From the NCBI GenBank assembly GCA_963699235.1, contig OY969424.1, positions 20,311 through 84,310 of the forward strand: a stretch of DNA of 64,000 nucleotides, in the 5' to 3' direction. Positions 1 to 64,000 of this stretch are shown here, one piece after another. Made by a program: the position numbers and the translations under genes. This DNA comes from an uncultured Chloroflexia bacterium (lineage in GTDB: Bacteria > Chloroflexota > Limnocylindria > QHBO01). Under the pieces are notes generated by a model. The model saw only the letters and a list, made by a program, of their open reading frames with translations. It was not told the origin of the DNA and did not search any database. Within the stretch, counting starts at the first letter, position 1. Each line of letters starts with the position of its first letter.

Positions 1-351
1 CGCGGCGGCCGCTCGCGCCGTGCCCAGCTCCCCGTCGGGATGGGCCATCAGATGGAACGCGGTGGGGCACAGGAACAGGGGCCACGGCCAGCGGCGGCCG
101 AGGACCTCGACCGAGGTGTCAACGGTGGACACATCGCGCAGGACGCGGGGCAGGATCCAGCGGCGGCCGAACGCGCCGCGGTTCTCGGTCAGGGTCCGCT
201 CGTCGTTCGCCCCACCGCGGTAGTACGCGAGCGCGCCGGCCGGGAGGAGCGCGGCCGCGGCCTGCTCGTAGTCGTGGAGGTTGATGAGGGTCGGGTCGTC
301 AACCGGCTCGGGCTGGAAGCCGGCGAGGGCCGGTCGGGACGGCTCGCTCAC
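1..351 (-). CDS. FMN-dependent alpha-hydroxy acid oxidase/dehydrogenase, N-terminal part (continues off the window edge)
   Basis: Manual translation from GTG at 351: ...LINLHDYEQAAAALLPAGALAYYRGGANDERTLTENRGAF...LPRVLRDVSTVDTS...CPTAFHLMAHPDGE, the classic lactate/glycolate oxidase N-terminus. Confidence 0.85.
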   Translation of the reverse strand, partial: MSEPSRPALAGFQPEPVDDPTLINLHDYEQAAAALLPAGALAYYRGGANDERTLTENRGAFGRRWILPRVLRDVSTVDTSVEVLGRRWPWPLFLCPTAFHLMAHPDGELGTARAAAA

Positions 352-452
352 CGCGCCGCGGCCGGAGATGCGGCCAGAGCAGTGCGCGCGTCCATGTCCC
401 GATGGTAGCGCGGGACCGCGAGCCGGGCGGGGCGGCGGGTAGCATCGCGGAC

Positions 453-1628
453 ATGCCGCGCGACCCCGACGAGCCGCTCCCCGGCGCCCCCGACCCGTGG
501 GCCGGCTCCGACATGCCGGCCCTGCGATCCGGCCCTCCGTGGGCCATGACCGAGATGATCGCGGCCGAGCCGGCGCTCGTCGGCCGGCTGGTCACGCGCA
601 TGACCGCCGATCCGGCGCTGGCCCGCGTGGCCGATGCAGTCCGAGCGGCAGCAGCAGCGGGTGAGCCGATCACGGTCAGCGGCTGCGGAACGAGCCAGCA
701 CGCCGCCCTCGCGATCGCATCCCTGGTCCGCGGCGCGCTTGGCGAGGGCGGGCTGCGGACCGATGGCGTCCGGGCGGTCCAGGCGTTCGAGCTGGCCGGG
801 TATCCGCCTCCGGCGGGAGTGCTCATCGCGGTCTCCCACGAGGGCGGGACCGATGCCACGAACCGGGCACTCGAGCACGCCGGCGGTCGCGACGGCTCGA
901 CGGCGCTCGTCACGGTCAGCGACCGCTCACCGGGAGCGGCCCTCGCTCGCGACGTGCTCACCACGGAGGAGCAGGACCAGTCGTGGTGCCACACCGTGGG
1001 CTACCTCTCGCCACTCGTGGTCGGGGTCTGCCTCCACGCGGCGATCAGGGGGACCGAGGCAGACGCAGAGGCAGTGGGACGGCAAGTCGCGGCGGGACAC
1101 GACGAAGCGAACGCCGAACGGCTGGCGACGGCCCTTTCGAACGCTGACCGCTTCCTCGTCGTCGGCTCAGGGCCGGACTACGCGGCCGCCCGCGAGCTGG
1201 CGCTCAAGATCGAGGAGGGCGTCCATCTGCCCACGGTGGCTCACGAGCTCGAGACCATTCGCCACGGCCACCTCGGCGCCGCCACGGATCGGACCGGCCT
1301 GGTCGTGATCCTGACCGATGCCGACGGGCGTGGCACCGAGCTGCGGGACCGGGCCGCGGCCGTCCTGCGCTCCGGTGCGGCGCTGAGCATGCCGAGCGCC
1401 GTCATCGGCTCCGCGGACGTGTCCGAGGTGGCTGACACCGGCGGGCTCGCCGCGCCGAGCTGCCACCTCGTGCCACTCGAGCCGGGGCTCGACCGCCAGG
1501 TCGCCGGCATCCTGGCCCCGGTCGTCCCGCTCCAGCTGCTCACCGAACGCTTGGCCCGGGTGCACGGCATGAACCCGGACACCATCGGTCGCGAGGACCC
1601 ACGACACGCGGCCGCCGCCTCTGCCTGA
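453..1628 (+). CDS. SIS-domain sugar isomerase-like protein (GlmS/AgaS isomerase-type, two SIS domains)
   Basis: GCGTSQHAA, VSHEGGT, ARELALKIEEG and ELETIRHG motifs; start placed at ATG 453, after TAGCAT -10 box. Confidence 0.75.
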   Translation: MPRDPDEPLPGAPDPWAGSDMPALRSGPPWAMTEMIAAEPALVGRLVTRMTADPALARVADAVRAAAAAGEPITVSGCGTSQHAALAIASLVRGALGEGGLRTDGVRAVQAFELAGYPPPAGVLIAVSHEGGTDATNRALEHAGGRDGSTALVTVSDRSPGAALARDVLTTEEQDQSWCHTVGYLSPLVVGVCLHAAIRGTEADAEAVGRQVAAGHDEANAERLATALSNADRFLVVGSGPDYAAARELALKIEEGVHLPTVAHELETIRHGHLGAATDRTGLVVILTDADGRGTELRDRAAAVLRSGAALSMPSAVIGSADVSEVADTGGLAAPSCHLVPLEPGLDRQVAGILAPVVPLQLLTERLARVHGMNPDTIGREDPRHAAAASA

Positions 1629-1674
1629 CCCCACGACGGGCCACGTATGACGTTGTGGGACGTATGATCGGATT

Positions 1675-2589
1675 GTGGGCAGCCTGATCGAGTGCGTCCC
1701 GAATTTCAGCGAGGGACGCCGACCCGAGGTGCTGGACGAGATCACGCGGGCGATCCGCCAGATCGACGGCATCAGCCTCCTCGACGCGAGCCGCGACGAG
1801 TCCCATAACCGGAGCGTGGTGACGTTCGCCGGCGGGCCGGAACAGGTGGTCCGGGCCGGAATGGCGGCCGTCGGCCGGGCGCTGGAGCTGATCGACATGG
1901 AGCAGCAGTCCGGCGCACACCCGCGGATCGGGGCGGTGGACGTCTTCCCGTTCGTGCCGTTGGGAGCGACCCGGATGGAGGAGGTCGTGGACCTCGCCCG
2001 CCGCTTCGGGGAACAGGTGGGGAAGGTCTTCGAGCTGCCGGTCTACCTCTACGGGGAGGCGGCCCTCCGCCCGGAGCGGCTCCGGCTGGCAGACGTTCGC
2101 CGCGGGCAATACGAAGCACTCAAGGAGGAGCTCGGGGTCAACCCCGAGCGAACGCCGGACTACGGACCGGCCCGCCTCCATCCCCGCGGCGGGGCCATGG
2201 CCGTGGGGGCCCGCAAGCCGCTGATCGCGTTCAACCTGAACCTGGCCACCGATGACGTCGAGATCGCGCAGCGGATCGCCGAGACGATCCGCGAGTCGTC
2301 CGGCGGCCTCCCCGCTGTGCAGGCGATGGGGGTCATGGTCGCCGTTCCCGACGGGCGCAACCTGGCCCAGGTCAGCATGAACCTGGCCGATTGGGAGCGG
2401 ACCGGGATCCCGGCCGTCGTACACGAGGTCCGGCGCCTTGCCCGCCAGGCGGGAACGGACATCGACCACGCCGAGCTCATCGGCTTGGCACCGACGGCCG
2501 CGCTCCTCGAGGTCGCGGCCGACGCCCTGGTCATGCCCGGGTTCAGCCCCGACCAGGCCCTTGAGCTGCGATTGGCCCGCGACCGATGA
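1675..2589 (+). CDS. ftcD: Glutamate formimidoyltransferase (formiminotransferase domain only)
   Basis: LIECVPNFSEGR N-terminus, HNRSV, HPRIGAVDVFPFVP, GARKPLIAFN. Confidence 0.92.
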   Translation: MGSLIECVPNFSEGRRPEVLDEITRAIRQIDGISLLDASRDESHNRSVVTFAGGPEQVVRAGMAAVGRALELIDMEQQSGAHPRIGAVDVFPFVPLGATRMEEVVDLARRFGEQVGKVFELPVYLYGEAALRPERLRLADVRRGQYEALKEELGVNPERTPDYGPARLHPRGGAMAVGARKPLIAFNLNLATDDVEIAQRIAETIRESSGGLPAVQAMGVMVAVPDGRNLAQVSMNLADWERTGIPAVVHEVRRLARQAGTDIDHAELIGLAPTAALLEVAADALVMPGFSPDQALELRLARDR

Positions 2590-3785
2590 CCGCGCGACGC
2601 GCGGCCGGGGCGGCGCTCCTGATCGGGATCGGCGCCTGGCTGGTCATCTGGTTCCAGACTGAGCCCCGCGCCAACTTCGACTCGCTCGTGTATCACACCC
2701 ACGCCCTGGAGTACGCCGGCGAGTCCCGGGCGGAGGCGGACGGCCGGAGCTGGACGATCTACAGCCGATACGCCGCCGACCGCGAACGGCTCCTGATCGA
2801 AGAGGCCATCGACCACGGCACGTGGAGCACGCCGACCAACGAGCGCTGGATGGCCCTGTACCAGATGCGACCGCTGTACCCGGCCCTGGTCGCCCTCGCC
2901 TACCCCGTCCTCGACGCGCGGGCGCCGATGGCCGTCAGCGCCCTGGTCAGCGTGACCTTCGTCCTCGTCACCGTCCTCGGCTTCGGCCTCCTCTTTGGCT
3001 ACCGGGCGGCAGCCCTCGCCACGGCGGCAGCCCTCCTCCAGGTGAACTTCACCCACTGGCTCGTCTTCCTCACGACCGATGGCCTGGCCATGCTGCTGTG
3101 GACCGGATCCCTGCTCGGGATCGCGCTGTACGCCCGCAGCGGGCGGATCGCGTGGCTGGTGGCCATCGGCCTGGCCGTCCTGGCCCTGGCCCTGACGCGT
3201 CCCACCGGCTCGCTTCTCCCCCTGGTCCCGATCGTCTGCGCCGTCGCGGCCTTCGCGCGCCGGAACCCGATCTGGCGGCGGTTCGCGGCCGCCAGCGGCA
3301 TGGCCCTCGTCCCCGCGTTCGGGGTGGTGACGGTCCAGATGCTGCTGGGCTACCCCGGCCTGGACGACGTGCTACAGGAGATCCCGACCCGCCACTTCGC
3401 CCTGGCCGACATCGAGGAGCCGATCTGGTTCACGTTCCGGGTGAACAACTGGGCCATCCCGAACCGGCTGCTCCCGACCCTCCTCGAGCAGCCATTGCTG
3501 CTGGCAACCCTCGTCACGGGCATCATCGGCCTGGTCGTCCGCCGGTCGTGGACGGCGGCCCCGTTCCTGGTCGCGGCCCTCATCGTGCCGCTGGCGTGGG
3601 TCATCCACCCGGTCTGGTCCGATGCCGGCCGCATCCTGGCCCCGGCGTGGGTCAGCCTGAACCTGGGCATCGGCCTGTTCGGGGAGTGGGCGCTGGTCAC
3701 CTGGCGTGAGCCGATCCGGCGCGGGATCGGGTGGGCCACCAGCCCGCACTTCGAGGCGCAGGCGCCCCCTAGCATGGAGAAATGA
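2586..3785 (+). CDS. Polytopic membrane protein, possible GT-C-fold glycosyltransferase
   Basis: About 10 hydrophobic segments; RPLYP, TDG and TRP motifs reminiscent of ArnT/PMT-like proteins; ATGA overlaps on both sides. Confidence 0.55.
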   Translation: MTARRAAGAALLIGIGAWLVIWFQTEPRANFDSLVYHTHALEYAGESRAEADGRSWTIYSRYAADRERLLIEEAIDHGTWSTPTNERWMALYQMRPLYPALVALAYPVLDARAPMAVSALVSVTFVLVTVLGFGLLFGYRAAALATAAALLQVNFTHWLVFLTTDGLAMLLWTGSLLGIALYARSGRIAWLVAIGLAVLALALTRPTGSLLPLVPIVCAVAAFARRNPIWRRFAAASGMALVPAFGVVTVQMLLGYPGLDDVLQEIPTRHFALADIEEPIWFTFRVNNWAIPNRLLPTLLEQPLLLATLVTGIIGLVVRRSWTAAPFLVAALIVPLAWVIHPVWSDAGRILAPAWVSLNLGIGLFGEWALVTWREPIRRGIGWATSPHFEAQAPPSMEK

Positions 3786-5407
3786 CCATTCGGGCGGAGC
3801 TGGGGGCGGCCATCGTGGCCGCGCGCGACCGGGCCGTGACGGCCGGGGAGCTCACCCTGCCGGAGGGCACCGCTCTCCCCGAGCCCAATGTCCAGCGCCC
3901 GGCGCACGCGGAGCATGGCGACTACGCCACCAACGCGGCCATGCAGCTGGCGCCGCTCGCGCGCACCGCGCCGATGGCCATCGCCGAGGTCCTCGTCCGC
4001 CACCTCGAGCTGCCCGCCGCCGTGGGCGAGACGACCGTCCTCCCCCCGGGATTCATCAACTGGCGGCTCGACCCCGCCTGGGTGGCGAGCCAGGTCCCGG
4101 TCATCCTGGCCGCCGGCCCCGACTGGGGCCGGACCGATGGCTTCGCCGCCGACCGGTTCAACGTCGAGTTCATCAGCGCCAACCCGACGGGGCCGCTCCA
4201 CATCGGCAACGGCCGGGGCGGGTTCATCGGCGACGCCCTGGCCAACCTCCTCGAGGCTGCCGGTGCGGCGGTCACCCGCGAGTACTACGTCAACGACTAC
4301 GGCAGCCAGGTCCGCGACTTCGGCCAGTCGGTCTACCTCGCCCGGACCGGGCAGTCAGGCGAGGCCGGCTACCGCGGCGAGTACATCGGTCAGCTGGCGG
4401 CGGCTGTGCCCGACGAGGTGGTGGCGTCCACCAACCCGCTGGAGGCCATCGGGGAGTGGGCCTGGAACCGGGTCTACGACGACATCAAGAAGACGATCGC
4501 CCGGCTCCGGATGCGGATCGACGTCTATCGATCCGAGCGTGAGCTCCACGATTCAGGGGAGGTGGCGGCCGCCATCGAGCAGCTGCGGGCGGCGGGCCAC
4601 GTCTACGAGGACGAGGGCGCGACCTGGTTCCGCTCGACGACTTTCGATGACGACAAGGACCGGGTCCTCATCCGCTCCAACGGCCAGCCGACCTACTTCG
4701 CAGCGGATGTTGCGTACCTGCTGGACAAGTTCGAGCGCGGCTTCACCCGGCTGATCTACATCCTGGGCCCGGACCACCACGGGACGATCAAGCGCTGGAA
4801 GGGAGCGGCGTCCGGGCTGGGGCACGACCCCGACGCGGTCGAGTTCATCATCTACCAGCACGTGTCGCTGGCCGGAGGCGCGGCGATGAGCAAGCGGGAG
4901 GGGAGCTTCGTCACGCTCGACGAGCTGGTGGACGACGTCGGAGCCGATGCGACCCGCTTCCTGTTCACCCTCCGCTCGGCGAACCAGCACCTCGAGTTCG
5001 ACCTCGACCTTGCCCGGCAGCAGACGAACGAGAACCCGGTCTACTACGTCCAGTACGCCCATGCGCGCTGCTCGTCCATCCTCCGTCAGCCGGCAGCGGC
5101 CGCCTTCGACGCCGATCCGGGCGAAGCCGCCACGCTCCTTGTCCACCCGGCGGAGCAGGCCCTCATCCGCCACCTCATGCGGCTGCCGGAGGTCATCGCC
5201 GACTCCGCCGAGCGGCGCGAGACACACGAGCTGCCGCGTTACGCGATGGAGGTCGCGAACCTCTTCAGCCAGTTCTACCGCGACTGCCGGGTCCTGACCG
5301 ATGACGCCGCGCTGAGCGCGGCGCGGGTGGCGCTGGTCCGTGCCACCGGCCAGGTGGTCGCCAACAGCCTGGCCCTCATCGGAGTGGAAGCGCCCGACAG
5401 GATGTAG
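3782..5407 (+). CDS. argS: Arginine--tRNA ligase
   Basis: EFISANPTGPLHIGNGRG (HIGH motif), MSKREG (KMSKS), YVQYAHAR. Confidence 0.97.
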   Translation: MTIRAELGAAIVAARDRAVTAGELTLPEGTALPEPNVQRPAHAEHGDYATNAAMQLAPLARTAPMAIAEVLVRHLELPAAVGETTVLPPGFINWRLDPAWVASQVPVILAAGPDWGRTDGFAADRFNVEFISANPTGPLHIGNGRGGFIGDALANLLEAAGAAVTREYYVNDYGSQVRDFGQSVYLARTGQSGEAGYRGEYIGQLAAAVPDEVVASTNPLEAIGEWAWNRVYDDIKKTIARLRMRIDVYRSERELHDSGEVAAAIEQLRAAGHVYEDEGATWFRSTTFDDDKDRVLIRSNGQPTYFAADVAYLLDKFERGFTRLIYILGPDHHGTIKRWKGAASGLGHDPDAVEFIIYQHVSLAGGAAMSKREGSFVTLDELVDDVGADATRFLFTLRSANQHLEFDLDLARQQTNENPVYYVQYAHARCSSILRQPAAAAFDADPGEAATLLVHPAEQALIRHLMRLPEVIADSAERRETHELPRYAMEVANLFSQFYRDCRVLTDDAALSAARVALVRATGQVVANSLALIGVEAPDRM

Positions 5408-5430
5408 CTGCGGCTGGATCCGCAGTGCGG

Positions 5431-6693
5431 TCAGTCCAGCGGCCCAAACGCCGTCGTCAAGTCCTCGCTCGTCCCTTGGCGAACGACGACCGCTGTGTCG
5501 CTGATCTGACCGAGCTGGCCGAACAAATCGAGACGGCCGAGCGCATCGGTGTAGGCCGCCGCAAACTGGTCGGCGTCAGCCGGGGTATCGAAATCGAGGC
5601 GGAGCTCCACCGCGACGTCGCCGGTTGGGGACTCCAGGACCGTGATGCCGTCTCCACCCCATCCATTCGCCGCGTCGGCGGCCTCGGCCCCATCCACGCC
5701 CAGGGCGCCGAGCCAGATCGAGACCATGGCTTCCCCGAACGTGGATTCCATGACGACCTCGATCCCGGTCGTGAGCAGGATTTCGGAGGCCGGGACTGGA
5801 ATCGGCTCCTCGTTGTCGAGGTAGGCGTCGAAGTGGATGACCTGCTCGGTGGAGGCCGGCGGATCGGCCCACGCCTCGTCCACCGCGGCGAACCCGCCGC
5901 GGGCGTAGAGGAGCGAGGTGAACTGCGAACCGGCCAGGTACGGGAACTCGAGCTGGCGGACCATCCAGGCCGGGACGCCGCTCGTGTCGGGGACAGGCGC
6001 CTGGCTGATGTCCAGCATCTCCGCCGCGCTGAGGTTGTCGATGGCCCACAGGACCATGGCCGTCGTGGCATCGCCCTCGACCAGGGCCAGCGCGGCGTAG
6101 GCGGCGTCGTTGGCATCTAGGTTGTCCAGGTCCAGGGAGTCGGTGCCGAAGGTGGTGTCCTGGAGGGCGTGGGTGTACTCGTGGGCGTAGCTGACCTCTG
6201 CCTCAGGCGTCAGCTCGGCGTCGGTCACGACGACCATCGACCCGGTGACTGGGTCGTAGTAGCCCAGCACCCGGCTCGAGAGCAGCTGGAACTGGAGCTC
6301 GGCGTAGTCCTGGTCCGGCGCCAGCAGGCCCAGGGCGTGGTACAGGGCGTTGTCCGCCGCCTGCTGCTCGGGCGGGTAATCCTCGTCCCACCGCTCGGCG
6401 AGGCGCTGCTCCACCTCGGCGCGATTGAGGAGCTCCGGTGGACCGATATCGGCCGGCGGGACGTCCCGGATGTCCGTCACCTCGTCCTCGATGGCGGCCA
6501 GCGCCTCGTCGAGTGACGGCGTCCCTGCGACGCTCGGGCCGGCGGAGACGCTCGGCTCCGGGATGGGCGTCGCGCCCGCTCCGGGACCCAGCGCGATGGG
6601 AACGCCGAAGGCGCGCAGGGTCAGCACTGCCACCACGGCCAGGGTCAGGACCAGGGTCACCACGGCCACGACCCGTCGGGCGCGTGGGCTCAT
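5431..6693 (-). CDS. Membrane-anchored secreted protein with HExxH zinc-metallopeptidase-like motif
   Basis: N-terminal TM segment, Pro-rich linker, YAHEYTHALQD, ALVEGDA, PPASTEQVIH. Confidence 0.7.
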   Translation of the reverse strand: MSPRARRVVAVVTLVLTLAVVAVLTLRAFGVPIALGPGAGATPIPEPSVSAGPSVAGTPSLDEALAAIEDEVTDIRDVPPADIGPPELLNRAEVEQRLAERWDEDYPPEQQAADNALYHALGLLAPDQDYAELQFQLLSSRVLGYYDPVTGSMVVVTDAELTPEAEVSYAHEYTHALQDTTFGTDSLDLDNLDANDAAYAALALVEGDATTAMVLWAIDNLSAAEMLDISQAPVPDTSGVPAWMVRQLEFPYLAGSQFTSLLYARGGFAAVDEAWADPPASTEQVIHFDAYLDNEEPIPVPASEILLTTGIEVVMESTFGEAMVSIWLGALGVDGAEAADAANGWGGDGITVLESPTGDVAVELRLDFDTPADADQFAAAYTDALGRLDLFGQLGQISDTAVVVRQGTSEDLTTAFGPLD

Positions 6694-6917
6694 CGGTTGC
6701 TGCGGTCGGTCATCGGTCAGGCATTGTGGGGCAAAGGTTCAGGTTTCTTCACAAATGCGGGGGTTGTTCCTTCACGAAGCGAACCTATTGTCACCGTGCG
6801 AGTCAGAGATCCTTCGGGATTTCTCCTCCACCCTCCCTCCTTCGGGCGCCGGTGTCATTGGGCGGGCACCGGCGCTCGTGCTTTTCCGGCGCAGTTCTGC
6901 GGTAGCATCGCGGACCC

Positions 6918-7562
6918 GTGGAGATCACCTGGTATGGACGCGCCTGCTTCCGCTTGAAGGGCAAGCGAGCCGCCGTCATCACCGACCCCTGCCCCCCCAA
7001 GACCGGCTTCGTGGCGGGCAAGCACGACGTGGATCTCCTGACCATCTCGCACGACCATCCCGACCACGCCTACACCCGCTCCATCAGCGCCGGGATGACC
7101 CTGTCCCGCCCCGGCGAGTACGAGTTCGCCGACCTGCTGGTCACCGGTGTCCGCACATGGCATGACGCCGAGGAGGGCAAGGAGCGCGGCGAGAACGTGG
7201 TCTTCACCTTCGAGGTGGACGGGGTCCACATCTGCCATCTCGGTGACCTGGGCCACCTCCTGAGCGACGAGCAGCGTCACGAGATCGGCCCGATCGACGT
7301 GCTGCTCGTCCCGGCCGGCGGCCAGTTCACCATCTCTCCGGCGGAGGCCGCACAGGTGGTCTCGCAGCTCGAGCCCAAGGTCGTGATCCCGATGCACTTC
7401 GCCCTCGACGGTGGCTCGAAGGACCTCCTCGGGCCGGAGACGTTCCTCCACGAGCTCGCCACCGAGCCGATCCGCCTGCCCAAGGCCAGCCTCACGCCGA
7501 CGACGCTGCCGGAAGAGACGCAGGTGGTGCTCCTCGAAGCGCGAGGCCGCACCGCCGCCTGA
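6918..7562 (+). CDS. MBL-fold metallo-hydrolase (UPF0173-like)
   Basis: ITWYGRACF, SHDHPDH, HLGDLGH, VIPMHF. Confidence 0.88.
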   Translation: MEITWYGRACFRLKGKRAAVITDPCPPKTGFVAGKHDVDLLTISHDHPDHAYTRSISAGMTLSRPGEYEFADLLVTGVRTWHDAEEGKERGENVVFTFEVDGVHICHLGDLGHLLSDEQRHEIGPIDVLLVPAGGQFTISPAEAAQVVSQLEPKVVIPMHFALDGGSKDLLGPETFLHELATEPIRLPKASLTPTTLPEETQVVLLEARGRTAA

Positions 7563-7598
7563 GCTCCCGCGCCACTCGCGTCAGCGCGCAGCGCCCTC

Positions 7599-8810
7599 TC
7601 AGATCAGGGCCAGCTCCCGGCCGACCTTTTCGAACGCGGCGAGGCACTCGTCGAGGTCCTCGTCGCTGTGCTCCGAGGTCACGATCGTCCGGACCCGGCT
7701 CTTCGCCTCCGGCACGGTCGGGAAGCCGATCCCTTGGGCGAACACGCCCTCCTCGAACAGCCGATCCGACAGCTTCATGGCCAGCGCCCCGGCGCCGGCG
7801 ATGACCGGGGTGATGGGCGTCTCCGACCGACCGATGTCGAAACCGAGCCGCCCCAGCCCCTCCTTGAACCGGCGGGTGTTGGCCCACAGCCGCTCGATCC
7901 GCTCCGGCTCGGTCTCGAGGACCTCGATGGCGGCCAGGCAGGCCGCGGCCACGCCCGGCGGATGCGAGGTCGAGAACAGGAACGGGCGGGCGCGATGGAT
8001 GAGCATCTCGCGCAGCGAGGCCGGACCGGCGACGTAGCCGCCCAGGACGCCGATCGCCTTGGACAGGGTCCCGACCTGGACGTGGACCCGTCCGTGGAGG
8101 TCGAAGTGGTCCACTGTCCCCCGCCCGTTGCGACCGAGGACCCCCGACGCATGTGCGTCGTCAACGAAGACGATGGCCTCCGCCTCCTCGGCCGCCTCGA
8201 CGATGGCCGGCAGCGGGGCGATGTCACCGTCCATCGAGAACACGCCATCGGTGATGACCAGGATGGTCCGCTCCGCCCCGCCGTCCGCTGCCCGCAGCTC
8301 GCGGAGGGTGGCGCGGAGCGCATCGGTATCTCCGTGGGGGAAGACCTTCCGCTCGGCCTTGGTCAGCCGGATGCCGTCGATGATGCTGGCGTGGTTCAGC
8401 TCGTCGCTGACGATGACTGCGCCCTCGCCGGCCAGGATCGGGATGGTGCCGGTGTTGGCGGTGAACCCCGACTGGAAGGTCAGGGTGGCCTCGGTGTGCT
8501 TGAACTCGGCCAGGCGCGCCTCGAGCTGCTGGTGGATGCTCATCGTGCCGGCGATGGTGCGGACCGCGCCGGACCCCGCGCCCAGCTCCTCGGTGGCCGC
8601 GATGGTGGCGGCCTTCAGCTTCGGATGGGTGGCCAGCCCGAGGTAGTTGTTGGACGAGAGGGTGATGACGTCGCGGCCGTCGATCCGGCAGCGGGCGGCC
8701 TGCTCGCTCTCGACCACCCGGAGGCGGCGGTAGGTGCCCTTGGCCCGCATCTCCTCCAGCTCGACCTCGAGGAAGGCCATCGGGTTTCGGGTGGATCGGA
8801 CCGATGTCAT
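7599..8810 (-). CDS. kbl: Glycine C-acetyltransferase (2-amino-3-ketobutyrate CoA ligase)
   Basis: SSNNYLGL, SDELNHASIIDG, DGVFSMDGD, DDAH, GTLSKA (PLP lysine); translationally coupled to tdh. Confidence 0.88.
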   Translation of the reverse strand: MTSVRSTRNPMAFLEVELEEMRAKGTYRRLRVVESEQAARCRIDGRDVITLSSNNYLGLATHPKLKAATIAATEELGAGSGAVRTIAGTMSIHQQLEARLAEFKHTEATLTFQSGFTANTGTIPILAGEGAVIVSDELNHASIIDGIRLTKAERKVFPHGDTDALRATLRELRAADGGAERTILVITDGVFSMDGDIAPLPAIVEAAEEAEAIVFVDDAHASGVLGRNGRGTVDHFDLHGRVHVQVGTLSKAIGVLGGYVAGPASLREMLIHRARPFLFSTSHPPGVAAACLAAIEVLETEPERIERLWANTRRFKEGLGRLGFDIGRSETPITPVIAGAGALAMKLSDRLFEEGVFAQGIGFPTVPEAKSRVRTIVTSEHSDEDLDECLAAFEKVGRELALI

Positions 8811-9832
8811 GGCAGGAGCACCACCTTACCGGCATGGCGCGAGCCGAGCAGCTCGAGACCCTGCTCCCAGTCGGCGAGGTCGAACCGGTGGGTGAGGATG
8901 GGGGCCACGTTCAGCGCCCCCGACCGGAGCAGCTCCTGGGTCCGCTCCCAGGTGTCATAGATCCGGCGACCGAAGATGCCGTAGGCGCGGAGACCCTTCT
9001 CGATGAACAGGTTCGAGAGGTCGATCGCCACCGGCTCCCCGAAGATCCCCAGGAGGGAGATGCGCCCGCCGCGCGTCGTAAACCGCAGTGCCTGGTCCAG
9101 GGCGGCGCCGGACCCGCTCATCTCGAGCACGACTTCCACCCCGTCGCCGCCGGTGGCGGCCTGGACCCGCTCGACGGTGTCGGGCTGGCTGGCGTCCAGG
9201 ACGAGGTCGGCGCCCATCGTGGTGGCGAGCTCGAGACGGTACGGCTCGGTGTCGGTGGCAACCACGAAGGCCGCGCCGGCGGCCTTGGCGATCCCGACCG
9301 CGCACAGGCCGATGGGCCCGCAGCCGGTGACGGCGACGGTCCGGTCCGCGATCGGCTCCACGAACGCGGCGTGGACCGCGTTGCCCATCGGCTCCTGGAG
9401 GGCGACGACCGCCGGGTCGAGCCCGTTCGACTCCACCGCGTTGGCCTCGGGGATGACGACGTACTCCGCGAACCCGCCGTCGACGTGGGCGCCGATGACC
9501 CGCAGGTCGCGGCAGAGGTGCGGCGACCCGCTCTCGCATTGGGCGCATTCCCCGCAGAACAGGTGGGACTCGACGCCGACGAGGTCACCCTCGCGGACGC
9601 GGGTCACGCCGGGGCCGGTGGCCGCCACCCGTCCGGCCAGCTCGTGACCCAGGATGACCGGCGGCTGGATGTTCTCCGCCGCCCACCGATCCCACAGGTA
9701 CAGGTGGCGGTCCGTGCCGCAGACGCTGGCGGCTTCGATCCGGAGCTGCACCTCGCCTGGCCCCGGGACGGGGACCGGCGCGTCGATGATCTCGAACCCT
9801 GGCTCCGGTCGCGTCTTGGCCAGGGCCCGCAT
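8807..9832 (-). CDS. tdh: L-threonine 3-dehydrogenase
   Basis: CGTDRH, LGHE, CGECAQC..C zinc site, GCGPIG, EPMGNAVH; next to kbl; start trimmed to MRALAK. Confidence 0.88.
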   Translation of the reverse strand: MRALAKTRPEPGFEIIDAPVPVPGPGEVQLRIEAASVCGTDRHLYLWDRWAAENIQPPVILGHELAGRVAATGPGVTRVREGDLVGVESHLFCGECAQCESGSPHLCRDLRVIGAHVDGGFAEYVVIPEANAVESNGLDPAVVALQEPMGNAVHAAFVEPIADRTVAVTGCGPIGLCAVGIAKAAGAAFVVATDTEPYRLELATTMGADLVLDASQPDTVERVQAATGGDGVEVVLEMSGSGAALDQALRFTTRGGRISLLGIFGEPVAIDLSNLFIEKGLRAYGIFGRRIYDTWERTQELLRSGALNVAPILTHRFDLADWEQGLELLGSRHAGKVVLLP

Positions 9833-9833
9833 C

Positions 9834-10781
9834 TCAGGCGTCGCTCGTGGTCGCGGCTGGAGCTGCCAGGTCCTTGACGCCGGCCGCGGCGGCGTGGTCC
9901 TCGGCTCGCGGCTGCTCATCCACGATCGGGTTCTCGAGGGCGCCGATGCCGGCGATCTGGCATCCCATGACGTCGCCCGCGACCAGGTAGCTCGGTGGCT
10001 GGTGGTAGTGGCCGACGCCGGCCGGGGTGCCGGTCGAGATGAGGTCGCCCGGCTCGAGCACGATCGAGCGCGAGATGAACGCGATGAGGGTCGAGACGTC
10101 CCAGATCATGTCCGCCGTGCTCGACTCCTGCCAGGTCTCGCCGTTGACCCAGGAGCGGATGGCGAGGTTGGCGGGATCGCCGATCTCGTCGCGGGTCACC
10201 ACCGCCGGCCCGAGCGGCGCGAAGCCGTCGGAGCCCTTGGCCCGGAGCCACTGCTTGTCCTCGCGTTGGAGGTCGCGGGCGGTGACGTCGTTGAGGATCG
10301 TGAACCCGAAGACGTGGTCCATCGCTCGCCCGACGGAGACCTGTGACGCGCGCCAGCCGATGACCACCGCCAGCTCGCATTCGAGGTCGAGCATCTCGGT
10401 CGTCCGCGGTCGCACGACGGGGATCCCCGGATCGGTGATGGCGTTGGGGAACTTGGCGAACAGCATCGGGTAGTCGGGGACCGCCACCCCCTGCTCGCGG
10501 CAGTGGTCGTGGTAGTTGAGCCCGACGCAGATGATCTTGCCCGGGCGGGCGAGCGGCGCCAGGAGCCGGATGTCGGCCATCGGGATGAGGGGCTGCCCCT
10601 CGTACGCCGCCTCGGCTTCGGCATCGGTCAGCATCGCGACCGGGTCCGCGCCGGCGAGGACGGTGCCCAGGTCGGCACCGAGGAGATCGGTGAGGTCGAG
10701 GATCCCGTCCTCTTTCTCGATGCCCAGCCGGCGACCCGGTGGGCCATCGGCCTGTGCGGACGTGAAGGCGACGAGGCGCAT
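9834..10781 (-). CDS. Fumarylacetoacetate hydrolase family protein
   Basis: KIICVGLNY, DLECEL, NDVTARDLQ, KGSDGFAPLGP, STGTPAGVG. Confidence 0.92.
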   Translation of the reverse strand: MRLVAFTSAQADGPPGRRLGIEKEDGILDLTDLLGADLGTVLAGADPVAMLTDAEAEAAYEGQPLIPMADIRLLAPLARPGKIICVGLNYHDHCREQGVAVPDYPMLFAKFPNAITDPGIPVVRPRTTEMLDLECELAVVIGWRASQVSVGRAMDHVFGFTILNDVTARDLQREDKQWLRAKGSDGFAPLGPAVVTRDEIGDPANLAIRSWVNGETWQESSTADMIWDVSTLIAFISRSIVLEPGDLISTGTPAGVGHYHQPPSYLVAGDVMGCQIAGIGALENPIVDEQPRAEDHAAAAGVKDLAAPAATTSDA

Positions 10782-10784
10782 CGG

Positions 10785-11210
10785 TCAGTCCTCCGTGAAC
10801 CAGGCACGCGCGGCACGGCGCGTGAGGGCAACGATCAGCAGGGCGCTGATGGCGAGCCCGACGGGAACCATGAGCGTCGTCCAGCCAGCCGCCGCGACCG
10901 GCGGCATGGCGAGGAGCAGGGGGATCAGCCCGGCCAGGATGGGGATCGGCAGGAGCGAGATCCCGATCGCGAAGCCGAAGCCGGCGCGCTTGTGCTGGAG
11001 CACCAGGGTCAGGCCGAAGAACACGACTGCCAGCTCAGCCATCATCAGGATGCCAATGAGCGAGAAGGGGGCGCGCTCGCTGAAGTCAACGAACGCGATG
11101 ATGCGCGGCAGGAGCAGGCCGGTCACGCCGAGCAGGACGGCGACCCACGCGAACCAGGCCACGATTCCAAGGGCCGGTCGTGGGCGGGCGACCGGGGTTG
11201 CGGGCTCCAT
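10785..11210 (-). CDS. Hypothetical membrane protein (about 4 TM)
   Basis: Hydrophobic ORF with TACGAT box 7 nt upstream. Confidence 0.65.
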   Translation of the reverse strand: MEPATPVARPRPALGIVAWFAWVAVLLGVTGLLLPRIIAFVDFSERAPFSLIGILMMAELAVVFFGLTLVLQHKRAGFGFAIGISLLPIPILAGLIPLLLAMPPVAAAGWTTLMVPVGLAISALLIVALTRRAARAWFTED

Positions 11211-11253
11211 GGCGGGAATCGTAGCAAGGGGTCGTCAACTACCATGCGGCGTC

Positions 11254-11907
11254 ATGCCGGCCCGCCTCGCCCCTGGTCCGCTGCGCCGTGCGCTGCTGCC
11301 GATCGTGGTGCTCGTCGCCACCACGGCCTGCATTCCGCTGCCGACCGAGTCGGGCACCCCGACCCCGATCCCGACCGCCACCCCGCAGCCGACGCCCGAG
11401 CCCTCCCTCGAGCCGAGCGAGACGCCTGAACCGACACCGGAGCCGTACTCCCTGACGGAGCCGGAGGTGACCGATCCGCGCCAGGTCGCCGTCACGGTCG
11501 CGCCAAACCTGCCGACCGATGGGTCGGGCCGGATCGTGGTCAGCGTCACCAGCCTGGCCAGCACCCGGATCCAGGAGCTGGTCGTTCGCTGGTCCACCGA
11601 GCTGGACGAGCACCTGTTCCTGGCGCCCTTCGTGCCGGGCAACGACCGAACCTGCGACGGCTGCCCACCGCTCATTCAGCCGTGGACGAAATGGGTCGTC
11701 GGCCCCGGGGCACGCGGGGAGCCGGCCGGCACCACGTCCCTCGGCTACGGGCCGCTCTTGCCCGCCCCGGCCCGGCTCGACATCCAGCTCATCGCCAACC
11801 GACGGATCAGCGGGCCGGTCTCGTTCGACCTCCAGGTCCTGTCCGGCGAGCAGATCCTGACCCTCGAGGACGGGACCCAGGCTTGGCTGCGGGTCTCGGT
11901 CCCGTGA
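11254..11907 (+). CDS. Hypothetical lipoprotein with Pro/Thr/Glu-rich linker
   Basis: Signal peptide ending ATTAC, then PTPIPTATPQPTPEP; TACCAT box upstream. Confidence 0.65.
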   Translation: MPARLAPGPLRRALLPIVVLVATTACIPLPTESGTPTPIPTATPQPTPEPSLEPSETPEPTPEPYSLTEPEVTDPRQVAVTVAPNLPTDGSGRIVVSVTSLASTRIQELVVRWSTELDEHLFLAPFVPGNDRTCDGCPPLIQPWTKWVVGPGARGEPAGTTSLGYGPLLPAPARLDIQLIANRRISGPVSFDLQVLSGEQILTLEDGTQAWLRVSVP

Positions 11908-11920
11908 GCAGCTCCGACCG

Positions 11921-12622
11921 ATGATGCGCGGCATCCTGCCGGCATGGACCGAACCGGACCCGGCCCTCTACCGCCAGCTGGGCGAGATGGTCGACCCCGG
12001 CCGGAAGGTCCTGGCTGGGCTCGAGCGGATCGTGCCGCTGTCCGGCAAGCGCATCGCGGACGTGGGCACCGGCATCGGTCATTACCCAATGCTCCTCGCT
12101 CGCCGGACGGCGCGGACCTACGGCATCGAGTCCGATCCGGCGCTCCTGGGCGAAGCCCGGCTGCGGGCCAGCGCCGCCCACCAGCCGAACATCCGAATGG
12201 TCGAGGGCGAGCCGACCGCGCTGCCGCTTCGCGACGGGGCGGTGGACATCGTCCTCCACGGCCTGATCGAGGCCGAGGACGCATGGCTGCCGGCCATCGC
12301 CGAGGCGCTCCGCGTCATCCGGCCCGGCGGCCGGCTGGTGGTCATCGGCTACTACGGCCGCGACGACGTGGCGCCCCTGATGGAGCCGGAGGTCGTGGCC
12401 GAGGCCAGCCGCGCCACCCAGCGACGCTCGGGCTGGTGGCTGCGCCACGGGTTCAAGATCAAGGTCGTCCACGCCCGGCTCGACCTGCGCGACGACGAGG
12501 CCGCGCATGCCATCCTCCCCCGCCTCTACGGGGACCGGGCGCGGGCCTTCCTGATGAGCGCCCACCCACCCATGCCGGAGCTCAAGCTGGGGCTCTACCA
12601 CCTGGCCAAGGCGCCTGTCTGA
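11921..12622 (+). CDS. Class I SAM-dependent methyltransferase
   Basis: IADVGTGIG motif I, LPLRDGAVDIV, LRVIRPGGRL. Confidence 0.85.
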   Translation: MMRGILPAWTEPDPALYRQLGEMVDPGRKVLAGLERIVPLSGKRIADVGTGIGHYPMLLARRTARTYGIESDPALLGEARLRASAAHQPNIRMVEGEPTALPLRDGAVDIVLHGLIEAEDAWLPAIAEALRVIRPGGRLVVIGYYGRDDVAPLMEPEVVAEASRATQRRSGWWLRHGFKIKVVHARLDLRDDEAAHAILPRLYGDRARAFLMSAHPPMPELKLGLYHLAKAPV

Positions 12623-12665
12623 AACGGGTTCCCAGGCCGCAGGCTGGGGGCTATCATCCGCCGTT

Positions 12666-12704
12666 GGGAGGCCAGGTTCTTCTCCCCCCGGAGCCTGGCC
12701 TCCC
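12666..12704. terminator. 14-bp GC-rich inverted repeat (possible terminator or RNA hairpin)
   Basis: GGGAGGCCAGGTTC-N11-GAGCCTGGCCTCCC, one G-U pair, intergenic; no U-tract. Confidence 0.4.
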
Positions 12705-12778
12705 GCTGTGCCCGGATTTCGCCGACGCGGTGCGATAATCGACCGGAGCCTTGCCGCCCATCGCAGGAGAGCTGATTC

Positions 12779-14374
12779 GTGACGGCCACCACGCCCAAGA
12801 TGAAGATCACCTACGCGACCCTGAGCGCGGACAACCCCGAGCTGCAGGAGTCCTTCGACCGGGCCGTCGAGTGGGCCCGCGGCGAGCTGGGCAAGACGTA
12901 TCCCATGCTCATCGGGTCGGAGCTGCGGACCTCGGACGACACCTTCGAGCATCGGTCGCCGATCGACACCGACCTCGTCGTCAGCCGCTTCCCGATCGGC
13001 ACCGGCCAGGACGTCCGTGACGCCGTGGACGCCGCTCGTGCCGCCTTCCCGGCCTGGCGCGACCTGGGCTGGCGGAAGCGCCTCGAGCTCATCCGCCGCG
13101 CGGCGGACCTCATCAGCGAGCGCCAGTTCGAGTACGCCGCGCTCATGACCTTCGAGGTCGGCAAGAACCGGCTCGAGTCCCTGGGCGACGTGGAGGAGAC
13201 GGCGGACCTCCTGCGCTACTACGGGCAGCAGATGGAAGACCACGACGGGTTCGTCAAGCCGATGGGCTCGCTGTCGCCGGCGGAGCACACGCGATCGATC
13301 CTCAAGCCCCACGGCGTGTGGGCGGTCATCAGCCCGTTCAACTTCCCGATGGCCCTCGCCGGAGGCCCCGCGGCGGGAGCGCTGGTCGCCGGCAACACGG
13401 TCGTCATGAAGCCCTCGTCCGACGCCCCGCTGATGGGCTGGAAGTTCGTGGAGGTCCTCCGCGAGGTGGGTATCCCCGACGGGGTGGTGAACTTCGTGAC
13501 CGGCCCCGGCGACACGGTCGGCGCCGAGCTGGAGGACAACCCCGGCATCGACGGGATGGTCTTCACCGGGTCGTACGAGGTGGGGATGCGGCTGTACCGC
13601 AGCTTCACGCGGGACTACCCGCGACCGATCATCACCGAGATGGGCGGCAAGAACCCGGCCATCGTGATGGCCAGCGCGGACCTCGACGAGGCCGCCGAGG
13701 GCGTGGCCCGCTCCTCGTTCGGGTTCGACGGCCAGAAGTGCAGCGCCAACTCGCGGGTGTACGTCCACCGCAGCGTGGCGGCCGACTTCGTCGAGCGGCT
13801 CGGCGAGCGGGCGCGCGCCATCCAGGTCGGTGACCCCACCAAGCGCGAGAACTGGATGGGCCCGGTCATCAACGAACGCTCGCTCCGCAAGTTCACCGAC
13901 GCCGTGGCCGAGGCGCGTCGCGACGGCGGCACGATCGTGGCCGGCGGCGAGGTCCTCGACAGCGGCGACGAGGCACGCGGCTACTTCCCGACCCCCACCG
14001 TGGTGAGCGGCCTGCCGGCCACCCATCGCCTGTTCCGCGACGAGCTGTTCGTCCCGTTCGTGGTCGTGGCCGAGGTGGACTCCCTGGACGAGGCGCTCCA
14101 CCTGGCGAACGACACCGCCTACGGCCTGACGGCAGGCATCTTCACCCGTGATCGGGCCGAGATCGAGACGTTCCTGTCCACCATCCAGGCCGGCGTCACG
14201 TACGTGAACCGGCGGAGCGGGGCGACCACCGGGGCGTGGCCCGGGATCCAGTCGTTCGGCGGCTGGAAGGGCTCCGGCTCGTCGGGCAAGAGCGGCCTGG
14301 GCCCGTACTACGTCATGCAGTTCATGCGCGAGCAGTCGCAGACGGTGATGGGCGAGGAGCCGCCCCCCGCGTGA
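12779..14374 (+). CDS. Aldehyde dehydrogenase, RocA/P5C-dehydrogenase-like
   Basis: ISPFNFP, KPSS, FTGS, EMGGKNP, GQKCSA, ELFVP, FGGWKGSG; long N-terminal arm. Confidence 0.85.
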   Translation: MTATTPKMKITYATLSADNPELQESFDRAVEWARGELGKTYPMLIGSELRTSDDTFEHRSPIDTDLVVSRFPIGTGQDVRDAVDAARAAFPAWRDLGWRKRLELIRRAADLISERQFEYAALMTFEVGKNRLESLGDVEETADLLRYYGQQMEDHDGFVKPMGSLSPAEHTRSILKPHGVWAVISPFNFPMALAGGPAAGALVAGNTVVMKPSSDAPLMGWKFVEVLREVGIPDGVVNFVTGPGDTVGAELEDNPGIDGMVFTGSYEVGMRLYRSFTRDYPRPIITEMGGKNPAIVMASADLDEAAEGVARSSFGFDGQKCSANSRVYVHRSVAADFVERLGERARAIQVGDPTKRENWMGPVINERSLRKFTDAVAEARRDGGTIVAGGEVLDSGDEARGYFPTPTVVSGLPATHRLFRDELFVPFVVVAEVDSLDEALHLANDTAYGLTAGIFTRDRAEIETFLSTIQAGVTYVNRRSGATTGAWPGIQSFGGWKGSGSSGKSGLGPYYVMQFMREQSQTVMGEEPPPA

Positions 14375-14802
14375 CCGGCTCGCGCCGCTCCCCGGCGGTC
14401 GAGGCCGATCCGGCCGCAACCAAGGTCGTCAGCAGCGGCTGGTTCGCGGTCGAGCTGCGCTACGCCTACCTGGTGGACGAGGGCGAAACGACGACGGACC
14501 CGTACCTGGTCGAGGACCGGGTGGTGCTGGTCGATGGTGACGACGAGGAGACGGCGATGGGCCACGCGGTCGAGCTGGCGACCGAGTACGAGGACGACTT
14601 CGAGACCGATGACGGCCGCCCGGGCACCATCCGCTTCGACGGCATCGTGGCCATCAAGGAGCTGGACGACCCGCCGGCCACCGGCACCGAGGTCTGGCAC
14701 GAGTTCATGTCGCCGTCCGGGGTCCGGACCGATGCCTCCGGCGAGCCGCTGCCCCCGGTCTGGCCGGCCGAGATGGCCTTCCCCCGCGCCCACGACACCT
14801 GA
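14371..14802 (+). CDS. Small acidic protein, DUF4288-like
   Basis: WFAVELRY...EDRVVLV...E.AM pattern; GTGA overlap with the ALDH stop. Confidence 0.55.
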   Translation: MTGSRRSPAVEADPAATKVVSSGWFAVELRYAYLVDEGETTTDPYLVEDRVVLVDGDDEETAMGHAVELATEYEDDFETDDGRPGTIRFDGIVAIKELDDPPATGTEVWHEFMSPSGVRTDASGEPLPPVWPAEMAFPRAHDT

Positions 14803-14824
14803 CCGATCTCCCTGACCCGGACCG

Positions 14825-15883
14825 ATGGGCTGGCAGCGCGACCTCTACGAGGGGCTCCGACCGCTCTTCTTCATGGCTGACGCGGAGTCCATCCATCGCT
14901 GGACCCTCACCGGGGTCCGCAAGGTGGCGGAGGGCTCGTACGGTCGAGCCTTCCTGAACCACCTCGCCGCCGACGGCCGCGCCGGGACCTGGTCCGCGCG
15001 CCCGGTGGAGCACATGGGCCTTCGCTTCCGCAACCCGGTTGGCCTGGCGGCCGGGTTCGACAAGGACGGTGAGGCACTCCCCGGCTGGGGCGCTCTGGGC
15101 TACGGGTTCGCGGAGGTGGGCACGGTCACGCCACAGTCCCAGCCCGGCAACCCGCGACCGCGCGTCTGGCGCCTGCCCGATGACGGCGCCCTCGTGAACC
15201 GGATGGGCTTCAACAACCTCGGATCCGCCGCGCTGGCCGATCGCGTCGCCCGGGCGCGTCCGTTTCTCCCGCCGGACTTCGTGGTGGGCGTATCCATCGG
15301 TCGCGGGGTCACGACCGATGACGGCGCGGCGGAGGCGGACTACCTGGCCGCCGCGGCCACGGTGGCCCCGGTCGCGGACTACCTGGCGGTCAACGTCAGC
15401 TCCCCGAACACCGCGGGCCTGGCCGCCCTCGAGGAGCCGGAGCGACTGGCGGCGCTGGTCGTCGCCCTCGACAGGGTGGAGCCGCGGCGGCCGATCGTCG
15501 TGAAGCTGTCGCCGGACCAGCCCGCGGATCGGCTCCGCCAGCTGGTGGATGCCCTGGGCTCGTCACCCGCGGCGGGGCTGATCGTGTCCAACACCTCCCG
15601 CTCCCGGGACGGGCTCCGCACCCCGCTGCCGCTCGGGGCGGACCAGGGCGGGCTCTCCGGCCGCCCGCTCCTGAACGGCATGCTGGCGGCCGTCGGTGCG
15701 GTGAGGGGTCAGGCGGACGAGCGGTTCACGATCATCGCGTCGGGCGGCATCTTCTCCGGCGAGGACGCCCGACGGGCGCGCGATGCCGGGGCCGATCTCG
15801 TCCAGCTGTGGACCGGGATGGTCTATGCCGGGCCCGGCTTGATCGGGGAGGTGGTCGAGGCGCTAACATCTGCGGCAATCTAG
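14825..15883 (+). CDS. pyrD: Quinone-dependent dihydroorotate dehydrogenase (class 2)
   Basis: NPVGLAAGFDK, GTVT, GNPRPR, NRMGFNN, VNVSSPNT, VKLSPD, GGLSG. Confidence 0.95.
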   Translation: MGWQRDLYEGLRPLFFMADAESIHRWTLTGVRKVAEGSYGRAFLNHLAADGRAGTWSARPVEHMGLRFRNPVGLAAGFDKDGEALPGWGALGYGFAEVGTVTPQSQPGNPRPRVWRLPDDGALVNRMGFNNLGSAALADRVARARPFLPPDFVVGVSIGRGVTTDDGAAEADYLAAAATVAPVADYLAVNVSSPNTAGLAALEEPERLAALVVALDRVEPRRPIVVKLSPDQPADRLRQLVDALGSSPAAGLIVSNTSRSRDGLRTPLPLGADQGGLSGRPLLNGMLAAVGAVRGQADERFTIIASGGIFSGEDARRARDAGADLVQLWTGMVYAGPGLIGEVVEALTSAAI

Positions 15884-15928
15884 CCAGGGGCGCGGGCAGG
15901 ACGCGCCGCTTCGATCAGGTATCCGCAC

Positions 15929-17302
15929 ATGACCGTTCGGGCCTTTCGTCAAGCGGCCGACCAAGCGCCGGCTGCCCCTCATCTCGTCACGGAGCTGCCC
16001 GGGCCGCGTGCCCGCGACATCATTGCCCGTGACCAGGCCGTCACCAGCCCCTCGCTGACCCGCGCGTACCCTCTCGTCGCCGAGTCGGGCAGCGGCTACG
16101 TCGTGACCGACGTGGACGGCAACCGCTTCCTCGACTTCGCGGCCGGCATCGCGGTCGCCCTCACCGGCCATTCGCACCCGGCGGTCAGCGCCGCCATCAG
16201 CGAGCAGTCGGAAAAGCTCATCCACATCGCGGCCACCGACTACTACGAGCCCCGCTACCTCGAGTTGTCGGAGCGGCTGGCGGGCCTGGCCCCGTTCGAG
16301 GAGCAGGCCCGGGTCTTCCTCACCAACTCCGGAACGGAGGCGGTGGAAGGGGCCATCAAGCTCGCCCGCCACCATACCGGGCGCCCCGCAATCATCGCCT
16401 TCGAGGGCGCGTTCCATGGCCGGACCATGGGCTCGCTGTCCCTGACCAACTCGAAGATCAAGCAGCGCGCCGGCTTCGGGCCGCTCCTGCCGATGGTCTA
16501 CCACGCCCCGTTCCCCCGGGTCCGCTCCTGGAAGGAGGGATCGGGTGGCGACGGCACGGCCGAGCTGGAGCACCTCCGGTCCACGATCCTGGGCCGGCTG
16601 GTTTCGCCGCAGGACGTGGCGGCCATCGTGTTCGAGCCGATCCAGGGCGAGGGCGGCTACTTCCCGGCCCCCGAGGCGTTCGTCCGCGGCCTGCGCGAGA
16701 TCTGCGACGAGCACGGCATCGTCCTCATCGCGGACGAGATCCAGTCGGGCATGGGCCGGACCGGACGGATGTGGGCCATGGACTGGTATGGCGTGGAGCC
16801 GGACGTGGCGACCATTGCGAAGGGCATCGCGTCGGGCATGCCGCTCGGTGCGTTCATCGGCCGCGAGAGGCTGTTCACCTGGCCGGCCGGCGCCCACGGC
16901 AGCACGTTCGCCGGCAACCCGGTGTGCTGTGCCGCGTCGCTGGCCACCCTCGACCTGCTCGAGGACGGGCTGATCCAAAACGCGGAGGCCATGGGCCAGC
17001 GGCTGCGCGAGGGCGTCGAATACGCGTCGGAGGAGTGCGGCGTGGTCCGCGACATCCGGGGCCAGGGGCTCATGCTCGGCGTCGAGTTCGCCTCTCACGA
17101 CGAGTCGAACGCGGTCGAGCTGGCGTGCTTCGAGCGCGGCCTGCTCGTGCTCGAGTGCGGCGAGGCCTCGATCCGCTTCTGCCCGCCGCTCATCGTGGAC
17201 GAGGAGGCGGTGGACACCGCCATTCGGATCTTCGCCGAGGCGCTTGCATCGGTCGGCTGTCCCATTCGCCCGCGACCGGGGATGCACGAGACCGGAGGCT
17301 GA
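15929..17302 (+). CDS. Class III PLP aminotransferase (GABA/acetylornithine-type)
   Basis: DFAAGIA, NSGTEAVEGAIK, FHGRT, EPIQGEGG, DEIQSGMGRTG, AKGIASG. Confidence 0.92.
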   Translation: MTVRAFRQAADQAPAAPHLVTELPGPRARDIIARDQAVTSPSLTRAYPLVAESGSGYVVTDVDGNRFLDFAAGIAVALTGHSHPAVSAAISEQSEKLIHIAATDYYEPRYLELSERLAGLAPFEEQARVFLTNSGTEAVEGAIKLARHHTGRPAIIAFEGAFHGRTMGSLSLTNSKIKQRAGFGPLLPMVYHAPFPRVRSWKEGSGGDGTAELEHLRSTILGRLVSPQDVAAIVFEPIQGEGGYFPAPEAFVRGLREICDEHGIVLIADEIQSGMGRTGRMWAMDWYGVEPDVATIAKGIASGMPLGAFIGRERLFTWPAGAHGSTFAGNPVCCAASLATLDLLEDGLIQNAEAMGQRLREGVEYASEECGVVRDIRGQGLMLGVEFASHDESNAVELACFERGLLVLECGEASIRFCPPLIVDEEAVDTAIRIFAEALASVGCPIRPRPGMHETGG

Positions 17303-17305
17303 GCC

Positions 17306-18217
17306 ACGGCCGGCAAGGTCGTTTCGCTGGCGGAGGCGGTCGCCGCCCACGTCCATGACGGTGACCTGGTCGCGATCGAAGGGTTCACCCACCTCATCTC
17401 GTTCGCGGCCGGCCACGAGATCATTCGCCAGGGTCGGCGTGACCTGACCCTGGCCCGGTTGACGCCGGACCTGGTCTACGACCAGATGGTCGCCGCCGGC
17501 TGCGCCCGGAAGCTCGTCTTCTCGTGGCTGGGCAACCCCGGCGTCGGGTCGCTTCACGCCATCCGCCGGGCGGTCGAGGACGGCAACCTCGAGATCGAGG
17601 AGTACAGCCACTTCGGGATGGTGGGCCGATACGTGGCGGGGGCGGCGCACCTCCCCTTCTACCCGCTCCGCTCGTACGCCGGCTCGGACCTGCCCGCCGC
17701 CAACCCGCTCATCCAGTGGGTCGCCTCGCCGTACCGCCCGGAGGACGAGGTCGCGGTCGTGCCGCCGCTCAACCCCAACGTCACGATCATCCACGCCCAG
17801 CGGGCCGACGCCGAGGGCAACACCCAGGTCTGGGGCCTGGTCGGGGTCCAGCGCGAGGCGGCATTGGCCGCCGAGCGCGTGATCGTGGTCGTCGAGGAGC
17901 TGGTGGACGGCGACGTGATCCGCTCCGACCCGGACCGGACGCTGCTCCCCGGGGTGGCGGTCACGGCCGTCTGCGTCGAGCCGTACGGGGCGCACCCGTC
18001 GTTTGCCCAGGGCTACTACGACCGCGACAACGCCTTCTACCGCGAGTGGGACCCGATCAGCCGCGACCCGGCCCGACTGGACGCGTGGCTGGACGAGTGG
18101 GTCCGTGGCGTCCCGGACCGGGCGGGTTACCTCGCCAAGCTCGACCACGAGACGCTCGACGCCCTGAAGCCCGGCCCCCGACCGTCCGGCTCGGTCGACT
18201 ACGGCGAGTACCGATGA
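17306..18217 (+). CDS. CoA-transferase subunit A (glutaconate CoA-transferase GctA-like); non-canonical start proposed
   Basis: KVVSLAEAV..V.DGD.VAIEGFTHLI lies upstream of the first TTG (17459); ACG at 17306 is 7 nt after GGAGG; HAQRADAEGN, GAHPS. Confidence 0.8.
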   Translation, partial: TAGKVVSLAEAVAAHVHDGDLVAIEGFTHLISFAAGHEIIRQGRRDLTLARLTPDLVYDQMVAAGCARKLVFSWLGNPGVGSLHAIRRAVEDGNLEIEEYSHFGMVGRYVAGAAHLPFYPLRSYAGSDLPAANPLIQWVASPYRPEDEVAVVPPLNPNVTIIHAQRADAEGNTQVWGLVGVQREAALAAERVIVVVEELVDGDVIRSDPDRTLLPGVAVTAVCVEPYGAHPSFAQGYYDRDNAFYREWDPISRDPARLDAWLDEWVRGVPDRAGYLAKLDHETLDALKPGPRPSGSVDYGEYR

Positions 18218-18912
18218 GCGCGGCGGCCGCGACACCGGATGAGCTGATGATCGCGGCCGCGGCCGCGGAGCTGGTGGGGGTCCGCACCGTCTTCGTGGGC
18301 ATCGGCCTGCCCAACGCCGCCGCCAATCTCGCCCGCCAGACGGTGGCGCCGGACCTCGAGCTGATCTACGAATCGGGCGTCATCGGCTCCCGGCCAACGA
18401 GGCTCCCGGACAGCATCGGCGATCCCGCCCTCGTCTCCGGCGCGACGGCGACGATGTCGATGCACGACCTGTTCGCCTACTTCCTGCAGGGCGGGCGGAT
18501 CGAGGTCGGGATGCTGGGCGCGGCCCAGATCGACCGCTGGGGCAACCTGAACACCACCGTCATCGGTCCCTATCAGCACCCGATCACCCGCCTGCCCGGA
18601 TCGGGCGGTGCGTGCGAGATCGCGCTGAATGCCGGCCGGGTGGTGATCGTCATGAACCAGTCGCCGAAGACCTTCGTCGAGCGCGTCGACTTCGTGACCT
18701 CGCCGGGCCACCGCCACCCCGATGGCTCGCCCCGACCGGGCTGGGCCGGTGCCGGCCCGACATCGGTCATCACCCAGCTGGCGACCTACCGCTTCGGAGC
18801 CGATGGCGAGATTGAGCTGGCCGCCCTCCACCAAGGCGTCTCGGACGCTGACGTGGATGCCGCCTCCGGCTGGCCGATTCGCCGCGCCGAGACGCGAGTT
18901 GGCGACGGGTGA
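18214..18912 (+). CDS. CoA-transferase subunit B (GctB-like)
   Basis: FVGIGLP, LIYESG, LGAAQIDRWGNLN, RLPGSGGA, VDFVTSPG. Confidence 0.88.
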   Translation: MSAAAATPDELMIAAAAAELVGVRTVFVGIGLPNAAANLARQTVAPDLELIYESGVIGSRPTRLPDSIGDPALVSGATATMSMHDLFAYFLQGGRIEVGMLGAAQIDRWGNLNTTVIGPYQHPITRLPGSGGACEIALNAGRVVIVMNQSPKTFVERVDFVTSPGHRHPDGSPRPGWAGAGPTSVITQLATYRFGADGEIELAALHQGVSDADVDAASGWPIRRAETRVGDG

Positions 18913-19466
18913 GTCTCGCGAGGATCGGCGTCTGCGCCGTCGTGCTCGTCCTCACCGCCTGCACTGCGCCCTCAAGCGAGGCTCCCTCGCCGAGCGGCAC
19001 GCCGTTCTCCGTCGGCGGCCAGGCGGCAGCCATCGGCTGCGGGGACGACATCGACCTCCGTGCCAGCGACGGCCGCGTGATCGACCTCACCGGGCTGTGG
19101 ACCGAACCCGATTTCTCGGATACGCCGCGGTGGAACATCCGCCAGGTCGGGGACTGCTTCTTCATGGTCTACCGCCCTCCACCGGGCCTCGAGGATCCCG
19201 AGTACTTCGACCAGCTCTGTGACGGACGCATCAGGATCGACTACACGATCACCGGACGCTGCATTGACTTCATTCACCGATCCGGTCCCGGGGTCATCAG
19301 CGGGCAGGCGGACCTCCAGCCGCAGATCTTCCGCATCCTCTTCGACGACGCGAACGAGGTCCAGCTCCAGCGGTGCCCGGCCAGCCTTGCGCCGGGCTCG
19401 TGCGAGGTGCCGATGATCCGCTTCGATCCCGAAAACGTGCCCGCCGAGAGCGCCTCGCCGAGCTAG
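18909..19466 (+). CDS. Lipoprotein, Cys-patterned paralog family (L1)
   Basis: Lipobox VLTAC; GC..IDL..SDG..IDLTGLW...IRQVGDC shared with six genes at 56.8-63.8 kb. Confidence 0.75.
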   Translation: MSLARIGVCAVVLVLTACTAPSSEAPSPSGTPFSVGGQAAAIGCGDDIDLRASDGRVIDLTGLWTEPDFSDTPRWNIRQVGDCFFMVYRPPPGLEDPEYFDQLCDGRIRIDYTITGRCIDFIHRSGPGVISGQADLQPQIFRILFDDANEVQLQRCPASLAPGSCEVPMIRFDPENVPAESASPS

Positions 19467-20372
19467 GGCCTGTCCAGCAGGTCGCTGACCGAGGTCAGCA
19501 GCAGGCCGCGCTGCCGAAGGGCGGGAACCAGGATCTCGAGCGCGGCGAGGGTTTCGTAGCCGCCCAGGTGCATGAGGATGATGGAGCCGCTGCCCGCGGT
19601 GGTCACCACCCGGGTCGCTATCTGCTCGGCCGTTGGTCCGCCGTCGGCCAGCGGTCTCCAGTCAATCGTGTCCAGGGTCCACATGATCGTCTTGGTGTAG
19701 CCCACGCTCGCGGCGGCGGCCAGCACCCGGTCGTCGTAGGCGGCGTTCGGCGGACGCCAGTAGGGCAGCGGATCCTGGCCGGTGCCGGCCTCCAGGATCG
19801 CCGCCGCATCGGTCAGCTCGGCAGTAATGAAGTCGTCGCTTGGCGGCCCGTCGGTCCGGCATGGAACCCGGGACGGCGAGCCCTCCCCTCCGACCCGCAG
19901 GTTGCAGTGGTGCATGGTGTGGTTGCCGATCTCGAACAGCTCGGGGTGGCCTGCGATGATGGACAGAACCGCATGCCCCGTGGCCGTCTCGCTCATGGCC
20001 CCGGTCGGGAACAGGGTGGTGCAGACCTGGTTCGCGATCAGGAAGGCCATGATGTCGAGGGCAGGGTCGAGGCGGCCGCCCATGTCGAAGGTCAGGGCCA
20101 TCGCCTCGCCGGCGTCCGGAACGGTGGCGATGATCTCGGGGCTCCCGGCTGTGGGCCGTGGCCCCGTCGTACAGCCGCTGGCCACCACGGTCGGGCCGGG
20201 CGTGGGCGCGCGAGTCGGATCGGCCGTCGGAGATTCGGTCGTCGGATTGACCGATGCGGATGGGGGCGCGCTGACCGATGGCGAGCTCGTCGGCGAGGGA
20301 GCGCCCTGGCAGCGCGGCGACGACGATGGCGGCCAAGAGGAAGGCGGCCCGGTGGCGGGGGCCGACCGGCAT
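19463..20372 (-). pseudogene. NodB-type polysaccharide deacetylase lipoprotein, split by a +1 frameshift at about 20312 (or assembly error)
   Basis: TFDMG, NHTMHH, RPP, DTIDW and LMH motifs in 19463..20188; signal peptide MPVGPRHRAAFLLAAIVVAA joins C-QGAPSPT if one base at 20312 is removed. Confidence 0.7.
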
Positions 20373-20376
20373 CGGT

Positions 20377-21153
20377 CTAGTTGGCGTGGTACTCGAACCG
20401 GCCCATGGGGGCCAGGGATGCGTTGCCCAGGAGCTGCGCCTCGCGCTGGAGGAGGGCCAGCTCGGCTCGGAGCCGGGCGGCGGCATCGGGCGCCTCGAGA
20501 AGGCGCTGCTTGCGTGACAGCTCGACCTGGAGGACGCCGGCGACCGCGTAGCTGGCGGCGAGCGGATCCGCCGGGAGCTGGATCGGCGTGATGAGGCGGT
20601 CCATCCGGGTCACGCCCTTCACGTCGCCGGCCGAGGACTCGTGGATGAGGTCGGGGTCGATGTCGAACTCCGCGTCGGCGAGCAGGTCCTCCATCTCCGC
20701 CGCGTCACGCTCCGCCAGGAAGCCGCGGATGGTGGCGAGGTAACCGTCGAGCGCGACCTGGACGTCGGGGACCAGGGCTTCCGCGTCCTCTCCCCGTCGC
20801 TCGTCGAGCGGGGTCACGTCCGCCACCGCGTACAGGCCCGAGTGATCCACCTTGCGGATGCGCGCGCGGCCCACCCCGACGGCGAGGAGGGCGTAGCGGC
20901 CGTCGGCGAACTTGTCGGCACGACGGACCTCGCAGATGGTGCCCACCCGTCGTACGGTGAGCTGACCGGTTCCCGGCTTCGATGCCACTTCCCGCCCGGC
21001 CGAGATCATGGTCACCACGAACCGGCCGCCGTACTCATTCCCATCCTCCAGCAGGTCGGCCGTCATCTGCCGGTACTTCCGCTCGAAGATGTGGAGCGGC
21101 AGCGGGAGATGCGGGAACGCGACCACGTGAAGCGGGAAGAGGGGCAACCGCAT
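20377..21153 (-). CDS. Lon peptidase N-terminal (substrate-binding) domain protein, no ATPase or protease domain
   Basis: LPLFPL..VAFP..PLPLHIFE..Y, VGTICEV, DGRYALL..G. Confidence 0.88.
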   Translation of the reverse strand: MRLPLFPLHVVAFPHLPLPLHIFERKYRQMTADLLEDGNEYGGRFVVTMISAGREVASKPGTGQLTVRRVGTICEVRRADKFADGRYALLAVGVGRARIRKVDHSGLYAVADVTPLDERRGEDAEALVPDVQVALDGYLATIRGFLAERDAAEMEDLLADAEFDIDPDLIHESSAGDVKGVTRMDRLITPIQLPADPLAASYAVAGVLQVELSRKQRLLEAPDAAARLRAELALLQREAQLLGNASLAPMGRFEYHAN

Positions 21154-21223
21154 GCGCGGAATCGTACTCCGACCGCGAAAAACCGCCTATCAGCCGCTCA
21201 GCTGTCGGCCATTACGCCGGCGG

Positions 21224-21904
21224 TCACGCATCCCCGATGGCGACGGGCTCCCGGGTGTCCCGGAACAGCAGGTACGCGCTGGTCAGAGCGACCCACGCGG
21301 GGAACAGCAGTACGACCCACTGCAGGGCCGCCAGGCTGAGCAGCAGGACGATGGCGATGGCCAGTCCGACGAGCGCCAGCGGCCGGGGAAACGCGCCGGA
21401 TCGCAGCATGATCGAGGAGCTGACCAGCATGAACGCGGCGGCGGCCCGCGCCGCCAGGACGTACATGTAGGCGAAGGCGGACGAGCGCGCCGCTTCGACC
21501 TGCTCGGCGGTGAGCGGTGGAGCCACGTCGTACCGGTTGCCAGACACGAGGGAGGCAAGCTGGGCGGCAGCCGACCAGTACATCCCCACGAAGAGGATGC
21601 CGGTGCCGAGGAACACGGTCGCAAACAGGCGGTCCTCGCGTTCGCCGATGCGATGTCGGATCACGCCGATGAACCACAGGAAGGCGATACCGGCAAAGGG
21701 AGCCAGGTACAGCGCCGAGATGGTCAGGGCGGTCACGCCGTTATCTCGGAACCAGGCCACGAACGCGGTGTCGCTCAGGCCCTCCGGAGGCCGGACGCTC
21801 GGCAGGAGCAGCGAAGCAGTGAACAGCGCCGAGAAGACGAGGCCGGCGATACCGGCCGATCGCGGTGCTTTCCCTCCGCGCAGCGCGGTCGGCGTGCTCG
21901 TCAT
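21224..21904 (-). CDS. Conserved hypothetical membrane protein
   Basis: About 6 TM; APFAGIAFLWFIGVIR..IG..EDRLFATVFLG; GGAG SD. Confidence 0.7.
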   Translation of the reverse strand: MTSTPTALRGGKAPRSAGIAGLVFSALFTASLLLPSVRPPEGLSDTAFVAWFRDNGVTALTISALYLAPFAGIAFLWFIGVIRHRIGEREDRLFATVFLGTGILFVGMYWSAAAQLASLVSGNRYDVAPPLTAEQVEAARSSAFAYMYVLAARAAAAFMLVSSSIMLRSGAFPRPLALVGLAIAIVLLLSLAALQWVVLLFPAWVALTSAYLLFRDTREPVAIGDA

Positions 21905-21922
21905 GGTCGGAGGTCTCCTGGG

Positions 21923-23431
21923 CTACTCCTGGTCGACGAACTCCATGTCGATCTGCGCCCGCTGGAGCTTGCCCGAGTAGTCGATGTAGACGCTCTTCCA
22001 CTCGGTGTAGAAGTCGAACGCAGTCTGGCCGATCTCGCGATGGCCGTTACCAGTGGCCTTGGTGCCGCCGAAGGGAAGGTGCGCCTCGGCGCCGATGGTG
22101 CCGTGGTTGACGTAGCCCTGGCCGGAGTCGAAGTCGCGGATCGAGCGGAATGCCAGGTTCACGTCGTTGGTGAACAGCGAGGTGGACAGGCCGTACTGGA
22201 CACTGTTGACCACACGCACCGCCTCGTCCCAGTCATCGACCGGGATGACGGCGGTGACCGGGCCGAAGATCTCCTCCTGCGCGATTCGCGCGTCGCCCTT
22301 CACCTCGGCGAACACCGTTGGCGTGAAGAACGAGCCCTTGGCCAGCTCCCCGTCGCGGGCAGGCGTGCCGCCGACCACCAGGTCGGCTTCCCTCTGACCG
22401 ATGGACACGTAGCCGTCGATTCGCTCGACGGCCTTCTCGTTGATGACCGGCCCCACATCGGTCGTCTCCAGCAGGCCGTCCCCCAGGACGAGCGCCGCCG
22501 CGCGCTTCTGGAGCTTCTGGACGAACTCGTCATGGACAGACCGATGGATCACGATCCGGCTGGCCGCGGTGCAGCGCTGGCCGGAGGTGCCGAAGGCGGA
22601 CCAGATGACCGAGTCGAGGGCGAGGTCGAGGTCGGCGTCGTCCCAGATGACGATGGGGTTCTTGCCACCCAGTTCGAGTGACACGCGCTTGAGGGTCTTC
22701 GCCGCGCGGGACGAGATGTCCACCCCGGTCTCGGTGTGGCCGGTGAACGAGATGAGCTTGACGTCGGGGTGCTCCACCAGCGGATGACCCACCTTGTTAC
22801 CCGAGCCGGAGACGACGTTGACCACGCCATCGGGAATCCCGCCTTCGAGCAGGAGCTCGGTGAACCGGATCATGCAGGCGGGCGTGTCGGAGGCCGGCTT
22901 CATGACCGCCGTGTTGCCGCTGATGAGGGCCGGGAAGAGCTTCCAGGCCGGGATGGCGACCGGGAAGTTCCACGGGGCGATGATGGCGGCCACCCCGATC
23001 GGCCGGCGGATGGTCATCGCGAACTTGTCGGGCATCTCCGACGGCACGGTGTAGCCGAACAGGCGGCGCCCCTCACCGGCCATGTAGTACGCGACGTCGA
23101 TCGCCTCTTGGACGTCGCCGCGGGACTCGGCCAGGACCTTGCCCATCTCCCGGGTCAAGAGCCGCGACAGCTCCTCCTTGTGCTCGGTCAGGATCCGCGC
23201 GACCTTGAACAGGATCTCGCCCCGCTTGGGGGCCGGCATCATCGACCAGGCCGGATAGGCGGCCTTCGCCGCGGCGACCGCGGCATCGACGTCGTCCGCG
23301 CCGCTGGCGGGGAATTCACCGATGACGTCGTCCCGGTTGGCGGGGCTGGTCGACGTGAAGGTCTTGCCGGAGCGGGCCTCGACCCACTTGCCAGCGATCA
23401 GGTTCTTGTAGGTCGCAGTCGCAACGGTCAC
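21923..23431 (-). CDS. Aldehyde dehydrogenase family protein
   Basis: PWNFP, KPAS, LELGGKNP, GQRCT, EEIFGP, PFGGTKATG. Confidence 0.92.
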   Translation of the reverse strand: MTVATATYKNLIAGKWVEARSGKTFTSTSPANRDDVIGEFPASGADDVDAAVAAAKAAYPAWSMMPAPKRGEILFKVARILTEHKEELSRLLTREMGKVLAESRGDVQEAIDVAYYMAGEGRRLFGYTVPSEMPDKFAMTIRRPIGVAAIIAPWNFPVAIPAWKLFPALISGNTAVMKPASDTPACMIRFTELLLEGGIPDGVVNVVSGSGNKVGHPLVEHPDVKLISFTGHTETGVDISSRAAKTLKRVSLELGGKNPIVIWDDADLDLALDSVIWSAFGTSGQRCTAASRIVIHRSVHDEFVQKLQKRAAALVLGDGLLETTDVGPVINEKAVERIDGYVSIGQREADLVVGGTPARDGELAKGSFFTPTVFAEVKGDARIAQEEIFGPVTAVIPVDDWDEAVRVVNSVQYGLSTSLFTNDVNLAFRSIRDFDSGQGYVNHGTIGAEAHLPFGGTKATGNGHREIGQTAFDFYTEWKSVYIDYSGKLQRAQIDMEFVDQE

Positions 23432-23495
23432 GGAATCTCCACGAGTTGGGGGTGAGCCGATTGTAGGTGGCCCGGCCTGATCCGGGCGCCAGGCC

Positions 23496-24431
23496 CTAGG
23501 CGTGGGCGCCGCGCTCCAGCGCGCGCCGATCGGTCGTTTCGAGCTGGATGGTGGAATGCTCCATGTCGAAGTCGTCGGCCAGACAGGCGCAGACCTCGTC
23601 CAGAACCCTGGCGGGCTCGGCCCCCGGACGCATGACGACGTGAGCAGAAACGACGAGCACCCCCGACGTCAGGGTCCAGGCGTGGAGGTCATGCACGTCC
23701 TGCACATCGGGTGCCTCGAGGACGTGTGCGCGGACGACATCGAGATCGACACTGCGCGGTGTCGCTTCGAGCAGGACATCCACCGCTTCCCGGAGGAGGT
23801 TCCAGGTTCTCGGCAAGATGAGGACCGCAATCACGACCGAAGCCACGGTGTCGATGCCCGTCCAGCCGGTCAGGATGATCACGAGCCCGGCCCCGATGAC
23901 CGCCATCGAGCCGAGGAGGTCGCCCAGCACTTCGAGGTAGGCACCACGCAGGTTCAGGCTGGCCTTCGCGCCGGCATGGAGGAGGCGGAGGGAGAGGATG
24001 TTGATGCCCAGCCCGATGGTGGCCACGACCAGCATGGGCAGACCGATGACCTCCGGCGGGTCGCCGAGCCGCCGGAGCGCCTCGATCAGGATGAACGCGG
24101 CCACGCCGAAGAGGAGGACGGCGTTGGCCACGGCGGCCAGGATCTCGAGACGGTAGTACCCGAACGACTTCTCCGGCGTGGCCGGACGAGCCGCGAACCA
24201 GATCGCCAGGAGTGCCAGGCCCACGCCGACGGCGTCGGTCAGCATGTGGCCCGCGTCGGCGATCAGGGCCAGGCTGTTGGTGAGCAGCCCGGCCACGATC
24301 TCGACGGCCATGAATCCGACGATGAGGGCGAACACCGCCCCCAGGCGACGGCGTCCGGCGGCCGACGCGGTACGGCCATGGAGATGGGGTTGCCGCGGCC
24401 GCACCATGGGCGCTGACGGCGCGGCTGTCAT
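23496..24431 (-). CDS. czcD: Cation diffusion facilitator transporter (CzcD/ZitB-like)
   Basis: SLALIADAGHMLTD, FGYYRLEILAA, NLRGAYLEVLGDLLGS, VHDLHAWTL, HSTIQLE. Confidence 0.92.
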   Translation of the reverse strand: MTAAPSAPMVRPRQPHLHGRTASAAGRRRLGAVFALIVGFMAVEIVAGLLTNSLALIADAGHMLTDAVGVGLALLAIWFAARPATPEKSFGYYRLEILAAVANAVLLFGVAAFILIEALRRLGDPPEVIGLPMLVVATIGLGINILSLRLLHAGAKASLNLRGAYLEVLGDLLGSMAVIGAGLVIILTGWTGIDTVASVVIAVLILPRTWNLLREAVDVLLEATPRSVDLDVVRAHVLEAPDVQDVHDLHAWTLTSGVLVVSAHVVMRPGAEPARVLDEVCACLADDFDMEHSTIQLETTDRRALERGAHA

Positions 24432-24478
24432 TCCGGCAGCTCGCGGTCGACGTAATCCTCTTCGGTGTGCCTGCTCAT
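24428..24478 (-). CDS. Putative 16-aa leader peptide MSRHTEEDYVDRELPE coupled to czcD
   Basis: ATG at 24478; its TGA overlaps the czcD ATG (ATGA). Confidence 0.3.
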   Translation of the reverse strand: MSRHTEEDYVDRELPE

Positions 24479-24561
24479 CTGTTCATCGTGACCTGAAGCC
24501 GACACTCGTGTCAGGCCCGTTCCGGGAGAGTCCTGCGGGAAAGCCCCGTAGACTCGGGTGA

Positions 24562-25125
24562 ATGTCCACCGTTGGTCACCTCTTCGTCGGCGCCGCGTCC
24601 GGCCGCTATGCGGTCGCCCGGGGCTCCCGCATCCGCGACCTCATCTTCCTGGCCTTGATGGTCTTCATCGCCGTGGCCCCGGACCTCGATCACCGGGTGC
24701 TGCCCGCCCTCGGCGTCCCGGACTCCCTGACCCTGGGTCATCGCGGGGCAACCCATTCGCTGACGGTGGCCGCCGCGACGGCACTGATCGTCGGGCTCGT
24801 CGCGCGGGCCGCCCACATGTCGTTCCGGGTTGCCGCCGTGGCGGCCTTCCTCGCCATCGGCTCACACGCCGTCCTCGACACCCTGAGCGGTGGGCCGGGG
24901 GTCGCCTGGCTATGGCCGTTCACCGACGTCAGGTTCCCCACCGTGCGGATCCTGCCCATGGCGCCAGCCAACGAGAACCTGTTCACCTTCACCGGCCTGA
25001 GGCTCCTGTTGGCCGAGGTCGTGATTTTCTCGCCCTTCCTGCTCTACGCCCTGATGGCGAAGCGCACGGCGGCTCCGGATGCCGGCGCCCCGTCGACGAA
25101 GAACGGTGACCTCCCCACAGCCTAG
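24562..25125 (+). CDS. Metal-dependent membrane hydrolase (YdjM-like)
   Basis: GH, APDLD, HRGATHS, SHAVLD, GVAWLWPF; TAGACT box 7 nt upstream. Confidence 0.85.
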   Translation: MSTVGHLFVGAASGRYAVARGSRIRDLIFLALMVFIAVAPDLDHRVLPALGVPDSLTLGHRGATHSLTVAAATALIVGLVARAAHMSFRVAAVAAFLAIGSHAVLDTLSGGPGVAWLWPFTDVRFPTVRILPMAPANENLFTFTGLRLLLAEVVIFSPFLLYALMAKRTAAPDAGAPSTKNGDLPTA

Positions 25126-25180
25126 GCATCGGACGAGGCCATGAGACCCGGGGCCGCCGACGTATGGTGAGCGCTGCCTG

Positions 25181-25936
25181 ATGCGCATGACCGAAGCGAC
25201 CGGTTCCACGAGCAAGCCACCGAGCGGCCTGCGGCCACGCGGGGCCCGTCACCGGGCGGTCGGCGGCAACGCGCTCCGGGCGGCGGTCCTCGGTGCCAAT
25301 GACGGGCTCGTCAGCAACTTCAGCCTGGTGATGGGTGTGGCCGGAGCAGGTGGCGACCGGGGCGCCATCCTCGTCGCCGGCTTGGCCGGGTTGCTGGCGG
25401 GCGCCCTCTCGATGGCGCTCGGCGAGTGGCTCAGCGTCCAGAGCGCCCGCGAGCTGTACGCCAACCAGCTCGCCATCGAAGCCGCGGAGATCGCGGACCA
25501 TCCAGAGGAAGAGGTGGAGGAGCTCCGCCTCATCTACGAGGCGAAGGGAGTCCCCTCCGAGGTCGCCCGGGACATCGCGCACCGCATCGTGTATGGGGAT
25601 CGATCGGTCGCGCTGGAGACGATGGCCAGAGAGGAGCTGGGCATCGATCCCACCAACCTTGGCGGGTCAGCCTGGGTCGCGGCGGGAACCTCGTTCGCGC
25701 TGTTCGCCATCGGTGCCGTCGTGCCCGTCATCCCCTTCCTATTCCTCACCGGAACCACGGCAATCGTCGTCTCTGCAGTGCTTGCAGGTCTGGCGTTGTT
25801 CGGTGTCGGTGCCTCGATTACCGTCCTGACCGGACGAGGCGTGCTTCGCTCCGGACTCCGTCAGCTGGCGTTCGGGATGGCGGCCGCTGCAATCACCTAC
25901 GGGATCGGAACTTTGCTCGGGACGGCGATCAGCTAA
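25181..25936 (+). CDS. VIT1/CCC1 family Fe/Mn transporter
   Basis: [32 protein letters not shown]. Confidence 0.92.
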
Positions 25937-27321
25937 CGAGTCATCCGTCCAACATCGAGGAGGCGGTCGAGGTCCTCGAGAGTGAAGGTGCCGTTCTCGA
26001 CGTGGCCGCGCTCGATCACCACGTCGCGAATGGACTTCCGCTCGGTGAGGGCCTGCTTGGCAATGCTCGCCGCCTCCTCGTAGCCGAGGATCGGGTTCAA
26101 GGCCGTCGCCACCGACGGCGAGCCTTCGGCGTATTCCCGGGCACGAGACTCGTCCGCGGTGATGCCGCGGATGCATCGGTCCGCGAACAGGCGCGACGAC
26201 GAGCTCAAGAGCCGGATCGACTCGAGCACGTTTCGGGCGAGAACGGGCAGCATGATGTTCAGCTCGAAGTTTCCCTGGCTGCCGCTGAAGGCCACCGCCG
26301 CGTCGTTGCCGATGACCTGGGCGCAGACCATGGACAGCGCCTCGGCCACGACCGGGTTCACCTTGCCGGGCATGATGCTGCTCCCCGGCTGCAGGTCCGG
26401 CACGTGGATCTCGGCCAGGCCGGCGCGCGGGCCGGAGCCCATCCACCGGATGTCGGTCGCGATCTTGTACAGGCCGATGGCCACCGTCCGAAGCTGGCCG
26501 CTCAGCTCAACCAGCCCGTCCTGGGCGCCCTGCGCCTCGAAGTGGTTCCGGGCCTCGGTCAGCGGCAGGCCGGTGGTCTCCCGCAGCTCCCCGATGACCG
26601 CCGCCGCAAACCCGTCCGGGGCGTTGATCCCGGTTCCCACTGCGGTCCCGCCCAGGGCCAGCTCCCCGAGGCGCGGCAGGGTCGCCTCCAGCCGCTCGAT
26701 CCCGTAGCGGACCTGGGCCGCGTAGCCGCCGAACTCCTGGCCCAGGGTCACCGGGGTGGCGTCCATCAGGTGGGTCCGCCCCGACTTCACGACATCGGCG
26801 AACTCCGCGGCCTTGGCCTCGAGCGCCTCCGCCAGCTCGGTCAGGGCCGGGATAAGGTCGTTCACGACCCCCTCGCAGGCCGCCAGGTGGATGGCGGAAG
26901 GGATGACGTCGTTGCTCGACTGGGAGGCGTTGACGTGGTCGTTGGGGTGAACCGACTGCCCGAACTGCTCGGCCGCGAGGGTGGCGATCACCTCGTTCGC
27001 GTTCATGTTCGACGAGGTTCCGGACCCGGTCTGGAAGACGTCGATCGGGAACTGGTCGTCCCATCCTCCGGCGGCAACTTCGTCGGCGGCCCGGCGGATG
27101 GCGGCCGCCGCATCGGCCTCCACGACCCCCAGCTGCCCATTGACCGATGCCGCCGCGGCCTTGATCTGGCCCAGGGCGTGAATCACCGCCGGATCCATCC
27201 GCTGCCCACTGATCGGGAAGTTCTCGACCGCCCGCTGGGTGGTCGCGCCCCACTTCGCGCTGGCCGGGACGGCAACCTCGCCCATCGAGTCGTGCTCCAC
27301 GCGGGTCGCCTCCTCCGTCAT
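25933..27321 (-). CDS. fumC: Class II fumarate hydratase
   Basis: [58 protein letters not shown]. Confidence 0.96.
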
Positions 27322-27359
27322 CAGTCCGATGATAGCGACCGTTCCTGTACGGTTCGGGC

Positions 27360-27806
27360 ATGCCGCTCACCGGTGAGTACCTGCCCGGCACGTCCGACTG
27401 GTCGCGGAACACCGTGGATCGGTACGAGGCGACCGATGGCGAGACGGGCGGCCTGCTGAACGGTCGGCCGGTCGTCATCCTCACGTCGGTGGGTGCCCGG
27501 ACGGGCGGGCTCCGGAAGACGCCGCTCATGCGCGTGGAGCACGAGGGCACCTACGTCGTGGTTGCATCCCTCGGCGGCGCCACCCACAACCCGAAGTGGT
27601 ACTACAACCTCGTCGCCAATCCGCAGGTCGAGCTCCAGGACCTGGCCGTCAAGCGCGACTACCGGGCCTGGGAGGTGACCGGCGACGAGAAGGCGATCTG
27701 GTGGGAGCGGGCAGTGGCGGCCTTCCCGGACTACGCGAACTATCAGAAGAAGACCAGCCGGCAGATCCCGGTCTTCGTCCTCGAGCCGATGGAGCCTGCT
27801 GCCTAG
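27360..27806 (+). CDS. Deazaflavin (F420H2)-dependent nitroreductase/quinone reductase (Ddn family)
   Basis: [50 protein letters not shown]. Confidence 0.88.
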
Positions 27807-28249
27807 CGGTCCACGGAGGTGGAGGCCACGAACCGGATACTGGGCGGGATGAGGTACGGCCAGGCGCCGCCTTCGATATCGGCCAGCACCTCCTTGGCCT
27901 TGCCGACCAGCTCGCTGACGCCGATGCCGCCGTGGACCGGCTCGTACGGCTCGAGGTGGGCGATCCCCTCGCTCAGCTTGTTCCTCGCGCCGCGGCGGTT
28001 GCGGCGGGCGAGGTGGAGGAAGCCGGCGGCCAGCTTGATGAGGCCCTGGTAGAAGTCGCGCTCGTCGTCGGCGGCGGCACGCCACAGCGTCTCCCACGCC
28101 TCGTGGGCGTGCCAGTAGCGGGCCCCGTTGAACAGGGCCACGCCCTCGCGGAAGAGGCGCTCCGCCTCCGCCGGATCGAGCGGCTCGGTGCGTCCTCGTT
28201 CCGGATGGGCCGCTGCCTTGCCCGCGGCGGCCGCGCTCGGGTCAGCCAT
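27803..28249 (-). CDS. DUF309 family protein
   Basis: [27 protein letters not shown]. Confidence 0.88.
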
Positions 28250-28281
28250 CCCCTCGATCGTACAGCGCGCGCCGCGCCGGA

Positions 28282-28776
28282 TCAGCCGCGGGCGGCGGAG
28301 ACGCGCATCTCGCGCAGGACCTGCTCGATCGCGGAGCGGTACCGAATTCCCGAGGAATGGCGCACCAGCCAGCGGAGGTAGTCGGGGTCCCGGCGAGCCA
28401 GGTCGCGGAGCCGCCAGCCCTCGTATCGGCCGAAGTCGAGTGCGGAACCGGGGCCGTACTGCCCGTTCGTGTCTTTGGCCGGTCCGCCGGCAGGCTCCTC
28501 GGGATGGAGTCGCGATCGCAGGTCAGAGACGGGCGACGGAGCGGACGACGCCGGTCCGACGGGGTGGAGGCGGCGCTCGGTGTCGTAGCGGCGACGGAGC
28601 TCCGGCGTGCGAAGCAGGGAGTAGGCGCGGTTGATGTCCGCCATGCGCGCCGGGTTCGGCGATTCACCGTCGGGGTGGTAGCGGCGTGCCAGCGCGCGAT
28701 ACGCGGCATCGAGGACGATCCCCTCCGCGAGGGGATCAATCTGCAATAGGTTGTAGGCGTCGAACTCTCGATCCAA
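28282..28776 (-). CDS. J-domain (DnaJ class III) protein with C-terminal FGRY/DPDYL module, paralog 1
   Basis: DAYNLLQ, AYRALARRYHPD, INRAY..L; tail LDFGRYEGWRLRDLARRDPDYLRWL; TTG start chosen by alignment to paralog 2. Confidence 0.82.
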   Translation of the reverse strand: MDREFDAYNLLQIDPLAEGIVLDAAYRALARRYHPDGESPNPARMADINRAYSLLRTPELRRRYDTERRLHPVGPASSAPSPVSDLRSRLHPEEPAGGPAKDTNGQYGPGSALDFGRYEGWRLRDLARRDPDYLRWLVRHSSGIRYRSAIEQVLREMRVSAARG

Positions 28777-28871
28777 ACCCTGACCCCTGGGGGATCCACT
28801 CAACAGGGTCCAACCTTGCAGGATCGCAAGGTTCAGCACCACCGGCCCGATGGTTTGGCCGAGCCTCAGTA

Positions 28872-29381
28872 CTACCGGCGAGGCGGGGTCTCGGCAGGCT
28901 CCGGCGGCAGCATGGCCGCGATCTGGTTCCGGTAGCGGACGCCGGATGAGTGGCGCGTGAGCCAGCGCAGGTAGTCGGGGTCGTGGCGGACGAGGTCCTT
29001 CAGGGTCCAGCCCTGGTAGCGTCCGAAGTCGATGGTCATCATCGCCGGGTCGAGCGAGTTGAGGCCGGCTGGCGGGGGCGACGGAGCCGGAACGCGTCCC
29101 CCGAAGGCCTGGGCCGCCATGCTCGGCAACTCGCCGGCCCCCGTGGCCCCGCCGGGGCCCATCGGTCGAATCCGGTGGAGGCGGTCGTACCGCTTTCGGC
29201 GCTCGATGGTGCGGACCAGGTCATACGACCGATTGATCTCGGACATCCGGGCCACGTCGGGTGCCTCGCCGTCTGGATGGAACCGCCTGGCAAGGGCCCG
29301 GTAGGCCGCTTCGAGGACGAAATCCTCAGCCTGCGGATCGATCTGGAGGATTCGGTAGGCGTCGAGCTCGTCGTCGGTCAC
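28872..29381 (-). CDS. J-domain protein with C-terminal FGRY/DPDYL module, paralog 2
   Basis: DAYRILQ, AYRALARRFHPD; tail IDFGRYQGWTLKDLVRHDPDYLRWL. Confidence 0.85.
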   Translation of the reverse strand: MTDDELDAYRILQIDPQAEDFVLEAAYRALARRFHPDGEAPDVARMSEINRSYDLVRTIERRKRYDRLHRIRPMGPGGATGAGELPSMAAQAFGGRVPAPSPPPAGLNSLDPAMMTIDFGRYQGWTLKDLVRHDPDYLRWLTRHSSGVRYRNQIAAMLPPEPAETPPRR

Positions 29382-29399
29382 GGGGGAGTGATCGTAGCC

Positions 29400-31502
29400 C
29401 TATCGGCGACCCGCCGCCACATCACCAGACCGCACCAGAATCTCCCCCTGTGCATTCGCGAAGATCGATTCGTAGCCCGCCGCCACGATGAGGTCCCGGG
29501 TCTCGGGTGGTACTCCCTCCGGCTCGAGCACGACGTACGGAAACGCCTCGGCCAGCTTGGCTTCGAGATCGCTGAAAGGGTAGAGCCGGCCCCCCGCCGT
29601 GTGGCTGCTGACCTCGGTCTCGATCGACACCATGGTCTCGACCATGCCCCCGAAAACACCGATCGGCGTGGCGTCCCACTGCTGGAAGTTGTAGGCCACG
29701 TGGAGGACCGGGGTGGTGGAGCGGAGCTGGCCGGCGTTCACCTCGTCCACCAGCTGGTTCACCAGCTCCTGCTGGGTGCCGTTGATGACATACCGCGAGT
29801 CGGGGTAGCCGTACCAGAAGCCGATCTCGGCAAAGCGGAGATCGATGGACATCGTCTCGCTGGTGCGGTGCTCGCCCAGGTGGAGCGGCTCGACCGGCGC
29901 GCCGCGGAGCGGCAGCGCCAGGAAGACGAGGAACGCGCCGATCATGCCCAGGCCCAGCAGACCGTTGAAGTCCGGCCGGAGCCAGACCGTCCGCAGGGCA
30001 TAGGCGGCAAAGACGGCCATGAACACCGGCGTCCAGTAGTGGAGGGTCTTGGTGACCTCGAAGTCGAGGCCCTCGATCCCGATGGTGGACCACGGGATGG
30101 CCGCCGCGGCAACGACGGCCAGGAGGCCCAGGAAGAACGCGGCGACCGGCGTGGCGGCGAAGGTTCGCCGCCCGGCCACCGCACCGGCGAAGACCACGGT
30201 CAGCCCCAGCACGGGGTAGAGCTGGAAGAAGTCGCTGAAGCCGGAGATCAGCGGCCCGGCCTGGGGCCAGGCCAGGATCAGCACCCCCACGATGGCCACC
30301 GCCGCCGCGCCCCGCATCCCGAGAGCGAACCAGCGAGTCCCGGTCTCCCAGCGGTCGAACAGCCACACGGCGCCGATGGCGGGCGGAATGACGAGCAGCC
30401 CAAGGGCGGAGGGCAGGTCGATCCCGATCATGGTCGTGGCCTGCGGCAGAGCCAGGATCGCGCCACCGACCAGGGCGGGCACCCCGAGCCGGGCATATCG
30501 GTCCGGGAAGACGGCGACCAGGGTCGCGACCACGGCCACGGTCAGGACGCCGACCAGCGGATGGAGGAATACGGTCGCCGCGAGGGCCACGGCCAGGGTG
30601 AGCGGCCGGGCGCGCTTGTCGCCCTCCAGCAGCTCGACCAGGCAGAACGCGGTGAGGGGCAGGACGATGACCGTGGCCCGCGCGTCCGCCATCCGGGCGA
30701 AGGACTCGGTCAGGGTGAAGGCGAGGAGCATCCACCACCCCACCCCGATGCCGTGGACGCCGGACGCGAGGCGGACCATGCCGGCCCCGACCAGGACCGT
30801 GGCGGGGAGGATGAACGCCGAGACCGCCAGGCCCGCCGGCTGGCCGCTGAGCACGGTGGTCGAGCCCAGGAGCCCGGTGTATCCCAGGAACATGCGGGAC
30901 GGGCCGTAGATGGGAGAGGGTGCCGTGGTCAGGACGTCGAACGCGCCGAAGGTCGCCAGGTGCTGGGGCGGCGCGACGTGGTTGGGCAGGACGTCGATGA
31001 ACGGCACGACCGGCGACGCCAGCTGCAGGACCACCGCGCCGGACCAGGCGAGGACGACCAGCGCGCCGGCGGCGGTCGGCCACCCGAGGCGGAGCCGCGG
31101 TGGCTCGTCGAAGATCGGCCGGACGAACCAGCCCAGGCCGATGACCGCGCCGTTCACCAGCAGCAGGACCGGCAGCCGGAAGATGCCCAGACTGCCCAGC
31201 AGCATGAGCGCCACCAGGCCGATGACGACCGCCCCGACCAGGCCGCCGAGCGACGCATCCAGCACGCTCCGGTAGGGCCGGCCGCGGAGGGCGCGGACCA
31301 CCATTGAGCCCGCGGTCAGCTGGATCAGCGTCGCCACGAGGACGATGACCGCCGCCGGGAAGGTGACCGGCAGCTGGCTGACGACCCCGTCCCACGCCCC
31401 CTCCCAGGTGGAGGCGAGGTTCGTCCCGTCCAGCATCCGGATGCCGAGCAGGAACGCGGCCACCCCCACCAGGGCCAGGCCTTCGAGCGTGCGATTCCTC
31501 AC
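29400..31502 (-). CDS. Large polytopic membrane protein with extracellular C-terminal domain, possible GT-C glycosyltransferase
   Basis: About 700 aa, 14 or more hydrophobic segments, D-x-x-x-N-H loop after the early TMs; start uncertain (31502 or 31550). Confidence 0.6.
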   Translation of the reverse strand: MRNRTLEGLALVGVAAFLLGIRMLDGTNLASTWEGAWDGVVSQLPVTFPAAVIVLVATLIQLTAGSMVVRALRGRPYRSVLDASLGGLVGAVVIGLVALMLLGSLGIFRLPVLLLVNGAVIGLGWFVRPIFDEPPRLRLGWPTAAGALVVLAWSGAVVLQLASPVVPFIDVLPNHVAPPQHLATFGAFDVLTTAPSPIYGPSRMFLGYTGLLGSTTVLSGQPAGLAVSAFILPATVLVGAGMVRLASGVHGIGVGWWMLLAFTLTESFARMADARATVIVLPLTAFCLVELLEGDKRARPLTLAVALAATVFLHPLVGVLTVAVVATLVAVFPDRYARLGVPALVGGAILALPQATTMIGIDLPSALGLLVIPPAIGAVWLFDRWETGTRWFALGMRGAAAVAIVGVLILAWPQAGPLISGFSDFFQLYPVLGLTVVFAGAVAGRRTFAATPVAAFFLGLLAVVAAAAIPWSTIGIEGLDFEVTKTLHYWTPVFMAVFAAYALRTVWLRPDFNGLLGLGMIGAFLVFLALPLRGAPVEPLHLGEHRTSETMSIDLRFAEIGFWYGYPDSRYVINGTQQELVNQLVDEVNAGQLRSTTPVLHVAYNFQQWDATPIGVFGGMVETMVSIETEVSSHTAGGRLYPFSDLEAKLAEAFPYVVLEPEGVPPETRDLIVAAGYESIFANAQGEILVRSGDVAAGRR

Positions 31503-31628
31503 GGCGGCGTACGGTACATGGCCCGCCGAACTCATCCATCGCGCGTTCACATTTCGCGCACACGACGGGTCCAGGCTGCTCGGCAGTGGACCGGATCCAT
31601 CGGTCCGAAACGAGGAGTCTCAATTCAC

Positions 31629-32075
31629 ATGTACGTGTTCTTTCGCGTCCTTGCCTTCCTGCTGGCCTTCGGCCTGCTGGCCGCGGTCGGCATCGGTATC
31701 TACAACGCCGGGGTCTCGGCCGGCATGGGGACCGACGTCGGGATTCCGCCATACGTCGGCGAGCCGTGGGGCTGGGGATGGATCGGCGGGATCTTCGGGT
31801 TCGTGATCGGCCTGTTCTTCCTGTTCCTGTTCTTCGGCCTGATCTTCGGGCTGTTCCGCGCCGCGTTCGGCCGGGGCCACCACGGTGGACGGCACCACGG
31901 CTGGGACGAGCATCGATACGGCTATCGCAACGGAGAGGACGGCTCCGACCGCCGCCGCAGTCGCCACGACTACTTCGAAGAGTGGCACCGCGAGCTCCAT
32001 GGGGAGGGCCCGGATGCGCCGCCCACCCCGGACACGCCTGCCGGGCCGGACACGCCGGCGTCCAAGCCGGCCTGA
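31629..32075 (+). CDS. Hypothetical membrane protein with His/Arg-rich tail, upstream of two-component system
   Basis: GAGGAG SD; two TM segments; ends FEEWHRELH. Confidence 0.7.
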   Translation: MYVFFRVLAFLLAFGLLAAVGIGIYNAGVSAGMGTDVGIPPYVGEPWGWGWIGGIFGFVIGLFFLFLFFGLIFGLFRAAFGRGHHGGRHHGWDEHRYGYRNGEDGSDRRRSRHDYFEEWHRELHGEGPDAPPTPDTPAGPDTPASKPA

Positions 32076-32137
32076 CCTCCTCTCGAGACCGATGCGCGCG
32101 GGCGGCTGAGGCCGCCCGCGCGACTACCATGCCGCTC

Positions 32138-32807
<670 letters not shown>

Positions 32808-32815
<8 letters not shown>

Positions 32816-33920
32816 CCCGCGGTATCGCCGCCACCGCCATCACCGATACGACCGACAGCGGCCGCCGTGGTGGCCGGAGGACGAGGCCTGGCCCCCGGCC
32901 GATGGCTCCGGCGAGCAGATGCGCGGCCACTTCATGTGGCGCATCGGCTGCTTCTTTCTGTTCATGGTGTTCCTCATCGTCTCCGTGGTCACGCTGCTGA
33001 CCTGGCTCATCTCGGGGGCGACGGGTGGCTCGCCGGTGGCGACGATCGTGCTGATCGCGATCGTTGTCCTCATCCTGCTGGGCCTTGCCGGGCGGGCATT
33101 TCGCCGGGTGGCCGTCCCGGTCGGGGACCTGGTCGAGGCCTCCGGCCGGGTCGAGACCGGCGACTTCAGCGCGCGCGTGCCGGAGGAGGGTCCGCGCGAG
33201 GTTCGGTCCCTGGCACGCGCCTTCAACTCGATGAGCAGCCGCCTGGAGGAGATGGAGCAGCAGCGCCAGTCAACACTGGCCGATGTCTCCCATGAGCTCC
33301 GCACCCCGCTGACCGTGATCCAGGGCACCGTCGAGGCCATGCTCGACGGGGTCTACCCGTCGGATCCCGAGCACCTGGAGCCGATCCTCGAGCAGGCACG
33401 CCTCATGGAGCGGCTCATCGACGACCTGCGGACGCTCACTCTGGCCGAGGCAGGACGGCTGGTCCTCCATCGCGAGCCCACCGACTTGGGCGCCCTGCTC
33501 CCCGACGTGGCCGCGGGATACCGGAGCCAGGCCGAGCAGGCCGACGTCCAGCTCATCGTCACCGTGGCGAAGGCCGTCCCGGACATGGACGTCGATCCGG
33601 CCCGCATCCGGGAAGTTGTGGCCAACCTGCTGGCCAACGCCCTGCGCCACACCCCGTCCGGCGGCAGCGTGGACCTCGCCGCGCGGCTGACCGGAACCGA
33701 GGTGGAGGTCACCGTCCGCGACACCGGAAGCGGAATGGACGCCGAAGAACTGGGCCGCGTCTTCGATCGCTTCTACCGCTCGCCCGACTCCCCGGGGAGC
33801 GGCCTCGGCCTCCCCATTGCGCGCGACCTGGTCGAAGCCCATGGCGGCACCCTGACCGCCACCTCTGAGCCGGGCCGCGGCACGACTCTCCGCTTCACCC
33901 TCCCCCTCGCGGGGCGCTAG
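32808..33920 (+). CDS. HAMP-domain sensor histidine kinase (BaeS-like)
   Basis: Two TM, HAMP, SHELRTPL, NLLANALRH, DTGSG, GSGLGL. Confidence 0.95.
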
Positions 33921-34357
33921 AGCTCGCCGGCTTCCATCATCCGCTGCAGGTTCGCGAGCCCGGTTTCCCACGCGTTCGAGTACCAGTTCATGAACGGCTT
34001 CATGAACAGCCGCATGGCCATCCCCGCCTGGGCATCGAAGGTGAAGGTGAGCTTCGTGCCGCCATCAACCGGCGTGCACTCGATGGTTCCCGTCCACCGG
34101 ACGCCCTGCTGGGTTCCGACCAGCACGCCGCGGCGCGGCGGGTCGAACTCGGTGACCGTCGCGTCGTTCTCGGCGCGGCGACCACCAACAGTCACGATCG
34201 CGTGCCGGACGCTCCCGACGCCGTGGGGCGGTGGCGTCGTCCAGTACTCCTCGACGTCGGCCGGGAACCAGCGACCTGTCTTGGTCACATCGGTCACGAC
34301 CGCGAAGACGTCCTCGACCGATCGATCGATGGTGACGCTGTTGACCGCGCTTGCCAT
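33917..34357 (-). CDS. SRPBCC (polyketide cyclase/dehydrase-like) protein
   Basis: SVTIDRSVEDVFA.V.D....RW, VTEFDPP, DGGTKLT. Confidence 0.82.
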   Translation of the reverse strand: MASAVNSVTIDRSVEDVFAVVTDVTKTGRWFPADVEEYWTTPPPHGVGSVRHAIVTVGGRRAENDATVTEFDPPRRGVLVGTQQGVRWTGTIECTPVDGGTKLTFTFDAQAGMAMRLFMKPFMNWYSNAWETGLANLQRMMEAGEL

Positions 34358-34366
34358 CGGGCGGGG

Positions 34367-35731
34367 TCAGCCGATGCGGATCATCTTCTTGTTCACGAAC
34401 TCGTCCGCGCCGAAGCGGCCGAGCTCGCGGCCCGAGCCCGAGCGCTTGATGCCGCCGAACGGCAGCTCGGCACCGTCGGCGAGCACGACGTTGACGAACA
34501 CCATCCCGGCCTCGATGCCGTCGGCAACGCGGAGCGCCTGCTCCTGGTCGGTGGTGTACACGTACGAGCCCAGGCCGAACGGCGTGTCGTTCGCGATGCG
34601 CACGGCGTCGGCCTCGTCCTTCGCGCGGTACACCTGCGCGACCGGGCCGAAGAACTCCTCCTTGGAGGCGGGGTTCTCAGGAGTGACATCCGTCAGCACG
34701 GTCGTCTGGAAGAACGCGCCGTCGCGGCTGCCGCCGTGCACGAGCGTCGCGCCGTGCTCGATCGCGCGCCTGACCTGCTGGTCGAGGCCTTCGGCGGCCT
34801 TCAGCGAGGACAGCGGGCCGAGCGCTGAGTCGGCCGACGTCGGGTCGGTCGCCTCGATGTCGGCGATCTTCGCGGTGAACTTCTCGAGGAACGGCTCGTA
34901 CAGGTCATCGGCGACGATGAAGCGCTTGGCCGCGTTGCAGGACTGCCCGCTGTTGTCGAGGCGGGCGTCGACCGCGTTCTGGACAGCGGTGTCGAGGTCG
35001 TCGGTCGAGAGCAGGATGAACGGGTCCGAGCCACCGAGCTCGAGCACGACCTTCTTCAGGTGCCGGCCGGCGATCTCGGCGACCGCGGCGCCGGCGCGCT
35101 CGGAGCCGGTGAGCGAGACGCCCTGGACCCGTGGGTCGGCGATGACCCGCTCGAGCTGGTCGTGCGAGGCGTAGACGTTCACGTAGGCGCCGGCCGGGAA
35201 TCCCGCGTCGAGGAAGATCTGCTGCATCGCGGCCGCGGACTCCGGGCATTGCCCGGCATGCTTGAGCAGGATCGCGTTGCCGATGATGAGGTTCGGGCCG
35301 GCGAAGCGGGCGACCTGGTAGTACGGGAAGTTCCACGGCATGACGCCGAGCAGCACCCCGAGCGACGAGCGGCGGATGACCGCCGAGCCATCGCCCGCGA
35401 GGAGCGCGACCGGTTCGTCCTTGAGGAACTCCGGCGCGTGGTCGGCGTAGTACTCGTAGATGTCCGCGGCGAAGTCGACCTCGCTGAGCGCCTGCGCGAT
35501 CGGCTTGCCCATCTCGCGCACGATGAGCTCCGCCAGCTCCTGCCGGCGCTCGCGGTGGAGCTCGCTGACGCGGCGGATGAGGGCCGCGCGCTCCCCGACC
35601 GTGGTCGATTTCGACCAGGTTCGGTGCGCCTCGTCGGCAGCGGTGATCGCGGCCTCGAGCTCGGCGTCGGTGATGGTGTCGTAGGTCTTGACCGTCTCGC
35701 CCGTGGCGGGGTTGGTCACCGCATAGCTCAT
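34367..35731 (-). CDS. gabD: NAD(P)-dependent succinate-semialdehyde dehydrogenase (GabD1-type)
   Basis: NPATGE, MPWNFPYYQVARFAGPNL, LELGGSDP, GQSCNAAKR, EEFFGP, FGGIKRSG. Confidence 0.88.
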   Translation of the reverse strand: MSYAVTNPATGETVKTYDTITDAELEAAITAADEAHRTWSKSTTVGERAALIRRVSELHRERRQELAELIVREMGKPIAQALSEVDFAADIYEYYADHAPEFLKDEPVALLAGDGSAVIRRSSLGVLLGVMPWNFPYYQVARFAGPNLIIGNAILLKHAGQCPESAAAMQQIFLDAGFPAGAYVNVYASHDQLERVIADPRVQGVSLTGSERAGAAVAEIAGRHLKKVVLELGGSDPFILLSTDDLDTAVQNAVDARLDNSGQSCNAAKRFIVADDLYEPFLEKFTAKIADIEATDPTSADSALGPLSSLKAAEGLDQQVRRAIEHGATLVHGGSRDGAFFQTTVLTDVTPENPASKEEFFGPVAQVYRAKDEADAVRIANDTPFGLGSYVYTTDQEQALRVADGIEAGMVFVNVVLADGAELPFGGIKRSGSGRELGRFGADEFVNKKMIRIG

Positions 35732-35819
35732 CGTATGGGTCTCCCTGTCGGTGCGCCACGCCCGAGCCGGTCTGCCGCGTTGCAGCCGCCGGGAGGCGGG
35801 TTGGTGGGCTTGGCCGATT

Positions 35820-36410
35820 CTACTCGCGGCCCCTCACAGGCCGGTAGCCCCCTCCGACTCGGGGCCAGTCCACCCGGAAGCGGACGATCGGGCACTGAAC
35901 GCCACCCAGCACCCAGTCGTGCTGGGGCACGTCGATGGCCAGGCCCATCCGCTGGTAGAAGCCGATGGCGCGCGTGTTCTCCCGAAACGCCCAGACGACA
36001 AATGGGTTGAAGCCGCGTGTCCGCAGGTCGTCGACCGCCTTCTGGTACAGCGCTCCGCCGACGCCGGTACCGATGACGTCGGGATCGAGATAGAGGTTGG
36101 TCAGCTCCCCGGATCCGTCGATCGGCGGTAACCACCAATCCTTCCCGGGCGAGGCGGTGGCGTAGCCGATGATTGTGCTACCGCGTTCCGCGACCCAGGC
36201 GCGGCTGGGGTCGTCCGGGTCCGTCAGCCGAGGCATCGCTTCGCTCCACATGGTCGGTGCCTCTTCCGTCCATTCCTTCAGCACCAGGTCGGGCACGATG
36301 CCGGGGTAGGTGGCCGCGTAGGCTCGAGCCGTGACGCCGGCCAGGGCCTCGGCGTCCTCGGGCCGAACGAGCCGGATTCTCACCGCGTCCACGGTCGGGC
36401 TACTTGCCAC
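35820..36410 (-). CDS. GNAT family N-acetyltransferase
   Basis: LYLDP..IGTGVGGAL, N.RAIGFYQRMG. Confidence 0.85.
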   Translation of the reverse strand: MASSPTVDAVRIRLVRPEDAEALAGVTARAYAATYPGIVPDLVLKEWTEEAPTMWSEAMPRLTDPDDPSRAWVAERGSTIIGYATASPGKDWWLPPIDGSGELTNLYLDPDVIGTGVGGALYQKAVDDLRTRGFNPFVVWAFRENTRAIGFYQRMGLAIDVPQHDWVLGGVQCPIVRFRVDWPRVGGGYRPVRGRE

Positions 36411-36969
36411 TCCGGACCGGACGGAATCCCCCGTCGGCCACGCGAGCCATGACGAACATGAGATCCGCCAGCCGGTTCAGGTAGCGAACGACCTCCGAGT
36501 CAGGGAGCTCACCGGCCTCCGCCAGGGCCACCGCCCGCCGCTCCGCCCGACGGGTGACCGATCGGGCCAGGTCCAGGGCGGCGCCCGGCTCCGATTCGCC
36601 TGGGACGATGAACTCGGCAGGCATCGGGTCCTTGGCTGTCCAGCTATCGATCTCCTGCTCGAGGGCAGTCGTCATCTCGGCCGTCACCCGGCTGATGCCA
36701 TCGGTCAGGCGGGACCGCTTGTCGTTGTGGGTCGCGATCTCGGCCCCGACCACGAACAGCTCGCGCTGGAGGCGGATGATCGTCTCGCTCAGGCGCGCTT
36801 CCTTGCGATCGGTGATGGTGCCAAGCGCCGCCCGAGCCATCCCGAGCGCGGCCACCGCTTCGTCCACCGAGCCGGCAGCCTCGATCCGGGCGCTGTCTTT
36901 CCCCACCCGGGCGCCGCCAAACAGGAGCCCGGTGTCGCCGGTATCACCCTTGCGGGTGTAGATCTTCAT
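36400..36969 (-). CDS. PduO-type cob(I)alamin adenosyltransferase
   Basis: MKIYTRKGDTGDT, EAAGSVDE, LQRELF, RRAERR, YLNRLAD. Confidence 0.92.
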   Translation of the reverse strand: MKIYTRKGDTGDTGLLFGGARVGKDSARIEAAGSVDEAVAALGMARAALGTITDRKEARLSETIIRLQRELFVVGAEIATHNDKRSRLTDGISRVTAEMTTALEQEIDSWTAKDPMPAEFIVPGESEPGAALDLARSVTRRAERRAVALAEAGELPDSEVVRYLNRLADLMFVMARVADGGFRPVRSGK

Positions 36970-36981
36970 GTCGGACCGATG

Positions 36982-37911
36982 CTATTCCACGGTCCGGAGG
37001 ATGCGGAGGGCGCGCAGGGTATTCCACCGGCTTTCGCCGCCCGGCTTCTCCATCTCGACCAGGAGCGTTCCCGGGATCCGCGACTGGAGCGGCCAGCGTC
37101 CGTTGGGCCGGCGCGTCTCGCGGAGCAGCTCCAGGGCATCCGTCGCCCGCTCATCGCTCAGGGCCGGCGTCCGATGGAGGTAGTCCAGTCCACGCATCGC
37201 GTTGTAGTGCCAGTGCCAGGGGTAGGTCAGCTGGACGAACCGATGGTCGGCGACCTCTCCGGTGGTGTGAGAGCGGTAGATCCGATGGGCGAGCAGGAAC
37301 TCGATCGCTCCAGCTTCGGACTCGCGAAAGGCGCGGTCGTCGATCACGGCGCGGTCGTGGGCGTTCCGCAGGTTCTCGAGAACGTTGAGGGTGGTGTGGA
37401 ACGAGCTGTGGGTCGTCGATGGGCGGTTCCGGATGTGGCAGTTCCATCCGCCGTCAGCGAGCTGGACGCTGATGACCGTCTCGGCCAACGGACCGAGGCG
37501 GGCATCGCCGGCCATGTACGTCGAGCCCAGGCCCAGCCAGAAGCCCAGGTGGCAGAGGTCCATCCGTTTGAGGAGCACCGGGCGGTCCACCGGTTTCCCC
37601 GGCGGCATGAGCCGATCCATCAGCCCATCGCGCGGTGCCCACGGGGCCGGATGATCCTCCGGGAGTCCAAGCGCCATGAGCAGCAGCGGCGTCCATGGCG
37701 CGTCGGTCCAGCGTCCTTTGGGCCAGCGGCCATCGGCCGCCTGGAACGTGAGAATCTGTGCGGCCCAGCCGGTCTCGATCGTCCGGCGCTGTTCAGCTCG
37801 CCACACGTCCTCGGGCTCGTCCAGGAGATCGCGCATCACCTGCCATCGGATGGCGGGATCGCCCTCGAGCAGCCAGCCCACCACGGGATCGCCTTGCGCG
37901 AGGACCGTCAT
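36982..37911 (-). CDS. Conserved hypothetical protein, alpha/alpha-barrel (prenyltransferase/squalene cyclase-like)
   Basis: WLLEGDPAIRWQV.RDL, Q..DGGWNC, SSFHTT, YP..WHY..LRGLDY. Confidence 0.7.
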   Translation of the reverse strand: MTVLAQGDPVVGWLLEGDPAIRWQVMRDLLDEPEDVWRAEQRRTIETGWAAQILTFQAADGRWPKGRWTDAPWTPLLLMALGLPEDHPAPWAPRDGLMDRLMPPGKPVDRPVLLKRMDLCHLGFWLGLGSTYMAGDARLGPLAETVISVQLADGGWNCHIRNRPSTTHSSFHTTLNVLENLRNAHDRAVIDDRAFRESEAGAIEFLLAHRIYRSHTTGEVADHRFVQLTYPWHWHYNAMRGLDYLHRTPALSDERATDALELLRETRRPNGRWPLQSRIPGTLLVEMEKPGGESRWNTLRALRILRTVE

Positions 37912-37951
37912 TTCGGCTCGATGCTAGCGCCCGGGTGCGCCGGCGGAAGGC

Positions 37952-38242
37952 CTAGAAGAGGCCGGGCGGGGGCTCCCAGCGATCGGCGAGCAGGGTGACT
38001 TTGACCGGGGGACCGACCACGTCCTCGGTCTTCTGCTTCACGGTCTGGATCAGGTCACCGGCCCACGGGCAGAACGGGGTGGTCAGGACCATCTTGATCT
38101 CGGTCGGCGAGCCATCGGTCCCGATCTCGACGTTCTTGATGAGGTCGAGGTCGACGATGCTCATCCCGATCTCCGGATCGTGGATGTCATAGAGCGCGGT
38201 CATCACCTCGTCCACCTTGGCGAGGTTGGCGTCGATCGTCAT
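37952..38242 (-). CDS. Metal-sulfur cluster assembly factor (SufT/DUF59/PaaD-like)
   Basis: DPEIGMSIVDLDLI, LTTPFCP. Confidence 0.85.
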   Translation of the reverse strand: MTIDANLAKVDEVMTALYDIHDPEIGMSIVDLDLIKNVEIGTDGSPTEIKMVLTTPFCPWAGDLIQTVKQKTEDVVGPPVKVTLLADRWEPPPGLF

Positions 38243-38285
38243 ACCCGACCAGATTAGCAGGGATTCGCTTTGAAGCGTAAAGGGC

Positions 38286-39008
38286 CTAGAACAGGCTCTC
38301 GCTGAACTTCGGATGTGGTTGGAGAATCTCGGGTCGAACCCGGGTGAAGCCTTCGTAGATCGGGTCGCCGGCCTCGATCGCGGCCCTCAGCTCGGTGATC
38401 GCGTCGGCCGTGTCGGCCTGGGAGGCGTGGCTCTGAAGCGCGTCCAGCCGGCGCTGGGCGACCTCGGTGATGTCGATCCGATGGGTCGCGCCCTGCTCTT
38501 CCCCGGAGAGGTCGTAGCGATTCGGTCCCGGCCCGAAGCCAGGGGCGATCACGAATGTCGAGTTCGGGGCCACGCCCTGCAGTGCCAGCCGCTCGACCGC
38601 CCACCGCGCGGCGCTGCCCACCGTGATGTGGTCTGGGTCACCGGTGACGCCGTGGGACCCGAAGGTGATGAGCACGTCCGGCCGGCGGTTCCCGAGCCAG
38701 GCGAAGATCTCCTCGATGAGCCGCTCGGTCGACTCGGCCGCGACGGCGCCGTCGGGATAGCCCTCCAGGAGGGTCACCTCATTCAGACCGATGGCCTCCG
38801 CAGCGCGGACCATCTCCGACTCGCGGATGGCGGCCAGGTCCGCGTCCGGCGTCCGCTCCGGGTTGCCGGCCTCGCCCCGGGTCACGACCAGGAGGCGGGT
38901 CGTCTTCCCCGCATCCCGGGCCAGGGCCAGTGACCCGGCGCATGTGAAGGCCTCGTCGGCAGGGTGGGCCAGGATGACGGCCATTCCTCCGGTTCGGTCG
39001 TACGTCAT
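38286..39008 (-). CDS. PIG-L/LmbE family deacetylase-like protein with altered catalytic motifs
   Basis: AHPADE, TRGEAG, R..E...A...IG, YPDG, GDPDH; start trimmed to ATG 39008. Confidence 0.82.
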   Translation of the reverse strand: MTYDRTGGMAVILAHPADEAFTCAGSLALARDAGKTTRLLVVTRGEAGNPERTPDADLAAIRESEMVRAAEAIGLNEVTLLEGYPDGAVAAESTERLIEEIFAWLGNRRPDVLITFGSHGVTGDPDHITVGSAARWAVERLALQGVAPNSTFVIAPGFGPGPNRYDLSGEEQGATHRIDITEVAQRRLDALQSHASQADTADAITELRAAIEAGDPIYEGFTRVRPEILQPHPKFSESLF

Positions 39009-39376
39009 GCGCTCTCCGGTGGCGTGGGTTCGGGCGCGGGATCGTCTGACAGCCGGCGCCAGCCCTGGCGCTCGACCGCGGAACGCATCGTACGCAGGAC
39101 CGCGACCTTGGCGCTCGCGACCTCGGTCACGAAGCGGGCCGTGCCGGCCTCGTCGAGCGCCGATCCGGGTGGGGCCGAGTCGCGGCCCACGTTGAGCCAG
39201 GCCAGGTGGTATCGGTCCATCCGACCCCAGACCGACTCCAGCAGCTGGTCCGATTCGAGGAGCCATGCACGGAATCCGTCCCAGTCGGGCGTTTCCGCCA
39301 GCCGATCGCCCTCCATGATGAGGGCATCGGTCGCGGCCAGGAAGGCGGCACGGGACATGACCGGCTCGGTCTGCAC
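39005..39376 (-). CDS. Hypothetical protein
   Basis: 123-aa ORF overlapping the PIG-L gene by ATGA; CATACT box 6 nt upstream. Confidence 0.6.
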   Translation of the reverse strand: MQTEPVMSRAAFLAATDALIMEGDRLAETPDWDGFRAWLLESDQLLESVWGRMDRYHLAWLNVGRDSAPPGSALDEAGTARFVTEVASAKVAVLRTMRSAVERQGWRRLSDDPAPEPTPPESA

Positions 39377-39459
39377 CGCCCGAGTATGGCGTGGCGGTGG
39401 CCATAGGTCCGCAGAGCATCCCGGTCGCTCCTGATCGCCCGTGCTCTGCCGTTCGTACT

Positions 39460-39481
39460 ATTGCTGATGACCCCCAGCAAT
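39460..39481. promoter_or_regulatory. Palindromic operator ATTGCTG-N8-CAGCAAT overlapping a TACTAT -10 box
   Basis: Perfect 7-bp inverted repeat directly after -10 element 39456-39461. Confidence 0.5.
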
Positions 39482-39517
39482 CAGGACACTCGCGGTGACA
39501 AAACGCACCGGCGAAAC

Positions 39518-41023
39518 ATGCTCCGATCCGATTTGACCGCAGCGATTGCGCGGGCGGTGGGTACCGGGTTGGCCCTGGTGCTCCCCGCGGCCGTGGTGGC
39601 CGCCCTGCGCCTGTTCCCCCCGCTGCCCCTCGAGCCCGATGGGGCGACCGGCTGGCTCGCCCCGGCGACGCTGGGCGTGATCGCCCTTTTCTCGGCCGTC
39701 TCGGTCGTTCCGCTGATGGGAGGCCTCGTGACGTCCGGTCGGCTGGCTGCCGGTGCCGCGGGGATGAGTGCCACCGCCCTCACCGCCGGCACGGCTGCCC
39801 TGGCCCTTGCCGGCCCCGAGGCCTCTCCTTCGCTCCCGAACAGTGGGCTTGCGCTGACGCTGGTCGTAGTTGCGGTTGGCTTTGCCGTCGCCGCCTGGGC
39901 CGGCTACCGGACCGTCGCCGACGAGCGGGGCCGCTGGCTCGGCGTCATCCTCGCGCTCGTCCTGGCCGAGACGGCCCTCGCGGCTGCCCTGCTCGCACCG
40001 GGTTCCGCCCTGGACGACCTGACCGTGCCCTTCTTCGCGGTTGGGGCGGTCATTGCGGTAGCCGCCGCGGCCGTCTGGTTCCGCCGTGGCACCCCGGTCA
40101 CCGCCCTGGCGCCGCTGACCGTGGCCATCGCCGCCGCCCTCCTGGGATGGTCCCGACCCGGCACCGCCGACGCGTTGGTGGCTCTGACCCCGCTCCTGCT
40201 CACCCCGCCGCTCCTGGTGGCCGGCTTCGTCACCCGATCGGGCGCAGCCGACACGGACGAGGACGAAACCGACGAAGCCGAAACGCCGCCGGTGGCCACC
40301 GAAGTCGCGAGCATCACGGTTGCCGCGGCGGCCTCGAAGCCGCCGGTCGATGACGGCGAGCGCCTCGGCCGCGAGCTCCGGGCCGCGCTCGCCGAGCTGA
40401 CCGACGCCCGTCACACCATCGCGCTCCAGCGGACCGAGCTGGAGCGGGCCGCGGACAGCGACACCCTCACCGGGGTCATGAGCCGCAACTCGATCACCGA
40501 CCGCCTCCGCGAGGAGGTAGCCTCCGCCCGCCGCTACCCGCACTCGGTGTCGGTCGTCCTCATGGACGTGGACGGCATGGGCGAGATCAATGCCCGGTAC
40601 GGCACCGCGGCCGGCGACGCGGTGCTGAGCGAGCTCGCGCTGCGGATCCGGGTCCGGGTCCGTGAGGCCGACGCTCTGGGCCGGATGGGTGGCGACGCCT
40701 TCCTGGCCGTCCTCCCCCATACCGATGAGCAGGGAGCCACCGTCTTCGCCGAGGCCATCCGGGCGCGAGCCACCCAGCGCCCGATCTCGACCGGCCGAGG
40801 CGAGGTCTGGGTGACCGTCTCGATCGGCGTCACCACCATGCGCTCGCGCCAGGAGCTGACGGCCGACGTCCTGCTGGCGCGTGCCGACGAGGCGGTCGCC
40901 TCGGCCCGCGCCGGCGGCGGCAACGTCATCGCGTACGACCGGCTCCACGGCCTCGCCCGCCTCGACGAGCGGCGGAAGGAACCGACTGACGAGGAGTCCC
41001 TGGACGACAACGGCGAGGCCTAG
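39518..41023 (+). CDS. Membrane protein with coiled coil and degenerate GGDEF (GGDAF) domain
   Basis: About 8 TM, acidic linker, DTLTG, DVDGM..IN..YG..AGD, READ-ALGRM-GGDAF, VTVSIG, ARADEA. Confidence 0.88.
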   Translation: MLRSDLTAAIARAVGTGLALVLPAAVVAALRLFPPLPLEPDGATGWLAPATLGVIALFSAVSVVPLMGGLVTSGRLAAGAAGMSATALTAGTAALALAGPEASPSLPNSGLALTLVVVAVGFAVAAWAGYRTVADERGRWLGVILALVLAETALAAALLAPGSALDDLTVPFFAVGAVIAVAAAAVWFRRGTPVTALAPLTVAIAAALLGWSRPGTADALVALTPLLLTPPLLVAGFVTRSGAADTDEDETDEAETPPVATEVASITVAAAASKPPVDDGERLGRELRAALAELTDARHTIALQRTELERAADSDTLTGVMSRNSITDRLREEVASARRYPHSVSVVLMDVDGMGEINARYGTAAGDAVLSELALRIRVRVREADALGRMGGDAFLAVLPHTDEQGATVFAEAIRARATQRPISTGRGEVWVTVSIGVTTMRSRQELTADVLLARADEAVASARAGGGNVIAYDRLHGLARLDERRKEPTDEESLDDNGEA

Positions 41024-41059
41024 CCACTGCCGGGGGACCACAAGATATCGGCCTGAGGG

Positions 41060-41088
41060 TTATCCACACCACTACAGGTTGTGGATAA
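41060..41088. promoter_or_regulatory. Pair of perfect DnaA boxes in inverted orientation
   Basis: TTATCCACA (41060-41068) and TGTGGATAA (41080-41088), 11 bp apart, upstream of thyX. Confidence 0.8.
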
Positions 41089-41171
41089 GGCCCTCCTTTC
41101 GGCATCGGTCCGGTGCTAGACTCCAGCCCTTACCACCATCCCCGCGAAGCTGCCGGAACACGACTGAAACC

Positions 41172-42092
41172 ATGCCGCCGACCTCGCCGAACCTGTCCGC
41201 CAAGCTGATCTTCCCGACCGCGGAGATCGTGGAGGAGTACTACCTCCCGATCATCTACACCGCCTGCCGGACCTGCTACTCGGAGCTGCTGCCGGACGTC
41301 ATCTGGGACAAGGCGGTCTCCCGATCGGTGGCCGACGAGAAGCAGCAGGCGCTTGTCCGCAAGGTCATGGAGTCGGGCCACGGCTCGACCATCGAGCACG
41401 TCAACTTCACGTTCGCCATCAGTGGCGTGACCCGGACGCTGTCCCACCAGCTGGTCCGCCATCGGGCGGGGACGGCCTTCGACCAGCAGTCGCAGCGCTA
41501 CGTCTCGTTCAAGGCCCGCGACAACTACACCATCCCTGACTCGATCACCAAGGGCGAGCTGCCCGACGACCTGGCCGGCCGATTCCAGCGCGCGATCGAC
41601 GAGAACCTCGACCTCTACGGTCAGCTCCTCCAGGCCGAGGTCCCGGCCGAGGACGCGCGGTTCATCTTCCCCAACGCCATGCAGACCAACCTGATCATGA
41701 CCGTGAACCTGCGCCAGCTCATCCACATGAGCGGCCTGCGGCTCTGCACCATGGCCCAGTGGGAGATCCGCCAGCTCTTCAAGCAGATCCGCCACGAGAT
41801 CTTCCGGGTCTCGCCCTTCTTCGGCTCGTTCCTGGCCCCCAAGTGCGTGCCGCTGGGCTACTGCGACGAGATGGGCAACCGCGACGAGCACTGCCGCATC
41901 CGCCCCCACCGCGACACGGTGATGGCCGTCTGGGAGGCCTACCGCGGTGGCGAGCTGACCGAGACCGACGGGCCGATCGTCCCCGAGACCTCGCCCTTCC
42001 GCCCCAAGCCGCGCCGGACCGATTCGGTCCCCGTCGCGATGGACGCCCCCGAGGCCGCCGTCGGCCAGGCTGCCCAGGCCGACCGCTTCTAG
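41172..42092 (+). CDS. thyX: FAD-dependent thymidylate synthase
   Basis: GHGSTIEH, SGVTRTLSHQLVRHR-x7-SQRY, AEDARF, NLRQL, AQWEIR. Confidence 0.95.
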   Translation: MPPTSPNLSAKLIFPTAEIVEEYYLPIIYTACRTCYSELLPDVIWDKAVSRSVADEKQQALVRKVMESGHGSTIEHVNFTFAISGVTRTLSHQLVRHRAGTAFDQQSQRYVSFKARDNYTIPDSITKGELPDDLAGRFQRAIDENLDLYGQLLQAEVPAEDARFIFPNAMQTNLIMTVNLRQLIHMSGLRLCTMAQWEIRQLFKQIRHEIFRVSPFFGSFLAPKCVPLGYCDEMGNRDEHCRIRPHRDTVMAVWEAYRGGELTETDGPIVPETSPFRPKPRRTDSVPVAMDAPEAAVGQAAQADRF

Positions 42093-42101
42093 GACCTCGA
42101 C

Positions 42102-42569
42102 CTAGCCGTTCGGCTCTTTGCGGCCGGCGAGGAGGCGTTTGACCGATTCGCCCGCGCGGCGGACGCGGGTCTCGGGGCGCTTGGCCTCAGCCACCCAGTC
42201 GGCGTACGCCTTCTGGTGGCTGAACGACAGCGAGTCGTAGACCGCCCGCGCCTTCGTGTTGCCGGCCAGCGACGCGGCCAGCTCGGGAGGCGGCTTCACG
42301 ACCCGTGGTTCGGTGTCGAGCTCGAAGATGATCCGCACCCGGTCGCCGTGGTCGATACCGATCGCCTCGCGGTTGGCCCGGTTCACGACGACGTAGTACT
42401 CGCCGCCGTAGCGGGCCGGGGTCGTCCGGAAGGTGTAGCCGCGGATCGTGACCCGGACTGGGGGCCGGTGGCGGCCGAAGGTCGCCTGGAAATCCACCGG
42501 GACGATGAAGAAGTACTCACCGCCTTTGCCGGTGAGGGTTGCGGTGGTCGTGACGGCAGTCGTGGACAT
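42102..42569 (-). CDS. DUF1905 plus YdeI/OmpD-associated domain protein
   Basis: PVRVTIRGYTFRT; C-terminal PPELAASL..N..A...YDSLS.SHQK.Y..WV.EAKRPETR. Confidence 0.82.
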   Translation of the reverse strand: MSTTAVTTTATLTGKGGEYFFIVPVDFQATFGRHRPPVRVTIRGYTFRTTPARYGGEYYVVVNRANREAIGIDHGDRVRIIFELDTEPRVVKPPPELAASLAGNTKARAVYDSLSFSHQKAYADWVAEAKRPETRVRRAGESVKRLLAGRKEPNG

Positions 42570-42572
42570 CGG

Positions 42573-43004
42573 TCAGTAGTTCTCCTCGCCGACCGCGAAC
42601 GCGCGGAGGGCGGCGTCGCAGGCTTCGGCCGCAGCCTGTGCCTGCGACAGGAAGAAGGGCGCCATCTTGGTCGAGTCCACGATGAGGACGGTCCGACCGC
42701 GCTCGTTGACGCCCAGCACGATGCGGTCCTCGCCGTGGAACGAGATGCTCCAGTTCGACTGGAGCTGGACCAGCTCGGCGAGGACGACGTCCTCCGTGAA
42801 GGACCAGTCGAGGTACGCCGCGTTCAAGGTGGTGACCACGTCACGGAGCTGGTGGGTCAGGTTTCGCGAGAGGCGTGAGAGGCCGACGAGGATGCGAATG
42901 GACGAGAACGGATCGCCGGCGCGGCCCACCTGCGGCGGCGAAATCTCCGGATCCGGCATCCCCTCCGGGACGTCTCCGAGCAGGGGCTGGTTGGCAACGG
43001 TCAC
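42573..43004 (-). CDS. Hypothetical protein
   Basis: 143-aa ORF, typical codon usage, GATACT box upstream. Confidence 0.6.
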   Translation of the reverse strand: MTVANQPLLGDVPEGMPDPEISPPQVGRAGDPFSSIRILVGLSRLSRNLTHQLRDVVTTLNAAYLDWSFTEDVVLAELVQLQSNWSISFHGEDRIVLGVNERGRTVLIVDSTKMAPFFLSQAQAAAEACDAALRAFAVGEENY

Positions 43005-43034
43005 GGTCGGTCGAGTATCGCTGATCGGCGCCGA

Positions 43035-43391
43035 TCAGCCGATGCGGAGGCCAAGCTCTGCTACCGGGTTCGGCTCGAGGAGGTGGACCGCGCCGGCATC
43101 GCCCATCGCCCCCAGGACCAGCACCTGGCTGGCCAGGCCCGCGATCCGACGGGGCGGGAAGTTCACGACGGCCACCACCTGGCGGCCGACGAGGGCGCTC
43201 GGGTCGGGGTAGGTCACGGTCAGCTGGGCGGCAGACTCCCGCTCGCCGAGGTCGGGCCCGAAGTCGATCCGCAGCCGATAGGACGGATTACGCGCGTCGA
43301 GAAATGGCTCCGCGGCCACGATCCGCCCGACACGGATGTCCGCCTCGAAGAACTGGTCGACCGTGGTCTCGGGGGATGGATCGTCAGCCAT
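43035..43391 (-). CDS. csaA: tRNA-binding/secretion chaperone CsaA
   Basis: DIRVGRI..AE, RIDFG, SAAQLT, VVNFPPRRIAG..SQVL. Confidence 0.88.
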   Translation of the reverse strand: MADDPSPETTVDQFFEADIRVGRIVAAEPFLDARNPSYRLRIDFGPDLGERESAAQLTVTYPDPSALVGRQVVAVVNFPPRRIAGLASQVLVLGAMGDAGAVHLLEPNPVAELGLRIG

Positions 43392-43525
43392 TGGTACCTG
43401 TATACCGGACCGCGAAGGCTGGCGCGGCGCACGAGCCGGTGCGGGCACGCACCGCCGTTCGGTTCCCACTCGGGCAGTACTCTCGTGTGCTGTTCGCCGC
43501 CTCGGCCAGCCGGTAATTTCGGTTC

Positions 43526-44083
43526 GTGACCTTCTGGAACTGGCGACGGGGAAGTGGTGGGTCGGCCACTTCCGGAACCGCCGCCCTCGCCAACGGTACC
43601 GACCTCGCCCCGATCGAGCTGTACACGCCCGATACGCGGGTCGTCGGTTGGATCGCCTCGAACGGGCAGCGGGTGACCGACCTGCTGATGGTGAGCAACG
43701 AGCTGCGCCTCTGGCAGCCGAGCGCCGGCAGCGACGACATGACCCTGCGGCCGATGCTCGACAAGTCCGGGGAGTGGCGCACGGTGCCCACCGAGGACGT
43801 GGTCGTGGTCATGCCCCCCGAGTGGCGCACAAACCGACAGCTCCGGCTCCACCGCCGCATCCAGCGCGTTGCGGCCGACACCGGCACGTTCACCGTGACC
43901 GGCAACCTCCACCTCACGCCTGGCGCGCCGTTTCCCGAGCCATACCAGATGCACGGCTTCTTCCCGCTGACCGAGGCGCACCTGCTCCACCACGGCGAGC
44001 CGGCATTCGAGCACGTCGTGTCGGTGGTCATCGTCAACACCAAGTTCATCGAGACCCTGGTCCCGCTCGTCAGCCTCGCCTGA
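43526..44083 (+). CDS. Hypothetical protein (predicted all-beta)
   Basis: 185-aa ORF; TAATTT box 6 nt upstream of GTG. Confidence 0.6.
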   Translation: MTFWNWRRGSGGSATSGTAALANGTDLAPIELYTPDTRVVGWIASNGQRVTDLLMVSNELRLWQPSAGSDDMTLRPMLDKSGEWRTVPTEDVVVVMPPEWRTNRQLRLHRRIQRVAADTGTFTVTGNLHLTPGAPFPEPYQMHGFFPLTEAHLLHHGEPAFEHVVSVVIVNTKFIETLVPLVSLA

Positions 44084-44132
44084 TCGATTCGGGCCGCATT
44101 GGCCCGATCAGCCCGCCTCATAATCGGCCGAC

Positions 44133-45731
44133 ATGGCCGTCCTGCCCTCCGCGGTCGATCCTGCCTCCGAGACCTTTTCCGCCAACGCGGATGCGATGCG
44201 CGCGCTTGTCGAGGACCTGCGCAAGCGGACTGCCCGCGTCACAGGTGCCGGCGCCGGAGGCGACGAGAAGGCCATCGCCCGTCACCGCGAGCGCGGCAAG
44301 CTCCTCGTTCGCGAGCGCGTTTACCAGCTGATCGACCCCGGCTCGGCGTTCCTCGAGCTGTCCGCCTTGGCCGCCAACGGACTGTACGACGATGACGCGC
44401 CAGGTGCCGGCATCGTCACCGGCATCGGTCGGGTGGAGGGGGTCGAATGCGTGATCGTGGCCAACGACGCCACGGTCAAGGGCGGCACCTACTACCCGAT
44501 GACCGTCAAGAAGCACCTCCGGGCCCAGGAGATCGCGCTCGAGAACCGGCTGCCGTGCCTGTACCTGGTGGACAGCGGCGGGGCGTTTCTGCCGCTCCAG
44601 GACGAGGTGTTCCCCGACAAGGACGACTTCGGCCGCATCTTCTTCAACCAGGCCCAGCTGTCCTCGCGGGGGATCCCGCAGATCGCCATCGTGATGGGCC
44701 AGTCCACCGCCGGCGGGGCGTACGTGCCGGCCATGAGCGACGAAGCCGTGATCGTCCGCGGGACGGGAGCCATCTTCATCGGCGGCCCGCCCCTGGTGAA
44801 GGCCGCCACCGGCGAAGAAGTGACGGCCGAGGAGCTGGGTGGGGCGGAGGTCCACACCGTGACCAGCGGCGTGGCCGACCACTACGCCCTGACCGATGAG
44901 CACGCCCTGGCCATCGGTCGCTCCATCGTGCGCAACCTCGCCTGGCGCAAGCCCGAGCCGCCGTGGGAGACGACCGCCCCTCGGCCGCCATCGGTCGATC
45001 CCGAGGAGCTGTACGGGGTCATCCCGGCCGACCCGCGCCGGTCGTACGACGTCCACGAGGTCATCGCCCGCCTGGTGGACGACAGCGAGCTCCACGAGTT
45101 CAAGGAGCGGTACGGGGAGACCCTCGTGTGCGGGTTCGCCCGGCTTGAGGGCTACCCGGTCGGAATCCTGGCCAACAACGGGATCCTGTTCCGCGAGTCG
45201 GCACTGAAGGGCGCCCACTTCATCGAGCTCGCCTCGCAGCGGAAGATCCCGCTCGTGTTCCTCCAGAACATCACCGGCTTCATGGTCGGGCGTGAGTACG
45301 AGGCCGGCGGGCTGGCCAAGGACGGGGCCAAGCTGGTGACCGCGGTCTCGACCACCGCGGTGCCCAAGTTCACGGTCATCATCGGCGGCTCGTTCGGGGC
45401 CGGGAACTACGGCATGGCGGGTCGTGCGTACAGCCCCCGCCAGCTGTGGATGTGGCCGAACAGCCGGATCAGCGTCATGGGAGGGCCGCAGGCGGCCCGA
45501 GTCCTGTCCACCGTCCGCGGCGACTTCGAGACCGATGCCGAGCGCGACGCCTTCGAGGCGCCGATCCTGGCCGAGTACGACCGCCAGGGCTCGCCGTATT
45601 ACTCCACCGCCCGGCTGTGGGACGACGGGGTGATCGACCCGATGGACACTCGCCGCGTGCTGGCGATGGGCATCAGCGCCGCGCTGAACGACGTCATTCC
45701 CGAGACGCGCTTCGGCGTGTTCCGAATGTAG
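44133..45731 (+). CDS. mccB: Methylcrotonoyl-CoA carboxylase beta subunit (carboxyltransferase)
   Basis: [55 protein letters not shown]. Confidence 0.93.
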
Positions 45732-45779
45732 GACGCGGATGCGGCCGTCTAGACTGCGCCGAAACGGAGGCTCAGCCCA

Positions 45780-46202
45780 ATGATCAGTCTCGGGGTCCTG
45801 CTCGTGGTCCTGGGGGTTGGCTCGCTCGTCCTGCCGGCCCTGAACCTTCAGCTCCAGCTGATAGAGATCGTGGACCCGTACCAGCCGTGGGCCGGCGTCA
45901 TCGTCGCCGCGGTCGGCCTCATTACGATCCTGTTCGGCGCCCAGCGTCGCGGCCGAAAGGCCGCCGAGCCGGCCCAGGCGACTGCCACCGCGGTGGCCCC
46001 TGCCGCTCCAGCGGCGGCTGCTCCCCCACCGGCTGCTCCCCCACCCGCAGTCGAGCCACAAGCGGCCCCGGTCGCCCCGGCCTCCACGGCCTGGCCCGAG
46101 ACCGCGACCGCACCGCCGACCGCTGGGACCACGCCGCCCGCGGCGCCGGAGCCCGAGAGCAAACCCTGGCCCACGGACCCTCCGGAGCGTCACGACGACT
46201 AG
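45780..46202 (+). CDS. Hypothetical membrane protein with Ala/Pro-rich tail
   Basis: GGAGG SD; two TM followed by low-complexity tail. Confidence 0.65.
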   Translation: MISLGVLLVVLGVGSLVLPALNLQLQLIEIVDPYQPWAGVIVAAVGLITILFGAQRRGRKAAEPAQATATAVAPAAPAAAAPPPAAPPPAVEPQAAPVAPASTAWPETATAPPTAGTTPPAAPEPESKPWPTDPPERHDD

Positions 46203-46995
46203 CGACGAGGAGCGGCCGCTCCCCGGCTCCCACGAGCGCGGCGTCCCGACGGGGACCCTGGAGGAGAGCGCGGTCGCCCTGTACGAGGCCGCGATCGCGG
46301 CCCGCGACGCCGAGGGCGGCGATGATCCCGCCCCGCTCCGCGCGTTCTACCGTGCGATCGGGGGGGCAACCCTCCTGCTGCCGGTCCCGCCCGGGACCGA
46401 GCAGGAGGCGCAGGCCGCGGTCGACCGGGCGGTGGACGACGACGAGGAGGTCGAGGTCGGCGTGCTCCTCGGCCGCGGGACCGATGGCGCCCCGGTCAGC
46501 GTGGCTTTCGGCTCCTACGCCGCCCTGGCTGCCTGGTCCCCGCTGGGATCCACGTCTCTTGCGCTCCCGGCACGGATCGCGCTGACCAACCTGGCGAATG
46601 CCGGCATGCCGGTCATCCTGGATCCGGCCGGGCCGATTCCCTATCGGTTCGAGCCCGACGAGATCGCGGCCCTGGCCGCCGGTCGGATGCCGGGGGCCGA
46701 CGAGCCGCTGTTCAGCACCAACGGCGGGAGCTCGATCCGGGTTCGACTTCCCGGGCCCGAGGCGCGCGAAACCGAGCGCCGACTGGCGTCGGAGCTGGCG
46801 GAATGGCCGGGGCTGCGCGAGGCATACCTGGTCGAGGCCGACACCGGCTCCGGCTGGGGGCTGCTCCTGGGCCTGGTCGGCGGAGGCGGACCGATGCCGC
46901 CGCTTCCCAACGACGTCGAGGCGCTCTGGCTCGCCGAGCCGCTGCTCGGCAGCGTCCGGGCCGTATCGGACCCGTTCCACCGCGGCCACCGGTGA
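46195..46995 (+). CDS. SseB-family protein; non-canonical (ACG) start proposed
   Basis: LRAFYRAIGGATLLLPVP, then VAFGSYAALAAW; coding frame is open well upstream of the first GTG (46432). Confidence 0.65.
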   Translation, partial: TTSDEERPLPGSHERGVPTGTLEESAVALYEAAIAARDAEGGDDPAPLRAFYRAIGGATLLLPVPPGTEQEAQAAVDRAVDDDEEVEVGVLLGRGTDGAPVSVAFGSYAALAAWSPLGSTSLALPARIALTNLANAGMPVILDPAGPIPYRFEPDEIAALAAGRMPGADEPLFSTNGGSSIRVRLPGPEARETERRLASELAEWPGLREAYLVEADTGSGWGLLLGLVGGGGPMPPLPNDVEALWLAEPLLGSVRAVSDPFHRGHR

Positions 46996-47789
46996 GCGCT
47001 CCGCTCCGGGTCGAGCGCATCGGTCCGGTGGCCCGGATCATCCTGGACCGGCCGGAGGTCAGGAACGCGTTCAACGCCGAGCTCATCGCCGCCCTGACCG
47101 CCACGTTCGTCGGCCTTGGACAGGAGTCCCCGGAGGCGCTTCGCGTCGTCGTCCTGGCCGGGGACGGGCAGGTGTTCTGCGCCGGAGCCGACGTCGCGTG
47201 GATGCGCGCCGCGGCGGACCTTGACCGTGACGCGAACGAGGCCGACGCCGGCCGGCTGGCGACCATGCTCGACGCCATCGACACCTGCCCGGTACCGGTC
47301 GTGACCCGGGTCCACGGCGCCGCCCTGGGAGGCGGGATGGGCTTGTGCGCGGTGTCGGACATCGTGATCAGCACCGCTGACGCGATGTTCGGCTTCACCG
47401 AGACCCGGCTCGGCATCCTGCCGGCCGTGATCGGGCCGTACGCGCTGGCCAAGATCGGGGAGAGCCAGGCCCGGGCGCTGTTCCTTACCGGGAGCCGATT
47501 CGGTGCGGAGCGGGCGAAGGAGATCGGGCTCGTCCACGAGGTCGTCGCGGACGAGGCAGCGGCGGACACACGGATGGCCGAACTGATCGAGGAGCTGCTC
47601 GCGGCGGGGCCGACCGCGGTTCGCGAGGCAAAGGCGCTCATCCGCCGGCTGCGGGGGCAGCCCGGACCGCAGGCACAGGCCCTGACGGTGGCCGCCATTT
47701 CCCGGCAGCGGACGAGCCCCGAGGGCCAGGAAGGGCTTTCGGCGTTCCTCGAGAGGCGGAGTCCGGCCTGGAAGGACACGACGCGTTGA
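46992..47789 (+). CDS. liuC: Enoyl-CoA hydratase family (methylglutaconyl-CoA hydratase-like)
   Basis: RPEVRNAFN, FCAGADV, GAALGGGMGL..VSD, FGFTETRLG; position in leucine cluster. Confidence 0.85.
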   Translation: MSAPLRVERIGPVARIILDRPEVRNAFNAELIAALTATFVGLGQESPEALRVVVLAGDGQVFCAGADVAWMRAAADLDRDANEADAGRLATMLDAIDTCPVPVVTRVHGAALGGGMGLCAVSDIVISTADAMFGFTETRLGILPAVIGPYALAKIGESQARALFLTGSRFGAERAKEIGLVHEVVADEAAADTRMAELIEELLAAGPTAVREAKALIRRLRGQPGPQAQALTVAAISRQRTSPEGQEGLSAFLERRSPAWKDTTR

Positions 47790-48169
47790 CCACAACTGGG
47801 CTCTCCGGCTCCATGCGGTTGGCCGCCGGGCTGGTGGGGCTGATGGGCCTGATCCTCGTCGGCAGCGGTGTCTATTCCTTCGTCGAGGCGCTGTTCCTCA
47901 CACAGTCGATGCAATTCGGCCTGATCGTCGGACCCATCTTGGTGCTTGCCGGCCTCCCCGGCGTCATCGCGTTCGGGCTCCTCTGGCGGGAGGGCCGTGG
48001 GTGGCGGCTGGCGGTGGCCTGGAGCGCTGCCATGTTGCTCCTGGCGGTCTGGAGCATCCTGAGCGTGATCCTGTCGCCAGGTACCCACGGTCCACCGCCC
48101 GTTTCCGTGGTCTGGGCCATCGCGTCCGCCGTGGCATTGGTCACCCTGCTCATCGCGAGGACCCGCTGA
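47786..48169 (+). CDS. Hypothetical membrane protein (about 4 TM)
   Basis: Hydrophobic ORF, TTGA overlap with hydratase. Confidence 0.6.
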   Translation: MTTTGLSGSMRLAAGLVGLMGLILVGSGVYSFVEALFLTQSMQFGLIVGPILVLAGLPGVIAFGLLWREGRGWRLAVAWSAAMLLLAVWSILSVILSPGTHGPPPVSVVWAIASAVALVTLLIARTR

Positions 48170-48202
48170 CAAGCTCGAGTTGACCCCTGCGACAATCGCG
48201 AC

Positions 48203-50191
48203 GTGCGCGACGAGCTGACCCCTCGAGAAGTTGCCCTGGAGCTGGGGGTCACCGTTCGAACCGTCCAGCGCTGGATTGCGACCGGGCGCCTGGCAGGCAG
48301 CCGGGTCGGCGGCCGAATGCGCGTTCCGCGCAGCGCGCTGGCAGCCGTCACCGGGGCCGAGCCGGCGGCGGGCCCGCGCGAGATCCACGCGCTCCTGATC
48401 GCCAACCGCGGGGAGATCGCGGCGCGGATCGGGCGGACGGCGGAGCGGCTCAGGATGCGCGTCATCCGGGTCCATGAGCCCGATGAGCCGGCTCCCGCGG
48501 ACGGCGACCTCGCCTTCCCCATCCGCTCATACCTCGATGCCGACGCGGTCATCGACGCGGCGCTCCGCTGCGGGGCGGATGCCGTTCACCCCGGCTACGG
48601 TTTCCTGGCCGAGAACGCCGACTTCGCCGACGCTGTGGCTCGGGCCGGCCTGGTATGGGTCGGCCCGCCCCCGGACGCGATCCGGGCGATGGGCGACAAG
48701 GCTGCGGCCCGCCGGCTTGCGACGGCCAGCGGCGTGGCGGTCGTCCCCGGCTACGACGACGCCGACCAGGACGACGCCTCGCTGACCGACGCCGCTCCCG
48801 GGGTCGGGTTCCCGCTCCTGGTCAAGCCGGCCGGTGGTGGTGGCGGCAAGGGAATGCGCGTGGTGCGCGCGGCTGGCGACCTCGCCGATGCACTGGCTGC
48901 CAGCCGGCGGGAAGCGGAGGCCGGATTCGCCAACGATCGGCTTATCCTCGAGCGCCTCCTGGAAGGCCCACGCCATGTCGAGGTCCAGGTCCTGTTCGAC
49001 ACGCACGGCAATGGCGTTCATCTGGGCGAGCGCGACTGCAGTGCCCAACGGCGCCAGCAGAAGATCCTCGAGGAAGCCCCCGCGCCGTCGGTCGGCGCCC
49101 GGCTGCGGGCGGAGCTGGGAAACGCGGCCCTGACGGTGGCGGCCGCCGCGGGCTACGTCGGGGTCGGCACCGCCGAGTTCCTGGTGACCGATGACGGGGA
49201 GTTCTTCTTCCTCGAGATGAACACACGCCTCCAGGTCGAGCATCCCGTCACCGAGGGGGTGACCGGCCGCGACCTCGTGGCCGACCAGCTGCGGATCGCG
49301 GCCGGGGACCATCTCGGCATTGACCAGGCCGCGATCCGGATCACCGGTCATGCGATCGAAGCCCGGGTCTACGCCGAGGACCCCGAGAACGGCTTCCTGC
49401 CCGCCACTGGCCGGGTCGTGGACCTGCGCTGGCCCAGTGGCGAGGGGATCCGGGTCGATGCCGGCGTGGACGCCGGCGACCTGGTGTCGGACCGATACGA
49501 CCCACTGCTGGCCAAGGTCATTGCCCATGGCCATACCCGGGCCCAAGCCATCGACCGCCTTCGCGGGGCACTGGCGGAAACGCGAGTTCTAGGGGTGCGG
49601 ACCAACCTCCGCTTCCTGCGCTGGCTGGTCGACCAGCCGGCGACCCGCAACGGGGAGCTCCGGACCGATACCCTCGCCAAGCTCGACCTCCCCGGCCCGG
49701 TCCAGCTCCCCGAGACCGCCTGGCGCTCGGCCGCCGCCCTCTTCGTCGACCCTGGCGCCGGACCGTGGAGCGGCGGATGGCGTCTGAATGCCGCGCCGGC
49801 AATTCGGCTGGCGCAGGGAGACCAGGTGCGGGCCGCCGCGCCGCTCCCCGGGTTGCCGGCCGCGCGGCACGGCGATGCCGCGCATGTCGAGGTCGAGGGT
49901 CAGTCACTCGAGTTCCGGCTTGCCCCGCCACCCGCGGTCGAGGAGGCGGTGCGCCACGCGGCTCAAGCCGCCGGCACGGCCGTCCTGGTGGCGCCCATGC
50001 CGGGACGGGTGCGGGCCGTGCACTACCGGACGGGCGACCAGGTCGCGGCCCATGCCCCGGTGGTCGTCCTGGAGGCGATGAAGATGGAGCACGCGATCAG
50101 TGCGCCGCTGGCAGGCATGGTCAGCGCTGTGCACGTCCGGCCCGGCGATCAGGTCCAGCGCGGCGACCTCCTGGCCGAGGTGTCAGCGTAG
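48203..50191 (+). CDS. mccA: Biotin-dependent carboxylase alpha subunit (MCC alpha: BC+BCCP) with N-terminal HTH_17/excisionase-like DNA-binding domain
   Basis: aa 4-50 LTPREVALELGVTVRTVQRWIATGRL...RVGGRMRV; then LIANRGEIA, HPGYGFLAEN, GGGGKGMR, EMNTRLQVEHPVTE, EAMKMEH. Confidence 0.9.
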   Translation: MRDELTPREVALELGVTVRTVQRWIATGRLAGSRVGGRMRVPRSALAAVTGAEPAAGPREIHALLIANRGEIAARIGRTAERLRMRVIRVHEPDEPAPADGDLAFPIRSYLDADAVIDAALRCGADAVHPGYGFLAENADFADAVARAGLVWVGPPPDAIRAMGDKAAARRLATASGVAVVPGYDDADQDDASLTDAAPGVGFPLLVKPAGGGGGKGMRVVRAAGDLADALAASRREAEAGFANDRLILERLLEGPRHVEVQVLFDTHGNGVHLGERDCSAQRRQQKILEEAPAPSVGARLRAELGNAALTVAAAAGYVGVGTAEFLVTDDGEFFFLEMNTRLQVEHPVTEGVTGRDLVADQLRIAAGDHLGIDQAAIRITGHAIEARVYAEDPENGFLPATGRVVDLRWPSGEGIRVDAGVDAGDLVSDRYDPLLAKVIAHGHTRAQAIDRLRGALAETRVLGVRTNLRFLRWLVDQPATRNGELRTDTLAKLDLPGPVQLPETAWRSAAALFVDPGAGPWSGGWRLNAAPAIRLAQGDQVRAAAPLPGLPAARHGDAAHVEVEGQSLEFRLAPPPAVEEAVRHAAQAAGTAVLVAPMPGRVRAVHYRTGDQVAAHAPVVVLEAMKMEHAISAPLAGMVSAVHVRPGDQVQRGDLLAEVSA

Positions 50192-50203
50192 GATGCGGCG
50201 GCC

Positions 50204-51106
50204 ATGACCCACGTCGACGTCCGGGTCTACGAGGTTGGCCCGCGCGATGGGCTGCAGAACGAAGCCACACCGATCGCGACCGAGACCAAGCTCGCATTCA
50301 TTACCCAGCTTGCCGACGCGGGCTTGCGCGAGATCGAGGCCACCTCGTTCGTCTCCCCCGGCGCCATTCCCCAGCTTGCCGATGCCGACGAGCTGATGGC
50401 TGCCCTCGATCGACGGCCGGGAGTTCGCTACCCGGTCCTCGTCCCCAATGCCCGCGGCCTGGAACGAGCGATCACCGCCAGGGTCGACGCGGTCTGCGTG
50501 TTCACCGCGGCGTCCGAGACGTTCACCCGCCACAACATCGGGATGTCCATCGCCGAATCCCTGGCCGCGTTCGAGCCGGTGGTGGCCCATGCCCGGCGCG
50601 AGGGGTGGTGGATCCGGGGCTACCTGTCCACCGCCTTCGGCTGCCCCTACGAAGGACCGATTGCCGAGCGGGCCGTGGTGGAAGTGGCCGAACAACTGCT
50701 GGCCCTGGGCGTGGACGAGCTGAGCATCGGTGACACGATCGGGGTGGCCGGACCGGCTGACGTGCGGCGGGTGGTCGGCGCCCTCACCGCGGCCGGCATC
50801 GAACCGGACCGGCTGGCGATGCACTTCCATGACACGCGCGGCACGGCAGTCGCCAACGTGGCGACTGCGCTCGGGCTGGACATCCGCTGCTTCGACGCCA
50901 GCACCGGTGGCACCGGCGGCTGCCCGTACGCACCGGGTGCCGCCGGCAACCTGGCGACCGAGGATCTCGTGTATCTGCTCGACCGGGAGGGGCTTCGCCA
51001 CGGGCTGGACCTCGACGAGATCCTGGGCGCGGCCCGCTTCATCGCCGAGGCTCTGGGCAAGCCGCTCGCTTCCAAGGTGGGTCAGGCCAGCGGCTGGCCA
51101 GCGTAG
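50204..51106 (+). CDS. hmgL: Hydroxymethylglutaryl-CoA lyase
   Basis: EVGPRDGLQNE, SFVSP..IPQLAD, HFHDTRG, GGCPYAPGAAGNLATED. Confidence 0.95.
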   Translation: MTHVDVRVYEVGPRDGLQNEATPIATETKLAFITQLADAGLREIEATSFVSPGAIPQLADADELMAALDRRPGVRYPVLVPNARGLERAITARVDAVCVFTAASETFTRHNIGMSIAESLAAFEPVVAHARREGWWIRGYLSTAFGCPYEGPIAERAVVEVAEQLLALGVDELSIGDTIGVAGPADVRRVVGALTAAGIEPDRLAMHFHDTRGTAVANVATALGLDIRCFDASTGGTGGCPYAPGAAGNLATEDLVYLLDREGLRHGLDLDEILGAARFIAEALGKPLASKVGQASGWPA

Positions 51107-51117
51107 GATTGCGACCG

Positions 51118-52083
51118 ATGGCCGACGCCCAGACCGATCGGCGCCCGGTGATCCTGGATGTCGATACCGGGATCGACGACATGGTGGCGCTGCTCATCGC
51201 CGCCACCGCGCCCGAGCTGAACCTGCGGGGCGTGACCTGCGTCGCCGGCAACGTCGAGCTCCAGTACGTGGCCCGCAACACCGGCTCCCTGCTCCAGCTC
51301 GTGGGGCGGGGCGACGTGCCGGTCTCGATCGGGGCTGCGCGGCCGCTCACCCGCCGGCTGCGGACCGCGCCGGAGACCCACGGACCGACCGGCACCGGCT
51401 ACGCCGAGCTGCGGGGCGAGCAACGGGCCCTGGAAACGACCGACTTCACCGCCGTCCCCGCCGCGCGCTACCTCGAGGCTCACCTCACCCGCCATCCGGG
51501 CGAGATGACGATCGTGGCCACCGGGCCGCTGACCAACGTGGCCTCGGCCGCCAACAACGGGGTGGACCTGGCGGGCGGCGCCCGGGAGGTCATCTGGATG
51601 GGTGGCGCGCTGTCGGTCCGGGGCAACACGACCGAGCACGGGGAGTGGAACGCCTGCGTGGATCCGGAGGCCGCCGAGATCTGCCTCTCCGGCGGAGCCG
51701 TGGACCGCATCTTTCCGCTTGATGCCACCCAGCAGGTGGTCTTCACCCTCGAGGACCTGGACCGCTTGCCCGCCACGGACCTGGCGGACCTGGTCCGCGA
51801 CGCGCTCCGCTTCTACGTCGGGTACCACCGCGTGGCGGACGGGATCGACGGCTGCTACCTGCACGACCCGGTCACCGTGGTCGGGGCGCTGCTCCGCCCG
51901 GACCTGGTCACTGCCAGCCAGGACCATCGCCTGACCTGCGACACCGCCACCGACCCCGCCGTGGCGGGCACCATCCGCCCGGCCGAGAACGATCCGCGCC
52001 CGGCCCTGAACGTCGTCACCGCCATCAACGGACCGGCCATGCACGAGGAGATCCTCGATCGCCTGACCCGTGCCGTGGCCTGA
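51118..52083 (+). CDS. Nucleoside hydrolase (IUNH family)
   Basis: DVDTGIDD, GNV, TGPLTN, MGG, EWN..VDPEAA, LHDP. Confidence 0.92.
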   Translation: MADAQTDRRPVILDVDTGIDDMVALLIAATAPELNLRGVTCVAGNVELQYVARNTGSLLQLVGRGDVPVSIGAARPLTRRLRTAPETHGPTGTGYAELRGEQRALETTDFTAVPAARYLEAHLTRHPGEMTIVATGPLTNVASAANNGVDLAGGAREVIWMGGALSVRGNTTEHGEWNACVDPEAAEICLSGGAVDRIFPLDATQQVVFTLEDLDRLPATDLADLVRDALRFYVGYHRVADGIDGCYLHDPVTVVGALLRPDLVTASQDHRLTCDTATDPAVAGTIRPAENDPRPALNVVTAINGPAMHEEILDRLTRAVA

Positions 52084-52111
52084 GCCCCAGCCGAACCGGA
52101 GGACAACACTG

Positions 52112-53275
52112 ATGACCACCGAGGAACGCCCGGCCGACGCCGTCGCCGAGCCTGGCCGCGGTACCGATGGAGGCGGCTGGATGCGGGCTGCGATCGGCGT
52201 CATCGTCTTCCTGCTCGTCACCGCCGCGGGGATCGTGGCCTTCGGCCAGTTCGGGGAAGGCGAGGTGGACCCGAACACCGGCGCCAACGCGACCGCGGCC
52301 AACTCGTTTGCCCTGATCCTCGCCATCGCGATGCTGGTCGGGACCGCCGTCATGCTGCTCCTGGAGCGGATCCAGACCGGCCACTTCGGGTCGTTGTCGC
52401 GGCAGTTCACGCTCCGCGTCGTGGTCCTCATGCCGTTCGCGATCGCGATCAACATCGTCCTCGGCCAGACCGTGGCCGCCGCGCTGAAGATCCCGATCTA
52501 CCTCGACTCGATCGGCACCATCCTGGTCGGCGTCCTGGCCGGCCCCATCGCCGGGGCCGCCACCGGGGCCCTGGGCAACCTCCTGTGGGCGTACGTCGTC
52601 CCGCCGCCCTTCCAGTACCCGCCAGCCGCCGCCTTCGCGGTGGTGGCCGCGATCATCGGCATCGCGGCCGGCCTGGCCGGCCGCTACGGCGTGCTGCGGC
52701 CGCGTACCGAGCGGCCAATCGGCCAGCTCATCGTGGCCGGCGTCCTCGTCGGGGGGATCATCATCGGCCTGGCGTGGCTGGCGGCAGCCGGCTACACCCT
52801 CATCTTCGGCACCGACGTGAACCCGCTGCCATCGAGCGACAACCAGCTGTTCCTGGTCCTGGGCTACGTGGCCGCCCTGCTGGTGGTGGCCGCCGTGCTC
52901 GGCACGTTCGCGCTGCTGTTCGGGCGCCGCGACCTGACGGCCGCCTACGCGGTCGTCACCGGGGTGGTGACCGGCATCGTGGCCGCCCTGATCAGCGCGC
53001 CGATCGCCGCCAGCGTGTTCGGCGGGGTCACCGGTGCCGGGACGGACTTCCTGGTCGCCGCCTTCCGCCAAGCCGGGCTGGACATCTACGCCGCCACGAC
53101 CGGGCAGGGACTCATCAGCGACCCCATCGACAAAGCCGTGACGTTCGTCCTCGTCTACCTCATCACCGTGGCGATGGCTGTCCGGCTCAAGGCCCGCTTC
53201 CCCCAGGGTGAGCAGCTCATCGAGGAGCCGGCCGAGCCCGACGCGAGCGTGCGGACAGCGGGGGGCACGGGCTGA
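52112..53275 (+). CDS. ECF transporter substrate-specific (S) component, enlarged
   Basis: IAINIVLG, LKIPIYLDSIGTILVGVLAGP..G, GGVTGAG, SDPIDK; in operon with T, A and A' genes. Confidence 0.8.
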   Translation: MTTEERPADAVAEPGRGTDGGGWMRAAIGVIVFLLVTAAGIVAFGQFGEGEVDPNTGANATAANSFALILAIAMLVGTAVMLLLERIQTGHFGSLSRQFTLRVVVLMPFAIAINIVLGQTVAAALKIPIYLDSIGTILVGVLAGPIAGAATGALGNLLWAYVVPPPFQYPPAAAFAVVAAIIGIAAGLAGRYGVLRPRTERPIGQLIVAGVLVGGIIIGLAWLAAAGYTLIFGTDVNPLPSSDNQLFLVLGYVAALLVVAAVLGTFALLFGRRDLTAAYAVVTGVVTGIVAALISAPIAASVFGGVTGAGTDFLVAAFRQAGLDIYAATTGQGLISDPIDKAVTFVLVYLITVAMAVRLKARFPQGEQLIEEPAEPDASVRTAGGTG

Positions 53276-54078
53276 GCGACGCGGCCGAGCCGGCGGCGCC
53301 GGCGTTCCTCGTCCCGCCGACGCCCACCGCCTGGCATCGGCTCAACCCGCTGACCCGGCTGGTGGCGGCCACCGTCACCGCCGTCAATGCCACGATCCTG
53401 GGCGGCGTCGTCGGTCCCGTTGGCCTGACCCTGTTCGCTGTCCTCCTGCCAGGCGCGATGGCCGGGGTCCTGCCCCGCCTCCTCCGGGTGGGGATGCTCC
53501 TCGCGCTGCCGTTGGCGGTCAGCGTCTTCGTCGTCAACCTGTTCTTCTATCCGTCGGGCTCGACGGTCCTGTTCGCGATCGGCCCCATCACTGCCACCTC
53601 GGAAGGCCTGGCCTACGCCATCGAGACCCTGGTCCGGCTGGTGGCCATCACCGGCGCCCTCGCCCTGTTCTACCTGACCACCCCGATCGGGTCGCTGGTG
53701 GTGGACCTCGAGCGGCGCGGCGTCAGCCCGCGGCTGGCGTTCGTGGTCAGCGCTTCGGTGCGGACCATCCCGGCCACCCTCGAGCGGGCCGGCCAGATCG
53801 CCGACGCCCAGCGCGCCCGCGGACTCGACACCGAGGGCAGCCCCTGGCGGCGCCTCCGTGGGCTCGTCCCCCTCGTCGGCCCGGTGTTGCTGGGCTCCAT
53901 CAGCGAGGTCGAGGACCGCGCGATGGCCCTCGAGGCCCGCGGCTTCTCACGCCCCGGCCGCCGCTCGCTCCTCTGGTTCCCCGCCGATCGCCTCGTGGAA
54001 CGGGTCGCCCGCTGGCTGATGGTCCTGTCCGTTCCCGCCCTGGTCATCGCCGGCTTCGCCGGCTGGCTGCCGCGGTGA
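53272..54078 (+). CDS. ECF transporter transmembrane (T) component; CTG start proposed
   Basis: HRLNPLTRL upstream of first GTG; AQRARG and MALEARG coupling motifs. Confidence 0.85.
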   Translation: MSDAAEPAAPAFLVPPTPTAWHRLNPLTRLVAATVTAVNATILGGVVGPVGLTLFAVLLPGAMAGVLPRLLRVGMLLALPLAVSVFVVNLFFYPSGSTVLFAIGPITATSEGLAYAIETLVRLVAITGALALFYLTTPIGSLVVDLERRGVSPRLAFVVSASVRTIPATLERAGQIADAQRARGLDTEGSPWRRLRGLVPLVGPVLLGSISEVEDRAMALEARGFSRPGRRSLLWFPADRLVERVARWLMVLSVPALVIAGFAGWLPR

Positions 54079-54082
54079 CCAG

Positions 54083-54880
54083 GTGCTGACCCTGACGGGT
54101 GTCACGTACCGATACGCTGGCTCGGCCCGGCCGTCGCTGACCGATGTCTCGCTGACGCTTGGACCGGGCGAGGTGGTCGGTGTTATCGGCCCGAACGAGG
54201 CGGGCAAGTCCACGCTGTGCCTGGTGGCCGCCGGCCTGGCACCCCGGGCCGTGGGCGGGACCCTCAGCGGCTCGGTCCAGGTCGATGGCCGGGACCTGGC
54301 GGCGGTGCCGGCCGGTGAGCTGGCGGCGCGGGTGGGCATCGGCTTCGCGACGGCAACGCTGAGCGGGATCTGCTCGACGGTGTACGAGGAGGTGGCCTTC
54401 GGACCGATGAACCTGGGACTCCCCCGGATCGAGGTCATGCAGCGGACCGAGGAGGCGATGCGGGCCGTGGCCATCGCGGACCTCGCCGAGCGCGACCCGG
54501 AGCGCCTGTCCGGCGGCCAGCGACAGCTCGTCGCGATGGCCGGGGTGCTGGCAATGCAGCCCGCCCATCTCGTGCTCGACGAGCCCACGGCCATGCTCGA
54601 TCCCTCCGGCACGCGGCTGGTGGGCGAAGCCATCGCGGCCCTGGCGGCCGGAGGGGCCTCCATCCTCATCGCCGAGCAGAAGACCGATCTGCTGGCCGCC
54701 ATCTGCACACGCGCCGTCGTCCTGGCCGAAGGGCGCGCCGTCCTCCTGGGCGAGGCGACCGCGGTCCTGGCCGACCCGGTCCTCGAGAAGCTCGGGGTTG
54801 ATCCCCCGACATCGGTCCGGCTGGCTCGACTGGCCGGCGCCGCCGGCCTGGATCCCGCGCGCCTGGTCGTGCCGGCATGA
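54083..54880 (+). CDS. ECF ATPase A (partly degenerate)
   Basis: GPNEAGKST, EEVAFG, LSGGQRQ, LDEPT, IAEQK. Confidence 0.88.
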   Translation: MLTLTGVTYRYAGSARPSLTDVSLTLGPGEVVGVIGPNEAGKSTLCLVAAGLAPRAVGGTLSGSVQVDGRDLAAVPAGELAARVGIGFATATLSGICSTVYEEVAFGPMNLGLPRIEVMQRTEEAMRAVAIADLAERDPERLSGGQRQLVAMAGVLAMQPAHLVLDEPTAMLDPSGTRLVGEAIAALAAGGASILIAEQKTDLLAAICTRAVVLAEGRAVLLGEATAVLADPVLEKLGVDPPTSVRLARLAGAAGLDPARLVVPA

Positions 54881-55692
54881 TCGACCTCGTCGTCGAGGAC
54901 CTCGTCCACGAGTACCCCGGCGGCGTACGAGCGCTGGACGGCGTGAGCCTGCGGTTCGGTGCCGGCGAGGCGGTGGCACTGGTGGGGCAGAACGGGTCGG
55001 GCAAGACGACTCTCGTCCGCCACCTGAACGGGTTGCTGCGACCGACGGCCGGCCGGGTGCTCGTCGGCGGGACCGATGCGGCCGGCCTGCGGGTGGCCGC
55101 CCTGGCGCGGCAGGTGGGCCTCGTCTTCCAGGACCCCGATCGCCAGATCTTCGCCGGCACCGTTCGACGCGAGGTCGAGTTCGGGCCGCGGAACGTCGGG
55201 CTGCGCGGGGCGGCGCTGGACGAGGCGGTGCGGTCGGCGCTGGCGGCCGTGGGCCTGGACGGCCTGGAGGCCACGAACCCCTACGACCTGGGTGCCGCTC
55301 GTCGCAAGCTGCTGGCCATCGCCTCGGTCGTGGCGATGGAGACGCCAGTCCTCGTCCTGGACGAGCCCACGACCGGGCAGGATCGGGCGGGTGTCGGCCG
55401 CATCCACGACCTCTTGAGCCGGGCGGTGGATCAGGGTCGGACCGTCATCGCCGTCAGCCACGACCTGCGGTTCGTGGCCGAGACCTTCCCCCGGGTCGCG
55501 GTCCTGCGCGCCGGGCGGGTGGTCCTGGACGGGCCGCCGGGCGAGGTCTTCGCGGCGGGAAACCGGGCGGCGCTGGCCGAGACCGGACTGGAGCCGCCTG
55601 CGGCGGCCGAGCTGGCTGATCGGCTCGGGGTTGGACCGGTGGCGACCGAGGCGGAACTGGTCGCCGCGGTGGTGAGGGCGGGGGCGGGCTGA
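54877..55692 (+). CDS. ECF ATPase A'
   Basis: GQNGSGKTT, VFQDPDRQIF, NPYDL, LDEPTTGQD, VSHD. Confidence 0.9.
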   Translation: MIDLVVEDLVHEYPGGVRALDGVSLRFGAGEAVALVGQNGSGKTTLVRHLNGLLRPTAGRVLVGGTDAAGLRVAALARQVGLVFQDPDRQIFAGTVRREVEFGPRNVGLRGAALDEAVRSALAAVGLDGLEATNPYDLGAARRKLLAIASVVAMETPVLVLDEPTTGQDRAGVGRIHDLLSRAVDQGRTVIAVSHDLRFVAETFPRVAVLRAGRVVLDGPPGEVFAAGNRAALAETGLEPPAAAELADRLGVGPVATEAELVAAVVRAGAG

Positions 55693-55693
55693 G

Positions 55694-56131
55694 CTAGGGG
55701 GCCCGGGGCGGGGGCAGCGGCTTTCCGGTGGCGTCCACCCGTTCCTCGGCAGGGAGCTCGTCCCGGTGGAGTCGTCCGTTGGTCGGCCCGGGGATCGGCA
55801 CTGCCATCACCGAGTGGGGCACTTCGTCCAGGCGCTGCCCGACCCCGCGCAGCCCGAGCTCGCGGAGCGCGGCCGCATACCGTTCCGCGACCGCCCGGTC
55901 ACGAAGGAGGCCGAACAGGAGAGACGGATGTGCGCGGTTCAGGAGCTCGAGGGCCCGCGCCGTATCGGTCGCGTTGACCTGGTTGCGGCCGAGCTGTGAC
56001 TCGAGGGTGTCGAGGGCGCGGTTCACCTCGCGGCGGGTGCCGCTGCTGAAGCTGACCCGGTTGGCCACAATGCGGGTCTCGCGCAGGGCGGCCCGGGTGA
56101 CGTCGTCGCGGCTGCGCGGCGCGGAGGTCAT
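55694..56131 (-). CDS. Hypothetical protein
   Basis: 145-aa ORF; TAAGAT box 6 nt upstream of ATG. Confidence 0.6.
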   Translation of the reverse strand: MTSAPRSRDDVTRAALRETRIVANRVSFSSGTRREVNRALDTLESQLGRNQVNATDTARALELLNRAHPSLLFGLLRDRAVAERYAAALRELGLRGVGQRLDEVPHSVMAVPIPGPTNGRLHRDELPAEERVDATGKPLPPPRAP

Positions 56132-56800
56132 ATGGCCATCTTACGGGCTGAGGGGGAGTGGCAGGCAACGGTCGCCCACGCCCTGGCCACGGCCGAACGA
56201 CCGATTCCGGTGGACCCGCGCTTCGTCCCACGTCGGGCCGTCCCCGACCCGGCCCAGGAGGAAGCCGATGCCCGGCGGTTCGACCGTTCCCGCTTCCCGA
56301 CGGCGCGCGCCGCAGCGACCCTCCTGCTCATCTACCCGTCGGACGGGACGCTGGTCATCCCGCTCACTGTCCGCCACGACGCGCTGGCCTCCCATCCGGG
56401 CGAGATCAGCCTCCCGGGCGGCGCGGTGGATGCCGACGACGCGAGCCTGGAAGATACGGCGCTGCGAGAGGCCCGGGAGGAGATCGGCCTGGACTCCGGC
56501 TCGGTCAGGGTCGTCGGTCGGCTGGACCCGGTCTGGATCCCGATCTCGAATTTCGAGCTCGTCCCCATCGTCGCCGTCGCTGATGAGCCGCCGATGCTGA
56601 CCCTGGGCCTGGACGAGGTCGCCGAGCTGATCGAGCTCCCGCTCGACCGCCTGCTTGCGGAAGACGGCGTGACCGAGGAGGAGATCGTCGTTCCCGGCGC
56701 GGTGCTCCGGACCGGGGTCTACTTCTGGGCCGGGCACCGAGTGTGGGGTGCTACCGCCCGCACGCTGTCCATGCTGGGGACCGTGCTGGAGGGCGTCTAG
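56132..56800 (+). CDS. NUDIX hydrolase, CoA pyrophosphatase-like
   Basis: AATLLL, LTVR..L.SHPGEISLPGG, ALREAREEIGL, VWGATA; start uncertain. Confidence 0.88.
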   Translation: MAILRAEGEWQATVAHALATAERPIPVDPRFVPRRAVPDPAQEEADARRFDRSRFPTARAAATLLLIYPSDGTLVIPLTVRHDALASHPGEISLPGGAVDADDASLEDTALREAREEIGLDSGSVRVVGRLDPVWIPISNFELVPIVAVADEPPMLTLGLDEVAELIELPLDRLLAEDGVTEEEIVVPGAVLRTGVYFWAGHRVWGATARTLSMLGTVLEGV

Positions 56801-57378
56801 GCAGGGGACGGCGCGGGTGCCGCGTCGTCCGCCCGATGCAGGATGAGCGGCGCCGGGCAGGCGAAGGGCAACGGCCGGCAGCGGGCGGCGATCTCGCCCG
56901 GCTCCCGATCCTCGCGGAGTTGGATCTGCCCGGTGTCGTCCCACTCGATGAGGAACGTCACCGCGCTGGTCACCGCCATCATGAAATCGTGCTGGAGGAC
57001 GATGACTGCTGTGCTGGGCATCCGGAAGTCCGAGGTCAGGTGACCCTGGATATTGACCAGCGTCCAGAGCTCGTCCTGGGCCTGGCTCAGGAACTCGGGA
57101 TTCGCGGCCGAGCCGTAGACGCACTTTCCGACCTGGGTCAGCCAGACCGTCTCACCCGAGTCGACCAGCGCCCCTTCACCTTCCCACATGCCGGTGAGGT
57201 CGATACGCTCGCCGTCCGGGCTCAGGAGGTCGATCGACTCGCACCCCTCCGGAAGGAGGCCGCCACCATCGACACTTGATCCAGACGCGGCCGGGGCGGA
57301 CGAGGTGGCGGAGCCGGATGGCGTGCAGCCAACCACGACCACCCCGATCAATGCCGCGACCAATCGGCGGCGGGTCAT
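56797..57378 (-). CDS. Lipoprotein, Cys-patterned paralog family (L2)
   Basis: Lipobox VVVGC; GCESIDLLSPDGERIDLTGMW...QVGKCVY...RC..FACPAPL. Confidence 0.78.
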   Translation of the reverse strand: MTRRRLVAALIGVVVVGCTPSGSATSSAPAASGSSVDGGGLLPEGCESIDLLSPDGERIDLTGMWEGEGALVDSGETVWLTQVGKCVYGSAANPEFLSQAQDELWTLVNIQGHLTSDFRMPSTAVIVLQHDFMMAVTSAVTFLIEWDDTGQIQLREDREPGEIAARCRPLPFACPAPLILHRADDAAPAPSPA

Positions 57379-58196
57379 CACGGGCGGCGGTGAACCCGCG
57401 TACCCGCTTCCCGCAGGAGGCGAAGGATCTCGGCGTGGTGCGGCTCGGGAGCAGCCACGATGCTTAGGACCGCTGTGTCGCGCTTGGGCTGCCACCACGG
57501 TCCGCCGGCCACGTTGGTGACGGTCGCGCCGCCGCGCTCGGCGATGAATCCGGCCGCCGCCACGTCCCAGCGCGACAGGCCGCCGTTCTGGACGAAGGCA
57601 TCGAACCGCCCGGCACCGACCGATGCCAGGGAGAGCGCCGCACTGCCCATCCGGCGGTGGATCCGGATCTCGGGCGCGATCTTGCGTTCGCGCGACAGGC
57701 CGCCTCGGCCGAGGATGGCGAGGCTCACCACACAGTCGCCGAGGGCCTCTTTCGAGGATGCCTTCGCGAGGGACCCGTTCAGGCGGGCGGCTGCCTGGGC
57801 GGTGGCGGTGTACAGGTCGCCGCGGAGCGGATCGAAGACGACGCCGAGAACGGGCACCAGGTCTTCGATGAGCGCGATCGACACGCAGAAGTAGGGGATC
57901 CCGTTGGCGTAGTTCACCGTACCGTCGAGGGGATCGATCGCCCACCACCGCCGCGCGCCGTCGGGGCCGCCGACCCGGTCCGCGCCGGCCTCCTCGGCCA
58001 GGATCCCATCCTCCGGGAAGCGGCGCCGGATCCGCTTCGCGATGAGGGCCTCGGAGCGGAAGTCGACGTCGGTGACGACGTCGCGCCGGCTCTTGTGCCG
58101 GACCCGGCCCACCCGGCCGTAGGACTCGAGGATGAGCGTCCCGGCTGCTCGCGCCAGGCGGACCGCGAACTCGAGCTCCTCGGCGTACCGACTCAC
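57378..58196 (-). CDS. Inositol monophosphatase family protein (SuhB-like)
   Basis: DVVTDVD, AEE, WAIDPLDGTVNY, RMGSAAL, SRWDVAAA. Confidence 0.9.
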   Translation of the reverse strand: MSRYAEELEFAVRLARAAGTLILESYGRVGRVRHKSRRDVVTDVDFRSEALIAKRIRRRFPEDGILAEEAGADRVGGPDGARRWWAIDPLDGTVNYANGIPYFCVSIALIEDLVPVLGVVFDPLRGDLYTATAQAAARLNGSLAKASSKEALGDCVVSLAILGRGGLSRERKIAPEIRIHRRMGSAALSLASVGAGRFDAFVQNGGLSRWDVAAAGFIAERGGATVTNVAGGPWWQPKRDTAVLSIVAAPEPHHAEILRLLREAGTRVHRRP

Positions 58197-58238
58197 TCCG
58201 GCATGCTAGCCGGTGCCCCGACCGGCTAGGCTTGGTTC

Positions 58239-58974
58239 ATGCCGCAGATCCACCTCCACGCCGAGCCCGGCGACTACGCGCCGCTCGTCCTCCTCCCCGG
58301 CGACCCAGGGCGGGCGACGATGATTGCGTCCCGCTTCGACGGCGGCCTCGAGGCCGCCCGACTGGTCACCGAGCACCGGGGATTGCTGGGCTACACCGGG
58401 ACGGTCAACGGCCGCCCGGTCAGCGTCCAGACCACCGGGATGGGCGGCCCATCCATCGGCGTCGTGGGCGAAGAGCTGATCCGGCTGGGGGGTCGGCAGC
58501 TGGTGCGCGTCGGGACGACCGGTGCGCTGCGTAGCCGACATCGGCCTGGGCGACCTCATCATCGCCACCTCGGCGACGCCGATCGACGGCACGGTGGCGA
58601 CGTTCATGGGCGGCAGGCCGTATGCCCCGGCGTCGGACTTCGCCCTGACCCATGCCCTGGTCCACGCCGCGGAACAGCTCGAGGTCCCTCACCACATCGG
58701 GCCCATCGCCAGCATCGACGTCTTCTCGCACTACCACCCCGATCCACAGTTCGTCCGCCCGTGGCGCGACGCCGGGATCCTCTGTGTCGAGATGGAGGCC
58801 AGCGTCCTGTTCTATCTGGCTGCGACGAAAGGAGTCCAGGCCGCGTGCCTGGGGGTGGCGGTGGACATCGACTCGGGCGAGGAGAACCAGGAGCACACGT
58901 ACCTGAGCGCCGAGGAGCTGGCGGCGGCCGTCGAGCGGATGATCGACGTCGCCTTCACCGCCGAGATCGGCTAG
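58239..58974 (+). pseudogene. deoD: DeoD-type purine nucleoside phosphorylase with +1 frameshift at about 58533 (or assembly error)
   Basis: LPGDPGRA, RGLLGYTG, TGMGGPS, RVGTTG in one frame; GDLII, SIDVF, VEMEAS in the next; joined length about 244 aa. Confidence 0.8.
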
Positions 58975-59234
58975 CTGGCGGTCCTCATTCGGTCGCGGAT
59001 CGGCCCGTAGACGGCGAGGAGCAGGATGGCGCCGATCGAGGCGCCGATGAACCCGCCCGGGCGGAGCTCGAACCCCTCCCCCAGCAGGACGCTGAACAGC
59101 GTGCCGCCGACCACCGAGCCGGCGAGGCCGACGATGAACAGTTCGAGGGGGGTGAAGCCGCGGCGGGCGCCGACGACGCGGTTGGCGACCCAGCCAGCGA
59201 CGATGCCGATGATGATGATGGCGATGAAGATCAT
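58971..59234 (-). CDS. GlsB/YeaQ/YmgE (transglycosylase-associated) small membrane protein
   Basis: IIGIVAGWVA, VGLAGSVVGG, IGASIGAILLL. Confidence 0.85.
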   Translation of the reverse strand: MIFIAIIIIGIVAGWVANRVVGARRGFTPLELFIVGLAGSVVGGTLFSVLLGEGFELRPGGFIGASIGAILLLAVYGPIRDRMRTAS

Positions 59235-59261
59235 GGACGCTCAGGATACCGTGGGCACCGT

Positions 59262-59822
59262 TCACTCTGCCCGCTTCAGGACGAGCGGAGCCGGGCAGAA
59301 GCCGCCGGGGTCTGGGCATCGTGGCCCGCTGACGCCCGGCTCGCGGTCTTCGCGCAGGAGGATCTCACCCGAGTCGTCGAACTCGACGAACATTCGGAGC
59401 GCGGAGTACGGGGTGATACCGCACGGACATTGCACCAGGTAGAGAATCTCCCCGGTGATGATGTAATCGGACCCCATTCGCCCGGCGAGGCTCTGAACGT
59501 GGTCCGGCCGCGGGTCGAGACTCCCCGCCGGCGGCACATCCTCGATGTGGCCGGCGCCCCACACGCAATCCCCTTCGGTGCGGATGTACCACGTCATGAG
59601 GGGGGCGGCGGTGCCAACCTCGGCCCACGTCCCGTCAAGGACCACTCGCTCTCCATCTGGGCTGCTCAAGTTGATGAGCTCACACCCGGGAGGGAGGTTC
59701 GCGGCACCCTCCTCCGATCCGCTGGGGGAGGGCGTGGCGGATGAAGGCGTTGTGGTCGGCGAGGAGCAGGCCGCGAGCAGGAAGACGCTCAGGATGCCGA
59801 CGGCGACGGGGCGGGCACGCAT
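59262..59822 (-). CDS. Lipoprotein, Cys-patterned paralog family (L3)
   Basis: Lipobox LLAAC; LPPGC..INLSSPDGERVVLDGTW...GDCVW...GPRCPDPGGFCPAPL. Confidence 0.8.
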   Translation of the reverse strand: MRARPVAVGILSVFLLAACSSPTTTPSSATPSPSGSEEGAANLPPGCELINLSSPDGERVVLDGTWAEVGTAAPLMTWYIRTEGDCVWGAGHIEDVPPAGSLDPRPDHVQSLAGRMGSDYIITGEILYLVQCPCGITPYSALRMFVEFDDSGEILLREDREPGVSGPRCPDPGGFCPAPLVLKRAE

Positions 59823-59911
59823 CACGGGCGAGCATACGGGAGGCAGTGGCTGCGCGGAATCCCTTGGCTTGACGGCGACCATCGGCTCTTGAACAGGAGG
59901 CGCCCGGACCG

Positions 59912-60290
59912 ATGACCAAGACCAAGCCTGCTCCCGCGGCCGAGACGACCGACTTCCTGCCCCTCAAGGGCATCGATCACGTCGAGTTCTGGGTCGGCAA
60001 CGCGAAGCGGGCCGCCCACTACTCCCGGACGCGATGGGGCTTCACGCCAGTTGCCTATGCGGGGCTCGAGACCGGCGTCAGGGATCGGTCCAGCTTCGTG
60101 CTCGTCCAGAACGACATCCGCTTCGTGTTCACCGCGCCCCTAAAGCCCCGAGGGCGAGGTCGCGGAGCACGTTCGAAAGCATGGCGACGGGGTCAATGAC
60201 ATTGCCTTCGCGGTGGACGACGTCACGTCAGCCTGGCGCGAGACGACCGCGCGCGGGGCGGTCTCGGCCCTCGAGCCGACCGCGCCGGCT
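59912..60290 (+). pseudogene. hppD: Truncated, frameshifted 5' duplicate of hppD
   Basis: First ~125 codons clearly homologous to 61525ff; +1 in CCCC run 60146-60149; homology stops at the L4 stop codon. Confidence 0.88.
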
Positions 60291-60855
60291 AGTCGATTCG
60301 ACGCAAGAGCAGCGGGCTCAAGCAGAAGATGCTCGGATCGAGGCACCGAGGCCCCTCGGCGCCAGGCTCGCGGTCTTCATGCAGGGTGACCTCGCCGGCA
60401 TCGTCGAACTCGATCAGGAACCGGATCGGTGCGTAGATCGGGTTCCCGGACCCAAACCCATCCCCCTGCGGGCCCAGGAGCAGGATCTCGCCCTCGATCG
60501 TGTAGTCGCTTCCAATTGTCCCCGCGAAGGTCTGGATGCTGAGCAAACCGAGAGCGCCGTCGGGGACCTCGTCGGTTGCCCCAGCGCCCCACACGCAATC
60601 GCCCAGATCCCGGATCCACCAGGTCCGCGGATCGGCCTCCTCGACCGCATCTTCTCGCCACGTCCCGTCAAGATCGATGCGCTCCCCGTCTGACGAGGCC
60701 AGATCGATCGGCTGGCAGCCCGGTGGGAGGGCTCCTTCCTGCACAGTCGAGGCCCGCACCGATGGCGCGGGCGTGACGGTCGGCTGCGGAGTGCCGGTGC
60801 AGGCGCCAACGCTGGCGAGCGCGAGCAGACCAATGACGAGCGGACGGACGCGCAT
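60289..60855 (-). CDS. Lipoprotein, Cys-patterned paralog family (L4)
   Basis: Lipobox SVGAC; LPPGCQPIDLASSDGERIDLDGTW...GDCVW...GPRC. Confidence 0.8.
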   Translation of the reverse strand: MRVRPLVIGLLALASVGACTGTPQPTVTPAPSVRASTVQEGALPPGCQPIDLASSDGERIDLDGTWREDAVEEADPRTWWIRDLGDCVWGAGATDEVPDGALGLLSIQTFAGTIGSDYTIEGEILLLGPQGDGFGSGNPIYAPIRFLIEFDDAGEVTLHEDREPGAEGPRCLDPSIFCLSPLLLRRID

Positions 60856-60858
60856 CGG

Positions 60859-61434
60859 CTACGGCTCGATCGGCCGGAGGACGAGCGGGGCCGGACAGAA
60901 GCCGGCCGGGTCGGGGCAGCGTGGTCCTCGGACGGCCGGGTCACGGTCCTCGCTGAGGAAGATGGCACCCTCAGCGTCCCAGTCGATCTCCATCAGGAGC
61001 GGCGAGTACCGAGGTGGATTGCCCGGCGCGCCCAGCGGAGTACCGCCCAGCCAGAGGATCTCGCCGGTGATGACGTAATCGGAGCCGATCCGTCCCGACA
61101 GGCTCTGGACCTGGTCGTGACGGGCCTCGATCGTTCCTCCTGCCGCGGGCTCATCGACACTGCCGGTTGCCCACACACAGTCGCCCACGGTGACGATCCA
61201 CCACGTCATGAGGTGGCCGGCCTCCGCGTCCTCGACCCAGGTTCCGTCCAGGACGACGCGTTCGCCGTCCGGGCTGCGCAGGTCAATCGTCTCGCAGCCG
61301 GGGGGAAGATTCCCGGTCTGCTCGATGGGGTCGCTCGCTGATGGCGAAGGCGTCACGGTTGGCGAGGGGCTGCTGGTGCAGGCAGCGACTCCCACGAGGA
61401 CGAACAGGCCCACGGCGGCCGGACGGGCGCGCAT
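60859..61434 (-). CDS. Lipoprotein, Cys-patterned paralog family (L5)
   Basis: Lipobox GVAAC; LPPGCETIDLRSPDGERVVLDGTW...GDCVW...GPRCPDPAGFCPAPL. Confidence 0.8.
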   Translation of the reverse strand: MRARPAAVGLFVLVGVAACTSSPSPTVTPSPSASDPIEQTGNLPPGCETIDLRSPDGERVVLDGTWVEDAEAGHLMTWWIVTVGDCVWATGSVDEPAAGGTIEARHDQVQSLSGRIGSDYVITGEILWLGGTPLGAPGNPPRYSPLLMEIDWDAEGAIFLSEDRDPAVRGPRCPDPAGFCPAPLVLRPIEP

Positions 61435-61524
61435 GAGTGGAGCATACGAGAGGGCGAGCGGCGAGCGGAAGCGCGTGGACGGACGGCGTACCATCGGTCC
61501 CTGAAGAGGGAGGCGCCCGAACCG

Positions 61525-62652
61525 ATGGCCACGACCAAGCCGGCCCCCACGGCCGAGACGACCGACTTCCTGCCCCTCAAGGGCATCGACCACGTCGAGT
61601 TCTGGGTCGGCAATGCGAAGCAGGCCGCGCACTACTTCCGGACGTTGTGGGGCTTCACACCGGTGGCCTACGCCGGGCTCGAGACCGGCGTGCGGGATCG
61701 ATCGAGCTTCGTGCTGGTCCAGAACGACATCCGCTTCGTGTTCACTGCCCCGCTCACGCCTGATGGCGAGGTGGCGGAGCACGTCCGGAAGCACGGCGAC
61801 GGGGTGCACGACATCGCGTTCTCGGTGGACGACGTCGCATCCGCCTGGCGCGAGACCACGGCGCGCGGGGCCGTATCGGCCCTGGATCCGACCGAGTCGC
61901 CGGGCGATAAGGGCGTGTTGCGGACATCCGCCATCCATACGTACGGCGAGGTGATCCACACCTTCGTGGACCGATCGGACTACGCCGGCACGTATGCCCC
62001 CGGCTTCCATCGGATCAAGGACCCGGCGCCGGCGGCCACCGGCCAGACCCTTGAGATGATCGACCACTGCGTCGGGAACGTGGCCCTGGGCGACATGAAT
62101 CGGTACGTGGACTTCTACCGGGAGGTGCTGGGCTTCAGCCAGCTCGTGCACTTCGACGACAACGCGATCCATACCGAGTACAGCGCCCTCATGAGCAAGG
62201 TCATGCAGAACGGGGACGGGCGGATCAAGTTCCCGATCAACGAGCCCGCCGAGGGCAAGCGGAAGAGCCAGATCCAGGAGTTCCTCGACTACTACCTCGA
62301 CGCGGGCACCCAGCACATCGCGCTGCTGACGACCGACATCGTTGGGACGGTCCGCGCGCTCCGCGGCCGGGGAGTCGAGTTCCTCGGCCTGCCGCACGAG
62401 TACTTCGCGGCGCTCCCGGACCGGGTCGGCGACGTGGGCATCCCGATCGACACCCTGGAAGAGCTGGGAATCGAGGCCGACCGTGACGAGGAGGGCTACC
62501 TCCTCCAGATCTTCACCAAGCCGATCCAGGACCGCCCGACGTTTTTCTTCGAGATCATCGAGCGCCACGGCTCACGGGGGTTCGGGCTTGGGAACTTCAA
62601 GGCCCTGTTCGAGGCGATCGAGCTGGAGCAGGAGAAGCGCGGCAACCTCTGA
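61525..62652 (+). CDS. hppD: 4-hydroxyphenylpyruvate dioxygenase
   Basis: IDHCVGNV, HTEYSALMSKV, IKFPINEP, SQIQEFL, QHIAL, LLQIFTKP, FFEIIER, FGLGNFKALFEAIE. Confidence 0.97.
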   Translation: MATTKPAPTAETTDFLPLKGIDHVEFWVGNAKQAAHYFRTLWGFTPVAYAGLETGVRDRSSFVLVQNDIRFVFTAPLTPDGEVAEHVRKHGDGVHDIAFSVDDVASAWRETTARGAVSALDPTESPGDKGVLRTSAIHTYGEVIHTFVDRSDYAGTYAPGFHRIKDPAPAATGQTLEMIDHCVGNVALGDMNRYVDFYREVLGFSQLVHFDDNAIHTEYSALMSKVMQNGDGRIKFPINEPAEGKRKSQIQEFLDYYLDAGTQHIALLTTDIVGTVRALRGRGVEFLGLPHEYFAALPDRVGDVGIPIDTLEELGIEADRDEEGYLLQIFTKPIQDRPTFFFEIIERHGSRGFGLGNFKALFEAIELEQEKRGNL

Positions 62653-62658
62653 GCGGCG

Positions 62659-63216
62659 CTATGGCTCGGTTCGGCGGAGTTCGAGGGGCTCTGGGCACGG
62701 GCCATCGCCACCGAAGCAGCCGGGCGGGCCAGTGTTCGTCCGATCCTCGACCAGGACCATGTCTTCGCCCTCGAAGGTGACCCGGAGAACGGCGTCGCCG
62801 TGGTCGTAACCCGGGATGAGCTGGCCGGTCATGTCGGCGAACGTCCCGACGATCAGAAAATCCGAGCCCAGCCGCCCGTGGAATGTCGAGAGGAACGGCG
62901 GCTCGCCGTCTCCGATGGCCACGTGGCCGACGATCCAGACGCAGTCACCGATCTGCCGCAGGTAGGACACCATGTCCGAGCCCCCGTCCCAAGTAGAGGT
63001 GCCTCCCGGCCCGTCGCCCAGGACCACCTGCTCGCCATCGGGACCGATAAGGCTCGGCGTTACGGATACATCGCAGCCCGTCGACCCGGCAGCGCCGTCA
63101 CTCGGCCTGGCTGAAGGACCGGCCGATTCCGCGGGCGCGGAAGGGGAGCATGCGGCGAGGAGCACAAACCCGAGCACCATGGCGACCCGGCGGGCGCGGG
63201 TCGGGACGAGCGGCAC
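62659..63216 (-). CDS. Lipoprotein, Cys-patterned paralog family (L6)
   Basis: Lipobox LLAAC; GPDGEQVVL...LRQIGDCVW...GRLGSDF...C-x6-CPEPL; GTG start 6 nt after CACACT. Confidence 0.75.
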   Translation of the reverse strand: MPLVPTRARRVAMVLGFVLLAACSPSAPAESAGPSARPSDGAAGSTGCDVSVTPSLIGPDGEQVVLGDGPGGTSTWDGGSDMVSYLRQIGDCVWIVGHVAIGDGEPPFLSTFHGRLGSDFLIVGTFADMTGQLIPGYDHGDAVLRVTFEGEDMVLVEDRTNTGPPGCFGGDGPCPEPLELRRTEP

Positions 63217-63260
63217 GCAGACAGTGTGACCGGGCCCGGAGCCTGCCGTCGAGGGGCACA

Positions 63261-63296
63261 AGGCAGGTCACGGCAGGTCACGGCGGGTCACGGCGG
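63261..63296. repeat. 10-bp tandem repeat (A/C)GGC(A/G)GGTCA x3 plus a partial copy
   Basis: aggcaggtca cggcaggtca cggcgggtca cggcgg. Confidence 0.7.
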
Positions 63297-63800
63297 ACCG
63301 TCCACCCGTCTCATCGTTGCAGCGTAGTAGCTGCACGGGTCGTCTTCGAAGATCTCTGTGGTGAGCTGGATCTCGCCGTCGTCCCCGAACTCGATCTGGA
63401 AGTTGGCGGGACAGTTTCGCGGGGCGTGGAGCTCGGCGGTGAAGATCTCCGACCACTCGCCGCTGAGTGTGAAGTCGGGGGCGATGTGGCCGCTGAAGGT
63501 GAGGAGCCACGCACTGCCCAGATCGTCGCCCGGCCAGCTGCTGAATCCGACCCACCAGACGCAATCGTCGTGTTGGCGAGCTTCGTGGAACGTCACGCCG
63601 CCCTGCCAAGCCCCGGTCAGATCGACCTCCTCGCCGTCCGGTGACCGCAGGTCCACCGGGTGACAGCCCTGGCCGACCGCCGCTTCGGAGGGCGCCGGCG
63701 ACCCGGATGATCCGGGCTCAACGGACGAAGCGGGCGAGCGGCAGCCGGCGAGGATGACGACGGCGAGGATGCAGCCGAGCCCGAGAAGCGTTCGCGGCAT
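63288..63800 (-). CDS. Lipoprotein, Cys-patterned paralog family (L7)
   Basis: Lipobox ILAGC; GCHPVDLRSPDGEEVDLTGAW...ARQHDDCVW...IEFGDDGEIQL. Confidence 0.78.
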   Translation of the reverse strand: MPRTLLGLGCILAVVILAGCRSPASSVEPGSSGSPAPSEAAVGQGCHPVDLRSPDGEEVDLTGAWQGGVTFHEARQHDDCVWWVGFSSWPGDDLGSAWLLTFSGHIAPDFTLSGEWSEIFTAELHAPRNCPANFQIEFGDDGEIQLTTEIFEDDPCSYYAATMRRVDGPP

Positions 63801-63896
63801 GGCGGCGATTCTTGCACGCCGCCCCACTCTCCCGACCGGGTGAGGTCCCCTTGGGCATTCGGCCCCGCGAACGTCCGGATTCAGCCGTGAAGACCG

Positions 63897-63931
63897 GGCA
63901 GGACGCCCGCCGCGAAGGCGGGCGTCCTGCC
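63897..63931. terminator. Perfect 15-bp GC stem-loop, probable terminator of the incoming minus-strand gene
   Basis: GGCAGGACGCCCGCC-GCGAA-GGCGGGCGTCCTGCC. Confidence 0.65.
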
Positions 63932-63956
63932 GTGGCGCGATCCCCGAGAAGGCGCC

Positions 63957-64000
63957 TCAGGGCACGTCGAACTCGAGGCTGTTCACGACCTCCGTGGAGC
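63957..64000 (-). CDS. 3' end of an unidentified gene (…STEVVNSLEFDVP*)
   Basis: Open frame with typical codons ending in TGA at 63957-63959, followed by the hairpin. Confidence 0.4.
   Translation of the reverse strand, partial: STEVVNSLEFDVP

Follow-up and report, generated by a model that had tools for sequence, protein, structure and literature searches.

Why should the alpha subunit of a biotin-dependent carboxylase begin with a DNA-binding domain, and what could that domain bind? The question arises from a 662-amino acid open reading frame on the forward strand (48203..50191) of the window, the 64,000-nucleotide stretch of an uncultured Chloroflexia genome analyzed here. The initial annotation had described this gene as a helix-turn-helix (HTH) joined in frame to an intact biotin carboxylase and biotinyl (BCCP) domain, and Pfam matches bear this out. 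Amino acids 5-48 (48215..48346) match HTH_17 (PF12728; score 42.8 bits, threshold 27 bits) and the NCBIfam 'excise' profile TIGR01764 (39.8 bits against 28.8), while the MerR profile of Pfam stays under its cut-off at 16.6 bits. A flexible linker of 12 residues (amino acids 49-60; 48347..48382), variable in both length and sequence in an alignment of 120 N-termini, leads to the N, ATP-grasp and C domains of a biotin carboxylase (amino acids 61-493; 48383..49681). These correspond to Biotin_carb_N (61-160), CPSase_L_D2 (165-372) and Biotin_carb_C (386-492), with E-values of 2.7e-28, 2.5e-64 and 7.2e-37, respectively, and are followed by a biotinyl domain with the motif EAMKMEH (Biotin_lipoyl, 595-659; 49985..50179; 3e-15). 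The catalytic motifs are fixed across homologues, with the glycine loop and EMNTRLQVEHPVTE invariant, and in the biotinyl motif E624 to H630 are invariant and AMKM is present. The protein has the biotin carboxylase and biotinyl domain architecture of the alpha subunit of 3-methylcrotonyl-CoA carboxylase (MCC), and it unites a DNA-binding and a catalytic domain on one polypeptide, the arrangement that characterizes trigger enzymes. None of the NCBIfam profiles reached an equivalog cut-off for the fusion protein, and 3-methylcrotonyl-CoA is the likely substrate from genomic context only.

That context is a leucine-breakdown cluster, all on the forward strand. The MCC beta (carboxyltransferase) gene lies at 44133..45731 (Carboxyl_trans, 3.7e-151) and an enoyl-CoA hydratase of the methylglutaconyl-CoA type at 46803..47789 (ECH_1, 4.9e-48; tblastn synteny), the true start of which is probably near 46980. 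A membrane open reading frame of 127 amino acids and of no family (47786..48169) separates the hydratase and alpha genes, and the HMG-CoA lyase gene (50204..51106; HMGL-like, 3.8e-42) follows alpha immediately on its 3' side, as tblastn synteny shows it to do in nearly all relatives. The beta, hydratase and lyase genes accompany alpha in the window and in 30 related loci.

The HTH is part of the translated enzyme, as had been claimed. The open reading frame starts with a GTG that is the first start downstream of an in-frame stop, and no stop codon separates the HTH and carboxylase parts. The only in-frame internal start ahead of the carboxylase, an ATG at codon 39 within the HTH, was rejected because it is not conserved, most homologues in the alignment of 120 N-termini having Val at that position. 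Could faulty sequencing or the disappearance of a stop codon nevertheless have merged a small regulator gene and a carboxylase gene in this assembly? Frame breaks do occur in a few MAGs; in one (G197, locus L051) the HTH lies in another frame, and three others (G090, G192 and G135) are truncated. Set against these are hundreds of independent assemblies with the same uninterrupted frame, in which no internal start is conserved. The fusion was found in about 95 of the 104 genomes of the family to which the window belongs and in about half of those of a sister family; among species-level loci of Ca. Limnocylindria, 74 of 76 have it. All genomes compared belong to one class, and 675 homologues share the architecture of the fusion. 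This recurrence in hundreds of related genomes puts the fusion far past chance or gene-calling error. Furthermore, the HTH is under purifying selection, its dN/dS of 0.19 being the lowest of the protein (0.67 in the linker and 0.26 in the catalytic biotin carboxylase domain). Recurrence across assemblies, together with selection on the HTH, refutes a merge artefact, to which we assign practically no probability. Public databases already hold such proteins under the label 'excisionase family DNA binding protein'. The statement that no fusion of this kind had been described is true of the literature we searched, where we found no account of it.

The AF2 model of the HTH (pLDDT 85-93) consists of a short strand (amino acids 4-5) and a pair of helices, then a wing of two strands and one more helix, directly followed by a disordered linker with pLDDT of about 63; no coiled coil appears in the model of the fusion. 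The best Foldseek matches (TM 0.72-0.80), which are also the best PDB matches by sequence, are BldC of Streptomyces (6amk and 6ama) and the Xis protein of mycobacteriophage Pukovnik (4j2n), with RbkR (5trd) a weak fold match. The modeled domain has a MerR-like winged fold devoid of a coiled-coil dimerization or effector domain, as in the BldC family. BldC occupies direct repeats of 9 bp, AATTXXXX(C), in head-to-tail fashion, and its residues K26 and R30 contact bases (PMC5859096). These two residues align with R19 and R23 of the fused HTH, which lie in the recognition helix VRTVQRWI, where R19, Q22, R23 and W24 are invariant; R19 and R23 are invariant in sets of 96 and 29 sequences, and in three diverged subgroups.

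A candidate binding site for such a domain lies at the promoter of the alpha gene itself. Three head-to-tail 9-bp units, CCCTGCGAC, AATCGCGAC and GTGCGCGAC (48185..48211, forward strand; GCGAC at 48189, 48198 and 48207), overlap both a -10-like GACAAT and the GTG start codon, and were recognized as a putative operator by conservation, copy number and co-loss with the HTH. The middle unit, AATCGCGAC, agrees with the BldC pattern AAT(T)XXXXC. The 16 bases 5' of the start codon (CTGCGACAATCGCGAC, 48187-48202) are 90-100% identical in 29 of 30 family loci, and the invariant (C/T)GCGACAATCGCGAC adjoins the start codon in the same proportion of loci; further upstream identity falls to 40-55%, and the flanking sequences cannot be aligned. 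Of 61 family genomes, 49 contain a single copy of the 14-mer core and two contain a pair, against 0 matches to the reversed 14-mer used as a control, a distribution that lends no support to a wide regulon for the exact site. In this genome the triple 9-bp array has only two occurrences. A second exact 14-mer (C1:1856582), between two beta-helix-like genes, was discarded since it is not conserved in the genus. A near-match (TGGGACAATCGTGAC followed by ATG, at C1:656095) is not interpretable. An internal inverted site, GTCGCG[CT]TCGTCGC (+122/+125), was also rejected; 14 loci from other genera have it, coding there for SRSS of the wing, and it is absent in this genus.

The GACAAT hexamer had been proposed as a -10 box 6 nt before the GTG, and its place (48191-48196) is indeed the preferred -10 position of the leaderless genes of this genome: 113 of 1405 open reading frame starts are preceded by a TANNNT that begins at -12 or -13, compared with about 3 per other offset. 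The box differs in having G instead of T as its first base. Since the candidate operator overlaps it, part of the conservation of the element must be promoter function. The sister family has these CGAC 9-bp repeats too, in shifted register, within a canonical promoter (TTGACR-N17-GACATT-N6-9-start). With respect to the -10 box the repeat is displaced by one unit, so that one copy cannot be a -10 box. The sister family has also lost the GCGA-CAA-TCGC palindrome and kept the direct repeat, on which ground we rejected a hairpin or RNA element; the region has no Rfam match.

The repeats tend to disappear together with the HTH. The element is absent upstream of all 10 orthologues that lack the HTH, and five HTH-less orthologues nested at four places within the fused clade are all without repeats. 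One fusion-bearing genome (G036; L019/L113) is without the element. Two considerations temper the association. Five of the 10 HTH-less orthologues directly follow an upstream gene and need no promoter of their own, which makes the missing element less telling, and the restriction of all genomes to one class makes the co-occurrence of HTH and repeats partly phylogenetic.

A conserved BldC-like HTH and matching 9-bp repeats at its own promoter together suggest that the enzyme probably represses the gene that encodes it. We give a little better than even chances to autorepression of the alpha gene alone, as opposed to control of the whole liu cluster. Under this mechanism MCC alpha would be bifunctional, its biotin carboxylase/BCCP body tethered by a flexible linker of 10-20 amino acids to a winged helix of the BldC/Xis type. 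Two to three HTH protomers would bind the 9-bp direct repeats head-to-tail, recognizing a CGAC core that is preceded by AAT in the middle unit. These repeats span the -10 element, the start codon and the putative transcription start of what is probably a leaderless promoter belonging to the alpha gene itself. Binding would block RNA polymerase, and the alpha subunit would limit its own synthesis by negative autoregulation. In favor of this reading, the vicinity of the cluster contains no separate regulator gene. Both the binding of the HTH to the candidate element and the sign of regulation are inferred. The case for a DNA-binding enzyme-regulator is a good one. Any coupling of DNA binding to assembly, biotinylation or substrate would be pure conjecture. 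Control of alpha but not of beta is without obvious rationale, which counts against autorepression.

The broader role originally envisaged, in which the fusion replaces LiuR as master regulator of the liu cluster, acting at the 44.1 and 48.2 kb promoters in response to biotinylation, acyl-CoA or holoenzyme assembly, appears very improbable. It would accord with our finding no LiuR, TetR or MerR gene around the cluster, and fusion to the enzyme could make sensing possible. The promoter of MCC beta at 44.1 kb, however, is of the generic leaderless type TATCAT/CATAAT (CATAAT, 8 nt, ATG) and lacks GCGAC repeats in the window and in 11 relatives; a shared operator was likewise sought before the hydratase and lyase genes and no repeats were found, and the nearly single-copy 14-mer also speaks against cluster-wide control. 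Of the original interpretation, the analysis bears out the fusion, its translation as one protein, the purifying selection on the HTH and a conserved repeat element, in keeping with the binding mode of BldC, at the promoter of the gene itself. A narrower alternative is that the conserved 16-mer is a specialized promoter or leaderless-initiation element, and that the HTH serves at the protein level (in assembly, or in contact with the beta subunit or biotin ligase) or is a neutral relic. The exact placement of GACAAT and the position of the motif where a Shine-Dalgarno sequence would be favor this explanation, but all 16 positions are fixed here, whereas conservation in the ordinary leaderless promoters of this genome is limited to T-12, A-11 and T-7 of TANNNT, and the one-unit offset in the sister family is again at odds with a purely promoter role. 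A relic is further opposed by the lowest dN/dS of the protein and its invariant DNA-contact residues. We regard this alternative as improbable.

Somewhat less so, though still unlikely, is the possibility that the CGAC arrays are operators of a different protein, either a stand-alone HTH_17 regulator or another factor, with the fused HTH binding elsewhere or non-specifically, or tethering the enzyme to the nucleoid. A similar CGAC array of three to four units is conserved upstream of gyrA, a gene without link to leucine catabolism, in the family of the window; in this genome it lies at C1:256900-256935. CGAC arrays are for this reason not exclusive to the alpha gene and could belong to another factor, and a gene of about 60 amino acids for a stand-alone HTH_17 protein exists at C1:879781. 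Its recognition helix differs from that of the fusion (VNTVKRL versus VRTVQRW), however, and the sister family has the alpha array but no gyrA array. The alpha array also follows the fused HTH across four or more losses, and its invariant CGAC core matches the invariant R19, Q22 and R23. In a more elaborate version of autorepression, free alpha would polymerize on the array of three units and stop further alpha synthesis until alpha6-beta6 assembly pulls the HTHs apart, so that DNA binding depends on assembly or biotinylation; the domain would in this family bind the gyrA array as well and so link expression of DNA gyrase to leucine catabolism or to biotin status. We consider this full scheme decidedly improbable.

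Several known systems share features with the proposed circuit. BldC, the 68-amino acid founder of the small MerR-like winged HTH regulators, has the same fold as the fused domain (TM 0.72-0.76; 36-37% identity), with no coiled coil or effector domain, and its repeats, an AT-rich part plus C, resemble the candidate array in length and direct orientation. However, BldC is a free small protein that governs a large developmental regulon, whereas the domain described here is the N-terminus of an enzyme subunit, and its predicted site is essentially single-copy with a GC-rich (CGAC) repeat core. Excisionases, or recombination directionality factors, of the HTH_17 family, such as Pukovnik Xis (4j2n) and RdfS (8dgl), oligomerize head-to-tail on direct repeats and provide the best fold match (TM 0.80). 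By contrast, the domain described here is part of a metabolic enzyme, with no integrase, att site or mobile element nearby, the neighbors being metabolic and membrane genes. In proteobacterial leucine/isovalerate catabolism, LiuR is a protein in its own right, a full-length dimeric MerR regulator that has a coiled coil and recognizes palindromes upstream of several liu operons. It shares with the fusion a MerR-related HTH linked with liu genes, but the fusion lacks a coiled coil, its candidate repeats are direct, and among the liu genes only alpha carries them.

The group II biotin protein ligase BirA, PutA, NadR and archaeal RbkR are trigger enzymes or enzyme-repressor fusions, and the first three are standard examples of metabolism feeding back directly on transcription. 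BirA is likewise tied to biotin metabolism, though its winged HTH dimerizes on a palindrome, and the DNA-binding fold of PutA is a ribbon-helix-helix. In fusions of the BirA and PutA type the link between catalysis and binding has been demonstrated, whereas in the MCC alpha fusion it is conjectural. We found in the literature searched no enzyme-regulator fusion that involves a biotin-dependent carboxylase, and no enzyme that bears a BldC-type domain. With a 50-amino acid domain and a single-copy candidate site of 27 bp, the system is compact and open to testing. It might reveal the way in which BldC-like domains recognize direct repeats while tethered to a large oligomeric enzyme, and whether autogenous transcriptional control sets the subunit stoichiometry of a 750-kDa-class holoenzyme. 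Ca. Limnocylindria are uncultured; the public collections searched contain MAGs of theirs that derive from soil and water metagenomes. If true, the autoregulatory circuit proposed here would be among the first inferred for this group.

The alpha gene of the predicted 3-methylcrotonyl-CoA carboxylase (MCC) spans 48203-50191 (+) and encodes 662 aa, counted from the first start codon downstream of an in-frame stop. HTH_17 occupies residues 5-48 (42.8 bits; Pfam cut-off 27) and is followed by Biotin_carb_N, an ATP-grasp domain, Biotin_carb_C and a biotinyl domain; the protein also scores above the cut-off of the excisionase-family model of NCBIfam. As the initial annotation had read it, the HTH is joined in frame to the carboxylase, with no stop codon between the two parts. 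Nor does an internal start separate them: the sole in-frame candidate, the ATG of codon 39, falls within the HTH, and most homologues have Val at this position. Pfam identified the neighbours as MCC beta (44133-45731), an enoyl-CoA hydratase (46803-47789) and HMG-CoA lyase (50204-51106). No regulator gene was found near this leucine-breakdown (liu) cluster, and an isovaleryl-CoA dehydrogenase gene is absent from it. Small unrelated ORFs are interleaved with the liu genes (45780-46995 and 47786-48169), encoding a 140-aa Pro/Ala-rich membrane protein, a 187-aa SseB-like protein and, at 47786-48169 beside the fusion gene, a 127-aa membrane protein. A nucleoside hydrolase (51109-52083) and a probable ECF-type transporter module (52070-55692) lie downstream; the S component of the module is weak (28 bits, below cut-off) and is followed by a membrane ORF and two ABC-ATPase-like ORFs, recognized by reading translations only.

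The fusion is real and under selection, and the notion that it is an artefact is barely credible: domain architecture, conservation in relatives and dN/dS, the checks that the initial annotation had named, all bear out the fusion. A search scored on residues 1-75 alone matched 675 proteins of similar length, and PF12728 was combined with carboxylase domains in all 120 of the matches listed. Where a source was named, these came from Chloroflexota or Ca. Limnocylindria MAGs and bore the label 'excisionase family DNA binding protein' or MCC/ACC alpha; a further search, in which a diverged member was the query, gave the same picture. Counted as a match from residue 1-7 through the carboxylase in 301 genomes of the class, the fusion was present in about 95 of the 104 genomes of the window's family, in all genera, and in about half of the genera of one sister family, and was not found in two other families. 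Among 80 species-representative loci of named records, 74 of the 76 with enough sequence were fused. The sample consists throughout of MAGs of one class. In aligned homologue N-termini the HTH is nearly invariant, whereas linkers range from 10 to 20 aa and also differ in sequence; dN/dS (Nei-Gojobori, 377 pairs) was 0.19 for the HTH, below both the linker (0.67) and the biotin carboxylase (0.26). In one sister-family MAG (G197; locus L051, G197:C4:12700-23200) the HTH and the promoter repeats are present and the HTH frame differs from that of the carboxylase; either the assembly contains a frameshift here or the gene is naturally split in two, giving a 'Rosetta stone' partner.

The promoter of the alpha gene appears to be of a leaderless type. 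TANNNT begins 12 and 13 nt before 76 and 37 of 1405 ORF starts, against about 3 elsewhere, and this motif, mostly TAGNNT, marks about 8% of confident ORF starts at -12/-13, alongside an SD-led gene class; leaderless transcripts are therefore common in the genome. Such promoters conserve only T-12, A-11 and T-7. The GACAAT at 48191-48196, which had been proposed as the -10 box before the GTG, has the right geometry, although its first base is weak, and no Shine-Dalgarno sequence precedes the start. A candidate operator would thus extend over the -10 box together with the start site and start codon, a position expected of a repressor's site.

This candidate operator (48185-48211) reads, in a 9-bp register, CCCTGCGAC / AATCGCGAC / GTGCGCGAC. 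When 5' regions were lined up, (C/T)GCGACAATCGCGAC stood directly before ATG or GTG in 29 of 30 family loci (48187-48202 in the window); identity was 90-100% at -16 to -1 and 40-55% beyond, where the loci are unalignable and even the upstream gene differs. The third unit forms the first three codons of the fusion gene and reads ATGnnCGAY in other genera, which may explain a conserved Asp at position 3. Of 61 family genomes, 49 have a single exact copy of the 14-mer and two have two copies; its reversed control matched in none of the 61, and wherever coordinates are comparable the fusion gene carries the site at its 5' end. A second exact copy of GCGACAATCGCGAC in the window's genome, intergenic between two beta-helix-like genes (C1:1856582-1856595, -), is probably due to chance, since the other genomes of the genus yielded no match. 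The sister family repeats this arrangement in other registers: one subgroup carries TGCGAC[AG][ACT]TCGCG[ACT]C, with 3-4 nt separating it from the ATG, and in the second subgroup (G/A)CGAC(A/G)AAC / GCGACATT units make up both the spacer and the -10 box of a canonical TTGACR-N17-GACATT-N6-9-start promoter. An inverted pair, GTCGCG[CT]TCGTCGC, the reverse complement of two CGAC units at the 9-bp period, lies at +122/+125 within the SRSS codons of the HTH wing in other genera (L011, L013, L016, L017, L020-L022, L024-L028, L030); the window's genus lacks it.

By fold and contact residues the domain is a BldC-like member of HTH_17. Its nearest solved proteins by sequence are mycobacteriophage Pukovnik Xis and DNA-bound BldC, and an AF2 model (pLDDT 84.7) predicts a short strand, two helices, a two-strand wing and a third helix. 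Foldseek placed Pukovnik Xis (TM 0.80) and BldC (6amk/6ama, TM 0.72-0.76) at the top, followed by RdfS, SoxR and RacA, with E-values that are modest because the domain is small; a full-length model built on a 96-sequence alignment (pLDDT 91) predicts the HTH, but not the linker, with confidence. BldC binds 9-bp direct repeats, AATTXXXX(C), head-to-tail, contacts bases through Lys26 and Arg30 of its recognition helix and places its wing in the AT-rich minor groove (PMC5859096). These residues align with R19 and R23 of the fusion protein, which, together with V21, Q22 and W24, are invariant across three diverged subgroups.

HTH and repeats appear to have been lost together. The HTH is missing from ten bona fide MCC alpha orthologues that lie in liu clusters of this class; the 400 nt upstream of each contain no GCGAC-N4-GCGAC pair, and no R[TS]VQRW signature occurs anywhere within about 10 kb. 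In a FastTree estimate from the enzyme part, the fused proteins group in a single clade (SH-like support 0.88) in which five HTH-less proteins nest at four places (local supports 0.72-0.98), a nesting that points to a single gain and four or more losses. Each inferred HTH loss is accompanied by repeat loss. G036 (L019 / L113) is an exception: it keeps the fused HTH, the repeat element is absent, and the gene begins right behind the stop codon of the hydratase gene.

We lean, with some reserve, towards a reading in which the alpha subunit would repress its own promoter, with two to three HTHs bound to it head-to-tail. Control of the whole liu cluster, as the initial annotation envisaged, is very improbable: in the window and 11 relatives the MCC beta promoter is a generic leaderless one (CATAAT/TATCAT/TATGAT) without repeats, and none precede the hydratase and lyase genes. 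It is also rather doubtful that the element serves the promoter only and the HTH acts at the protein level, given that the register of the repeats against the -10 box differs by one unit from group to group, so that they cannot simply be that box.

That another protein reads such arrays is unlikely, yet a second array may signal one. GCGAC-N4-GCGAC-N4-GCGAC occurs only twice in the 2.09-Mb genome, at the alpha gene and, outside the window, at C1:256908-256930 (L066:909-931), where GCGACAGATGCGACAGATGCGAC forms three perfect 9-bp units (GCGACAGAT / GCGACAGAT / GCGAC) 29 nt upstream of the SD and GTG of gyrA. Equivalent arrays of three to four units, GCGACA[GTC]A[CT], precede gyrA in the six other genus genomes examined, and six further genera of the family have two to three CGAC units there; four genera of the family lack the array, as do all 20 genomes from outside the family, seven of them fusion-bearing. 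It could be a second target acquired in the family or the mark of another reader, and it lowers our confidence that the fused HTH reads the arrays.

If the alpha subunit does repress its own promoter, it may be likened to BldC and Xis at the DNA level, although BldC is a stand-alone protein, and to BirA and PutA at the systems level. LiuR stands apart, since the fusion protein has no coiled coil and the repeats are not palindromes, and an excisionase role was rejected, no mobile element being present nearby. A stand-alone HTH_17 copy of about 60 aa lies elsewhere in the genome (C1:879781-879933, +). HTH_17 is also N-terminal to several GAF domains and a GGDEF domain (C1:384189-387153, -), and an HTH_17-TOBE protein (C1:162112-162258, +) adjoins modABC, directly upstream of modA/modB-like genes; given these other fusions, N-terminal HTH_17 fusions are a habit of this lineage.

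Follow-up and report, generated by a model that had tools for sequence, protein, structure and literature searches.

Here, we identify a family of predicted lipoproteins in an uncultured Chloroflexia bacterium, seven members of which (L1 to L7) are encoded in the window, i.e., the stretch of 64,000 nucleotides that was analysed. As judged from sequence, the family is real, new and unnamed, and its confined expansion is lineage-specific. On our best reading, which we hold with slightly better than even confidence, these lineage-specific lipoproteins are calycin-type barrels that together form a repertoire of non-enzymatic extracytoplasmic binders.

The seven genes are intact paralogs with pairwise identities of 27 to 36% and lengths of 170 to 193 aa, and the family profile recovers them with E-values from 2e-81 to 8.5e-55, far beyond chance. 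ORFs and alignment confirm the lipobox, Pro/Ser linker and common scaffold that an earlier note on this DNA had described. A lipobox, (L/V)(A/G/T)(A/G)C, is present in 7/7 copies at 18 to 23 residues from the chosen start (VVGC, LAAC, VGAC, VAAC, LAAC, LAGC and LTAC; pattern [LVI][ASTVIG][GAS]C) and is followed in each copy by a Pro/Ser/Thr/Ala linker. The genome encodes Lgt (PF01790 match at C1:496423-497185, interrupted by a frame break) as well as signal peptidase II, LspA (PF01252 match at C1:1256666-1257076). From their signal peptides, the seven copies are predicted lipoproteins of the Lgt/LspA type. The aligned blocks are GC..IDL.SPDGE.I.L.G.W, GDCVW, G.I..D(Y/F).I.G, E(F/W)DD.GE and a terminal C-x6-C-P.PL.L.R, and the segments between them differ among paralogs in length and sequence, as the note had also stated. 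The terminal block, which it had ascribed to most copies as C-x5-6-CPxPLxLxR, holds for L1 to L5 as C-x6-C, whereas L7 has C-x8-C and L6 lacks the block, with Cys at 130 and 156 in its place. The extra cysteines that it had assigned to L1 and L3 belong, by coordinate order, to L2 (C132, C134) and L7 (C104, C118), which have six mature-domain cysteines compared to four in the remaining five copies.

Table. Family copies and neighbouring features, in positions of the window
Feature	Position	Strand	Description
L7	18909..19466	+	outlying family lipoprotein, 185 aa
NUDIX hydrolase	56132..56800	+	backbone gene, left border of slot 1
L1	56797..57378	-	slot-1 family lipoprotein, 193 aa
SuhB (inositol-monophosphatase family, Inositol_P)	57378..58196	-	backbone gene upstream of L1, coupled
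PNP_UDP_1 phosphorylase	58239..58974	+	backbone gene; two frames, break near 58522-58530
glsB-like small membrane protein (Transgly_assoc)	58974..59234	-	downstream of L2
L2	59262..59822	-	slot-2 family lipoprotein, 186 aa
Segmental duplicate of 61375-61903	59763..60288		82% identical over 536 nt
Truncated hppD copy	59912..60281	+	hppD codons 1-123, 85-89% aa identity
L3	60289..60855	-	slot-2 family lipoprotein, 188 aa
L4	60859..61434	-	slot-2 family lipoprotein, 191 aa; divergent from hppD
4-hydroxyphenylpyruvate dioxygenase (HPPD)	61525..62652	+	backbone gene between slots 2 and 3
L5	62659..63216	-	slot-3 family lipoprotein, 185 aa from GTG start
L6	63288..63800	-	slot-3 family lipoprotein, 170 aa

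The suspicion that no recognised family name fits these proteins proved correct. None of the seven copies matched any Pfam family (hmmscan, E ≤ 1), NCBIfam, PHROG and PADLOC gave no family match, a profile search of PDB sequences gave no credible match (the best, at E 0.021, was confined to signal-peptide and linker positions), and no relative of the family was found in BFVD. None of these searches led to a characterised family, which the note had named as one finding that would speak against its proposal. Among 1.84 billion clusters, 293 match the family. The profile-based count that the note had suggested gave 13 copies in the source genome, six of them in one array, and the family makes up ∼11 to 14% of the ∼90 regex-predicted lipoproteins of this genome. 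Expansion is restricted to a single genus, in which each expanded genome of ∼2 Mb carries 7 to 17 intact copies and three members lack the family altogether; elsewhere in the class, no genus has more than two copies, and these are distant.

The reported interleaving with gctB, suhB, a glsB-like gene and hppD is supported by Pfam matches to CoA_trans, Inositol_P, Transgly_assoc and HPPD, to which NUDIX and PNP_UDP_1 can be added. Five relatives share the syntenic locus NUDIX–slot 1–SuhB–PNP–slot 2–HPPD–slot 3, with one to three copies in slot 1, two to four in slot 2 and one to three in slot 3, so that the expected copy-number change of the array is seen between species. In the tree, copies group by slot and not by genome (S1 clade support 98 to 100%), and slot labels require 4 changes compared to 16.4 when shuffled. 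By this phylogeny, the arrayed copies are old positional orthologs; GC content is even across the array region. The segmental duplicate runs from the 5' end of L2/L4 through the intergenic region into the 5' part of hppD. The truncated hppD copy has a 1-nt insertion within a C-run; its differences by codon position are 7/5/37 and therefore do not reflect neutral decay. Altogether, the array occupies three fixed slots among housekeeping genes and would change in size via local segmental duplication and loss.

L1, L3 and L7 are each coupled start-to-stop with the gene upstream: the L1 ATG overlaps the suhB stop (TGATG), the L3 ATG lies 3 nt past the L4 stop, and the start of L7 (GTG) and the stop of the CoA-transferase B gene (TGA) overlap as GTGA. 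The glsB-like gene lies 27 nt downstream of L2. Alternative starts exist for L5 (63261, 63180) and L6 (GTG at 63827). The leaderless promoters proposed for several copies were not recovered; a TATGCT hexamer 6 to 8 nt before the ATG occurs only at L2 and L4, which have it in common because of the duplication, and a sigma-70 consensus scan of 56500-64000 returned zero promoters.

The fold of the family is predicted. AlphaFold models of L4 (pLDDT 79, pTM 0.70) and of the L7 mature domain (pLDDT 89.9, pTM 0.81) are all-beta, with eight sequential strands in meander order at homologous positions. Thus, two distant copies give the same layout, while differing folds would have argued against the earlier proposal. 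No helix of four or more residues, and hence no C-terminal alpha-helix, is present in either model. The G-x-W motif (SCR1), formed by the near-invariant G64 and the invariant W66, opens the first predicted strand; the conserved blocks map to the N-cap and to every second turn, and the invariant residues of the family alignment are Cys, Gly and Trp only. For both models, the top Foldseek matches are calycins (4ge1, 4xmc, 4inn, 2c1q, 4bj8, 1avd, 3ia8), and the only coherent matches are of the calycin type, i.e., lipocalins, nitrophorins, avidin/streptavidin and nitrobindin, at weak TM values of 0.35 to 0.50. The best match has an E of 0.022 for L4 (4ge1, TM 0.37) and of 0.15 for L7. Because neither model has a match at E ≤ 1e-3 or with a query-normalised TM of 0.5, the calycin assignment is one of resemblance only, and none of the seven copies matches profiles of lipocalin Pfam families, YceI, THAP4_heme-bd or Avidin (hmmscan, E ≤ 1). 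The earlier idea of a small lipocalin/streptavidin-like barrel thus finds support in the eight predicted strands and in the calycin matches, but the matches are weak. A calycin-like small barrel is the best available reading of the models. Cys47-Cys86 and the C-x6-C cysteines probably form two disulfides.

Bacterial lipocalins (Blc-type lipoproteins; secreted BcnA/YceI-type, PMC5350466) are small barrels of eight strands, either exported or lipid-anchored, as predicted for this family, with which they have in common a G-x-W on the first strand and, as we infer for the family, non-enzymatic binding outside the cytoplasm; antibiotic capture has been described for a secreted bacterial lipocalin (PMC5350466). 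Lipocalins 4ge1, 4xmc, 4inn, 8f0y and 6tlb are among the best Foldseek matches, with TM values of only 0.31 to 0.37 and none at E ≤ 1e-3. However, the family lacks a lipocalin, YceI or nitrobindin Pfam match and a predicted C-terminal helix, conserves two pairs of cysteines as well as an N-terminal cap, and occurs in tandem arrays with 7 to 17 copies, while bacterial lipocalins are usually encoded by single genes. Avidin and streptavidin are similar to the barrels predicted here in size, strand number and aromatic-rich strands, and avidins (chicken BBP, zebavidin, avidin, xenavidin) reach a target-normalised TM of 0.44 to 0.50 against the L7 model, at E 0.3 to 1.1 and an rmsd of 7.5 to 8.3 Å and with no Avidin Pfam match; by contrast to them, the family is predicted to be lipid-anchored and has long variable hairpins. 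Like the predicted barrel of this family, the one barrel scaffold of eukaryotic lipocalin repertoires has been expanded locally, with loop-focused variation. Such gene arrays encode triatomine nitrophorins and biogenic-amine-binding proteins, tick lipocalins and rodent MUPs. Rhodnius proteins are the top structural matches for L4; however, the eukaryotic proteins are secreted, unrelated in sequence and have known ligands.

The neighbours of the arrayed copies, which are unrelated housekeeping genes only, provide no functional clue, and the sigma and ABC contexts described here are those of distant or two-domain members. In one distant homolog (G142; L032 3801-4520), whose gene overlaps one for an ECF sigma factor, the domain is fused to a preceding TM helix and an anti-sigma-like N-terminus, the latter without a Pfam match. 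The order of G13, a sigma gene and a Kelch TM protein gene is kept in G008, and G11 and a sigma/RskA pair are transcribed convergently. Because the genome has 23 sigma genes, some sigma adjacency is expected by chance; we estimate ∼0.2 expected cases compared to 2 observed at 8 independent loci. Through the G142 fusion, and through G13 and G11, which abut sigma/anti-sigma modules, the family resembles the extracytoplasmic anti-sigma sensor domains (RsiV, RskA) and lipoprotein sensors of the envelope (RcsF, NlpE); unlike anti-sigma factors, the arrayed copies lack an anti-sigma domain and carry the signal peptides of lipoproteins. The two-domain G12 follows an ABC-2 permease gene on the same strand after 4 nt, and G001 retains the arrangement of ABC ATPase, ABC-2 permease and G12. 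This likeness to LanI with LanFEG concerns one distant two-domain member only; no lantibiotic genes were seen, and the LanI fold differs from that predicted here. From sequence context, the distant members point to envelope binding or sensing.

Pooled dN/dS is 0.25 in the core and 0.56 in the loops (AB 0.67, CD 0.40, EF 0.78) compared to 0.07 to 0.20 in neighbouring genes. The earlier note envisaged surface receptors or decoys with hypervariable loops under diversifying selection. Such proteins might act, e.g., against phage or predators, with loops that differ between strains; we consider this quite improbable. Loops do differ strongly among paralogs and exceed the core in dN/dS, reaching ∼1 or more in single close pairs, on 24 to 33 codons; copy number varies among species, and L7 orthologs have indels at the tip of the E-F hairpin. 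However, the pooled loop value is below 1, and therefore means a fast-evolving family with relaxed loops rather than demonstrated positive selection. Moreover, in 22 L7 orthologs strands and most loops are fairly conserved (8.4 to 9.0 and 5.2 to 6.7 of 10, respectively), so that the L7 ortholog loops vary only moderately. The genome lacks a reverse transcriptase (RVT_1) and no DGR was found; the array has no near-identical donor cassettes, its only repeats being the hppD 5' copy and paralog blocks of 60 to 82% identity. Translational coupling links three copies to the gene upstream, and neither PHROG nor BFVD holds a relative.

Small barrel lipoproteins with eight strands are known to serve as inhibitors, e.g., the MliC/PliC lysozyme inhibitors, calycin-type metalloprotease inhibitors and staphostatins. 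This, together with paralog arrays of varying copy number and variable loops, an evolutionary rate above that of neighbouring genes and the LanI-like coupling of one member to an ABC-2 exporter, would fit an orphan-immunity island, i.e., a repertoire of protein-binding inhibitors whose loops block a competitor's exported hydrolase, lysozyme-like enzyme or polymorphic toxin. We regard this as unlikely. No toxin, hydrolase or secretion-system gene lies within or next to the array, which is flanked and interspersed by NUDIX, SuhB, PNP, GlsB-like and HPPD genes, no copy matches MliC, Inh or other inhibitors in Pfam even at E ≤ 1, PADLOC is silent, and the copies are old positional orthologs of uniform GC rather than recent cassettes. 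It is also rather doubtful that the proteins are redundant, drifting structural or housekeeping envelope lipoproteins (chaperone-like, assembly factors) with loops that carry no specificity. The genes lie within housekeeping operons, to which they are coupled, dN/dS is below 1 throughout with loops merely relaxed, and the three genus members without the family suggest that it is dispensable. However, copies are kept intact in genomes of ∼2 Mb and slot orthologs persist across species, which argues against redundant drift, under which loss would be expected; core dN/dS values of 0.19 to 0.25 indicate continuing purifying selection on each paralog, and both an anti-sigma-like protein and multi-domain proteins have recruited the domain.

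We, therefore, return to a repertoire of extracytoplasmic binders. We suggest that a disordered Pro/Ser linker tethers the mature domain of ∼140 residues to the membrane and that this domain folds into a calycin-type (lipocalin/avidin) up-and-down barrel of eight beta strands, stapled by disulfides. Its conserved scaffold would consist of the N-terminal cap GC..IDL.SPDG, the strand-A G-x-W and the tight turns GDC, (G)SD(Y/F) and DD.GE. The domain has no conserved polar catalytic constellation and so most likely acts as a binding module rather than an enzyme. The connections A-B, C-D and E-F, which differ among paralogs in both length and sequence, would share one pole of such a meander barrel, with the conserved turns and the N-terminal tether at the other, and these loops may form the binding face. 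The paralogs would then provide a repertoire of binders with different specificities at the outer face of the cytoplasmic membrane. Based on the analogy to bacterial lipocalins and on the ECF sigma/anti-sigma and ABC-2 exporter contexts of distant members, our committed guess is that their ligands would be small hydrophobic or envelope-active molecules, which these lipoproteins may capture or sense.

Here, we identify seven paralogs of a Cys-patterned lipoprotein family in the window, six in an array (L1–L6) and one outlier (L7), and by ORF listing and translation all seven are intact at the positions claimed in the earlier note. In each, the lipobox lies 18–23 residues past the start codon chosen, and a Pro-, Ser-, Thr- and Ala-rich linker of ∼25 residues comes next; the genes for Lgt and LspA are both present in the genome. 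Identity to L1 is 27–36% in a seven-way alignment; profile E-values of 2e-81 to 8.5e-55 for the seven copies place their similarity beyond chance. Every motif block described from the sequence was seen in this alignment, in which the lipobox Cys, G45-C46, L51, D55-G56, L61, W65, C86, G112 and D117 are invariant. The terminal block is indeed present in most copies, i.e., as C-x6-C-P.PL.L.R in L1–L5 and as C-x8-C in L7, while L6 lacks it. The extra cysteines had been assigned to the wrong copies: by coordinate order, they are in L2 (C132, C134) and L7 (C104, C118) rather than in L1 and L3.

Family members and neighboring features in the window
Feature	Position	Strand	Length or remark	Evidence
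L7	18909-19466	+	185 aa	ORF listing, translation
Polysaccharide deacetylase, lipoprotein-like	19466-20188	-	convergent with L7, end coordinate common to both
CoA_trans	upstream of L7			Pfam
hyp145	55694-56131	-	145 aa
NUDIX	56132-56800	+		Pfam
L1	56797-57378	-	193 aa	ORF listing, translation
Inositol_P/SuhB	57378-58196	-		Pfam
PNP_UDP_1	58239-58974	+	two reading frames	Pfam
Transgly_assoc/GlsB-like membrane protein	58974-59234	-	27 nt downstream of L2	Pfam
L2	59262-59822	-	186 aa	ORF listing, translation
Truncated hppD copy	59912-60281		codons 1-123
L3	60289-60855	-	188 aa	ORF listing, translation
L4	60859-61434	-	191 aa	ORF listing, translation
HPPD	61525-62652	+		Pfam
L5	62659-63216	-	185 aa, GTG start	ORF listing, translation
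L6	63288-63800	-	170 aa	ORF listing, translation

The family is undescribed in all libraries searched. The earlier statement that no known family name fits was confirmed, with the seven copies giving no match in PADLOC or PHROGs and nothing at E≤1 in Pfam or NCBIfam; a search of the family profile against PDB sequences returned noise and no credible relative. A search of 1.84 billion cluster representatives yields no more than 293 matches at E≤1e-3, and the named homologs are all annotated as "hypothetical protein", come from Chloroflexota or Candidatus Limnocylindria MAGs and carry no Pfam domain. Limnocylindria is an abundant, uncultivated Chloroflexota class of soils, sediments and lakes, and lipoproteins are nowhere mentioned in a comparative-genomics paper on the class (PMC13212565). 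The genome of the window (2.09 Mb, single contig, ∼70% GC) encodes 13 solid members in a profile search (E≤2e-19), six of them outside the window and four of these six with C-terminal extensions; the extensions of the two-domain members have no Pfam match. Because a rough regex count gives ∼90 lipobox ORFs genome-wide, the family would make up ∼11–14% of the predicted lipoproteome. When 17 further genomes of the genus were searched with a profile of the seven sequences, 14 had 1–17 copies, and none of 23 genomes from other genera had a match at E≤1e-5. A 45-sequence profile searched against 301 genomes of the class detected 1–2 distant copies per genome in three further genera of the same taxonomic family and two genera of another one.

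Structure prediction for two copies of the family supports one fold, which we describe as calycin-like. The AlphaFold2 model of L4 (45 aligned sequences; pLDDT 79, pTM 0.70) has 45 disordered N-terminal residues and eight predicted beta strands (64–68, 76–83, 86–96, 102–116, 121–130, 142–152, 158–162 and 185–188). The model of the mature domain of the distant L7 (pLDDT 89.9, pTM 0.81) has eight strands at homologous positions; thus, the predicted folds do not differ between these copies. The lipocalin/streptavidin-like barrel suggested in the earlier note holds in part: the top Foldseek matches are coherent and all calycin-type barrels, but neither model has a PDB match at E≤1e-3. For L4, the best match is the Rhodnius amine-binding lipocalin 4ge1 (E 0.022, TM 0.37), with nitrophorin 7, H. 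pylori lipocalin HP1028, APCDD1, avidin and nitrobindin also among the top matches; for L7, APCDD1, nitrophorin 4 and several avidins were matched (TM 0.44–0.50, target-length normalised). A BFVD search returned nothing. The nearly invariant G64-x-W66 that opens strand A corresponds to the G-x-W signature of lipocalin SCR1. By contrast, the C-terminal helix of lipocalins is absent from the predicted models. Because this helix is not predicted and the Foldseek matches are weak, we call the fold calycin-like without assigning the family to the calycins.

The distribution of conserved and variable segments over this predicted barrel suggests where a binding site may lie. Conserved are the N-terminal cap, the B-C turn (GDC), the D-E turn ((G)SD(Y/F)), the F-G turn (DD.GE) and the Cys-bearing G-H segment, while variation in length and sequence falls mostly in the A-B, C-D and E-F connections. 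Alternate connections of an up-and-down barrel share a pole; from this topology, A-B, C-D and E-F would lie at one pole, and the conserved turns and the N-terminal cap, hence the tether, at the opposite one. Such a layout would match that of lipocalin-type binding sites, here pointing away from the membrane.

The array is interleaved with unrelated housekeeping genes, as the Pfam matches bear out, and its locus is common to five genus-mates in the order ABC-ATPase, hyp145, NUDIX, slot 1, SuhB, PNP, slot 2, HPPD and slot 3, with family copies occupying the three slots. The backbone proteins are mostly 70–94% identical to those of the window; the C-terminal part of PNP is 53–57% identical in two genomes. 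hyp145, a protein without Pfam match, is 79–92% identical among species of the genus, and its gene lies constantly between the ABC ATPase and NUDIX genes. GC content is uniform (68–71%) over the region and, together with the backbone synteny, led us to reject a horizontally acquired island.

Family copies per slot of the syntenic array
Genome	Slot 1	Slot 2	Slot 3
Window	1	3	2
G013	3	4	3
G017	2	2	2
G010	1	3	3
G016	1	about 4	1
G012	not in locus	4	at least 1

In a tree of 36 copies, grouping is by slot and not by genome. Slot 1 forms one clade (SH-aLRT 98; 100/100 in a second tree), slot 2 two clades and slot 3 at least three lineages, and the slot labels require four changes on the tree versus 16.4 when shuffled. 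On top of this pattern are recent local duplicates, e.g., three slot-1 and three slot-2 copies in G013 with 60–78% identity. Therefore, the subfamilies are older than the species, and copy number in the array shifts through local duplication and loss. Apparently pseudogenised copies in the relatives G016 and G012 were distrusted because housekeeping genes of the same long-contig assemblies are also frame-broken.

A direct trace of duplication within the window is the stretch 59763–60288, which is 82% identical over 536 nt to 61375–61903 (the 5' end of L4, the intergenic region and hppD codons 1–123) and ends exactly at the L3 stop. The truncated hppD copy that it carries has 7, 5 and 37 differences at codon positions 1, 2 and 3, and its sole frame break, where 1 nt is inserted into a C-run, occurs in an assembly in which the genes for PNP, Lgt and an ABC-2 permease are split as well. 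Because the differences are mostly at third positions, this piece is no decayed fossil and has either been under constraint or been truncated recently; the copy is absent from the arrays of the five relatives. A second trace of segmental duplication carrying an hppD piece is found in slot 3 of G013, where a 27-aa fragment corresponding to the C-terminal HPPD residues 315–341 lies between two slot-3 copies (L026 9692–9772, G013:C1). In an AU test, L2 and L4 as sister duplicates gave a p-AU of 0.446. The frame break in the PNP_UDP_1 gene (near 58522–58530) is probably a single-base assembly error and not a pseudogene, the gene being contiguous in G012. The Lgt gene (G000:C1:496423-497185), split over two frames at 497022–497027, and an ABC-2 permease gene (C1:1806917-1807630) with two frame breaks are consistent with assembly-wide indel errors.

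L1, L3 and L7 are start-to-stop coupled to their respective upstream genes: L1 and suhB overlap in TGATG, L3 starts 3 nt past the L4 stop, and L7 overlaps the CoA-transferase B gene in GTGA. The proposal that several copies have their own leaderless promoters was based solely on a TATGCT hexamer 6–8 nt before the ATG of L2 and L4, which these two copies have in common through duplication. A sigma-70 consensus scan of 56500–64000 found no site; we reject the claim, leaving such promoters possible for L2 and L4 only.

Several distant members are found next to sigma factor genes. In G142, from another family of the class, a 239-aa protein consists of an anti-sigma-like N-terminus, a TM helix and the family domain (residues 84–222, E 9.5e-16), and the start of its gene and the stop of another gene, which encodes ECF-sigma domains (Pfam), overlap; both genes lie within L032 3253–4520 (G142:C3). 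The anti-sigma-like N-termini have no Pfam match; their motif RDPDRLI..FL.EGEE also heads sigma-coupled proteins of genus g2 that have other outer domains. Three g2 genomes each have one copy of a family lipoprotein, which is convergent to an ECF sigma and anti-sigma-like pair. In the genome of the window, a convergent RskA-type anti-sigma gene, itself downstream of a sigma gene, lies 23 nt from the end of G11. On the minus strand, G13 is followed by an ECF-like sigma gene, a TM protein with Kelch repeats, another copy of the sigma gene, a Kelch lipoprotein, an ABC ATPase, an ABC-2 permease and lastly G12, which starts 4 nt past the permease ORF. Here, the ECF-like sigma gene lies in a 796-nt repeat of 100% identity (G000:C1:1811231-1812026 and 1813280-1814075), and each copy is followed by one of two paralogous Kelch-repeat proteins (441 and 431 aa). 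G008, and in part G002, repeat the order family gene, sigma, Kelch, and G001 repeats the order ABC, permease, family gene; in G013 and G017, the family gene stands alone. Given 23 Sigma70_r2 genes in the genome and eight independent family loci, two adjacencies to sigma genes were observed versus an estimated ∼0.2 expected by chance. The sigma link of the distant members, not of the arrayed copies, is thus suggestive, not conclusive. The 23 Sigma70_r2 genes in 2.09 Mb make this an unusually sigma-rich small genome. Other architectures include proteins of two domains, whose C-terminal module is of two kinds, and the secreted 609-aa metagenomic protein P0117, in which two family domains flank a ∼300-aa center of no recognised family. 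Given these varied architectures, the domain acts as a portable extracytoplasmic module.

In our reading, the family members are putative binding proteins of the barrel type, non-enzymatic and tethered to the membrane, whose loop surfaces differ from paralog to paralog. Only Cys, Gly and Trp residues are invariant across 45 sequences, which argues against an enzyme. The most likely role would be the capture or sensing of small hydrophobic or envelope-active molecules, by analogy with bacterial lipocalins, which have been shown to capture antibiotics outside the cell (PMC5350466). A set of redundant structural lipoproteins is a rival to this reading, and a protein-inhibitor or immunity repertoire is an unproven one.

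Equally unproven is the model of the earlier note, a surface decoy under diversifying selection. Over ten phylogenetically independent close pairs, Nei-Gojobori (NG86) estimates by region, which are blind to positive selection at single sites, gave a pooled dN/dS of 0.25 for the core and N-cap, 0.28 for the G-H segment, 0.46 for the linker and 0.56 for the three loops together (A-B 0.67, C-D 0.40, E-F 0.78); in the four closest pairs, the core has 0.19 and the loops have 0.57. Same-genome neighbors have values of 0.08–0.20 (SuhB), 0.065–0.08 (HPPD) and 0.09–0.15 (hyp145). Among 22 L7 orthologs, the commonest residue accounts for 8.4–9.0 out of 10 in strands and for 5.8, 6.7 and 5.2 in A-B, C-D and D-E, respectively, and a five-residue indel occurs at the tip of the E-F hairpin. 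The family evolves faster than its neighboring genes, and its loops are relaxed. With omega below 1 over the loops as a whole, these data do not demonstrate diversifying selection; individual sites may be under it. Moreover, the genome encodes no reverse transcriptase and the array has no near-identical cassettes; no dedicated diversification engine operates, and a DGR or cassette mechanism was rejected.

An extension of our reading as binding proteins, which we consider improbable, is a bacterial "anticalin"-like repertoire. Here, a rigid disulfide-stapled barrel, with three same-pole loops tuned by positive selection at few sites, would give a small-genome soil or freshwater bacterium a panel of membrane-tethered receptors capturing or sensing different antimicrobials or signals, some feeding ECF sigma/anti-sigma pathways or passing ligands to ABC-2 exporters.

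The underlying observation of the family is solid. In outline, lipoprotein families expanded within one lineage on a calycin-like scaffold are already known. New would be a three-slot syntenic array of predicted barrels in a free-living small-genome bacterium, with a putative connection to ECF sigma modules. A single unnamed family accounts for about a tenth or more of the predicted lipoproteome and is expanded in one genus only, making it a candidate for a niche-specific envelope function. If it is a loop-diversified binder, a monoderm-type phylum would possess a compact natural scaffold to capture or sense ligands, and the anti-sigma-like fusion would offer a way into what the ECF sigma factors of this lineage sense. 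Even if the barrel is not a binder, the family constitutes a new domain family (HMM, alignment A2) with which several hundred "hypothetical proteins" can be annotated.

What the first reader, a model, noticed from the sequence alone, without database searches (positions are those of the whole stretch)
59262..62652. Fossil of the mechanism: duplicated [lipoprotein<-promoter->hppD 5'] unit with a decayed hppD copy
Seen: L3 + 89-bp intergenic + hppD fragment (59262-60290) is homologous to L5 + intergenic + intact hppD (60859-~61900). L3 and L5 are the closest paralog pair. The intergenic regions align (GAGCATACG...GACGGCG(T)ACCATCGG...GGAGGCGCCCG.ACCGATG). The fragment copy has lost the T of its TACCAT -10 box, gained a +1 frameshift (CCCC 60146-60149), accumulated many substitutions, and ends at the L4 stop codon. 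Inference: the lipoprotein family expands by local tandem duplication that drags neighbouring DNA along; the passenger decays while the lipoprotein copy stays intact and diverges, implying selection for new variants. The many substitutions argue against an assembly artefact.
Basis: partly seen in the sequence, partly recalled or inferred. Interest (0 to 1): 0.62.

Follow-up and report, generated by a model that had tools for sequence, protein, structure and literature searches.

The report
Broken hppD copy marks lipoprotein-cassette capture
A truncated, recently disabled copy of a housekeeping gene (hppD) sits in a fast-changing row of lipoprotein genes in an uncultured soil Chloroflexota bacterium; its mutations look like those of a working gene, so it was probably left by recombination with a related lineage rather than by slow decay after a local duplication.

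Summary
Window 59262-60288 (L3, an 89-bp spacer, hppD codons 1-125) is homologous to 60859-61899 (L5, spacer, intact hppD). The fragment ends 0-2 nt from the L4 stop codon. It carries a +1 frameshift at 60140-60149. It alone among 20 sequences lacks the T of a conserved GCGTACCATC motif.

The fragment differs from hppD at 51 of 375 sites, about 72% of them synonymous (dN/dS 0.10). A codon branch model rejects neutral evolution on its branch (p<1e-6) but not the rate ratio of working hppD genes. So most of the "many substitutions" arose while that sequence belonged to a working gene. Only the indels and a few radical replacements are decay.

The closest relative found (ENA contig "R", about 93% identical) has M-Ra-Rb-spacer-hppD, with no fragment, L4 or L5. 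None of 40 relatives searched shows an hppD 5' fragment. The slot holds 0-4 L genes across 16 relatives of the genus.

Best reading (about 0.5): DNA from a related lineage (L4-L5-spacer-hppD 5') recombined using hppD as the anchor and displaced the resident 5' end. This resembles Rhs and T6SS-immunity displacement arrays. Species G013 carries a mirror-image 3' fossil.

The scan's index holds a first-reader note on the same lipoprotein array; its follow-up was withheld.

The parts
58971..59234 (-). M: small membrane protein (Transgly_assoc). It is the conserved left border of the lipoprotein-cassette slot.
   Evidence: PF04226, E=4.9e-8. Found next to the slot in most genus relatives.
59262..59822 (-). 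L3: lipoprotein paralogue of 186 aa (start MRARP..., lipobox LLAAC). It is the ortholog of Ra in relative R, with an Rb-like 5' end, so it is a fusion of two tandem genes.
   Evidence: ORF and paralogy. L3 vs Ra: dS 0.088, dN 0.071. Chimera pattern. No Pfam or NCBIfam match.
59823..59911 (.). Spacer ig' (89 bp) between L3 and hppD'. GAGCATACG at 59830-59838 reads TATGCT on the - strand, 8 nt before the L3 ATG. GACGGCG-ACCATCGG at 59871-59885 lacks the T of TACCAT. GGAGG at 59896-59900.
   Evidence: About 93% identical to the Rb-hppD spacer of R, but only about 70% to the L5-hppD spacer. The only one of 20 aligned upstream regions without the T. The sigma-70 consensus scan finds nothing, so the -10 role is inferred from conservation and spacing.
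59912..60288 (+). hppD': the first 125 codons of 4-hydroxyphenylpyruvate dioxygenase, with a +1 frameshift within 60140-60149. As encoded, the ORF stops at 60199 (95 aa). The catalytic C-terminal domain is absent.
   Evidence: 86.4% nt to hppD codons 1-125. Only the N-terminal VOC/HPPD_N Pfam models match. dN/dS 0.10 vs hppD. Branch model rejects omega=1. Three unique replacements at genus-invariant residues, Q33R, L41R and E124A, against 0-1 in 20 working genes.
60288..60289 (.). Junction J: the end of hppD homology abuts the L4 stop codon (CTA at 60289-60291), with no intervening DNA.
   Evidence: Alignments and sequence.
60289..60855 (-). L4: lipoprotein paralogue of 188 aa. No ortholog in relative R.
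   Evidence: Sits in the same clade as L3 and L5, with the longest branch.
60859..61434 (-). L5: lipoprotein paralogue of 191 aa, the positional counterpart of L3 next to the hppD promoter. Predicted 8-stranded beta-barrel.
   Evidence: Best database relatives are only 61-67% identical and all come from Limnocylindria. AF2 mean pLDDT 83.8. Only weak lipocalin-like fold matches, E>=0.08.
61435..61524 (.). Spacer ig_B (90 bp) between L5 and hppD. GAGCATACG at 61440-61448; intact GACGGCGTACCATCGG at 61482-61497; GGAGG before the ATG.
   Evidence: It resembles the spacer type of species G002, G009, G011 and G016 more than that of R.
61525..62652 (+). hppD: intact 4-hydroxyphenylpyruvate dioxygenase, 375 aa.
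   Evidence: TIGR01263 equivalog, 424.9 bits against a cut-off of 277. 87-95% aa identity to the full-length or near-full-length genes of genus relatives. Compared with R, 91.2% nt in the first 375 nt and 94.4% in the rest.

Best explanation
The feature is a scar of cassette capture, not a slowly rotting tandem twin.

Setting. The row of lipoprotein (L) genes between the small membrane gene M and hppD is a hypervariable slot in this Candidatus Limnocylindria genus.

Proposed event. In the G000 lineage, after its split from the closest known relative R, a DNA segment from a related lineage entered. That segment carried that lineage's version of the same locus: L4, L5, the divergent-promoter spacer, and the 5' part of hppD. 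One end recombined by homology inside hppD, with a crossover downstream of codon 125. The other end, at the L4 stop, joined illegitimately to the resident hppD at codon 125/126. This is homology-facilitated illegitimate recombination. A Campbell-type single crossover of a circular copy would give the same map.

Result. hppD stayed intact, now with an imported promoter and 5' part. The resident promoter and first 125 codons were pushed upstream and stranded next to L3. On this reading L3 and L5 are positional counterparts from two lineages rather than in-genome duplicates.

After the event. The stranded piece lost function and began to decay: loss of the T in the conserved TACCAT motif, a +1 frameshift, and a few radical replacements.

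Shown: the structure, the truncation and damage, the working-gene substitution pattern of the fragment, absence of the block in R, absence of an hppD 5' fragment from the 40 relatives searched, and the mosaic affinities.

Inferred: the inter-lineage origin, the direction (insertion in G000 rather than deletion in R), and the exact mechanism.
For: 1. Substitution pattern.
- hppD' vs hppD: 36.8 synonymous and 14.2 non-synonymous differences; dS 0.54, dN 0.053, omega 0.10.
- Changes unique to the fragment: 35 (codon positions 5/6/24; 24 synonymous, 11 non-synonymous). Intact hppD has 16 and R has 17.
- Neutral expectation is 66-75% non-synonymous. Binomial P is 1e-7 to 3e-5.
- GY94-F3x4 branch model: omega of the fragment branch is 0.04 against a background of 0.024. 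omega=1 is rejected (2dlnL 25-35, p<1e-6). omega equal to background is not rejected (p=0.25).
- The non-synonymous excess allows a neutral phase of no more than about 20% of the branch.

2. Closest relative R (ENA contig, 92-94% nt over 35 kb).
- R has M-Ra-Rb-spacer-hppD, with no fragment, L4 or L5.
- L3 matches Ra (dS 0.088), and ig' is about 93% identical to R's spacer, so these parts are resident.
- ig_B is only about 72% identical to R's spacer, and L5 vs Rb has dS 0.86, so these parts are not orthologous to R.

3. Timing. Fragment, intact hppD 5' and R form a supported trio with an unresolved trichotomy. The fragment's sequence is therefore as old as a species split, while its inactivation is recent.

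4. Wider survey. None of the 40 relatives searched has an hppD 5' fragment, and none has two full-length hppD matches. The slot holds 0-4 L genes in 16 genus relatives.

5. Independent mirror case. G013 has hppD-La-Lb-[83-nt hppD 3' remnant with an indel]-Lc. Its Lb is 94.7% nt identical to the hppD-adjacent L of G005, while the flanks are 88-90%. G012 has hppD-Lc and G005 has hppD-Lb.

6. dS between G000 and R varies from 0.09 to 0.49 across adjacent genes, as expected with frequent recombination between lineages.

7. Known analogue. T6SS effector-immunity arrays and Rhs C-terminal displacement are explained the same way, with a conserved anchor and displaced gene ends left as fossils (PMC5361080).
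Against: - No donor lineage was found. The best L5 and L4 relatives in 5.8 billion proteins are 54-67% identical, and the metagenome and genome scans with L3 found nothing close.
- With only 375 nt, the order of branching among fragment, intact hppD and R cannot be resolved. Which copy is resident and which is imported therefore stays open.
- The fragment is slightly further from R (dS 0.47) than the intact 5' part is (0.30). That is the opposite of the simplest prediction for a resident fragment, although it lies within the local range of 0.09-0.49.
- The step in G000-R divergence at about nt 450 of hppD (9.3% vs 4.9%) is not significant once the usual 5'/3' rate ratio of 1.46 is allowed for.
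- Trees of the 5' and 3' parts of hppD conflict only mildly.
- R could be a deletion product rather than the ancestral state.
- The join falling exactly at the L4 stop codon is a coincidence under any model.
- Reads were not available.
Confidence: 0.5

Rival explanations
1. A tandem duplication inside this genome copied [L(-L)-spacer-hppD codons 1-125]. The truncated passenger has decayed neutrally ever since, while the L copies diverged.
For: - The map is exactly that of a tandem duplication of a unit running from the L4 stop to hppD codon 125.
- L3 and L5 are the closest paralogue pair.
- The fragment carries a frameshift and a damaged promoter motif.
- The fragment's branch is about twice as long as those of working copies.
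Against: - Neutral evolution on the fragment branch is rejected. The excess changes are synonymous, which no neutral phase can produce.
- At dS 0.54, the divergence is at least that between G000 and R (about 0.3), yet R lacks the block.
- ig' is orthologous to R's spacer, while ig_B is not.
Confidence: 0.12
2. An old tandem duplication of the whole unit gave two full-length, working hppD genes that coexisted for most of the divergence time. Recently the first copy lost codons 126-375 by deletion in G000. R lost the block by recombination between the two copies near the ATG.
For: - It explains the low omega.
- It explains the switch of affinity at the hppD start seen in R: the spacer resembles ig', while the coding part is nearer the intact hppD.
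Against: - It needs three events instead of one.
- No genome listed in the searches has two full-length hppD matches. In 41 genomes all matches are listed; the 176-genome search lists only its best 150 matches, with 74 unlisted.
- The deletion would have to end within a few nt of the L4 stop, a target of about 1% of possible end points.
- L4 is not related to the L6-type gene that follows hppD.
Confidence: 0.13
3. The truncated N-terminal HPPD piece was itself a selected, expressed small protein until very recently, or still is if the indels are assembly errors.
For: - omega on the fragment branch is indistinguishable from that of working genes.
- Reading through the frameshift gives a 158-aa open frame.
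- The pattern of synonymous and non-synonymous changes is the same before and after the frameshift (site list).
Against: - The frameshift and the loss of the T in a motif invariant in 19 other sequences.
- Three radical changes at invariant residues.
- The catalytic domain is absent.
- The protein search for short relatives returned hppD pieces with cut-off ends or out-of-frame tails (the sequences read are of these kinds), not a conserved truncated family.
- rpoB, rpoC and dnaE are intact single frames, so the assembly is not riddled with indels.
Confidence: 0.06
4. Assembly artefact: two strain haplotypes of the variable slot were strung together in tandem.
For: - The boundaries coincide with where two alleles of the slot would diverge (the L stop) and reconverge (inside hppD).
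- A working allele from a second strain would explain omega of about 0.1.
- The window has one other frameshifted gene, PNP at 58532.
Against: - The join at 60288/60289 has no sequence overlap on which an assembler could merge reads.
- The 1.6-kb unit is far shorter than long reads.
- The fragment carries inactivating lesions, while L3 in the same stretch is intact.
- Essential long genes are intact.
Confidence: 0.05

Closest known systems
Displacement arrays at polymorphic loci: orphan immunity genes after T6SS effector-immunity replacement in Vibrio cholerae, and Rhs/CDI C-terminal displacement (Kirchberger et al. 2017, PMC5361080, and the references it cites)
   Same: A conserved gene serves as the homologous anchor. 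An incoming module from another strain is inserted next to the resident one. The resident module is pushed aside and kept. A cut-off end of the anchor or effector gene stays behind as a fossil. Arrays differ between close relatives. The mechanism proposed there is homology-facilitated illegitimate recombination.
   Different: Here the cargo is predicted beta-barrel lipoproteins of unknown function, not toxin-immunity pairs. The anchor is a metabolic housekeeping gene (hppD), and the displaced piece is its 5' end with its promoter. No link to secretion systems is seen. The donor is not identified.
Homology-facilitated illegitimate recombination in transformable bacteria (de Vries & Wackernagel 2002; Prudhomme et al. 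2002; Meier & Wackernagel 2003, as cited in PMC5361080; E. coli conjugation, PMC3240628)
   Same: One homologous end and one illegitimate end. Foreign DNA is inserted next to the anchor. The product map matches: resident hppD(1-125) | L4-L5-spacer-hppD(1..c) | resident hppD(c..end).
   Different: This is inferred from sequence only. No microhomology could be pinned down at the junction. Competence or any other uptake route in Limnocylindria is unknown.
Ordinary tandem segmental duplication leaving a truncated pseudogene (duplication followed by degeneration)
   Same: Direct repeat of a gene, its spacer and a gene fragment. The fragment lacks the 3' two thirds and carries a frameshift.
   Different: The fragment's substitutions are those of a gene under purifying selection. 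The copies are as diverged as different species, yet the closest relative lacks the structure.
Integrative islets that carry their own promoter and 5' part of the target gene (Campbell-type or site-specific integration; Zhao & Williams 2002, known to me only through scan note e1-1522916 and not read here)
   Same: Cargo flanked by direct repeats of the promoter plus 5' part of a gene. The downstream copy remains the working gene.
   Different: No integrase or att core is present. The repeats are 14-35% diverged. The target is a protein-coding gene, not a tRNA gene.

Membership tests
4-hydroxyphenylpyruvate dioxygenase (TIGR01263): intact gene 61525-62652 | Full-length match above the curated cut-off, with two VOC-fold domains | tested here: met
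   424.9 bits against a cut-off of 277, profile positions 1-353 of 353. Pfam Glyoxalase, Glyoxalase_4 and Glyoxalase_5 cover both halves.
4-hydroxyphenylpyruvate dioxygenase: fragment 59912-60288 | Presence of the C-terminal catalytic domain | tested here: not met
   Only residues 1-125 are present. Only the N-terminal VOC/HPPD_N models match. Homology ends at the L4 stop.
Duplication-derived pseudogene decaying in place | Disabling lesions: truncation, frameshift, promoter damage | tested here: met
   The lesions could not be confirmed by reads.
Duplication-derived pseudogene decaying in place | Neutral substitution pattern (omega near 1, equal rates at the three codon positions) since the copies separated | tested here: not met
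   Codon positions 5/6/24; 24 synonymous and 11 non-synonymous; P<=3e-5. omega=1 rejected at p<1e-6.
Duplication-derived pseudogene decaying in place | The structure is shared by relatives that split after the copies diverged | tested here: not met
   R (92-94% nt) lacks the fragment, L4 and L5. None of 40 relatives has an hppD 5' fragment.
Displacement array formed by anchored recombination (Rhs / T6SS-immunity type) | A conserved anchor gene with a cut-off copy of its end beside the cargo | tested here: met
   hppD' lies beside L3 and L4. A second case is the hppD 3' remnant in G013.
Displacement array formed by anchored recombination (Rhs / T6SS-immunity type) | Cargo more similar to genes of another lineage than expected from vertical descent | tested here: inconclusive
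   Met for G013: Lb is 94.7% identical to G005's gene against 88-90% in the flanks. For G000, L4 and L5 have no ortholog in R, but no donor was found.
Displacement array formed by anchored recombination (Rhs / T6SS-immunity type) | Array content differs between close relatives | tested here: met
   0-4 L genes between M/PNP and hppD in 16 genus relatives. R has 2 and G000 has 3 plus the fragment.
Bacterial lipoprotein (L3, L4, L5) | N-terminal signal peptide ending in a lipobox with an invariant Cys | tested here: met
   MRARP..., a hydrophobic run, then LLAAC / SVGAC / GVAAC. Cys19 is invariant in 61 family members. This rests on sequence inspection; no dedicated predictor was run.
Integron gene cassettes | An attC site after each cassette and an integrase with attI | tested here: not met
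   The L4-L5 spacer is 3 bp and junction J has 0-2 bp, which leaves no room for an attC. No integrase was noted among the ORFs and gene calls of the locus; no dedicated integrase search was run.

The most novel reading that the evidence does not exclude
The L row beside hppD may be a polymorphic cassette locus of Limnocylindria that grows by sequential capture of other lineages' alleles. hppD on one side and M/PNP on the other would act as recombination anchors, without any integrase. That would be a lipoprotein counterpart of toxin-immunity displacement arrays. It would imply frequency-dependent or diversifying selection on these predicted beta-barrel lipoproteins, for example as phage or predator targets or as ligand binders tied to the homogentisate pathway. 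The G000 5' fossil and the G013 3' fossil would be two independent records of the process.
Probability: 0.2. Interest if true: 0.6.

Novelty: new member of a known kind. Interest (0 to 1): 0.36.

Why it matters
The case shows that a "fossil" gene fragment can mislead about both age and mechanism. Here the divergence between the copies mostly predates the fragment's death.

It points to recombination between related lineages, rather than in-genome duplication, as a way a surface-lipoprotein family diversifies in an abundant but uncultured soil class.

It also marks a tractable locus for population genomics. The slot has conserved flanks, a variable content of 0-4 cassettes, and dated scars.

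For annotation, L3 and L5 may be xenologous alleles rather than paralogues. The 95-codon ORF at 59912-60199 should be flagged as an hppD pseudogene.

Tried and rejected
- Search for a donor or a same-species relative. Scans of metagenome and genome contigs with L3 found nothing close. The L5 protein search gave at most 67% identity, apart from the R contig, which came to light through L3-like hits. Contigs of P0127 and P0123 have hppD 5' parts no closer to the fragment than to the intact gene.
- Contig ends in relatives. The G011 contig ends at hppD codon 124 and first looked like a shared fragment. It is just a contig end.
- "Frameshift as assembly error". This was considered because PNP is also frameshifted and several few-contig relatives have split hppD genes. 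However, rpoB, rpoC and dnaE are intact, and most 1-nt indels between G000 and R are insertions in R, where they break R's ABC-transporter genes.
- Mosaic tract or crossover point inside the 375 nt. None is convincing. Informative sites split 4/3-4/3-5, and three A=B sites cluster at nt 234-252.
- Divergence step at nt 450 of hppD. Not significant after allowing for the usual 5'/3' rate ratio.
- Trees of the hppD 5' and 3' parts. Only mild conflict, involving G012 and G004.
- Integron-like cassettes. Rejected because there is no room for attC sites.
- Homology left of the L stop codons (59166-59261). This is noise.
- Fetching more of the R record through the genome search handles. Not possible. 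The contig was extended with the look-up of encoding contigs instead.
- The 176-genome family search.

Full report
**What is there**

The window is G000:C1:20311-84310 of a single-contig 2.09-Mb genome. Source names of near-identical and related proteins place it in Candidatus Limnocylindria, Chloroflexota.

The gene order at the site is:
- M, a PF04226 small membrane protein, 58971-59234, minus strand
- L3, 59262-59822, minus strand
- an 89-bp spacer (ig')
- hppD', 59912-60288, plus strand
- L4, 60289-60855, minus strand
- L5, 60859-61434, minus strand
- a 90-bp spacer (ig_B)
- hppD, 61525-62652, plus strand; TIGR01263, 424.9 bits against a cut-off of 277
- L6 and L7, minus strand

The L genes belong to a family with about 13 members in this genome. 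The family has no Pfam or NCBIfam model. Its homologues come from Limnocylindria and other Chloroflexota assemblies and are all labelled hypothetical. The proteins have a lipobox Cys and conserved further Cys, Trp and Gly positions. AlphaFold predicts an eight-stranded beta-barrel with pLDDT 84. Fold matches are only weak and lipocalin-like, with E>=0.08.

**Checking the observation**

Self-BLASTN pairs 59166-60287 with 60764-61899 at 73% over 1154 columns, E=0. Sliding windows show three zones: L3/L5 at 45-80% identity, the spacers at 60-80%, and hppD'/hppD at 82-98%. The roughly 95 nt beyond the L stop codons are noise.

- the conserved spacer blocks;
- the missing T in GACGGCG-ACCATCGG;
- a +1 frameshift, placeable in either the AAA or the CCCC run at 60141-60149;
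- the end of homology directly at the L4 stop codon.

L3 and L5 are the closest paralogue pair at 57-60% aa.

**The spacer motifs are meaningful**

In an alignment of 20 regions upstream of hppD, GCGTACCATC is present in all 19 others, whatever the distance to the ATG. In several species it lies 7 nt before the ATG, which is a leaderless layout. In others it is followed by a leader with GGAGG. Only ig' lacks the T.

GAG[C/G]ATACG reads TATGCT or TATCCT on the minus strand, 8 nt before the L start codon. These are therefore probably the two divergent -10 elements. That is an inference, because the sigma-70 consensus scan finds nothing.

The fragment and hppD differ at 51 of 375 sites, split 8/6/37 by codon position. 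That gives dS 0.54, dN 0.053 and omega 0.10.

I took the ancestor of the trio (fragment, intact hppD, relative R) and counted unique changes:

| Lineage | Unique changes | Synonymous | Non-synonymous |
|---|---|---|---|
| Fragment | 35 | 24 | 11 |
| Intact hppD | 16 | 14 | 2 |
| R | 17 | 11 | 6 |

Under neutrality 66-75% of changes should be non-synonymous, depending on the mutation spectrum. The binomial P is between 1e-7 and 3e-5.

I also wrote a GY94-F3x4 branch model for eight sequences:
- omega on the fragment branch is 0.04, against a background of 0.024;
- omega=1 is rejected, with 2dlnL of 25.1 or 35.5 on the two topologies tried (p<1e-6);
- omega equal to the background is not rejected (p about 0.25).

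The excess on the fragment branch is mostly synonymous. No neutral phase can produce that, because a neutral phase adds almost three non-synonymous changes for every synonymous one.

Signs of real decay are few:
- the two indels;
- three unique replacements at residues invariant in 20 working genes (Q33R, L41R, E124A), against 0-1 per working gene.

The non-synonymous count caps the neutral phase at roughly a fifth of the branch.

**Relatives**

Among 40 relatives, including 17 of the genus, none has an hppD 5' fragment and none has two full-length hppD matches. In 16 genus relatives the slot between M/PNP and hppD holds 0 to 4 L genes. In the family tree these L genes form one supported clade that is star-like inside.

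A much closer relative surfaced through L3-like proteins. This is ENA contig_34454, called R here. It is 92-94% identical to G000 over 35 kb. R reads M-Ra-Rb-spacer-hppD.

Comparisons of G000 with R:
- Ra is the ortholog of L3 (dS 0.088). L3 has an Rb-like 5' end and upstream region, so L3 is a fusion of two tandem genes that R still keeps apart. That is an array contraction by unequal crossing-over.
- R's spacer is about 93% identical to ig' but only about 72% to ig_B.
- L5 vs Rb has dS 0.86 and dN 0.32, which is not an orthologous level of divergence.
- In the first 375 nt of hppD, R is 91.2% identical to the intact gene and 86.4% to the fragment.

The three hppD 5' sequences form a supported trio inside G009 (support 97/84). 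Their order is unresolved: the AU test gives p=0.42, and informative sites split 4/3-4/3-5.

Local dS between G000 and R ranges from 0.09 (L3) and 0.10 (nudix) up to 0.43 (M) and 0.49 (L2). The fragment's dS of 0.47 to R is therefore within the local range.

**Putting it together**

- Parts that look resident, meaning R-like: M, L3, ig' and the 3' part of hppD.
- Parts with no counterpart in R: L4, L5 and ig_B.
- The fragment was part of a working hppD until recently.

A single event accounts for this. DNA carrying another lineage's version of the locus (L4-L5-spacer-hppD 5'...) recombined with one homologous crossover inside hppD, downstream of codon 125. Its L4 end joined illegitimately to the resident hppD at codon 125/126.

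The product is resident hppD(1-125) | L4-L5-ig_B-hppD(1..c) | resident hppD(c..end), which is the observed map. It needs no duplication of resident DNA.

A Campbell-type crossover of a circular copy gives the same map with the resident and imported roles of the two 5' parts swapped. The 375 nt cannot tell these apart.

This is the logic proposed for orphan-immunity arrays at T6SS loci and for Rhs C-terminal displacement, through homology-facilitated illegitimate recombination (PMC5361080; PMC3240628).

**A mirror-image case**

G013 has hppD-La-Lb-[83-nt piece of the hppD 3' end, nt 943-1024, 88% identical to its own gene, with a 1-nt indel]-Lc. G012 has hppD-Lc and G005 has hppD-Lb. G013's Lb is 94.7% identical to G005's gene, although the flanks are 88-90% identical. 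So in a second species an L block apparently derived from another lineage sits next to a stranded end of hppD.

**Rivals**

- A long-lived pair of full-length hppD genes explains the low omega. It needs three events, is not seen in any listed match of the 41- or 176-genome searches (the larger search lists only its best 150 matches), and needs a deletion ending exactly at the L4 stop.
- A selected truncated protein is contradicted by the lesions. The short-protein search returned hppD pieces with cut-off ends or out-of-frame tails rather than a conserved truncated family.
- An assembly artefact is unlikely. The junction offers no overlap for a false join, and rpoB, rpoC and dnaE are intact. 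It could not be excluded without reads.
- A hybrid history also remains possible: a recent tandem duplication followed by overwriting of one copy with an imported allele. It shares the recombination element of the best explanation.

**On "selection for new variants"**

L genes evolve faster than their neighbours. For L2, L6 and L3-L5, omega is 0.27-0.31, and for L3-Ra it is 0.8. Neighbouring genes are at 0.03-0.13. No comparison exceeds 1. Ra carries a frameshift in R, which is either a real lesion or an assembly error. Diversifying selection is therefore plausible but not shown.

**Verdict**

The mechanism is better read as anchored capture of a diverged allele than as duplication followed by decay. 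This is a known kind of process, seen here in a new setting. Interest is moderate.

Noticed in passing
window 58239-58974 (frameshift at about 58532): The purine-nucleoside phosphorylase gene (PF01048 in relatives) is split into two frames in G000 by one extra T (GCGCTGCG[T]AGCC). R and 15 genus relatives have it in one frame. It is either a real pseudogene or a rare assembly error.
   Followed up: partly
window 59262-59911 vs L043 (R) Ra/Rb: L3 is a chimera. Its body matches Ra (dS 0.088), while its first ~55 nt and its upstream spacer match Rb. That implies an unequal crossover that fused two tandem L genes, contracting the array.
   Followed up: yes
L028 (G013) 3692-3772, with L034 (G005) and L032 (G012): A second hppD fossil: an 83-nt piece of the hppD 3' end (nt 943-1024, 88% identical to its own gene, with a 1-nt indel) lies between L genes downstream of hppD. 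The neighbouring L gene is 94.7% identical to the hppD-adjacent L of G005, although the flanks are 88-90% identical.
   Followed up: partly
upstream of hppD in 20 sequences (window 61482-61497 and loci L002-L045): GCGTACCATC is conserved in 19 of the 20 sequences (all but ig'). In about seven species it lies 7-8 nt before the start codon, a leaderless layout. In others a ~28-nt leader with GGAGG has been inserted. So the same gene switches between leaderless and leadered forms within one genus.
   Followed up: partly
window 56132-63198 vs R: Synonymous divergence between G000 and R varies five-fold between adjacent genes: nudix 0.10, impase 0.30, PNP 0.31, M 0.43, L2 0.49, L3 0.09. This suggests a mosaic of recombined segments.
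   Followed up: partly
P0004-P0100 (metagenomic hppD gene calls): In about 17 gene calls, where recorded on contigs from under 1 kb to 228 kb, homology to hppD stops at residues 119-133 and continues as an out-of-frame tail; several end at the same length of 221 aa. In addition, two short-read contigs end at codons 124 and 126. This is the place where the G000 fragment ends. It is probably an assembly frameshift hot spot, but the coincidence is unexplained.
   Followed up: partly
G000:C1:1793005-1796580: A second DnaE-like polymerase gene is split over three reading frames (open frames of 860, 754 and 73 aa), while the main dnaE at 1183699-1186791 is intact. Two L-family paralogues lie 10-18 kb away.
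   Followed up: no
L043/L047/L048 (ENA ERZ25039469 contig_34454): This assembly carries about 16 single-base insertions per 8.4 kb relative to G000. They break its ABC-transporter genes and Ra. Gene calls from it should be read with care.
   Followed up: partly
window 60859-61434 (L5) and alignment A2: The L family is predicted to fold as an eight-stranded beta-barrel (pLDDT 84). The lipobox Cys (C19), C47 and C86 are invariant and C173 and C180 nearly invariant across 61 members. The best fold matches are weak and calycin/lipocalin-like (HP1028, E 0.08).
   Followed up: partly
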